Under the pieces are notes generated by a model. That model saw only the letters and a program-made list of their open reading frames with translations. It did not search any database and had not been told where the DNA came from. From Narcine bancroftii (taxonomy: Eukaryota), in contig NC_091477.1 in NCBI RefSeq assembly GCF_036971445.1, forward strand, positions 96,968,001 through 97,032,000: 64,000 nt of DNA, in the 5' to 3' direction. The translations under genes were made by a program, and so were the position numbers. Of this stretch, positions 1 to 64,000 are shown piece by piece; the stretch's first letter is position 1, and every line of letters starts with the position of its first letter.

Positions 1-1199
1 TATCTCCAGAAGCTAAATATGATTTGAACTGAGATATGCGACTGTCTGTAGCCCCAACCTGGGCTTGTACCCAGGTCTGGACCGTTCTGGCCAGAAAAAT
101 TAATATAATTGCCACACCGAGACAAAATCATCCAGGTAGCTGCAACTGATTTGCGCACATCCGAATATTGACAGCTCAATTCTGTACCTACAGAATGACT
201 TTCTTTGCTTTTAACTTTGACCAAGAGTTGAAGTGTGGATTTGCAGTTCCAAGGGCTTCCTCAGGCTACATGCCCTCATGACTGTACTCACATAATTCTG
301 CATGCCCCTTCAGGAATGTAAGCTACTCATGCACTATTAGAGCTCCTTCGTCCTCAATGTTCATGCTGGTATTGATTATGAGAGGTCCTTTTCCCTGTGA
401 GTTTCTATGTAGCTCCATTCTGATCTGGTAGCTCTCCTTCAATTTTCAAGGGCCTCTCTGCATCAATGTATGGATATTAGGGGATAATGGGTCTCCAGTC
501 TTTGTCTTTGTCTTGGTTGTTCCTTGCTGCTTATTCACAACTAATAAAAGCAGAGCTCTTATCTGAGAGCTTCTAGCAAAAGAACGAGCAATATGAATCA
601 CTGGAGAGAGAGAATGAGGATAATGAAGGAGAGAAGGGCAATGATCAAAGGGTCCATAGTATATATGCACAGGAAATCAGAGCACTAACTGGAGCAAGAG
701 GGAGGCTTTATCTAGACCTGTTGGCAGAAACCTTCCAACAGTGCAGAGATTCCCATGACATTCACAGCACATTGCTCTTTGGCCCACTCATTGACACTTG
801 CCAGTTTTGGACAAATTTCCTGAAAGCTCAACAACAGCCAATTGTTAGCATCTGAGGAGAGCCAGAGAGGCAGGCCATTCTTCTGTTCTCCTCCAGTGGA
901 CCAAACAAGTGCAAGCTGCTGAAAGACTTACAACTGTAAAATGTATTGAGCATAAGATGATCTTGCCTGGTGTAAAGTGTCTATCCATGGCTGCCAAATA
1001 ATTATGTCAGGCATCAAATGTTAGAGCCAGAAATATGTGTGGCAAGGAAAGATTTCTCACGCTCACAATGATTTCATATGTCTGAGCAGACTGCTCAGAT
1101 TAAGTCAGGCTAGTTTCACAATCCCCATGTTGTAGTTGATATTAATCTCAAGGTCATGGCAAGCAGATCCACACATTGTTAAATGGGAAAGTCTGTGAT

Positions 1200-1900
1200 T
1201 GTCATGCAATACACAGAAGTGCTGGAGAAATTCAGCAGGTCATGCAGCATCTATTGGAAGTAAAGGAAAACCAGCATTTTATGCCTGATCTCTTTAGTTG
1301 AGCAAAAAGCAGGTAGGTGCCTGAATAAAAAGTTTGGGGAAGAGAGGAGGAGAAATGGGCAGGGGAAGGACCACAACCTAACAAGTAAGAGGTCATAGGT
1401 GGATACAAGTGGGAGGATAGAAGGGAAAAAAGCTGTGATGGGGGAGCGTTAGCTCTCTGAACTAAGAGGGAACAGGGTGAGGAGGTGGAGGAAAGGAAAA
1501 AGAGATGAGGGAGGGGTTTAATGGAAACTGCAGGATTATGTTAATGCCATCTGGCTGGAGAGTGCCCAGATGGAATATTAAGGCTTGTTCCTCCAATTTG
1601 CTGGTAGCCTTGGTTTGGCAGTGCTTGATGCCATGGATAGATATGTCAGTGGGGGAATGGTGTGTGGAAATAAAATGGTTGACCACTGGGAGGTCCCTGT
1701 TATTGCAGCAGACAGAGTGAAGGTGCTCAACCAAATGAGCTTTTAGTCTGTGTCCAGTCTCTCCAATGTAGAGGAGACAACAACAGGAGCACCAGATGTA
1801 GTAGATGACCCTTGTAGAATCACAAGTGAAGTGATGCTTCACTTGAAATAACTATTTGGGGCCCCGAATGATGGTGAGGGATGTGTGGGTGCAAGTGTAA
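1200..1900 (-). mobile_element. Penelope-like element 3' fragment with GIY-YIG endonuclease
   Basis: ORF 1462-1842: FTCDSTRVIYYIWCSCCCLLYIGETGHRL...EH...VVNHF...EEQALIFHLGTLQPDGIN, a typical PLE GIY-YIG domain. Confidence 0.85.
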
Positions 1901-3154
1901 TACTGAATTCAAGCAACTGCAATACAGACACACTATTAGCTGCTGGTACATTGTTAGCAGAATTTGACAGACATTTGGTATCAATGCTATCTGACCCTTT
2001 AATGAAATCAGAAACCTGACTATCAGCAGTAAAGTGTCAATGGTGGCTTGGGCAGAGGAATGCGTTTTCTCTTGACTCTACATTGAGACTTCACCTGGGG
2101 CTCAAAATGTGTTTCCTGGAATGAGAGCATTAGTACAGATTATATTGACAATAAAGTGTTCCTGGCGTCACTGCACAATGTAGAACCAGGAATCTGCTGC
2201 AAATCCAGCAATGGGATTCACTGTGGAGAGCCTGTCTACAAGGGCTAGAGTTCGGCAGGCAGTGCTCTTCCTCAGCATGAGATGTGGGCCACAGCTAAAG
2301 ACTGCAGAGGCTGATCCACCTATTGGCAAGCCTCTCACATTTCTCTCATGATCTCCTCATGGATGTGATGGAAGAGGCTTCCTCCTCTCTTGGTTTGGCT
2401 GCACAGTTCTCACCAGGACAGAGGTGTCTTTACGGTAACAAGCACATAGAGTCAAAGAGTCATGGAGAGATGTAGGTTGTGCCTGTGGCCTCAGCTCACA
2501 TATTTCATATCAACCAATCTTGTGTTTTCATTCTTTGCACATCCTCATCAACTCCTCAATTCTACCACTCGCCTACATACTACAAGCAATTTATAGCATT
2601 CCCAAATGCAGGTCTTAGGGATTTAGAAGGAAACCAGAGCAGATGGAGGAAACCCAAGCTGTCACAAGGATAACATGCAAACTCATCACAGACAGTATTC
2701 AGATGGATCTGATCAATCTGTCAGCATGTGAACAGATTCTGACAGTGTCCAGCAATGGCTTGGACTCAATGACCATATAAAATATGCAAATTAATTACAA
2801 ATTAAAAAGCAAAGTTATCTAAGTTTTTTTAAATAAAACTGTGAACATTTTGAATACTGTGTTCATTTGTGTACACTGCTCAGAATATTATTAGGATAAG
2901 GGACTGTTACAGCGAAGAGCTAAGATTGTTTTCCATTGTGCAGAGCAGACTAAGAGAAGATTTCATGGATGCATTGACATAATGAATAGTCTTGCTAAAG
3001 TAAGAAACGGTCTCTAGTGTGAAAAGATTCAGTCAGTAGAGAACATTGATTTAAGTTTTAAACAGATTTTAAATCTAACATGCAGCTTTGAATTATATGA
3101 TCTCTTTCTGATTTTTTACTGCTACAATAGTAAAATCTAAAACTTAAATTTAGG

Positions 3155-4200
3155 GTTCTACAGCACAGTACAGGACCTTTGGCCCTTGATGTTGTGCTGA
3201 CCTATATTATATTCAAAATAAAAAAGAATCCTTCCTGCCCTGTAACCCTCTATTTTTCTTTCATCCATGTGGCTGTCTAAGAGTTTTTTAAATGCCCCTA
3301 ATGATTCTACCACCATCCCTGCCAAAGGATTCCAGGCACCCTCAACTTTCTGTGTAAAACATTTACCCCTGAAGATTCCCCTAAACTTCCCTCCTTTCAT
3401 TTTGTACAGATGTCCTCTAGTGTTTGCTACTCCCGCCCTGGGAAAAAGACGCTGGCTGTCTACCTTATGTATGCCTCTCTGAATATTGTAGACCTCAAAT
3501 AAGTCACCTCTCATCCTAGCTCTGTTGACCTTGTCTCATAAAACGTATTTTCCAATCCAGGCACCATCCTGGTAAATCTCCTCTACATCTTCTCCAAAGC
3601 TTCCACATTCTTCCTCTGAAGTGACCAGAACTGAACACAATATTCTAAGTGTGGACTTACCAGAGATTTGTAGAGTTTCAACATGACCTCTTGGGTCTTG
3701 AACTTAATCCCCTAACTAATAAAGCCTAGCATCACATAAGCCTTCTTAACTATCCTATCAACCTGCATGACAAACTTGAGAGATGTATGGATTTTGACCC
3801 TGGACCCTCTATTCTTCCACAATATTAACCCCATATTCAGCCTTCAGTTTTGGCCTTCCAAAATGCATGACCTCACACTTACCTGGATTGAACTCCCTCT
3901 GCCATTTCTCCACCCAACTCTGCATCCTGTCTATATCCTTTTGTAACATACAACAATCTTTAACACCATCCACAACTCCTCCAACCTTGGTACCATGCAC
4001 AAACCTATTGAACCATCCTTCCACTTCTACATCTAGATCATTGATAAAAATCACACAGAGCAGGGATCTTAGAATAGATCCCTGCAGAACTCCACCAATC
4101 ACTAACATCCAGGCAGAATATTACTACTTTCTGGTTTCTGCAGGCAAGCCAATTCTGAATCCATACAGCCAAGATTTAATGCATCCAATGCCTCATGACT
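3155..4200 (-). mobile_element. CR1 LINE, 5'-truncated, degenerate
   Basis: GVLQGSIL...FINDLD...GTKVGG...LQKDIDRM...FNPGKCEVMHFG and MRGDLFEVY...NTRGH, CR1 ORF2 C-terminal motifs. Confidence 0.9.
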
Positions 4201-4739
4201 TTCTGAATGGATGGGAGAGGATTGAAATACGGGCTTAATGCAGGCAAGTGGGAATAGCCCATGGGCCTTTTTCTGTGCTGTAAGACTATAATTCCAAGTG
4301 TGAATATTATCCCACATCTCAGATTTTGGGACAGTGATTTGTGAATTCCGTAATCAGAATGGCAGTAACATGTAGCCTGTATAATGAAGAAATTTGTCGT
4401 CTATCAATGTATCTTTTGTGGGTTTTTTTTTTGCTTTTCAAATGTAGGACCATTGAAAACAAAATCCCTTCAATAAAATGTTTGTCAACAGAACAAGCCA
4501 CTTGGCTGCTGATAACCACAGATGTCCAAACAGAGACAATTGAAACTTTTGTTCACACAAATGAAAGAACATCGAGTACGTTGTTGCTTCAGAACTGGCA
4601 GGCAATCCAGGCAAGAAAAAAACTGATGCATGCTTTCTAGGCAAGAAAAATATCAACTTTTGCTGTTGATATTTGTCAATGATGGGGATTAATAAATAAA
4701 TTCCACTCCTCAAGAGCAAGAAACTAATCGATCAGTAAA

Positions 4740-5335
4740 TATGATTATTGAAGATGGGTAACAAAACCTCTCCACGATCAAACTCAACACTACTGCTCCT
4801 CAGTATGTGCACTCAGTCCCCTGTCACAGTCACTCTATGTCCACAACCATTCAGTCACATACTGTTCAATCACCATGTTCAAATTCGTTGATGATGCCAC
4901 TGTCTTGGCCAGGTATCAAACAACATGAGAAAATGCAGGGAAGTGACTGAAAGGTCAGTGGCATGGTGCCAAGAAAGCAATATTTCCATCAACATCAGTA
5001 AGATGAAGGAGATGAACGTTGACTTCAGGAGAGGGATCAGAGACCACACCCTGTCCATATCAATACAAATGAAGTGGAAAGAGTAGATAGCTCCAAATTC
5101 TTCAAAGAAACACACACAATCACCCCTCTTGAAGCAAACGCATTGATGTGGCAGTCAAGAAACTGCATTGATGTCTCTACTTTCTTAGAAGACTAAGGAA
5201 GTTTGTCATGCCATTCATGTCCCCCCAACAAATTCTACAGGTGCACCATTGAAAGCCAATTTGTTGGAGGCATCACAATGTGGTATGGGATCTGATCGCT
5301 CAAGGTTAGAAGAAACTACAGAAGGTAATGAAGCG
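4740..5335 (+). mobile_element. Rex1/Babar-like LINE RT fragment
   Basis: Degenerate (K)FVDDATVLG and KMKEMNVDFRR motifs, plus LYFLRRLRKF. Confidence 0.7.
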
Positions 5336-5374
5336 AAGGAAGAAAATCTGCAAATGCTGTGATTGTACTTAATC

Positions 5375-5800
5375 CCAATTTTGAATTGCTTTTCATAACT
5401 CTAATTGAGCTCCTGTAAAATTAGATCCATTATCAGAACATAATTCCTTTACTTGACCATGTCTGGCGATAAAACGTCGAAAAACATTGATAAAAGAGAC
5501 TGTATCAAGCATGATACTACATCAATATGAATTGCTCTTGTAGTCACACAGTTAAAAATACCTCCATATTGTTTTTCAACACTTCTTCCTCATTTTACTT
5601 ACAAAGGTTCAAAATAATCAACTCCCACATATGTAAATGGAGTTCAACAGGTGAAACTCTGTCTTGTGTCCAGGTTTAGCTTGCGAAACCTTCTTGATCT
5701 CATTAATTCTGTTAGTCACAAAGGTATGAAACCTCATGGTTTTGTTATTAATGTATTTAAGCACTGATGTACTATCTGCTAACTCCATCTGTAATAATGG
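5375..5800 (-). mobile_element. BEL/Pao LTR-retrotransposon pol remnant (RNase H end + integrase start)
   Basis: Minus strand reads DSTSVLKYINN..FHTFVTNRINEI, then PFTYVGVDYFEPL..GRSVEKQYGGIFNCVTTRAIHIDVV..SFINVFRRFIARHGQVKELCSDNGSNFTGA, with frameshifts. Confidence 0.8.
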
Positions 5801-6339
5801 TTTTCAACTTTAAAGAACATATGGGATGATGACAAGAAGAAATAAGATGAATTCAAAGAAAATTATCTTGAGCTGACATTCCCTTCATAGTTTGTCGAAG
5901 AATGAAATGCAAGCTCTTAGTCTGCATGGATATTATGACATATTACATTATGGTCATTATAGTAACACTACAAACAATACTTTTTCTTAAAGAGATAGAC
6001 AAAAAATTAACTAAGAATCAAAAGCAAAAGATTTTAACCTTTACAAATACTGCCTCTACATTCAGGACTAAACAGCCAAATACCCCTCCAACTTCATCTT
6101 TCAGTGCGCTGACTCCATAATAATTGTAGGCTAGATATTAAATATTGATGAGACAGAATACAGGAAGGAGAATGAGAGTCTAATGCTATGATAAACACCT
6201 CTTTCTCAGTCAGAAAGATAAGGAGTTCAAATGTATTGTCAGAAAACGTACAGGACATCACATACAACCCTGAGATTCTTTTCCCTGTGGGACAAACAGA
6301 ATTTCTAATTACCAGTAACTGTAAACTGTTAGGTCATAG

Positions 6340-7275
6340 ACTTCAGGAGGAAAGTAAAGCCCATTCCTGTCCATGTCAATGGTATTAAAGTGGAGACTGT
6401 AGTAACTTTAGGATTAAACATTTCCAATGACCTAACCTGGACCAAAGATATTGGCGAGGCAGTCAAGAAGAAAAAAAACAACTCCTCTACTTCCTTAGAA
6501 GGCCAAGTTTTGTATGTCCTGTGTCCTTTAACAATTTTTAGCAGTGCACTATTGAATGCATCCAAGCTGGATACATCCCAGCATGGTACATGAGCCGTTC
6601 TAGCCAAGATTGGAAGAATCAGCAGGAAATTGTGAATGCAACTCAGAACGTTACAGAAACATACCTCCCCTCCATCAACACTTCCTGTTGCTTCAGAAAG
6701 GCAAACAATATACAAAAGGACCCATTCTACCCTGACCACACTTTCTCCTTCCTCTTCCTGCTAGAGTGAAGGTTCAAGAGTGAAGGTTCAAGAGTGTGAA
6801 ATCCTGCTCAAGGACAGTTTCTTCCCTGTAACCATCAGACTCTGAACCAACTTAACAGTGGTGTTTTCATCCTGCCCTTGCTGTGTACCAGTTGATTTTT
6901 TTTCACAATAACACTACACACATGTGCTCTTGCTCTTCTACTTTGGTCTGTTGTGTGCATGTTAGAGTTGACTTGCAGGACTGCTCACGAAACAAATCCT
7001 TCTTACTGTATTAGGTATAATGTGACAATAAACATGAACTTGAAAAAAACTGTTCTTGAACTTAGAAGTGCTGGACTTCAGCCTTCTATACTTTCTGCCT
7101 GAAAGCAGCAGTGAGAAGGGAACATAGCAAGGGTGATGAGGATCTTTTATGATGGTGGTCGTGCTCTTGAGGCAAAATCTCTTGTAGATGTCTTTAATGG
7201 TTTGGAAGTCTGTCCATGATGGATTTGGTTTTGTCTGCCACTTTCTGCAGTATTCTGTGATCCTACACATTCAAG
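6340..7275. mobile_element. Two Rex1/Babar-like LINE 3' fragments, tail-to-tail (+ ~6340-7040; - ~7040-7275)
   Basis: ISNDLTW, IIKDPHHP..FSLLLSGRKYR..KNSFF motifs. Confidence 0.65.
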
Positions 7276-7279
7276 TTTC

Positions 7280-8150
7280 ATGTGGCTATTGAGGCCACAG
7301 ATTCTACCACATAAATTCTACCACAGATAGGATAGGAGGAGTGGGCAAGTATTTTAGTAAGGTAGTGCACTCTTTCCATCAGCTGGGATGAGTTTCTGTT
7401 TGCTCCTGGCTCATTGATATGAAGTCCTCAAAGGCATCCTGAATGCAACTTCTCTCAAGAGTTGGTGGAGGGATGTTATATTTTTGAGATTTATTATTTC
7501 AAAAGGGCTTCAGGAATTCTTTGAATCTTTTCCGCAGTCAGCTTTGTAACCTCTGCTCATGACAGAGCTGATAATAGTGTCCAGTTCAGGAGTTAATAAT
7601 GTGGCCTGACAAACAGAGCCAACTGTAATTGAAGCCTCAACGCTAAAGATGTTGGCCCAGTAGAATACTCTAACGTTAGTTGGCTTATCCTGTCAGGATA
7701 TGGCGATGACAGCTTTTGGAGAATATCTCCAATGCCTTGTGGTGGCTGCTTTAGATAGCTTAAGTTTCAGAAAGTAATAGAGAAGCAGGAATCATTGCTG
7801 TCCAGTGCACTATCTTCAAAGGTCTTTTCATCAGATGACTGAAGAAAGTACTGGAGCAATAAAGGTATCATACATGTGGTCTTGTCAAAGTGTTTCAAAG
7901 TAGGGCCAACTTGATAAAGAAACTTTGCTTTTGAAAAGTTGAGTGTGTGGGTCAACCTTTCAAATACTTCATTCAACAAGCTGACAAAAACATGGAGTTT
8001 GGCCTCTGGACACGTGCATCGTTCCATACTGCAGTTTGCCTCCTGAGATCCATTATTGAAATCCATCCTTCATGGAGACCACATTTTACCATACCTATAA
8101 TTATTCTTTGCTTTGTAGATTAGTATTGCTTGTCTGGATGATGAGGCTAA
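7280..8150 (-). mobile_element. Old, degenerate RTE-clade LINE fragment
   Basis: RKRFKEFLK-like and EAKLHVFVSLLNEVFERL segments resemble the RTE RT/C-terminal region; many disruptions. Confidence 0.5.
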
Positions 8151-10013
8151 CTAAGAAAGCAAAGATCTTCAGCTATAAACAATGCATGAAACTGAATTTT
8201 TTTTTTAATTGCTGAAAGCTGAATAAATAGTATTTAGAAGAATACATTGTTTGGTAACCCATTTCAGCTGCATTGAAATATGATTGCAATTAATCAATCA
8301 CAAAAAACTGAACTATAAAGTTATAGACAATTTCAAAATAAATTCTTCATTTTAAAATTAAGTGACCTATATTCCAAAATAACTTTAATAGGATTAAAGT
8401 GCCAGCACCAAGATCAATACAAGTGAACAAAAAATGCTTCATAAAATAAATTTTCCATGATTTTATTGTGAACTCATAAATTTTATCCTTTCCAACTTAT
8501 AACATGCACTATATGGTGAATTTTGCACTCCATAATTTTATTATTTTCCTTTTAAGCAATTTGCATTGTTCAAAAATAGAACACAATTTTGATTCTACAT
8601 GAAGCAGCAACTGTTTCTATAAATAACTTCAGAGCTTCTAACAGGTACACTGCCTGCTTTCAAACGGTCTGCATTTCCACTAGATAACCTTTGTTCAGTC
8701 TGATAAATATACTGTGAGTTCACAGCCACACATTTTCCACCACAGGAATCATTATTCCTAGGGTTGGCATAAAAGGGATGAGAACCTTGAATGCATTCTC
8801 TTTCATGCTCTTTTCATGGAAGTCTAGTGTTATGTTATAAAATGTAAAAGGACAACTCACAGGATAAAGTGTTAGTTTGTGCACATTTCCTCTTTGAAGT
8901 GGATTTCTAACCTCAATCGTGGCATTAGTAGTAATGCCAATAAGAATTCAGCATTTTTCCTATATGAAGGGATAGAAATTGTATGTACAGGTCATCTTGG
9001 ACTATTAAATCTCATCTTGCTTCCATCAGTTAGATAAAGGATGGTTTCTGGAGGGGATGGTGGATGGGGGAGGGAGAATTAAAATAGACGGTCATTTGCT
9101 AAAAAAAATGCTGCAAATCCACATGAGCAAAATCAAGAACAAAACAATTTTTTATGTGCAGCTAGATAATGATGACATAATGTTTAAATAACAAATGTAT
9201 TAAAAAAGTTGATAATAATGAATTTTTGACTACAATTTGAAAAATGCTGTCTCCTTTAAATTTTATGGTATTTCATGCCAACCTACAAGTTTGAAAATGT
9301 GCTTTAAAATGTGAACAAGATAACTTGTTCTCTGCAGAGTAATAATCCCATTAAAATATAATGAATTTTAAAGACACTACACCAAATAAGGCAAAAATGT
9401 GTGCTATCCTTTCCACTAGACATTTCTCTAGGGTGATTGGTCATTTCCATGGTAACTTCTGCAAAGCACAATGACGTCAAGAAGGTAAGAAAAATACCAC
9501 TGAGACCATGGAACAGTGTGCTATTAAAATGCAAAATATTAATGGATATTTCTCAGAAATTGTGGTCAGTATATAAGATAAATTTAAAAACCTACATTTG
9601 ATGATGAAGCATTTTAGAAAAGTGGTCCTGATATAATTTTTAACTGTTAGTTTTTATATTTTTGTTTTCTGCAATATATCTGAATAAACAAAATAAAGTA
9701 GTTTCTTAATCAACTATCATTATTCACTGTGACAACTGTCAAAGTTTTGCATAACAATATCTTTGGTGACAGTAGGATTAACTACTTTTCAATTCATTCA
9801 AAACAAAGATTTTTAAATGTTTCAGATTTATTTCAGCAATTTAAGAAATTGTATATACTGTATTATGACTCACTTTCCCCTGCTCTGTTTACAAGTTTAA
9901 ATTTAGGTTTATTGTCATCTGATTGTACATATGCATATACAATCTGACAAAACAACATACTGCATCTCTGGACCATAGTGTACACACACAATACACCCTA
10001 CAAAGGAAGAAAC

Positions 10014-10143
10014 NNNNNNNNNNNNNNNNNNNNNNNNNNNNNNNNNNNNNNNNNNNNNNNNNNNNNNNNNNNNNNNNNNNNNNNNNNNNNNNNNNNNNNN
10101 NNNNNNNNNNNNNNNNNNNNNNNNNNNNNNNNNNNNNNNNNNN
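10014..10143. other. Assembly gap (130 N)
   Basis: Run of N. Confidence 1.
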
Positions 10144-10926
10144 CTAGAATTGTTCAACAACCTGCAGGAAGCACAAATCACTCAACCACACAATAAATAT
10201 TAAGATGAAACACACATCTTTATATTTATTTACCATGACTTACATTTATATGTGAACTAAGGTATATACCCTGTGCCAGTTTTAGATGCTTTTCCAACCA
10301 CCAAACTGAAATTTTGAACAGAAAGTGGAATATTTGAATATATTTTATAAAAATTGATATATAAAGAAAGAGCAAGGATTTCTATTATCATCTTTCACTA
10401 AATCTGGGATCCCTAATTGGTTTACAGCTAATATTGCCCCTGTTGTAATGTATAAAAGATTTTTTTCTGGATTCCATGGACAACAATGTGAAATTGACCA
10501 AATATTATAGATAAATGTTTGTTATGAGTATTTTTTCCCTTCTAAAGAGTAGATCTTAACAACTCATTTGAGAATCAGTTTTTTTTAAAAAACACTGCCA
10601 AAATTCTCAGTACTGCAATAAGAGCACCAGATTCTTGTCTCTGGAATAAGAGAAAACCTTCTGGTTCAGCTCACTAACAATGGACTCGAGTTAACAACTA
10701 ACTCTGAGAACGTACTAGGGAGCAAGATATGTTGCGTGCCTGCACTTATGAAGCTGATATGCAAAGATGGTATAAGGGAATGATATGCTGGGCAGAAGGA
10801 ACAATCACATCAAGAATTGTTTTAAAGGAGATCATCCTAGATTAATAAGCACACATTGCCTTTGACAACAAGAGACATGCCATGTTATAAAGGCTTACAT
10901 TTTGGTGACTGATGGAAAGAAGGGTT

Positions 10927-11330
10927 TGTGATGGGTTATATTATATTTTATAACATATATAAATGTTTTTTTAAAAGAGAAAGATGGGGGTGGGGTTAGT
11001 GTAGGTCACCACAAACAGACATAAACACATCACAAAAGAGATCTCATTTAAAATGCAAGAGCTTTGCTTAAGCCAGACAGTCCAGGCTCCAAGAGCCTCT
11101 GCAAAGACAATAAAAACTATTTTGGAAATCCTTTGCTAAGGAACTTCAAAAGCAGGATTATTGTTTTGAACGCAACAGATGAACAGGCTGAGAAGATTGG
11201 GTCCGCTGCCACAATCTGTCTGGTTGCAGTTTGCTGTTCTGAGAAGGTCATTTGGCTTTGCAAGCAGACCAACAGGTTTTTTTCTAAAAGAGAGAGAGAT
11301 GACTTAACTGTGAGAAAGTATCAGTAGGAT
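10927..11330 (+). mobile_element. Possible truncated LTR fragment
   Basis: Begins TGTGATGGG and has an LTR-like composition. No closing CA/TSD was found. Confidence 0.3.
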
Positions 11331-11397
11331 AATTTTTATGAAAATATCAGTCCTGGAACACAGGTAAGAATACAAATTTCTCAAACATATTTTAGAG

Positions 11398-11565
11398 ATG
11401 GCACAGTTAGTGTGGCGGTTAGCACAATACTTTTACATCACCTGTGCCCCGGGTTCGAATCTGTCACTGTCAGTAAGGAGTTTATACATTCTCCCCGTGA
11501 CTGTGTAAGATTCCTCCTGTTTCCTGCCATGTTTCACAAGTTAGTAGGCTAATTGGTCATGTCTC
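11398..11565 (+). mobile_element. tRNA-derived V-SINE-like element
   Basis: A-box-like GTGGCGGTTAGC, B-box GGTTCGAATC, then V-domain-like GGAGTTTATACATTCTCCCCGTG. Confidence 0.75.
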
Positions 11566-12846
11566 TCCAAATTAATCTCAAAAAATGATCTCTAAATATG
11601 TTCAAACTATTATTTCAGTAGCAAAACTGTACAATGGCACCCACACTGTGCAACACTAGAGTAGGAATATTAACTTCTTCAGAAAGAGCAGCATTTAAAA
11701 TACAAGTCTCTCACATGTCTCCAGAATAAAATACAAGTGATGCACTACTGTGCTGTTTCCACCCTGTTACATGGAAACTAGTTGATGTTAGCACCCAAAT
11801 GAATACTGGAGAAGCCTCAGGATTCTTGTTATTTGTGATACCATCGCATACAGAGAATTTCAAAATAACTTAATTGATTGTAAAGACCTGCGGTTGTGAA
11901 AGATGTTACATAAATGCAGTTCTTTGGTTTTTTTTTAACATTTCATCCGTATTCTTGTCTTTGCGGGTGAATATTGCCATTTTTAATATCTGTTCAGAGA
12001 AGCAACTGTATTAGCATATAATTTGCATCAAGAGCAACAGAAGCTGGCACAACAGGAAGCCAAAGTATTCAATAACAAATGTTTCCCCAGCAGAGAGAAG
12101 AAACACTGCAGAAAATCAATGCAGTGTTACAAAAAAAATTGTTATTGAACAAGAATTCAAAATAAGATGGTCTGTTTCAATACAAGAGGGAAAGGCTGCA
12201 TTCTTGAAAATTCTTCCCCCTGCTGGTAAAAGTGAAGCAATTCATCTAAAACAAGTGCTGCACATCAATTCATAACTCACTATTTCAATAGTGCAAAAAA
12301 GATTGATGCAGTACTGATGCTGAGTGAACTGAAGGTCATGGTCTGCAAAGAATGGCATTAGTTATTGCATGTTGATCATTGATATGGGATATTACCCTCA
12401 CATTGTTCAAAATTTTACATTTCTGATCAGTGTGTGCTGTAATCCTGACAAGGGCAAAGGCCCTTCTCAAGGAAGCATAACTGCAATCTGTTGGAAGGTC
12501 TGAAATGTGTTTATTTCAATGCTAGAAGTATATGAACTCACAGCATGGATCAGCGCATGGAATTACGATGGAATTGTGGCCATTACAGAGACTTGGCTGA
12601 CACAAGGACTGGGTGATTCAGGTACCTCAGTTTAGATGTTTCAAAGGAATAGGAAGGAAGGTAAAAGAGCAGTGGTGGGGGGTTGGGAGTAGCATTACTA
12701 ATCAGGGATAGCTGCAGAAAGGGAGGACATTGTGAAGGATTGTCTACTGTAGTGGTTCCCAAACATTTTGGGCTGCCGACCCATTGGCTCCCAGGCCACA
12801 TCCATAGCTCCCCCACACACAACGAACACACACTTCTTTCTTAGTA

Positions 12847-13145
12847 CATTGAAACCTTGTTAGAACGCGATTCGTTAATCCGTGGAATCACTATAGCGCA
12901 GGTGTCTGTGGACCCCAAACTTTGCAAATAAGTTGATTAAAATTCAGAATCCCAATATTAAAAAATGCACTTGCTTTCTTTCATTGAAATTGTTAGTTAT
13001 AGATAGCGGATCCTTTGAAAACTGGTAATATTTGGGTTTGATTATCCGTGGGCACTCTGACATATATGCATCTGTTCCGCAACTCAGCTGTAATGCAGTA
13101 TGAAATCTTGGACCCCAACTACTGCGTTCTAACGAGGCTTTACTG
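12847..13145. mobile_element. Tc1/mariner-type MITE with TA TSD, nested in a hAT-like remnant (~12750-13500)
   Basis: TA|CATTGAAACCTTGTTAGAACGC ... GCGTTCTAACGAGGCTTTACTG|TA imperfect TIRs. The host element begins TAGTGGTTCCCAAAC. Confidence 0.75.
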
Positions 13146-13544
13146 TATTAGGTCTACTGTAAATTTAAAACAACAATTTAATCTAACATTATAAACAAGC
13201 ACATGCATTTCAAATAAAAATTATAGTAAACCAATTTATTTAGTATTTAGCAGTGTTACCGTCTGTGCAGTCACCATCCCAGGCGGTCAGTTGCCGATCC
13301 TTGTGATCACTCTCCTGAGCAATCCTGTCCCGAGCAGTCCCATCTTGAGGATTCCTGTCCCAGCCGGTCACCATCCCCGGCCGTCACCCCCAGTCCCCCT
13401 CACCTGACGGATAGCACACGATGAGTGTTGCAGGCTGAACGATAAGAAAGCAGATTGTGGAAAAATGTAAAAATAACTGGTTCTCAAATATTAACTGTGA
13501 CATCTTTTCTGAAAGAAATTTGTAGAATTTATTAAGGGTGTCCA

Positions 13545-14163
13545 AGAAGATGTCGTCAGTGCCTCTTCTTCCTCAAGAGTTTGCAGAGGTTTGGTATGAC
13601 ATCAGAAACCCTAGCAAACATCCATAGAGGTGTGGTGGAACCTGTGCAGACTGGCTGCATTACAGTCTGGTATGGAAACACCAATACACATGAGCTTAAA
13701 GCCCTCCAAAAAGTAGTGGACACAGCCCACGACATCACAGGCAAAACCCTCCCACTATTGAGCACATCTACAGGGAATGCTGCTGTCGGAGAGCAGCAGC
13801 AATCATCAAAGACCTTCACATCCCAGAATACGCTCTGTTGTTGTAGGTGCCACAAGATTAGCACCACCAGGTTCAGGAACAGTTTGCTACCCCTTTACCA
13901 TCAGACTCCTCAACAACAAACTCAGAAACTCATTTAAGGACTCTTGTCCACTTTATTGCTTTTCTTTTTGTTCTCTTTGTATTGCACAGTCAATTTGTTT
14001 ACATTCAATATCTGTTTAGAGTTCTTTGTTTACGTGTTTTACACTGTGTAGTTTATTTTTTGCATTATCAATTAGTGGTAATTCTGGCACATGCACAGGA
14101 AAAAGGAATCTCAGGGTTGTATGTGATGCCATGTATTTACTCTGACAGTAAATCTAAAATCTG
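13545..14163 (+). mobile_element. Rex1/Babar-like LINE 3' end
   Basis: FFLKSLQRFGM..GCITVWYGN..LQKVVDTAHDITG..TTRFRNS. The 3' UTR ends aaatctaaaatctga; a sister copy lies at ~35115-35360. Confidence 0.75.
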
Positions 14164-14164
14164 A

Positions 14165-16212
14165 TACAGTATGTGGATAAGCATACCAGAGGAGTGGCCA
14201 CACTAGATTTAGTACTGAGTAATGAACCTGGTCAATACCAGACCAGGTTCATGATAAGGTTTACGACAGACCTCTCAGCGGGGGAGAATTTCAATGACAG
14301 TGTTCACAACTTCCTGACCTTTAGCATAGCTATGGACAAGGATAGGAGTTGACAAAATGGTAAAGTGTTTAATTAGAGAAGGAATAATTATGATGGGATT
14401 AGGCAGAAACTGGGGCAAGTAAATTGGGAACAGCTGCTCTCAAGGAAAAGCATAGAAGTAATGATGTTTAAAATTCAGAATCCCAATATTAAAAGAATGC
14501 ACTTGCTTTCTTTCATTGAAATTGTTAGTTATAGATAACGGATCCTTCGAAAACTGGTAATATTTGGGTTTGATTATCTGTGGGCACTCTGACAAATATG
14601 CATCTGTTCCGCAACTCAGCTGTAATGCTGTATGAAATCTTGAACCCCAACTACTGCATTCTAACGAGGCTTTACTGTATTAGGTCTACTGCAAATTTGC
14701 AATAGACCACTTGCTCAGGGTTCTGGATAGGTTTATCCCATTGAGACAGGGATAAGATGACAGGATAAGATAAATGTGGTTGACAGGTGGGTGGAGTCCT
14801 AAATGAATACTTCAGTGTTCACCAGAGAGAGGGACCATGGACAATGTGAGGTCATTAAAAAACCAGGTTATGTGCTGAAACAAGTAAGAAGACGTGCAGG
14901 ATCTTCTTAAAAATGGGACCAGAAGAGATATACCCCAGGTTACTAAAGGAAGTGAAGGAAGAGATTGCTGGGGCATTGGCATTTGTGTCCTCCCTGGCCA
15001 GAACAAGAGTATTGGAGAATGGAAAATGTAGTCCCCTTGTTTAAAAAAGGTAATAGAAAGAAACCTGGGAATTATAGACCAGTGTTTTAAATCAGCAATT
15101 GTTAGGAACAGGATTTATGAGCATTGAGAGAAGCGTAGTCTGCTTAGATATAATCAGTATGGCTTTGTGAAGGGGTAGGTCATGCCTCAAGTCTTAATTG
15201 AGGTATTTGAGGAAGTAACAAAAGAAATTGATGAAGGTAGGGCAGTAGATGTGCTGTATGTGGATTTTAGTAAGGTATTTGACAAGGTCCGGCATGGTTG
15301 GTAGATTCATTCAGAAAGTCATGAGGCATTGGGTCCACAGAGTCAAGGCTTTGTGGATTCAGAACTGGCTTGCCAGCAGAAAGCAGAGAGTAGTAGTAGA
15401 TGGAAAGTATTCTGCCTAGAGGTCAATGACAAGTGAGTTATGCAAGGATCTATTCTGGAAACCCTGCTTTGTGATGTTTATAAACAACCTGGATGAAGAA
15501 TTAAATGGATGGAACAGTATGTTTTCAGATACATGAAGGTTGGAGGTGTTATGGATAGTGCAGAAGGTTGCCACAGGTCACAATTGGATATAGACAGGAT
15601 GTAGAGCTAGGCACAAATGTGGCAGATTAAGTTCAATAGGATAAATGTTAAATGATGCATTTTCAAAAGTCGAACTTGAAGGTGAAGTGTATGGTTAATG
15701 GCAGAACTTTTAATAGTGTGGAAGAATAGAGGGACCTTGGGGTCCAAATCCATAGATTTCACAAGGTGATTGCACAGCTTGAAAGGGTAGTTAAGAAGGC
15801 TTGTGGTATGCTGGCCTTCATTAGTAGGGGGGATTGAGTTGAAGAGTTGAGATATAATGTATGCACCTCTAAGACTCTGATTAGACCATACTTGGAATAT
15901 TATGTTAAGTTCGGGTTGCCTCATTACAGGAAGGATGTAGAAACTTTAGAGAGGGTGCAGAGGAGATTTATCAGGATGTTACGTGGATTGGAAAATGTGT
16001 CTTATGAAACAAGGTTAGCAGAGTTTTCTCTTTGGTCTATATGATTATATAGAGGTCTATAAGATTATGAGAGGTACAGTAAGGATGGACAGCTATCACC
16101 CTCTTCCCAGGGTAACACTAGCAAATACCAGAGAACATCTGTACGAGGTGAGGGAAAGGAAAGTTTAAGGGAGACACCAGGGTAATTTGTTTTACACAGA
16201 GAGTAGTGGGTG
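14165..16212 (+). mobile_element. Older CR1 LINE (EN end + RT), internally deleted and lacking its 3' end
   Basis: LDLVLSNEPG, PGNYRPV, YVDFSKVFDKV, LIRPYLEY..ERVQRRF motifs with many disruptions. Confidence 0.9.
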
Positions 16213-17133
16213 CAGATGATACTAAAATAGGGGGAATTGTGGATGATGAAGAGGGTTTTCAAAGATTGCAGAGGGATTTAAACTGCTTAGAGGAGTGGAC
16301 AGAAAGATAGTAGATTGAGTTTAATGCTGATAAGTGAGGTGCTTCATTTTGGAAAGAATAATCAAAGCAAGATATATGTGGTAAATGGGAGTGCACTGAA
16401 GAATGTAGTGGAGCAGAAAGATCTAGGAATAACAGTGCATTGTTCCCTGAAGGTAGCAGCGCATGTGGATAGGGTGGTGAAGAAGGCCTTTAGTATGCTT
16501 GCCTATATAAATCAGTGCATAGAATAAAGGAGTTGGGAAGTAATGATGAAACTGTACAAGGCATTGGTGAGGTCAAATTTAGAGTACTGTATACAGTTCT
16601 GGTCACCGATTTATAGGAAGGATATTAACAAGATAGAGAGAGTGCAGAGGAGATTTACAAAAATGTTGCCTGGGCTTCAGCATCTGGAATACAAGGAAAG
16701 ATTGAGCAAATTAGGTCTTTATTCCTTGGAACGTAGAAGGCTGAGAGGGGATTTGATAGAAGTGTTTAAGATAATGAGAGGGATAGATAGAGTTGATGTG
16801 GGAAGGCTTTTCCCATTGAGAGTAGGAGAGATGGATACAAGAGGTCATGGGTTGAGAGTTGACGGGCAAAGGTTTAGGAGTAACATTGGGGGAACTTCTT
16901 TACTCAGAGGGTGGTTACTGTGTGGAATGGGCTTCTGGGAAAGGTGGTGGAAGCAAGGTCAATATTGTAATTTAAGAAAGAGTTGGATAAGTATATGGAT
17001 GGGAGGGGGATGGAGGGATATGGGCAGAGTGCTGGGAAGTGGGATTCGAGGAGGGTACTTGGATCAGTGTGGACTAGAAGGGCCAAATTGGCCTGTTTCT
17101 GTGCAGTAATTGCTATATGGTTATTGTTATATG
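16213..17133 (+). mobile_element. Younger CR1 LINE 3' fragment
   Basis: Starts at the (F)ADDTKIGG motif. ORF 16543-17109: LYKALVRSNLEYCIQFWSP..ERVQRRFTKM..LERRRLRGDLIEVFKI..TRGH; 3' UTR present. Confidence 0.92.
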
Positions 17134-20100
17134 TCAATATTTCATCTCATTATGCCATCTATTAATATCAATCATATTTGTATCTTTCCATGTACTAGCA
17201 ATACATTTTTTCACTACGGATAAAGCTAAATATACAAAAACAAGCTGAAGCTTGTTTAATCCCAAGCCTTTCAGAGCTTGCAAACTACCGAATAAAAATA
17301 CTGTTGGATCTAAAACTATTTTAATCTTATACAGATATTCTAAAAACGATTGAATTTTCTTCCAAAAAGATTGTATATGTATACATGACCAAACAGCATG
17401 AAAAAAAGTTCCAACCATGTCACCACATCTAAAACATAGATCTGATTCATTAAAACCATATTTTTTAAATTTTTCAGGTGTCAAATATATTTGATGTAAA
17501 AAATTGCAATTAATCATTGCATAATGTGCATTTATCAATCTAGTTACACTATCATAACAGATATCTAACCAATCCTCTTCAGAAAAAATAAAACCAATAT
17601 CCGCTTCCCATTTAATTTTAGATCTATCCCAACCCTTTTTATCCATACCATCCTGTAATTATTTGATACATAAATGAAATATAACCCTTCTCTGGTATCT
17701 TCATAAGAAAAGTCTCAAATTTAGTCATTTTAGGTAAAATCATCTCTCTACCAAACATACATTTTACCAAAGATCGAATTTGATAATAAAGAAATAAAGA
17801 ATTCTTATCAATACCAAAATCTTCCCTCATCTGATTAAAAGATAAAAACTTACCCTCTTTAAAACAATCTCCCAAATTTTTCACACCTTTAAATCTCCAA
17901 TGCAATAAACTTTGATTATGTATTGAAAAAGAAATAAGTTGATTATTATACAACGGAGTCAAAGCCAATAATTTACCCCTAGAACCTATCATTTTATTTT
18001 TCTTTATCTATAACTTCATTAAATGTTTTAGTATAGGCACATTATATTGTTGTAACAAATTCATATTCCACCTAAACAAAAATTGATGTATTTCAAATTC
18101 AGAAATATTTGCCATCTCAATTTTAGCCCAACTTGGAGGCCGCACCAAATCCTTCAATGAACTAATAAATTTAAGTTGGGCTGCCTCATAATAATTTTGA
18201 AAATGTGGTAAACGTAATCCCCCTAACTCATATTTCCGTTAATTTATTCAAAGCTACTCTCAAAAATTTATCCCTCCATAAAAACTCCCTAACCATTTTA
18301 TTTAAATCTCGAAAAAAAATTTTATCAAGTAAATACAGAATAGATTGAAACAATTATTGTATACACAGAAAGATATTCATCTTAATTGTATTTATCATTC
18401 CCATTAAATTAATAGGTAAATCTTTCCATTTAATCAAATCAGTTTTAATTTTTTTCATTAACGGAGCACAATTTAATTTATATAAAGATTGATAATTAAC
18501 ATTCAAAATTATACCCAGATATTTAATTCGATCAGTCCACTTCAAATTAATAATATTCTTATAAACTGAATAATCTCCTTCACTTACCAGTAATATTTCA
18601 CTTTTTTCCCAATTAACTTTATATCCAGAAAGACATCCATATTGTATTAAATATTCCTTCAAATCCAAAAGTGACTGAGCTGGGTTTATTAAATACGTCA
18701 ATACATCATCAGCAAATAAATTAATTTTATACTCCTCATCTACAACTTTCATACCTTGTATCTGTGTATTTTGTCTTATCAACTGTGCAAAAGTTCAATC
18801 ACTAACACAAACAAAGCTGGTGATAAAGGACAACCTTGACGAGTTGATTGAGTTAAATTAAAAGATTCTGAAATCAAACCATTTGTCAATACTCTAGCTA
18901 CCGGTTTACTATATAGAGCTGTAATCCAACCAATAAAAGAAGGACCAAACTTAAATTTCTCCAAAACTTTAAACAAAAAATTCCATTCAACTCTATCAAA
19001 TACTTTTTCTGCATCTAAGGATATCACCATCGGATGATCTAAAGATTGTCAAAATCTATTAATCAAACTAATCATACGCAAAATGTTATCTGAAGCATAT
19101 CTATTCTTTATAAAACCTGTTTGATCAATATGAATCAACTTTGGTAAAATTTTTGCCAATCTATTTGCAAATATTTTAGCTATTATTTTATAATCTACAT
19201 TTAACAACGAAATTGGTCTATATGAAGATACTTTCAAAGGATCTCTATCTTTTTTAGGAATTACTGTAATTAAAGCACTAGAACAAGACTCAGGTAATTC
19301 ATAATGTTCTCCAACTTGATGTAATACAACCCCAAACACTGTAGATAAATCAGCATAAAAAATTTTATAAAATTCAACCGAAAATCCATCATCACCAGGC
19401 AATTTACCGTTCAGCATTTCCAGCATAGCTATTTTAATTTCCGAATCAGTAAATGGTTCTTCTAACTCCTGTATATCTCCATCCTCTAATATCAGTAAAT
19501 TCAACTGTGATAAATAAAGATCAATCAATCCAGTTTCCTGTTTTCCTTCAGATGTATATAACTTTTTATAAAATTCATTATTAATCTCACAAGGTTTCTA
19601 AGTAATAAGAGAATTCTGTCTAACAGCATAAATAGTCCTTGATATTTGTTCTTTCTTTAATTGCCATGCCAATACCTTATGTGGTTTCTCTCCCCATTCA
19701 TAATGCCATTGTTTAGTCCTATTAATCACATATTCAAATTGATAAGATTGCAAGGTATTATATTTCAATTTCAGCCTAGATAATTCTATTTTCTGATCTT
19801 CTGTAGCATCTTTCTGAAATTCTTTTTCTAACTCATCGATCTGTTTCTCTAATTCAAGACTCTGATTTAATCGATTCTTTTTTATTTTAGAAGTATAACT
19901 AATTATTTGTCCTCTCAAATAGGCTTTCATAGCATCCCATAATACAAACTTACTTTGAACAGATTTAGAATTTTCTTTAAAAAAAATTAATTTGTTTTTT
20001 CAAAAAATCAATAAATTCCATATTTTTTAACAACATTGTATTAAATCTCCAACAATAAGCTATTTGAATTTTCTCAGAAGTTTCATATGTAAAATATAAC

Positions 20101-23100
20101 AGAAAATGATCTGAAATCACCCTACTTTTATATTCCGCTTGTTGTATTTTCCCTTGTAAGTGTGCCGATACCAAAAAGAAGTCAATCCTTGAAAACGATT
20201 CATGTCTAGATGAATAAAAGGAAAAATCTTTCTCTGTCGGATTAAGATGTCTCCAAATATCTACTAAATTAAGATCTTTCATCAACGCTTGGACCTGGAT
20301 TGCCATCTTGATTTTTTTAACTTTCTTCGGAGATTTATCTAATAAAGGTTGCAAAACACAATTAAAATCACCACCAACTAAAATATTATTATTAGCTTGA
20401 CCCAAACATAAAAATGCATCTGAAATAAATACTTCATCATCTACATTTGGAGCATAAATATTAAGTAAAGTCCAAAATTCATTAAAAATCTTACAATTCA
20501 ATTTAAGAATACATCCTGCCTTTTCTTCCATTGATTGTAATTCAAAAGATAAATTTTTATGTATCAAAATTGCTACACCTTTAGCTCTAGAATTAAATGA
20601 AGAAGAATATACATGCCCAACTCAATCCCTTTTTAATTTCACACTTTCCTTCACATTCAAATGTGTTTCTTGTAAAAGGGCAATATCAATTTTCATTTTC
20701 TTAATAAACGCCAAGACTCGCTTATGTTTAATCGGACTATTTAATCCTCGAATATTAAAAGTAGCAAACTTCAACTTTGACATATCTACTATTATTACTA
20801 AAGACCAATAATATCTTTATATAAAAACTCAAATCAACGTATATAGGCCCTCCAATAAAAAAAATCACAACTTAAAAACTAAGAAAAAAGTAAAAAATAA
20901 ATAAAAATGAAAAAAATTCCCCCCCCCCAAAAAAACTACCAAAAGGTAGTAATCCCCTAAACAAAAATTGGGTGTGGATCACTCATCAGTGGCTGATGAC
21001 TAATAAAGGACTTAGTGCAAATCTCTCCCTCCCCAGCCAAATAATCAGTAACATCAAAATATCATAATAACAAGAGAAAAAATAAAATAAGAAAATTCTT
21101 CTTTTCATCCAAAAGACTCCAATCTCGAAGATTCCATTTCGGAAGAAGGTAGACTCTTTCCATTCCCATTTTTCCCATTTCTGCCATTTCTTCCATTTCC
21201 AGAGCTACCAAATTTTCCTTTAGGAGATAATGGTGGACTATGTCTTTGTCCTCTTATATCTGGCAATGAGTCAGCAAAAATCTTTGCTTCACAATCAGTT
21301 TCAAAAAACCAAAATTGATAGTCTCCGTAAAACACCTTCAACACTGCAGGGTAACGAAAAGTAAACTTATAACCTTTATGCCACAAAACTTCTTTAACTG
21401 GATTGAATCGACATCGACGTTGAATGACATTTTGACTCAGATCAGGATAGAAATAGACTCTGCTATTCTGAATCAATAATGGGGTTTGTCATTGTCTCGC
21501 ATTTTGTACTGCAAGATGAAGTATTGCTTCTCTATCCAAATAACACAGTCATCGAATTATTACCAGTCTCGGGGGTTGACCAGCTGAGGGCAATTTTCTT
21601 AAAGCTCTCTTGGCTCTTTCCAGTGCCAATCCCCCATGGAAAAATTCTTGCCCTAATATTTGTGGAATCCAGTCTTTAAAAAAACGAAGAGGATTTTGTC
21701 CTTCCATACCTTCTGGCAAACCAACAATTTTCACATTATTCCTTCTGCTTCGATTTTCCAAATAATCTATTTTTCTTTCTAGCTCCTTCTCACGATCTCC
21801 TAATTCTATGACTGATTTTTACACCTTCAACACTTTTTCTATGTTGGAAATCACTTGTTGTTTACAGTCCAAAAAAGCAGTCTGAATTTTTAAAAAAACT
21901 TCATAAGATGCATCCACATGTGTCTTAACCATATTTAATTCTGAACTTATACCAGCATTATTTTGAACCATTTCATTCATTTGAGATGTCAACAAATCCA
22001 TTCCAGGTTTTATTTCTTTCTTTGGCTTGGCTTCGCGGACGAAGATTTATGGAGGGGGTAAAAAGTCCACGTCAGCTGCAGGCTCGTTTGTGGCTGACAA
22101 GTCCGATGCGGGACAGGCAGACACGATTGCAGCGGTTGCAAGGGAAAATTGGTTGGTTGGGGTTGGGTGTTGGGTTTTTCCTCCTTTGCCTTTTGTCAGT
22201 GAGGTGGGCTCTGCGGTCTTCTTCAAAGGAGGTTGCTGCCCGCCAAATTGTGAGGTGCCAAGATGCACGGTTTGAGGCGTTATCAGCCCACTGGCGGTGG
22301 TCAATGTGGCAGGCACCAAGAGATTTCTTTAGGCAGTCCTTGTACCTTTTCTTTGGTGCACCTCTGTCACGGTGGCCAGTGGAGAGCTCGCCATATAATA
22401 CGATCTTGGGAAGGCGATGGTCCTCCATTCTGGAGACGTGACCCATCCAGCGCAGCTGGATCTTCAGCAGCGTGGACTCGATGCTGTCGACCTCTGCCAT
22501 CTCGAGTACTTCGACGTTAGGGGTGTAAGCGCTCCAATGGATGTTGAGGATGGAGCGGAGACAACGCTGGTGGAAGCATTCTAGGTGGTGCCGGTAGAGG
22601 ACCCATGATTCGGAGCCGAACAGGAGTGTGGGTATGACAACGGCTCTGTATACGCTTATCTTTGTGAGGTTTTTCAGTTGGTTGTTTTTCCAGACTCTTT
22701 TGTGTAGTCTTCCAAAGGCGCTATTTGCCTTGGCGAGTCTGTTGCTATCTCATTGTAGATCCTTGCATCTGCTGAAATGGTGCAGCCGACATAGGTAAAC
22801 TGGTTGACCGTTTTGAGTTTTGTGTGCCCGATGGAGATGTGGGGTGGCTGGTAGTCATGGTGGGGAGCTGGCTGATGGAGGACCTCAGTTTTCTTCAGGC
22901 TGACTTCTAGGCCAAACATTTTGGCAGTTTCCGCAAAGCAGGACGTCAAGCGCTGAAGAGCTGGCTCTGAATGGGCAACTAAAGCGGCATCATCTGCAAA
23001 GAGTAGTTCACGGACAAGTTTCTCTTGTGTCTTGGTGTGAGCTTGCAGGCGCCTCAGATTAAAGGCTGTGTACGGCCCCTCACCCCAAGTCCAAAGCCCG

Positions 23101-24725
23101 CTGCGCAGCTCAGACGGCAAAGTCCTCCTCAGCGACAAGATCTCCATCCTCAACCGATGGTCAGAACACTTCCAATCTCTTTTCAGTGCCAACCGCTCAG
23201 TCCAAGATTCCGCCCTGCTCCAGCTCCCTCAACAGCCCCTAAGGCTAGAGCTGGATGAGGTTCCCACCCTGGATGAGACATATAAGGCAATCGAACAACT
23301 GAAAAGTGGCAAAGCAGCAGGTATGGATGGAATCCCCCCAGAAGTCTGGAAGGCTGGCGGCAAAACTCTGCATGCCAAACTGCATGAGTTTTTCAAGCCT
23401 TGTTGGGACCAAGGTAAACTGCCTCAGGATCTTCGTGATGCCACCATCATCACCCTGTACAAAAACAAAGGCGAGAAATCAGACTGCTCAAACTACAGGG
23501 GAATCACGTTGCTCTCCATTGCAGGCAAAATCTTCGCTAGGATTCTACTAAATAGAATAATACCTAGTGTCGCCGAGAATATTCTCCCAGAATCACAGTG
23601 TGGCTTTCGCGCAAACAGAGGAACCACTGACATGGTCTTTGCCCTCAGACAGCTCCAAGAAAAGTGCAGAGAACAAAACAAAGGACTCTACATCACCTTT
23701 GTTGACCTCACCAAAGCCTTCGACACCGTGAGCAGGAAAGGGCTTTGGCAAATACTAGAGCGCATCGGATGTCCCCCAAAGTTCCTCAACATGATTATCC
23801 AACTGCACGAAAACCAACAAGGTCGGGTCAGATACAGCAATGAGCTCTCTGAACCCTTCTCCATTAACAATGGCGTGAAGCAAGACTGTGTTCTCGCACC
23901 AACCCTCTTTTCAATCTTCTTCAGCATGATGCTGAACCAAGCCATGAAAGACCCCAACAATGAAGACGCTGTTTACATCCGGTACCGCACGGATGGCAGT
24001 CTCCAGGTTTTATAACAGCTTGAATAACTGCATTCAATTGCATACACTGTGAATCAGTAAATCTCAGCTCTGCTCTCTCTGACATGGTAGCAGAACAAGG
24101 TCACTGCAGCTCCTGCTACAATTCAACAGAAGGCATTTTAAAAGTTTTACTGCGGGTCTGGACTCCCAGCGACGGTACCCCGTCTTCCTCTGGGGGTCGC
24201 TGTTGGTCTCCCCCTGCATCTTGTTGTTTTCTCATCAATTCACGAAGAAAAACAATTTCTTCAGATTGAAATGCTACCTGATGCATTTCCAACAATAGAG
24301 TCGTCTTCCTGCATGCACCCTCCATTGAAATTGAAAGGCTTTCCAAATCGGGGTCCACTTCTTGGGAACACGCACCTTCTTCTGGAGAACGGGTAATTCC
24401 AGCGCCATCCTTCATTTGATGAGTAATAGGTTTTTATTTTCAGCCCCCACAGGCGATCTTTGGGATTTAGGTAATGAAGAAATTGAGCCTGGGGCTGTTT
24501 CAAGTCGTCTAGGCCCAAGATCTTCAACACTTCGAAAATGAATCTTCTTTTGAACTTGAGGTTTAGTCTTTTTACCATTAGTGGCTATAATAATTCCTTA
24601 ATACTTTAAACTAAAATTTAGAAAGTTTAAACTTGAAAACAAAGGGTTAAAAAACGGGTATTTAAAAGTCTGGCCAGAGAGGTCGAGATTGCACGTCTAG
24701 ACTCTATGCCATCTTGCCATGCCCA
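17134..24725 (-). mobile_element. 5'-complete L1-clade LINE (ORF1 ~24588-21105, ORF2 20783-~17134), pseudogenised, interrupted by an RTE, 3' end lost
   Basis: ORF1 has ENRSRRNNVKIVGLPEG, LERAKRA, YFYPDLS, FRYPAVLKV. ORF2 starts MSKLKFATFNIRGLNSPIK..LQETH (APE) and has NIYAPN, GGDFN, SRIDFF, SDH, YRPISLLNVDYKI, SLDAEKVFDRVEW, RQGCPLSP, LFADD and the CFRC..H..W.C zinc knuckle. Several frameshifts and stops. Confidence 0.95.
22014..24001 (-). mobile_element. Young RTE-clade LINE, 5'-truncated and 5'-inverted, with 12-bp TSD
   Basis: TSD TCCAGGTTTTAT at 22002-22013 and 24002-24013; (AAAG)n tail at ~22014-22023. The 3' part is on the - strand (LLFADD, QLRWMGHVSRM, CNRC..H..C). The 5' part (~23060-24003) is on the + strand (GMDGIPPE, NYRGITLLS, ESQCGFR, FVDLTKAFDTV, GVKQDC). 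Confidence 0.93.
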
Positions 24726-24984
24726 CATTCAATGATTTCTGATGGGCAGCCCAAGTCATTTACATGTTAGACACTGGGCTCCTGAAATGGATATTCCATT
24801 CTGAGCCCTGTCATGGCAAGAGATTATCAAGTGAATAGAGGAAATACTTCAAGGAAGAAGATCTACATCCTTACTGACTCATGAAAATCACTCACCTGTG
24901 ACTTCTAAAGGAAGGAACATATGCGAGCACTGATCACTTGGTGTCCCTTCACCCATGAAGAAGGCACACCAATGTCTGTAGTTT

Positions 24985-25470
24985 CAAAGGAATCTGAGAT
25001 ACTCAATCAAACTTTTACAGGTGCATTGTGGAAAGTATACTGGCTAATTGCATCAGAGCCTGGTTTGTACATTCAAGGGCCCAGGAACGTAGAAGGCTGC
25101 AGAAGGTTACGAACATAGCCGACCTCACATCCATTGCAAACAAATATGTGAGATGCTGCCTCAAGAATACAGCCAACATTATAAAGGACCCCCCATCACC
25201 CTGATCAAACCCTGTTGTCATGGCTACCTTTGGGCAGAAGGCTCAGAAGCCTGAAAACCAGCTCCTCTAGGTTCACAAACAGTTTCTTTCCAACAACTAT
25301 CAAACTCTTGAACTTCCCCTTGTCACCCTAATTATGGACTGCTCCAAAAGCATAAAATGACTGCACTATTGCTGTTCTTTATTTTTATACTAGGGTAACT
25401 GTGAACATTTATTATCTATCCATGCTTTGTCTATTTATTGTCAATTTAATTCAATTAAATATTTAGTTTG
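24985..25470 (+). mobile_element. Rex1/Babar-like LINE 3' fragment
   Basis: FYRCIVESIL, IIKDPPSP, LGRR..LKTS..RFTNSFFP motifs. Confidence 0.65.
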
Positions 25471-25472
25471 TA

Positions 25473-25943
25473 CAGGTACTCGCCAACATACATCTGTGTT
25501 CTGTTCTGGATAACCAGTCATATCTTGGAATAGACATAGGTTGGGGAATTGCCTTACCTGTGATACTGAAGAGTAAAACAATCGATTTCCTTCCGTTCTC
25601 TATCTCCGAATTCTTCTAATTCTCTCTGTTGCTGCGTACCCTTAGCACCCTGCAAATTCTACTGGCCTCTAAAATCTGTCTGACTGTCAGAATATTGAGC
25701 AACAGAATCAGAAAAAAAAACAGGACACAAGGAGTTAAAATGCAGTGAAATACCTCAACACAGTGGCCACAAAGGCCAGCTCTTGTGACAGGTTAGTCAC
25801 TAGCCAACATTGCAGCCACCTTAGATAGGCCTAATTTTGACCATAATCATGTAGGGTTTATATTTTTTCTTTATTTAAAAAAAAAATCAGTTTTATGTAC
25901 AGAAGGATGTAAGTCACATAGGTCGCAAGTTGGAGAGTACCTG
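25473..25943 (-). mobile_element. Tigger/mariner-like MITE (same family as 55520-56017)
   Basis: TA|CAGGTACTCGCCAAC...GTTGGAGAGTACCTG|TA TIRs. Confidence 0.8.
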
Positions 25944-26522
25944 TATTTGTTTTTTTTTTAAATAAAGAACCTGATCAGCTGCAGCAGGTAAGAATTTTTA
26001 TCATATATTGTGCAATGTTTATGACAATCCAACAGATGGCAAAGATGAATCTAGAGATTGAACTGATTATGCTTGTTCCTATGCGACTTAAGCTGGTTAG
26101 GTTGAAGTCTTGTTTTCTGAAATGTTCCTGCAGTGGCCTGCAACAAATGTCTTCCAGCAGCTACCTTCAGGTCAGTACTAGATCTGAAAACTAGATTTGC
26201 TGCTGCAATCAGAGACTGAATGTTCAAACTCTTAACATTTTCCACCAGGATAGCCGAAGGGCTTTCCACTTTATCCTTGAATTGAGGGCAAACCAGGCCC
26301 CTTTCACACAACCGCCTTCTCTGGCTGCCAACTCTTGTTCTTGCAATTCTCCTTTGATTTTATTTAATTCCTCTAATTATGAGAATGTTTTAATTTCATC
26401 CTTATTCATTCTTTCAAATAGATTTATTTATCAGTGCTGCAAAATAGAACATTTTGTAAATTTTACTTCCAATAACCATGCACTTTTATCTCATCCTTTC
26501 CTTTAATTCCCTATCTCCTCAA

Positions 26523-26998
26523 TGTGATATAGAGAATTTAGGTTAAAAAGACTTAAGTTAAAATGTGATGATTAATCATAAACAGGGAAGCCAGAATGGA
26601 CAGAGAGTTTACTAGCAGACAAGGACAGAAGGAGCTGCTGAATATGTTTTTTTAAACCTATCTTTTCATGGTCATAGTGAGAGACATGCAGGAGACAAAG
26701 GATTGATAAGAAGTGTGAGAAACAGAATTCAGTGAATGTAGAGTTCACAGCGTACGTAACGAACGTGATAATTAATAATGCAGTTATACTTAGAATGTTT
26801 TTGTAATACTAACCAATTAAAACAGTATTAATAAGAAGGGGAAGGGCAAATAATAAAGGTATAAAAATCAATGCACTGTATGTATCGGGGCTTAACTGGT
26901 GAGAAACCAGTTGAGTCCAACTCTGCAGACTTGTAAATAAAGCTTGTCGTGTCATCAGTTTTAAAGAGACTCATGTGTGAGAAGTTTTATTTCTGACA
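26523..26998 (+). mobile_element. Solo LTR (476 bp) with 5-bp TSD CTCAA
   Basis: TGTGA...TGACA termini; CTCAA at 26518-26522 and 26999-27003; TATA box (GTATAAAA ~26859) followed by AATAAA (26936-26941). Confidence 0.88.
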
Positions 26999-27829
26999 CT
27001 CAATCTCCCTTAATATTACCTCCACTTCTTGCAGCACCTTGAAACGCTACAGGACATGGAACTTGCTTCTTCCCACTTTCTGGTACCAAACAATTCTTCA
27101 AGATAAAATAATGCTTTGCTTGCAGTTGTTTCACGTTAAGATCAGTGCTCACAGTGGAAGTACCTTGTCTACAATAGGAAGACCAATACAGATTGAGTAA
27201 AGACTTTGTGAATTACATCACATTCAGATACCTTTTACTTAAATTTTCTGCTCAAATCCCATGATGGTCTCTCTGTCCCAAGGCTTCATCTCTGTTTCAA
27301 TAAAACTTGAAGTACCCTTTGGTAACAACATCCCACTTTTTCTTTAGGTATTTCATAGCATTCTAGTGACAATATAGCAACCCTAAAAGTGATAACCCAA
27401 CACTTGTACTTTCCACAAATTTTGAGACGACTTAGCAAGTCATTAAAAAATAACTTATCAAACTTCTGCAGTACTGACTGCAGCTTGGTCTGATTTAGAA
27501 ATTTGAACCCCCAGGAATGCAGAAGGCTACAGAAAGCAGCCAGTGCACCAAACTCCCATCTATTGAAGACCTCAACATGAGGCACTGAGTCAAGAAGGCA
27601 ACCCGCAACATGAGCATAATCATGCACTCTTTTATTGCTACCATAAGGTGGAAGGTAAAGCACTTCTAGGTTCATGAAAAGTTTTTCTCAGTAGATTGAA
27701 CATCTTTAACCTCTCCCTACCACCTTAAATATAATGCTACCACAGGACCACCAAAGATCTGTCTGCATTACTGACAAACTTTTGTTTGCACTATCAGCAA
27801 AAGTTAATATATGTTCTCTTCCATGTAAC

Positions 27830-29750
27830 AGCCATTCTAGTTTGTGCTGAACTAGGAATCTGTCTAAACCCACTGACCTGCACCTGGACCATCTCCCTCT
27901 ATAACCATCCCATCCATATACTGTACCTGTCCAAATTTTTCTTAATTATAAAAATTGAGTCTGCATTTACTGATTCAGGGGCAGGTCATTCCACATTCCT
28001 ACCACTCTTTGTGTGAAGGAGTTCCCCCAATGTTCCTTTTAAACTTTTCCCCTTTTACCTTTAACCCATGTCCTCTTTTTTAAAAAAATCTCTCCTAATC
28101 TCAGTAAAAAAAAAGCCTGCTTGCATTTACCCTAATCATAATTTTGTAAATCTTTTATCAAATCTCCCTCATTCTTCTACACTCCAGAGAATGAAGTCCA
28201 AACATGTAACTCGATTTCTTCAAGTCCCGTCAATATCCTTTTAAATCTCCTTTGCACTCTACCAATCTTATTGCTTTCCTTCCTGTAATTAGATGACCAA
28301 AAATACACACAATACTCCAAATTTGACCTCACCAATGTCTTACACAACTTCATCATAACATCCCAACTCCTATTTCAATATTTTGATTTATGAAGACTGA
28401 AGTGTCAAAAGCTACCATATATTTCGGCATTTAAGTCAAGTTGTGAAACCCAAAAAAACTCTCCAAAAAAATGTGCGTCGATATACGCCAGATATATTAT
28501 ACGCCAGATATAATTTTGAGACCTTAAATTCAGCTCAAAATCCAATCCACGCTGATCCAGCAAACAAGTTGACCGTTGAAAAACCAATTCGGCTTGTAAG
28601 TCGACCCTTGAAAAAAACCAAAAAAAAAACCTGACTGCAATAAAATTTTCATTGCAATTTTTATTGAAAACAACAACACATTTAGAACTCTTCAAAATCA
28701 CTCTCGCCATCATCGTCTGAAGCAAAGTTTGCAGCAAGCACATCCATTCTCTCACTGTTTAAACGGTCATCGTATGGGTCCCTGTCTGTATCTAATGAGG
28801 CATTTTCAACTTCGTCATCAGTGTCCCATAATAAATCATCTTCCGTGCCATCAACTGCACAAAAGATACTGCACTTTTTAAAGTGCATGAAGTTACACAG
28901 CATATCAAGTGATGCAGCATGCATTTCCCTACCTTTTGTAAACAATTTTTCTGTACTCAACATCTATGTATTCCATTTCTCGTGCACATGGTCTTTGAAT
29001 GACCTCTTCAAGCAGACATCAAGAGGTTGCAATATAGACGTCAAACCATCTGGGATAACTGCCATGTATCTATTATGTAGTGCTAATCTACTTTTAGTGT
29101 TCTCAGTTAAGTGGCTATGAAACATATCCCAGTCCAGCAAACTCGGTTCTTTGCATAAACCATCTGGCCTCCTGTCCACATATTGTCTATTCATAGTTTT
29201 ACACCATTTTCATCCATCCATCCGAACAAAAATACCTACAGCGAATTTCATTTTCAGTTTAATTTTGCGTCTAATTCAATTTACAACCTCACCATGAATA
29301 ACAAGAAACGGAACCTTCTTGACTAATTTCTCATGGGACCTTGTCAAAGGCCTTACTAAGGTCCATGTTGACAACATCTACTAACCTTTCCTTCATCAAC
29401 TTTCCTGGTAACCTCCTTGAAAAACTCTACAAGATTAGTTAAACATGATCTACCATGCACTAATATATTCAAAATACTTGTATATCTGATTTCTTAGATC
29501 ACTTTACAATAACCATTGATGTCAGACTCAATGGTTTTGGAGCCTTTTTTAAACAACGGAACAACAGGAGCTATCCTCCAATCTGCTGGCTCCTCACCAA
29601 TGGCTAAGGACAAATTAAATACATCTGCCAGGGCCCATGCTCATACACGAGCTCCCTCAAAGTTTGAGGGAATACCTAGTCAGGTCCAGATGATTTATTC
29701 ACTTTCATATGCCTTAAGACAACAAGTATCTCCTTTTCTTTAATCTGTAT
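27830..29750 (-). mobile_element. CR1 LINE remnant split by a pogo element
   Basis: CR1 3' region at ~27830-28412 and RT region at ~29310-29750 (AFDKVPH-type motifs). Confidence 0.75.
28415..29275 (-). mobile_element. pogo/Tigger (POGK-like DDE) DNA transposon remnant
   Basis: SLLDWDMFHSHLT..AVIPDGLTSILQPLDVCLKRSFKD..W, then FKKCSI..AVDGTEDDLLW and an acidic tail; TA|CCATATATTTCGGC terminus. Confidence 0.85.
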
Positions 29751-30379
29751 TGGTTCATTTTATGTTTATTATTTTTCTTTTCTTTTTGTGGAATCTTATG
29801 TGTTAAATATATTTGAATTGTTGCTAGTGTGTTTTACTGGGAAGCTGTAGCAAGTGAGACTTTAATTGCATCCATTCCTTGTAATTATATATGTTTGAGA
29901 ATAACTCTTCATTTAATATTTAAGTTCAACAATTTTAGATCGTCACAATTGCCAGTTATTAGTCATAGATATCAATACAAATTCTATTTATTTGACTTAT
30001 GCCTTCTCAACCTTTTTGCAGAACAACACCATCCATATATAACAATGACAATGACAATCATGGAAAAGTTTTCAACAGGTTACTCAGCATCTATGGGACA
30101 CAAACAACAATGGTATACATTAGAGCAGTGAAGATCAAAGCTCGTGCTGAAACACAAAACTCAAAGGAAAATTGCTGGATAAGGCCATAAATCCATTCTG
30201 GAGAAAGAATAAAAGATCTGTGCCTCTGGAGAAAGAATATTAATATGAATATTAATCTGAATATTTGTACTTATTTTGGTTGACACGATTCACAGTGCGA
30301 AAAATTTAAAAAATTTTAAAAAAGAGAACAGGTCATAAACACATTTTGTAATATTATCTCCTTCCCTAATTTCCAGTTC

Positions 30380-31070
30380 TCTATTGGAATTTAACTTGTG
30401 TGAAGCTAACCAAAGCAAGACATGTAGGGTCCTGGAATGCATTGTCCAACACAAAAGACTTCGAAGTACATCTACATAGCTGCATGGAAGTGGCGACTCA
30501 GGTCAAAGGAGGCGAATTAGGCATTTGGCTTACTTGCCTTCATTGGTCAGAGTACTAAGTACAGGAGCAGGGATGTCATGCCACAACTGTGCATGAAGTT
30601 AGTGAGACCACACTTGGAGCATGAGCAATTCTAGTCACCCAGCTAAAGGAAGAAGAGAATTACCTTGGAAAGAGTACAGAAAAGATTCACAAGAATGTAA
30701 CAGGGACTATCTAGCGGGTTTGAACGTTATAAGCTGGAATAGGCTGGGACTTTTCTCCCTGGTGTAGAGAAGGCTGAAGGCTTACCTATGGAGGCTTATG
30801 AAATAATGAGGATGTAGATAGTCAGGATTGCTTTTCCCCTAAAACTATGAGAGGAAAGATTTAAAAAGAAACTAAGGGGCTCTTTCTTCACACAGAGTAC
30901 GGTGGTTAAATAGACCAACCTGCCTGAGGAATATACAATTGCCATGAATAACCAATACAATATTTGGCTCATTTGGTTCAGCAGGAGATGCTAAATGGGA
31001 ATTAGATTGGTCGGCATGGACAGGTTGAGCCGAAGGGTCTGTTTCTTTGCTGTAAAACGATGATATTTGT
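30380..31070 (+). mobile_element. CR1 3' fragment directly upstream of the ACTL6A promoter
   Basis: LVRPHLE, LERVQKRFTRM remnants and a CR1-type 3' UTR (GGTTGAGCCGAAGGGTCTGTTTC). Confidence 0.8.
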
Positions 31071-31423
31071 CTGTTCATGCTCAGCACGTACTTTTTCTCG
31101 ATTCCCCCCCACAACCAAGAAAAACTTTCGAAAAGTTCGCAGCCCAAGAAAAAGATCCACTTTGAAAGTGCCTCGTTCGAATGCAGACGCTGCAATCCTG
31201 GCCACGTCATTGGCTGGTGGTTCGTGACGCTCCTATCAGGGCGGCAGTGAAGGTCTATTGGTCAGATCCCGGTCATTTATGCATTGGACCGCCCCTCGGC
31301 GCTTCGGATTGGTTCGGTCGGACCATTCACGGCTCTTTGTTGCCGGCAGCGGCGTGGAGAAGTTGAGTGTTGCAGGAGGCTTCGCGAGCCGTTTCCCTCG
31401 GGCTTTTGCGGGGCGAAGCAGTG

Positions 31424-56343
<24,920 letters not shown>

Positions 56344-56649
56344 AAAAAAAAAATTAAAGCAATTAGAAGGGCAAACATTACCTATGCCTGGTTTTGTTCC
56401 CCCAAGTAGGATTCTCAGGAACAGTGTTAAATCTGTACAAATTTTTTCAGTTTTTTTAATATAGTGGCTAGATATTAATGTATATTTAAGGTTTTTTAAG
56501 ACTGATTTATAGAACAACCAGGTTCCCAAAATCAAAGATGCAAAATTTTAAAGTTTCAATTCATTTTTGATGTAAATCATACTTTGTTCAAAACAATTAA
56601 CACCAAATATTTCACTGATATTTTTGTAATACAATCAGATCTTGTGCCT

Positions 56650-56655
56650 TTTATT
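56650..56655 (-). terminator. Candidate MRPL47 polyadenylation signal AATAAA
   Basis: TTTATT on the + strand, ~175 nt downstream of the MRPL47 stop codon. Confidence 0.55.
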
Positions 56656-56792
56656 GAATCAGTTGTTTACATTATCATCACTTGGGAAAAAAAATGGAAC
56701 CATAATCCTTAATATCTAACTTTTTGGCAACCATCCTGTATGACTTCATAACAAAGTTTAATGTATAATTTGTACTGCAATTTATAACAGAC

Positions 56793-56798
56793 AATAAA
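56793..56798 (+). terminator. Candidate ACTL6A polyadenylation signal AATAAA
   Basis: First canonical AATAAA seen after the ACTL6A stop codon (an ATTAAA variant lies at 56353-56358). Confidence 0.55.
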
Positions 56799-56829
56799 CT
56801 CTCCTTATTTACACCTTGTGAACTTAATT

Positions 56830-56923
56830 TTATGTTGCAGTAACTTGAGAGATTTTGTCGGGTAGCGCTGTTTTTTTCTTCTCTGCACGATTCTTTTTGC
56901 GTAGGTACTTCTCAATCCGATGC
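56830..56923 (-). CDS. MRPL47: MRPL47 exon 7 coding part ([30 protein letters not shown])
   Basis: acceptor tttccattag; phase matches exon 6; TAA at 56832-56830. Confidence 0.85.
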
Positions 56924-59900
56924 CTAATGGAAATTTAAAAAAAAAGATTGTTTTGTAATTTTGTTTTTCAGCCCGAGTATAGTATACTTGTTTACTGGCC
57001 ATGTAGAAATATCAGTTAACTATTTGCATGTGGCCTATCATCTCCCTGGCCTTGGGCAATTTTCAGCAGAAATCATTGATCCTGGAATGTATGTGTGTAT
57101 AGAGATACTGTATAAAAATCTTTTAAAAAAAAACACAATTTTTTTGTCCTAAATTTCAAGAAATCCTTTTTAACCTTTAATTTTTCACTTCAATTTTGCA
57201 AAACTTAAGCTTAAGAATCTACTCAGTTTACTTAAACTAAATATTACGAACCAACTTTAGATAAATCATGTTGCAGCCACATAGCTGTAAGTCTGTAACC
57301 ACATTTATCATCAAATATTTAAATGAACTGAATAGGTGAGTTAATTATAAATTACACCAAATTATTTTGTTTCCATCTTTTAGCAACATTTCACATTAAG
57401 TCCTATGTTTATACAAGGAAGGCCAGCATCCATTGTCACTCATAGTATATTTATATCACTTGTGTAGCTGTCTTAGAATATTCTACATGGATAATACCAT
57501 ACAGCTCAATTTACCTAACAAAAATGTCCACAAATGGTGGGGTGTAGAATCGTTTCTTTCTGTACACTTTGTTTAGGTACCAAGGGATAGGCCATTCTTT
57601 AAATTTATACCTAGGCAGAAGAACATGAAATTAGTTGGGGGAGGGGTAAAATCACAACCAGAAGAATCCTACCACTTCTATGTTGGAGTTGTAATTGAAG
57701 AAGCTTAAAACTCCAATAGAACGAAATTCCAACATCAAATATAAACAGACGCAAGAACCACATAGAAAATACATCAGGCAGCATTAGGAGACGGGGAAAT
57801 AGTTTTAGGTCCAGTACTCTTGATCAGAATTGAGAAGTGTACATGTAAGTAATGCCTCCAACACTTTAATTTTCAGCATCTGCATTTTTTAAATACAAAA
57901 TTCATGCCAGATTGGATTCCTTTTCCAGTACTAATATTTTCAGTGTCCGATAACTGAAAACACTGTTTTGTCCATAGTTCTAGACAGGAACTGATTCTTT
58001 AATTTCAAATTAAGCCTCAATCTTTTTGTGGAAGTTCCAATGCCAATTTTTCATTGGAAGAAACGAGCAAGGTTTGAGTTATAGGCAGCGTATCAATTCC
58101 AAGCTGTGGCATTTTAAGTTCATAATGGTTTAAGGTGACATCCAGGTTTCCTTGAAAAATGAGGTGGTCATCATTTTGGGCCTTTAGGCTGTGTTCTGAA
58201 TGCTAAGCAACTTTAAAGAATGAGAAAGCTGCAGTTAATTAAGTCCCATGTTGCATGAGATGAGGTCATTAAGGACATCAGTCACAAGGAATTGAGTGAA
58301 AATATTTGGTAGAATTTTGATTTTTAAATCTTCAAGGTCTAAATGATCTGAAGTTCCAATTTACATCTTTTAATACAGAACATAGAACAGTGCAGCACAT
58401 GTACTTGACCTTCATTGCGTGTGTTTGTGCCAAATGATGTCCAAATCAAACTAAAACTGCTGCGTGCACCTAATAGATAACTCTCCATCCCTTGATTTAA
58501 AAAGGCAGGGAACTACAGACCAGTAATGCTATTATTGGGAAGATGCTAGTCTTGTAGTGATGTACTGGCACAAAAGGAAAATTATTTCTCAGGGAAAAGA
58601 CATTCGAATCAGTGGGAACAAAATGTGAAAGACAAATTGGAGACCAAACTGCAACATGTTTACAAATTTTACAAAATACAACTTTGATGTGTGAAGAAAA
58701 TATTTCTGACCAATAGGTTTGCCCAAAGATGTTTCTTCTCCAAGCACCAGGGTAACATTTCTCCTGCCCAGTCTGCAACAACCTCAGTGCATTTTCACGT
58801 TCCTGAACAACTGCATCAATTCTATTCATAGACCGTTCTATCTAAAATATAAATAGATAACCAAATCATTATGCATGGAAATCCAAATTTCAATGCAAAA
58901 TATTTGTAGTTAAGGTACTTTTAGCAAATTATTGTATCATTGATCCTTAGAAATCAACAATGCATAAGTCTACAACTAAAATAAACATAATTTTAAAAAA
59001 AAATCACACCAGAAGAACCTTGGTATTCATCCCTTACTTTCTTTAAACGCTCTGGACTTGGCATTTGCAATCGTTGTCTCTTTGCTTCTTGTTCTATTGT
59101 CAAAAGCATGTTCTTTTCTTTAAGAAGGACATACCTGGATCAACGATATGGTCAGAATTATGAATTACCAAAAGAATCTAAAAAAAAATTTACTCAAATG
59201 CCCTATGACATAATATAAAAATTACACAGTAAGATTTTTCAAAAGATTAGCTATTACAGCATGCAACTAAGGTACAACAAAAGTATACCAGAGTTTATGT
59301 AAATCCTCATTGCTTTTTATTCTTAGCTGTTTTGCTGTCCAGGGTGCACCTAAAAAGCAAATTCAAAAGCTCCATTTAGATAGAGTTCTTAAATAGAAAT
59401 GCTTAGAAACTATACTGAGAATCTTAGTTTATTAGGGTTGAAAAGAATGCAAGTGATTAACCATTCGTTTTGGGTTGTAATATCCGAGAGGGTTTAGGCT
59501 TGATTAAAAAAAGTGGTTTCCTGCATCTTACCAGAGCACAGCAACTGTAAACTAGGGCCCATTGGGAAAAGTAATTCATTCATTCAAGTGTGCATTTCAC
59601 CTTTAGCCTGCTGCATTTGCCCATTGTCAATTAAGCAGCTCCTCTTAGGTTCCATGGTGCATTGCTTCTTCAGTGTAGATGTGAATGGGAGCTATTGTGG
59701 GGAAAACCTGCTATTTCCATTAAACAATGACAAAAAAAAACTTGGAGCACGTCATACTGATTTAGAAAAGAGAAGGCAAGATCTGCACTGCAGCTTGCAG
59801 CATTTCACAAAGGACTCACCAGATTTAACAGTCGGCTCTCCCCAGTTGTTTGGATCATCAAAGAATTCATCTAGTCCTTTACGGGAATCAGTAGTATGCA

Positions 59901-62900
59901 AAATTCTGCACTGTTGAGACAATCCAGTCCATTTTTCTGATCTCAGTCTACTTTTCTGAAGTTCTAGAGAGTTTATCCTTTAATAAACAAGAAATTCTTT
60001 CATTTAAACAAAGTAATGACTTTATTTGCAACAAAGCTTAATGAATGGTCACTTTTGGAAATCCTTTATTTTGCACCATTTATAATCTCATTATAAACAT
60101 AGTACAGGAAAATAAATTATGTCCATTATCATAGCACTTAAGACATTTGATCCTGGATTATATACTTTAAAATGTTGTTATATTAAGTTTTCCAGTATTT
60201 AAATTGCCACAATGCTTTGAGTGCCATCTTCATCTTCCATTTTGTACTGTCAGAAATGGTAGCCCTAAACAAGCATTTGAATTCTCCTAAGTCTCTTGCC
60301 TAATATTCATAGTTGATATCCTACTGCCATCTATTAAGCCAGTGAGTGGCAGCAATCTGTTATGCATAAATTACAATGTACTTTTTAGGATCAATTCTAA
60401 CAAAGAGGAATTTGTCGTCTTACAGCTTGGAATCAAATGCCATAAATGTTATTTATTGGTGGGAATCAGGAATTTACCATAAATACTAGTGTTTGTTATT
60501 TTTGGGGTTAATTTTAATTAACTTTAATTATGTTATTTTTTATTCTTTTCCGAGCAATTCCCTGAAATTGGTGGTAATGGATTTTAAGTCCTAAATGTAT
60601 TATATGATCTTTTGTGCTAGTATCTTGGACATGTTTAGAAATATTATCCACCTATGAAATTACTCACACATTCGAATTTATCACTTCTGGATATTTCCAT
60701 TAAATGAACTCTTTCTGGTTTTCAGGAAGCTTCAGAAAAACTGGTTCTTCAGGCACAAGGTCACCACGTTCCATTTATAAATGTGAAGTGTGCATATTTA
60801 TTTACTGATGAAATAGTTAACATAATTTTTCAATCCAATTACTCAGTGGTGGTAGATTAAAAGTGATTAATAATCCATATTTTGTGATAAACTGAAGTAT
60901 TGAAGTTGAAAGATTTATCAGGAACTTTTAAAAATGTGTTTAATAAAAACTGCTTAATATATATTACATATTTGCTGAAATCAATACAACCATTGGAGCT
61001 GACAGCGGCACATTTGAGACTTGTCGAAGCAGCAAAACCAATTAAATAAAACTGATTTATAGGTGGCAGTTATATGGAAGTTGATCATCCCTTTCCTTGG
61101 ACATCACTGCAGGAGGTCCACAAGGCATTATCCCAAGTTACGCTAAACGCCACGGTTGGTGTGGTGGTTAGCACAACACTATTACAGCACCAGGATTGGG
61201 GTTCGAATCCCATACTATCTGTAAGGGGTTTGTATACTCTCCCCATGCCTGCTTGGGTTTTTCCCAGGGCTCGTTTTCTTTTACTGTTCAAAAACATATC
61301 GGGGGGTGTAGGTCAATTGGGTATAATTGGGCAGCATGGACTCATGGGCCAAAATGACCTATTACCGTGCTGTACGTCTAAACACCTTAAGTTACTTCAA
61401 TGCCCTTCTTTCCTTCCATAAGATTATAACTAAGGATGTTTACTGATTTTATAATACTCTACACCATTTGGAACTCCTTAACAAATTAACAAGTCCATGG
61501 CAATTCTTCATCCCACTTCCATCGATTTGTGGCCTGCACTGTTATAACAAGGGCCAATGCAAGCTTGAGGAGCAGCACCTCAAGATCCACTTGGGCTCAT
61601 TTCAAGTTTCCAGATTCAACTAAATTCTCCATCTTCTAATAACTCATTGTCTCAGTCACATTTGTTGTAGATGATCTGGTTGTGATATTGACTGTTTTAT
61701 TTTCCTTTCCATCAGCACACTATAGCCTGCTAGCTGCAAATATTACACTTGGCCATCCTCCTGCTAACAAACCATTTCCATGGCCAACCTATCAAGTATT
61801 GTCCTTATCCTAATCATTTTCAATCCTTCTTTGCAACTTAAAACTCCTACCCTTCTTTCTTTCTGACAAAGAGCCTTCAACCTGATACATTAACTTTTTC
61901 TATTCACAGTCTGTCTGACAAATGCAGCATTTTTTGAGTTCCAACAAAAAACATGCCAGAACTTCAGATATAAAAGAGCAGTTGGTTGAAATCTGAAATA
62001 AACAAGAATGTTGGGAAGGCGCAGCAGATCAGGTCATGGCAGTGGTAAAAATAATGCCATCGGAACCAGTCAGGGGTTTGAAAAGCAAAAACAATTGCAA
62101 ATATCAGAGATCTGAAAAAGTAAATGCAGGAAATAGCAGAAACAAGCTAACGACTCAGGCCATGACTTATTGGAACACTTGCCAATATCACCTCTTCACA
62201 CACCTACTTCCCAGAAACCAAACTTGAATAGATTCCACTCGATCCCACTGATCACATGATGGACGTGCAAACTGTGAAACAGCTGGACTCCAGTTCCCAT
62301 CCCTGCGGCACCCCACTAGCCAAGCCTTGTCACCCAAAATTAGCCTGGTCTTTCCTATTTCACTTGATGTGCACCCACTTTCTTGAAATATTGACTCATC
62401 TCACTTTCTTCAAGTCCAGGAAACCCAACCAGTCACCCTCCACGACCAGCCTCCTCCGCCTTGTTCTCACTCTTAATAGTGTCTCCTTTGACTCATCCCA
62501 TTTTCTTCAAATATGTCCTCCTCCCCTCTTCACCACTTTATTCGGGTGCCAGCCGACGTTTTCCCATACCTTATGAAGGGAAACGTTGGTTATGTATCTT
62601 TACTACATAAAGTACACTGATCAGCTGAGTTTCTCCAGCATCGGCCAGTACTATAAGTTCAAATTGTTCCTTCGTTCCCTATAACTACAACAGGCACCTC
62701 ACTTCACTGGTTTGAGAACTGTCTGTGGAAATTGATGCACACGCCAGTGGCCCAACAGGAACTCCACTGGGACAGCGTTCCTCCGAAACAAGCTGCAATC
62801 CAGATCGCCCTCGGCCCCTCCTCGGCGCTCGGGTGACCAGTTACTCACAGTGCCGGGCGAGTGGCGACCGCCGTGCCGCCGCCGCCAGGGCTCGTCTGCA

Positions 62901-62937
62901 CCAACCGCCGGCACCAAGCCGCCACCCTCGCCGCCAT
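56830..62937 (-). CDS. MRPL47: Mitochondrial ribosomal protein L47 (uL29m), 7 coding exons, 241 aa
   Basis: complement(join(56830..56923,57515..57610,58711..58841,59038..59134,59289..59349,59820..59977,62849..62937)) = 726 nt, phases consistent. Contains [80 protein letters not shown], diagnostic of MRPL47. Confidence 0.96.
57515..57610 (-). CDS. MRPL47: MRPL47 exon 6 ([31 protein letters not shown])
   Basis: acceptor ctgcctag; donor GTAAAT. Confidence 0.95.
58711..58841 (-). CDS. MRPL47: MRPL47 exon 5 ([44 protein letters not shown])
   Basis: acceptor attttag; donor GTCAGA. Confidence 0.95.
59038..59134 (-). CDS. MRPL47: MRPL47 exon 4 ([32 protein letters not shown])
   Basis: acceptor gatccag; donor GTAAGG. 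Confidence 0.96.
59289..59349 (-). CDS. MRPL47: MRPL47 exon 3 ([20 protein letters not shown])
   Basis: acceptor ctttttag; donor GTATAC. Confidence 0.95.
59820..59977 (-). CDS. MRPL47: MRPL47 exon 2
   Basis: acceptor ttattaaag; encodes ...[27 protein letters not shown]; donor GTGAGT. Confidence 0.92.
61150..61385 (+). mobile_element. V-SINE-like element
   Basis: GTGGTGGTTAGC A-box, GGTTCGAATCCC B-box, GGGTTTGTATACTCTCCCC..GGGTTTTTCCC V-domain. Confidence 0.8.
61420..62645. mobile_element. Penelope-like remnants in MRPL47 intron 1
   Basis: [13 protein letters not shown] motif (~61557-61600) and PLE-type tail sequence GCTGAGTTTCTCCAGCA (~62624). Confidence 0.55.
62849..62937 (-). CDS. MRPL47: MRPL47 exon 1 ([29 protein letters not shown]; mitochondrial targeting peptide)
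   Basis: aagATGG start context; donor GTGAGT; phase 2 fits exon 2. Confidence 0.88.
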
Positions 62938-63629
62938 CTTCGCACTCGCCCACAGTGCACCGCGCCGCGGTTCCCAGGGCAACCGCCCGCGGATTGGATC
63001 CCGCTGACCGGGGCAGCGTCCGGGACCCTTTCGACAACCATCGGGCTCCCTTTTTCAGCGGTGGGTCCGCGACTGAAGTAAAAGGCGAAGCTGCGAGGTC
63101 GAACAAGTGTGTCTTTATAGAGAAAAGATGATGACCGAGGCTTGAGGTGTCGGGGAAACCGGCATCATTGCTGCTGGTCGACCATCTGTGCCTCCTGAAG
63201 CCTTGATTTTCACGGGCGGGGCTTGGCAGCGCCCATGTCCAGGCAAAGGGTCCAGGATGCTTTGGAACCGGCATCTCGGCTCATGCAGCCGGAACTCCTC
63301 CACGTCCTCATTTCTGGCTTTGCTCCCAGACCCGAAACTTCTACTCATGGTCGCCGCCCGGCCCGACAACCTCAGCAGCGGCTCGGGTTTCTCCTCCTCA
63401 TTATTAAGTCCAGATTCATCCACGACATTTTATCTGGGGACTAAATCCCTCCTTCAAATCCCGTAAAGCCGCGGATCTTCCGTGAAGACCAGACAGAGCC
63501 CGTTCCCCGCCGTCCTGACCTCTGACCCCGAGCCATGACGCACGCCCCGCTTCACCCTCGACCTCCGCCGGAGGTGCCGATTGGCCGCCTCACGTTCGCT
63601 TCCGGTGACGCCCGCTCAGAATAACAAAC
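62938..63629. promoter_or_regulatory. Bidirectional CpG-island promoter of MRPL47/NDUFB5
   Basis: CpG-rich. YY1 motif AAGATGGCGG over the MRPL47 ATG (62931-62940, - strand), DR1-like TGACCTcTGACCC (63516-63528), inverted CCAAT (~63580), ETS/GABP CTTCCGG (~63599-63605) followed by TGACG. Confidence 0.8.
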
Positions 63630-63744
63630 ATGGCCGCGCTGAGCGTGTTGCGAACCGCGGTCGCTTTTCTGGCTCGGCGGCCTCCCGTTCAACTGCAGCA
63701 CCTGGCTGAGAATACCCTGCTTCGCCCCCTCCCTGGATCCCATG
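63630..63744 (+). CDS. NDUFB5: NADH:ubiquinone oxidoreductase subunit B5, exon 1 (mitochondrial presequence); gene continues beyond the window
   Basis: MAALSVLRTAVAFLARRPP... is Arg/Ala/Leu-rich and presequence-like. Phase-1 donor G|GTACGG. Head-to-head with MRPL47 as in other vertebrates, so the identity rests largely on synteny. Confidence 0.78.
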
Positions 63745-64000
63745 GTACGGCTAACTTTCAGCGTGTTCTTCTTCAGTGCACGACCTCTAACTGTTCTGGG
63801 ATTGACCTTGTAGAGAGGGGGGTGGGGGTAGATGAGACTCGGAGGAAACTCGGCACTGATCGCAAATGTTTACCTGTGAAGGCTTAGAAGTCGATCAAAG
63901 TAGAATCAGGGATAATGCAGGAGGGAGGAACAGAGCTGTCGTTTCAGGTGGTCGGCTCTTCGGAAGAAAGGTCACTCGCCGACTTGTGCATTAATGCTTA

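What the first reader, a model, noticed from the sequence alone, without database searches (positions are those of the whole stretch)
22002..24013. RTE-clade LINE with a textbook twin-priming 5' inversion, nested in L1 ORF1
Seen: one 12-bp TSD (TCCAGGTTTTAT) brackets the whole 2-kb insert. The 3' half with its (AAAG)n tail is on the - strand, while the upstream half (~23060-24003) is on the + strand. The halves are contiguous in the RTE protein (...YRTDGSL | FNLRRLQAH...), so almost nothing is lost at the inversion point. The inverted arm ends with 2-3 nt shared with the TSD (C)TC, and the internal junction overlaps by a few nt (TAAAG). Established: this geometry is the signature of twin priming during target-primed reverse transcription, best known from mammalian L1. 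Inference: an RTE element in a fish lineage used the same mechanism, which to my knowledge is rarely documented outside L1. A single TSD around both arms argues against a later genomic inversion or two separate insertions.
Basis: partly seen in the sequence, partly recalled or inferred. Interest (0 to 1): 0.75.

Follow-up and report, generated by a model that had tools for sequence, protein, structure and literature searches.

The report
Front-flipped RTE retrotransposon in a ray
A dead 2-kb copy of an RTE-type jumping gene sits in this likely ray genome with its front half backwards inside one 12-base target duplication; this is likely the "twin priming" copying accident known from mammalian L1, and two relatives from marine metagenomes show the same flip, so it may be a regular habit of this other class of element.

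Summary
Observation confirmed, with small corrections. One exact 12-bp duplication (22002-22013, 24002-24013) brackets a 5'-truncated RTE-type LINE whose arms point in opposite directions: 23060-24003 (+, aa 404-718 of a 1,059-aa homolog) and 22014-23060 (-, aa 719 to the tail). Intact family contigs from three public runs join 24002 to 23064 across strands, so 0-3 nt are lost at the flip. Both arms are about 99% identical to the family. Removing the insert restores the ORF1 frame of an older L1; the host is likely a ray. Microhomology is weak: 2 nt outside, 1 nt exact (4 of 5) inside. New support: 3 of 26 related metagenome/genome loci with a visible truncated 5' junction are also flipped, two inside their own 9- and 10-bp duplications. 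Twin priming by the RTE's own enzyme is the best reading (0.8). This copy's own junctions were not verified by spanning reads, and no genome-wide count was possible. Ten literature searches found no RTE report, but key non-open papers were unreadable. Known mechanism, apparently new clade.

The parts
22002..22013 (.). TSD copy next to the element's 3' tail
   Evidence: Exact 12-mer; empty-site contig in X5 joins 22001 to 24002 with 12 shared bases
22014..22023 (-). 3' tail, 2.5 units of AAAG, no poly(A)
   Evidence: Sequence
22024..22071 (-). Rest of the short 3' UTR (58 nt with the tail), ending GAAGCCAAGCC as in relatives L011 and L013
   Evidence: Stop codon at 22074-22072; 3' ends compared
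22014..23060 (-). Upright arm: second half of the RT and the C-terminal region, aa 719/720-1056; can be read to 23064 with one mismatch at 23061
   Evidence: tblastn; Pfam RVT_1 positions 148-205; loose ends
22582..22585 (-). TAGG left by a 9-nt in-frame deletion between two TAGG copies, relative to the family
   Evidence: Loose ends on both sides in X1 and X5, one side in X6 and X9
22744..22745 (-). 1-nt deletion relative to the family, frameshift in the upright arm
   Evidence: table 4; frame change between 22746 and 22743
23060..23064 (.). Inner (head-to-head) junction; 1 nt exact overlap, 4 of 5 with one mismatch
   Evidence: loose end before 23060 in X6 and X9, loose end behind 23064 in X1 and X6
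23060..24003 (+). Inverted arm: aa 404-718, open frame, first half of the RT; no tail of its own
   Evidence: (RVT_1 positions 3-152)
24002..24003 (.). Outer junction, 2 nt shared by the inverted arm and the TSD (inferred second priming site)
24002..24013 (.). TSD copy at the element's 5' side; on the element's strand it begins with A after GTT
21153..22001 (-). Host L1 ORF1, C-terminal part, with stops
   Evidence: 69% to aa 828-1101 of P0241
24014..24424 (-). Host L1 ORF1, N-terminal part
   Evidence: 57% to aa 696-833 of P0241, collinear across the empty site; frame restored
17125..20774 (-). Host L1 ORF2 (endonuclease, RT, zinc knuckle), broken

Best explanation
This is one dead, 5'-truncated insertion of a young RTE-type LINE whose front part lies backwards inside a single 12-bp duplication, most likely made by twin priming during insertion by the element's own enzyme. 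Shown: the layout, the TSD, the adjacent breakpoints, the equal age of the arms, the restored empty site. Inferred steps: (1) the enzyme nicked the + strand after ...GGTTTTAT, and that T-rich end paired loosely with the (AAAG)n RNA tail and primed cDNA 1. (2) The other strand was cut 10-12 nt away before cDNA 1 was finished; its overhang, ending in GA, paired by 2 nt with the same RNA about 1,050 nt from the 3' end and primed cDNA 2. (3) cDNA 1 stopped at the second priming site; cDNA 2 stopped after 944 nt. (4) The two cDNA 3' ends paired over 5 bases with one G-T mismatch and were joined; fill-in made the TSD. The front 1.2 kb of the ORF and the 5' UTR were never copied. The copy has no likely function.
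For: Single exact TSD, its length at the reported RTE peak of 10-12 bp (PMC4245944). Breakpoints within 0-3 nt in intact copies; 46% (132 of 287) of human L1 5' inversions are within 20 bp (PMC12016303). Arms do not overlap and the inverted arm has no tail. Same divergence from the family: 7/855 vs 7/653 in X9 (P = 0.79), 5/927 vs 4/463 in X6 (P = 0.49). Summed depth rises towards the 3' end in de-inverted order: Spearman 0.99, 0.98, 0.95 in X1, X5, X9, against 0.79 in genomic order. Recurrence: L013 (close family, 9-bp TSD, 1- and 2-nt overlaps, 466 nt lost between arms) and L044 (distant family, 10-bp TSD, arms adjacent at protein level, paralogous empty site in L085); L071 has the same inner junction with an 8-nt overlap of the arms. 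These fall in different branches of the clade. 4 of the 15 joints shown have the head-to-head form expected of other inverted copies of this family. No poly(A), and the TSDs of all three start with A, as reported for animal RTEs (PMC6007223).
Against: No read or contig shown spans this copy's own junctions. Microhomology is weak: P = 0.17 for this copy, 0.08 with L013, 0.04 with the inner junction of L071. In X6 the depth test favours genomic order (0.97 vs 0.82) because one collapsed contig covers the inverted arm. The upright arm has two indels and the inverted arm none. L013 loses 466 nt between arms and L071 carries a second inverted piece with no testable TSD. The four head-to-head joints have only 23-27 letters on the short side and no TSD can be seen. 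The RTE 'T-stretch at -10' signature is only partly met, TTATT here and no TTT in any of three sites. No biochemical test of second-strand priming by an RTE enzyme was found.
Confidence: 0.8

Rival explanations
1. Repair capture: priming from the tail gave the upright arm, and host end-joining patched the other end with a loose cDNA piece (from the broken RNA or a second RNA) in reverse orientation.
For: Junction overlaps are as short as in end-joining; L013 has a 466-nt gap and L071 an extra piece.
Against: A loose piece should come from anywhere in a 3.3-kb element; here and in L044 it abuts the upright arm within a few bases. The TSD is clean, with no added bases at any junction.
Confidence: 0.07
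2. A normal 5'-truncated copy was inverted later, in place, between its 5' end and an internal break.
For: This gives the same layout and a single TSD (logic, not a call).
Against: One break must hit the TSD edge to the base, in three independent loci. No inverted repeat pairs the two breakpoints among the 25 longest of 61 inverted pairs listed.
Confidence: 0.05
3. Twin priming, but by L1 ORF2p acting in trans on the RTE RNA.
For: L1 is abundant in these runs and the site GTT|ATAAAA is one base from the L1 consensus TT|AAAA (consensus from PMC6007223). L1 inverts mRNAs in trans, 3 of 23.
Against: No poly(A); the copy ends in the family's own tail. TSDs are 12, 9 and 10 bp, below the L1 peak of 13-15. 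The sites of L013 and L044 are not L1-like.
Confidence: 0.04
4. Assembly or library artefact.
For: The family is extremely repetitive (98,989 contigs laid in X1) and no spanning contig was shown.
Against: An artefact would need two chimeric joins, one on the TSD edge and both at adjacent element positions. Fold-back chimeras duplicate sequence; these arms do not overlap.
Confidence: 0.03
5. Snap-back synthesis (cDNA primes on itself, as described for R2 in PMC11371274) or two separate insertions at one site.
For: Snap-back also yields antisense element sequence at the 5' junction.
Against: Snap-back copies sequence already in the cDNA; the inverted arm is upstream sequence absent from the upright arm (self-BLAST). 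A second insertion would have its own tail and TSD; there is none.
Confidence: 0.01

Closest known systems
5'-inverted (twin-primed) mammalian L1 insertions (model of Ostertag and Kazazian 2001, seen only as cited in PMC2912911, PMC4245944, PMC12016303)
   Same: One TSD round both arms, head-to-head inner junction, adjacent breakpoints, short overlaps, 5' truncation; 18-22% of human L1 insertions.
   Different: The element is not L1 (separate clade, 100/100), has a microsatellite tail, not poly(A), a 9-12 bp TSD, and relatives show no L1-size ORF1. The host is likely a ray.
The single Nimb-2_DR 5' inversion in chicken DT40 cells (PMC4245944)
   Same: Non-L1 LINE with a TSD peak near 12 bp that can invert.
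   Different: That was one cultured-cell insert of another clade; these are genomic copies, found in several branches of an RTE-type clade.
RTE-clade LINEs (RTE-1, SR2, SR3, Bov-B as described in PMC1291365, PMC6007223, PMC13295347)
   Same: Single ~1,060-aa endonuclease-RT ORF in full-length relatives, very short 3' UTR with A-rich tetramer repeats, 10-12 bp TSD starting with A.
   Different: No named Repbase family could be matched. The nearest named proteins are from Diadema (83%), Branchiostoma, Oryzias javanicus and Penaeus (74-78%). The 2026 Bov-B insertion paper has no occurrence of twin, inversion or inverted.
R2 snap-back 5' junctions (PMC11371274)
   Same: Antisense element sequence at the 5' junction.
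   Different: Snap-back duplicates copied sequence; here the arms are complementary parts of one RNA with no duplication.

Membership tests
RTE-clade LINE | Single ORF of about 1,060 aa with APE endonuclease and RT | tested here: met
   In full-length homologs: P0002, 1,059 aa, Exo_endo_phos + RVT_1. The window copy itself lacks the endonuclease by truncation.
RTE-clade LINE | No L1-type ORF1 upstream | tested here: inconclusive
   In 12 near-full-length loci the longest upstream ATG ORF is 45-131 aa, 75 aa in the closest (L011); true 5' ends were not mapped.
RTE-clade LINE | Unusually short 3' UTR ending in AT-rich tri- to pentamer repeats | tested here: met
   58 nt ending in 2.5 AAAG units; feature from PMC1291365.
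RTE-clade LINE | TSD of 7-15 bp, peak 10-12, first base A in animals | tested here: met
   12 bp starting with A; feature.
RTE-clade LINE | T stretch about 10 nt upstream of the TSD | tested here: inconclusive
   TTATT at -10 to -14; no TTT in the window, L013 or L044.
RTE-clade LINE | RT phylogeny inside the RTE clade with named references | not testable with these tools
   The tree (37 rows) separates the insert's group of 28 from 9 L1-type rows at 100/100, but holds no curated RTE reference; the L1 labels are mine. Motif searches in two papers' supplements and in the library found nothing.
Twin-primed 5' inversion | One TSD around both arms, tail at the upright arm only | tested here: met
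Twin-primed 5' inversion | Head-to-head inner junction; outer end of the inverted arm near the start of the upright arm in the consensus | tested here: met
   0-3 nt apart
Twin-primed 5' inversion | Microhomology at the outer and inner junctions above chance | tested here: inconclusive
   2 nt and 1 nt (4 of 5); P = 0.17 alone, 0.04 over five junctions, 2e-4 if the 8-nt outer junction of L071 is counted
Twin-primed 5' inversion | Both arms from one template (same subfamily and age) | tested here: met
   About 99% to the family in both arms, Fisher P = 0.79 and 0.49; low power
Twin-primed 5' inversion | Second-strand end primes reverse transcription on the RNA | not testable with these tools
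   Needs a biochemical or cell assay
L1-clade LINE (host element) | ORF1 upstream of an endonuclease-RT-zinc knuckle ORF2 of about 1,270 aa | tested here: met
   ORF2 pieces collinear with 1,264-1,278-aa homologs, zf-RVT E = 0.005. ORF1 pieces hit no Pfam family; their homolog P0241 has only a weak Tnp_22_dsRBD hit, E = 0.16. The RRNN motif as an ORF1 mark is recalled.

The most novel reading that the evidence does not exclude
Twin priming is a regular pathway of RTE-clade elements across marine animals, flipping about one in ten truncated insertions. It would then need neither ORF1p nor poly(A) nor mammalian host factors, only a 9-12 nt overhang cut early, and the view that 5' inversion is an L1-in-mammals trait would be wrong.
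Probability: 0.55. Interest if true: 0.62.

Novelty: new variant of a known kind. Interest (0 to 1): 0.45.

Why it matters
The one comparative test I could read saw 5' inversions only with human L1 in human cells, plus one Nimb-2 insert, and proposed that a 10-20 nt overhang is needed (PMC4245944). RTE elements leave 10-12 bp duplications and appear to lack ORF1, so inversions in RTE copies test that proposal directly and separate overhang length from ORF1p, poly(A) and host. This young, very abundant family would give thousands of natural junctions that time second-strand cleavage, a step still poorly understood. The single locus is a dead repeat inside a dead repeat and has no likely effect on the host.

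Tried and rejected
No own genome is held, so the genome-wide count could not be made. The window has no second copy of the family. Laying contigs (4 of 11 listed runs) gave family junctions, but the piece table was cut, so this copy's junctions stay unverified. The viral collection gave one weak hit, L001, 32%. The nine hits in bacterial genomes are likely eukaryotic contamination, and none is inverted. Of 5 loci with hits on both strands, L030 and L086 were rejected as separate, distant elements. The first classification of loci was spoiled by a query with a duplicated RT (P0047) and was redone without it. Motif searches for a family name found nothing. PDB holds only L1 and R2 relatives, at E 1e-21 or weaker. 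Horizontal transfer was considered because runs labelled as other organisms (X6, X9) hold the RTE at about 99% with little of the L1 or the flank; low-level carry-over explains this as well, so it is not claimed. Ten paper searches listed no report of RTE 5' inversions; several were too loose to be informative. Two papers likely to bear on prior art were not held, and Ichiyanagi and Okada 2008 was seen only as cited by others.
Full report
What is there. The 12-mer TCCAGGTTTTAT occurs twice in the window, at 22002-22013 and 24002-24013. None of 19,686 random position pairs shared 12 bases within 5 nt of both points, and the composition-based chance is about 1e-5. Between the copies lie two arms of one retroelement ORF. 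Against the 1,059-aa homolog P0002, aa 404-718 lie on + at 23059-24003 and aa 719-1056 on - from 23063 to 22066, with a frameshift near 22744 (18 homologs tried). Pfam RVT_1 is split the same way: positions 3-152 in one arm, 148-205 in the other. The stop codon is at 22074-22072, followed by a 58-nt 3' UTR that ends in 2.5 AAAG units. The first 403 codons, endonuclease included, are missing.

The target. With the insert and one TSD removed, the reading frame on - runs through and is collinear with an L1 ORF1-like stretch of a Narcine protein: aa 696-833 at 24424-24011 and aa 828-1101 at 21995-21153. A broken endonuclease-RT-zinc knuckle ORF2 follows at 20774-17125. Its RT piece is 90% identical to a Narcine bancroftii protein and at most 53% to anything else listed, so the host is likely a ray. 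A contig in run X5 joins 22001 to 24002 with 12 shared bases, and contigs in X1 and X5 skip the insert at nearby positions; these are empty paralogs or an empty allele, which cannot be told apart.

Junctions at base level. No genome is held, so contigs of 4 of the 11 listed public runs were laid on 21200-24900. Intact copies join 24002 to 23064 on opposite strands with one shared base (6 contigs in X1, 2 in X5, 1 in X9; loose ends only in X6). The inverted arm starts exactly at 23060 and ends at 24003, sharing TC with the TSD. The upright arm matches exactly up to 23060, or to 23064 with one mismatch. So 3 nt are lost on the strict reading and none on the loose one. Against a random-join null these overlaps are unremarkable (P = 0.17). 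Both arms differ from the family by about 0.5-1% (7/855 vs 7/653 in X9; 5/927 vs 4/463 in X6; Fisher P = 0.79, 0.49; counted on the listed pieces only). The upright arm also has a 9-nt and a 1-nt deletion. Summed depth follows the de-inverted order in X1, X5 and X9 (Spearman 0.99, 0.98, 0.95 vs 0.79) but not in X6 (0.82 vs 0.97), where one contig covers the arm. No listed piece spans this copy's own junctions; 32 pieces were shown and 98,615 were not, so misassembly is unlikely but not excluded.

Does it recur? Four of the 15 joints shown (225 not shown) run from the upright-arm region into the inverted-arm region on one strand: 22441-23749, 22787-23873, 22878-23949 in X1 and 22462-23685 in X5. 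That is the inner junction of an inverted copy, with implied spans of 240-920 nt; the short sides are 23-27 letters and no TSD is visible, so this is a lead. A profile of 30 homologs fetched 90 loci: 1 viral, 9 from bacterial assemblies, and the best 80 of 567 from a partial metagenome scan. Five of 89 with a hit had both strands; two were separate elements. L013, a close family with the same 3' end, has an inverted arm at 1345-1566 and an upright arm from 1565 to the tail inside a 9-bp TSD, with 1- and 2-nt overlaps and 466 nt missing between arms. L044, a distant family (44% aa), has arms that are adjacent at protein level inside a 10-bp TSD, and L085 holds the empty site of the repeat it entered. 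Chance TSDs of 9 or more and 10 or more bases arose in 27 and 7 of 19,686 random pairs in the window. L071 has the same inner junction, arms overlapping by 8 nt, a further 112-nt inverted piece and a contig end before the tail. That makes 3 of 26 loci with a visible truncated 5' junction (one of the 26 is the weak viral hit), and 2 of 6 with both ends visible; TSDs were not sought in the other four. The sample is small and ranked by score. The inverted copies fall in different branches of a group set apart from L1 at 100/100 (37 rows, no curated RTE reference).

How it most likely arose. Shown: layout, TSD, adjacency, equal age, recurrence. Inferred: the element's enzyme nicked after GGTTTTAT and primed on the AAAG tail; the second cut, 10-12 nt away, came early; its overhang paired by 2 nt inside the same RNA and primed a second cDNA; the first cDNA stopped there; the two cDNA ends paired over 5 bases with one mismatch and were joined. 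This is the twin-priming model as set out in PMC2912911 (passages). Rivals: capture of a loose cDNA by repair (0.07), later in-place inversion (0.05), L1 in trans (0.04), artefact (0.03), snap-back or two insertions (0.01). Later inversion gives the same picture and is ruled unlikely only by the break on the TSD edge in three loci. L1 in trans is opposed by the lack of poly(A), TSDs of 12, 9 and 10 bp, and non-L1 sites in L013 and L044.

Comparison with what is known. PMC4245944 (passages and the whole Introduction) saw inversions only with L1 in human cells and one Nimb-2 insert, gives RTE TSD peaks of 10-12 bp, and proposes that a long overhang is needed. PMC12016303 (passages) gives 18-22% for human L1, 0.02% for Alu, and 46% of inversions within 20 bp. 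RTE features come from PMC1291365 and PMC6007223 (passages). PMC13295347 on Bov-B insertion sites has no occurrence of twin, inversion or inverted. PMC4476161 (passages) reports only template-switch chimeras for RTE and L2. PMC11371274 (passages) describes R2 snap-back. PMC5389967, PMC7245038 and PMC8232201 (passages) added nothing; supplements were searched only for PMC7846101 and PMC7245038, for family motifs. Ten searches of the open library listed no RTE inversion report. Ostertag and Kazazian 2001 and Ichiyanagi and Okada 2008 were seen only as citations, and two look-ups failed, so prior mention in non-open papers remains possible. Earlier notes of this scan describe two other RTE-type cases, one with about one in ten long copies flipped; these are unchecked leads, though my 3 of 26 is of the same size.

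Verdict. Real feature, known mechanism, apparently undocumented clade. It works like a twin-primed L1; it is not an L1, and it is an RTE by structure, not by a labelled tree. New variant of a known kind; interest 0.45, rising to about 0.6 if a genome-wide count shows a regular, ORF1p-free pathway.

Noticed in passing
window:21200-24900, runs X6 and X9: Runs labelled as two other organisms hold the RTE at about 99% identity (a 1,469-nt contig with 5 differences in 927 nt) but almost none of the host L1 or the unique flank. Recent horizontal transfer or low-level carry-over; nearest named proteins are marine invertebrates and teleosts at 74-83%.
   Followed up: partly
window:22017-22021, run X1 (table 5c): 9 of the 12 rows shown join a truncated 5' end (22047-22659) to the tail of another copy across 3-38 spacer bases, which suggests closely spaced or tandem short copies.
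   Followed up: no
window:22312-22350, 22405-22694, 22610-22694, 23924-23958: Internal-deletion joints in family copies; two share the end 22694.
   Followed up: no
window:24710-24725: Likely 5' end of the host L1, with a CAAGATGGC motif on - (its role as an L1 5' mark is recalled); an X1 contig identical over 24695-24900 runs into the unique flank. No TSD was found for the L1.
   Followed up: partly
L071:1170-1281: A second inverted RTE piece joined with an 8-nt overlap; either insertion into an older copy of the same family or a template switch.
   Followed up: partly
L085:5922 and L044:5945: L085 is truncated within about 15 nt of the inner junction of L044; chance or a pause site.
   Followed up: no
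L044:8288-8427: The repeat that L044 entered contains a tRNA-Thr-like sequence, likely a SINE or tRNA array.
   Followed up: partly
P0241, P0121: Narcine gene models (ZBTB11, RABEP1 isoforms) include long stretches of this L1 family's ORF1 and ORF2; exonisation or annotation error.
   Followed up: no
L002-L010: RTE-like elements in five bacterial assemblies or MAGs, likely eukaryotic contamination.
   Followed up: no
window:40913-42225 and 31826-32388: Tandem arrays: 16-bp unit, 82 copies, 99% matches; 17-bp purine-rich unit, 33 copies.
   Followed up: no
window:55665-55917: 250-bp imperfect palindrome, 78%, possibly a small DNA-transposon derivative.
   Followed up: no
window:3158-4212, 15305-17109, 27863-28391, 39147-40178: Several related repeat copies at 66-72% identity, CR1-like by recalled motif at 16528-17109; one abuts the 3' end of the L1 ORF2. 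Assembly gap of 130 N at 10014-10143.
   Followed up: no
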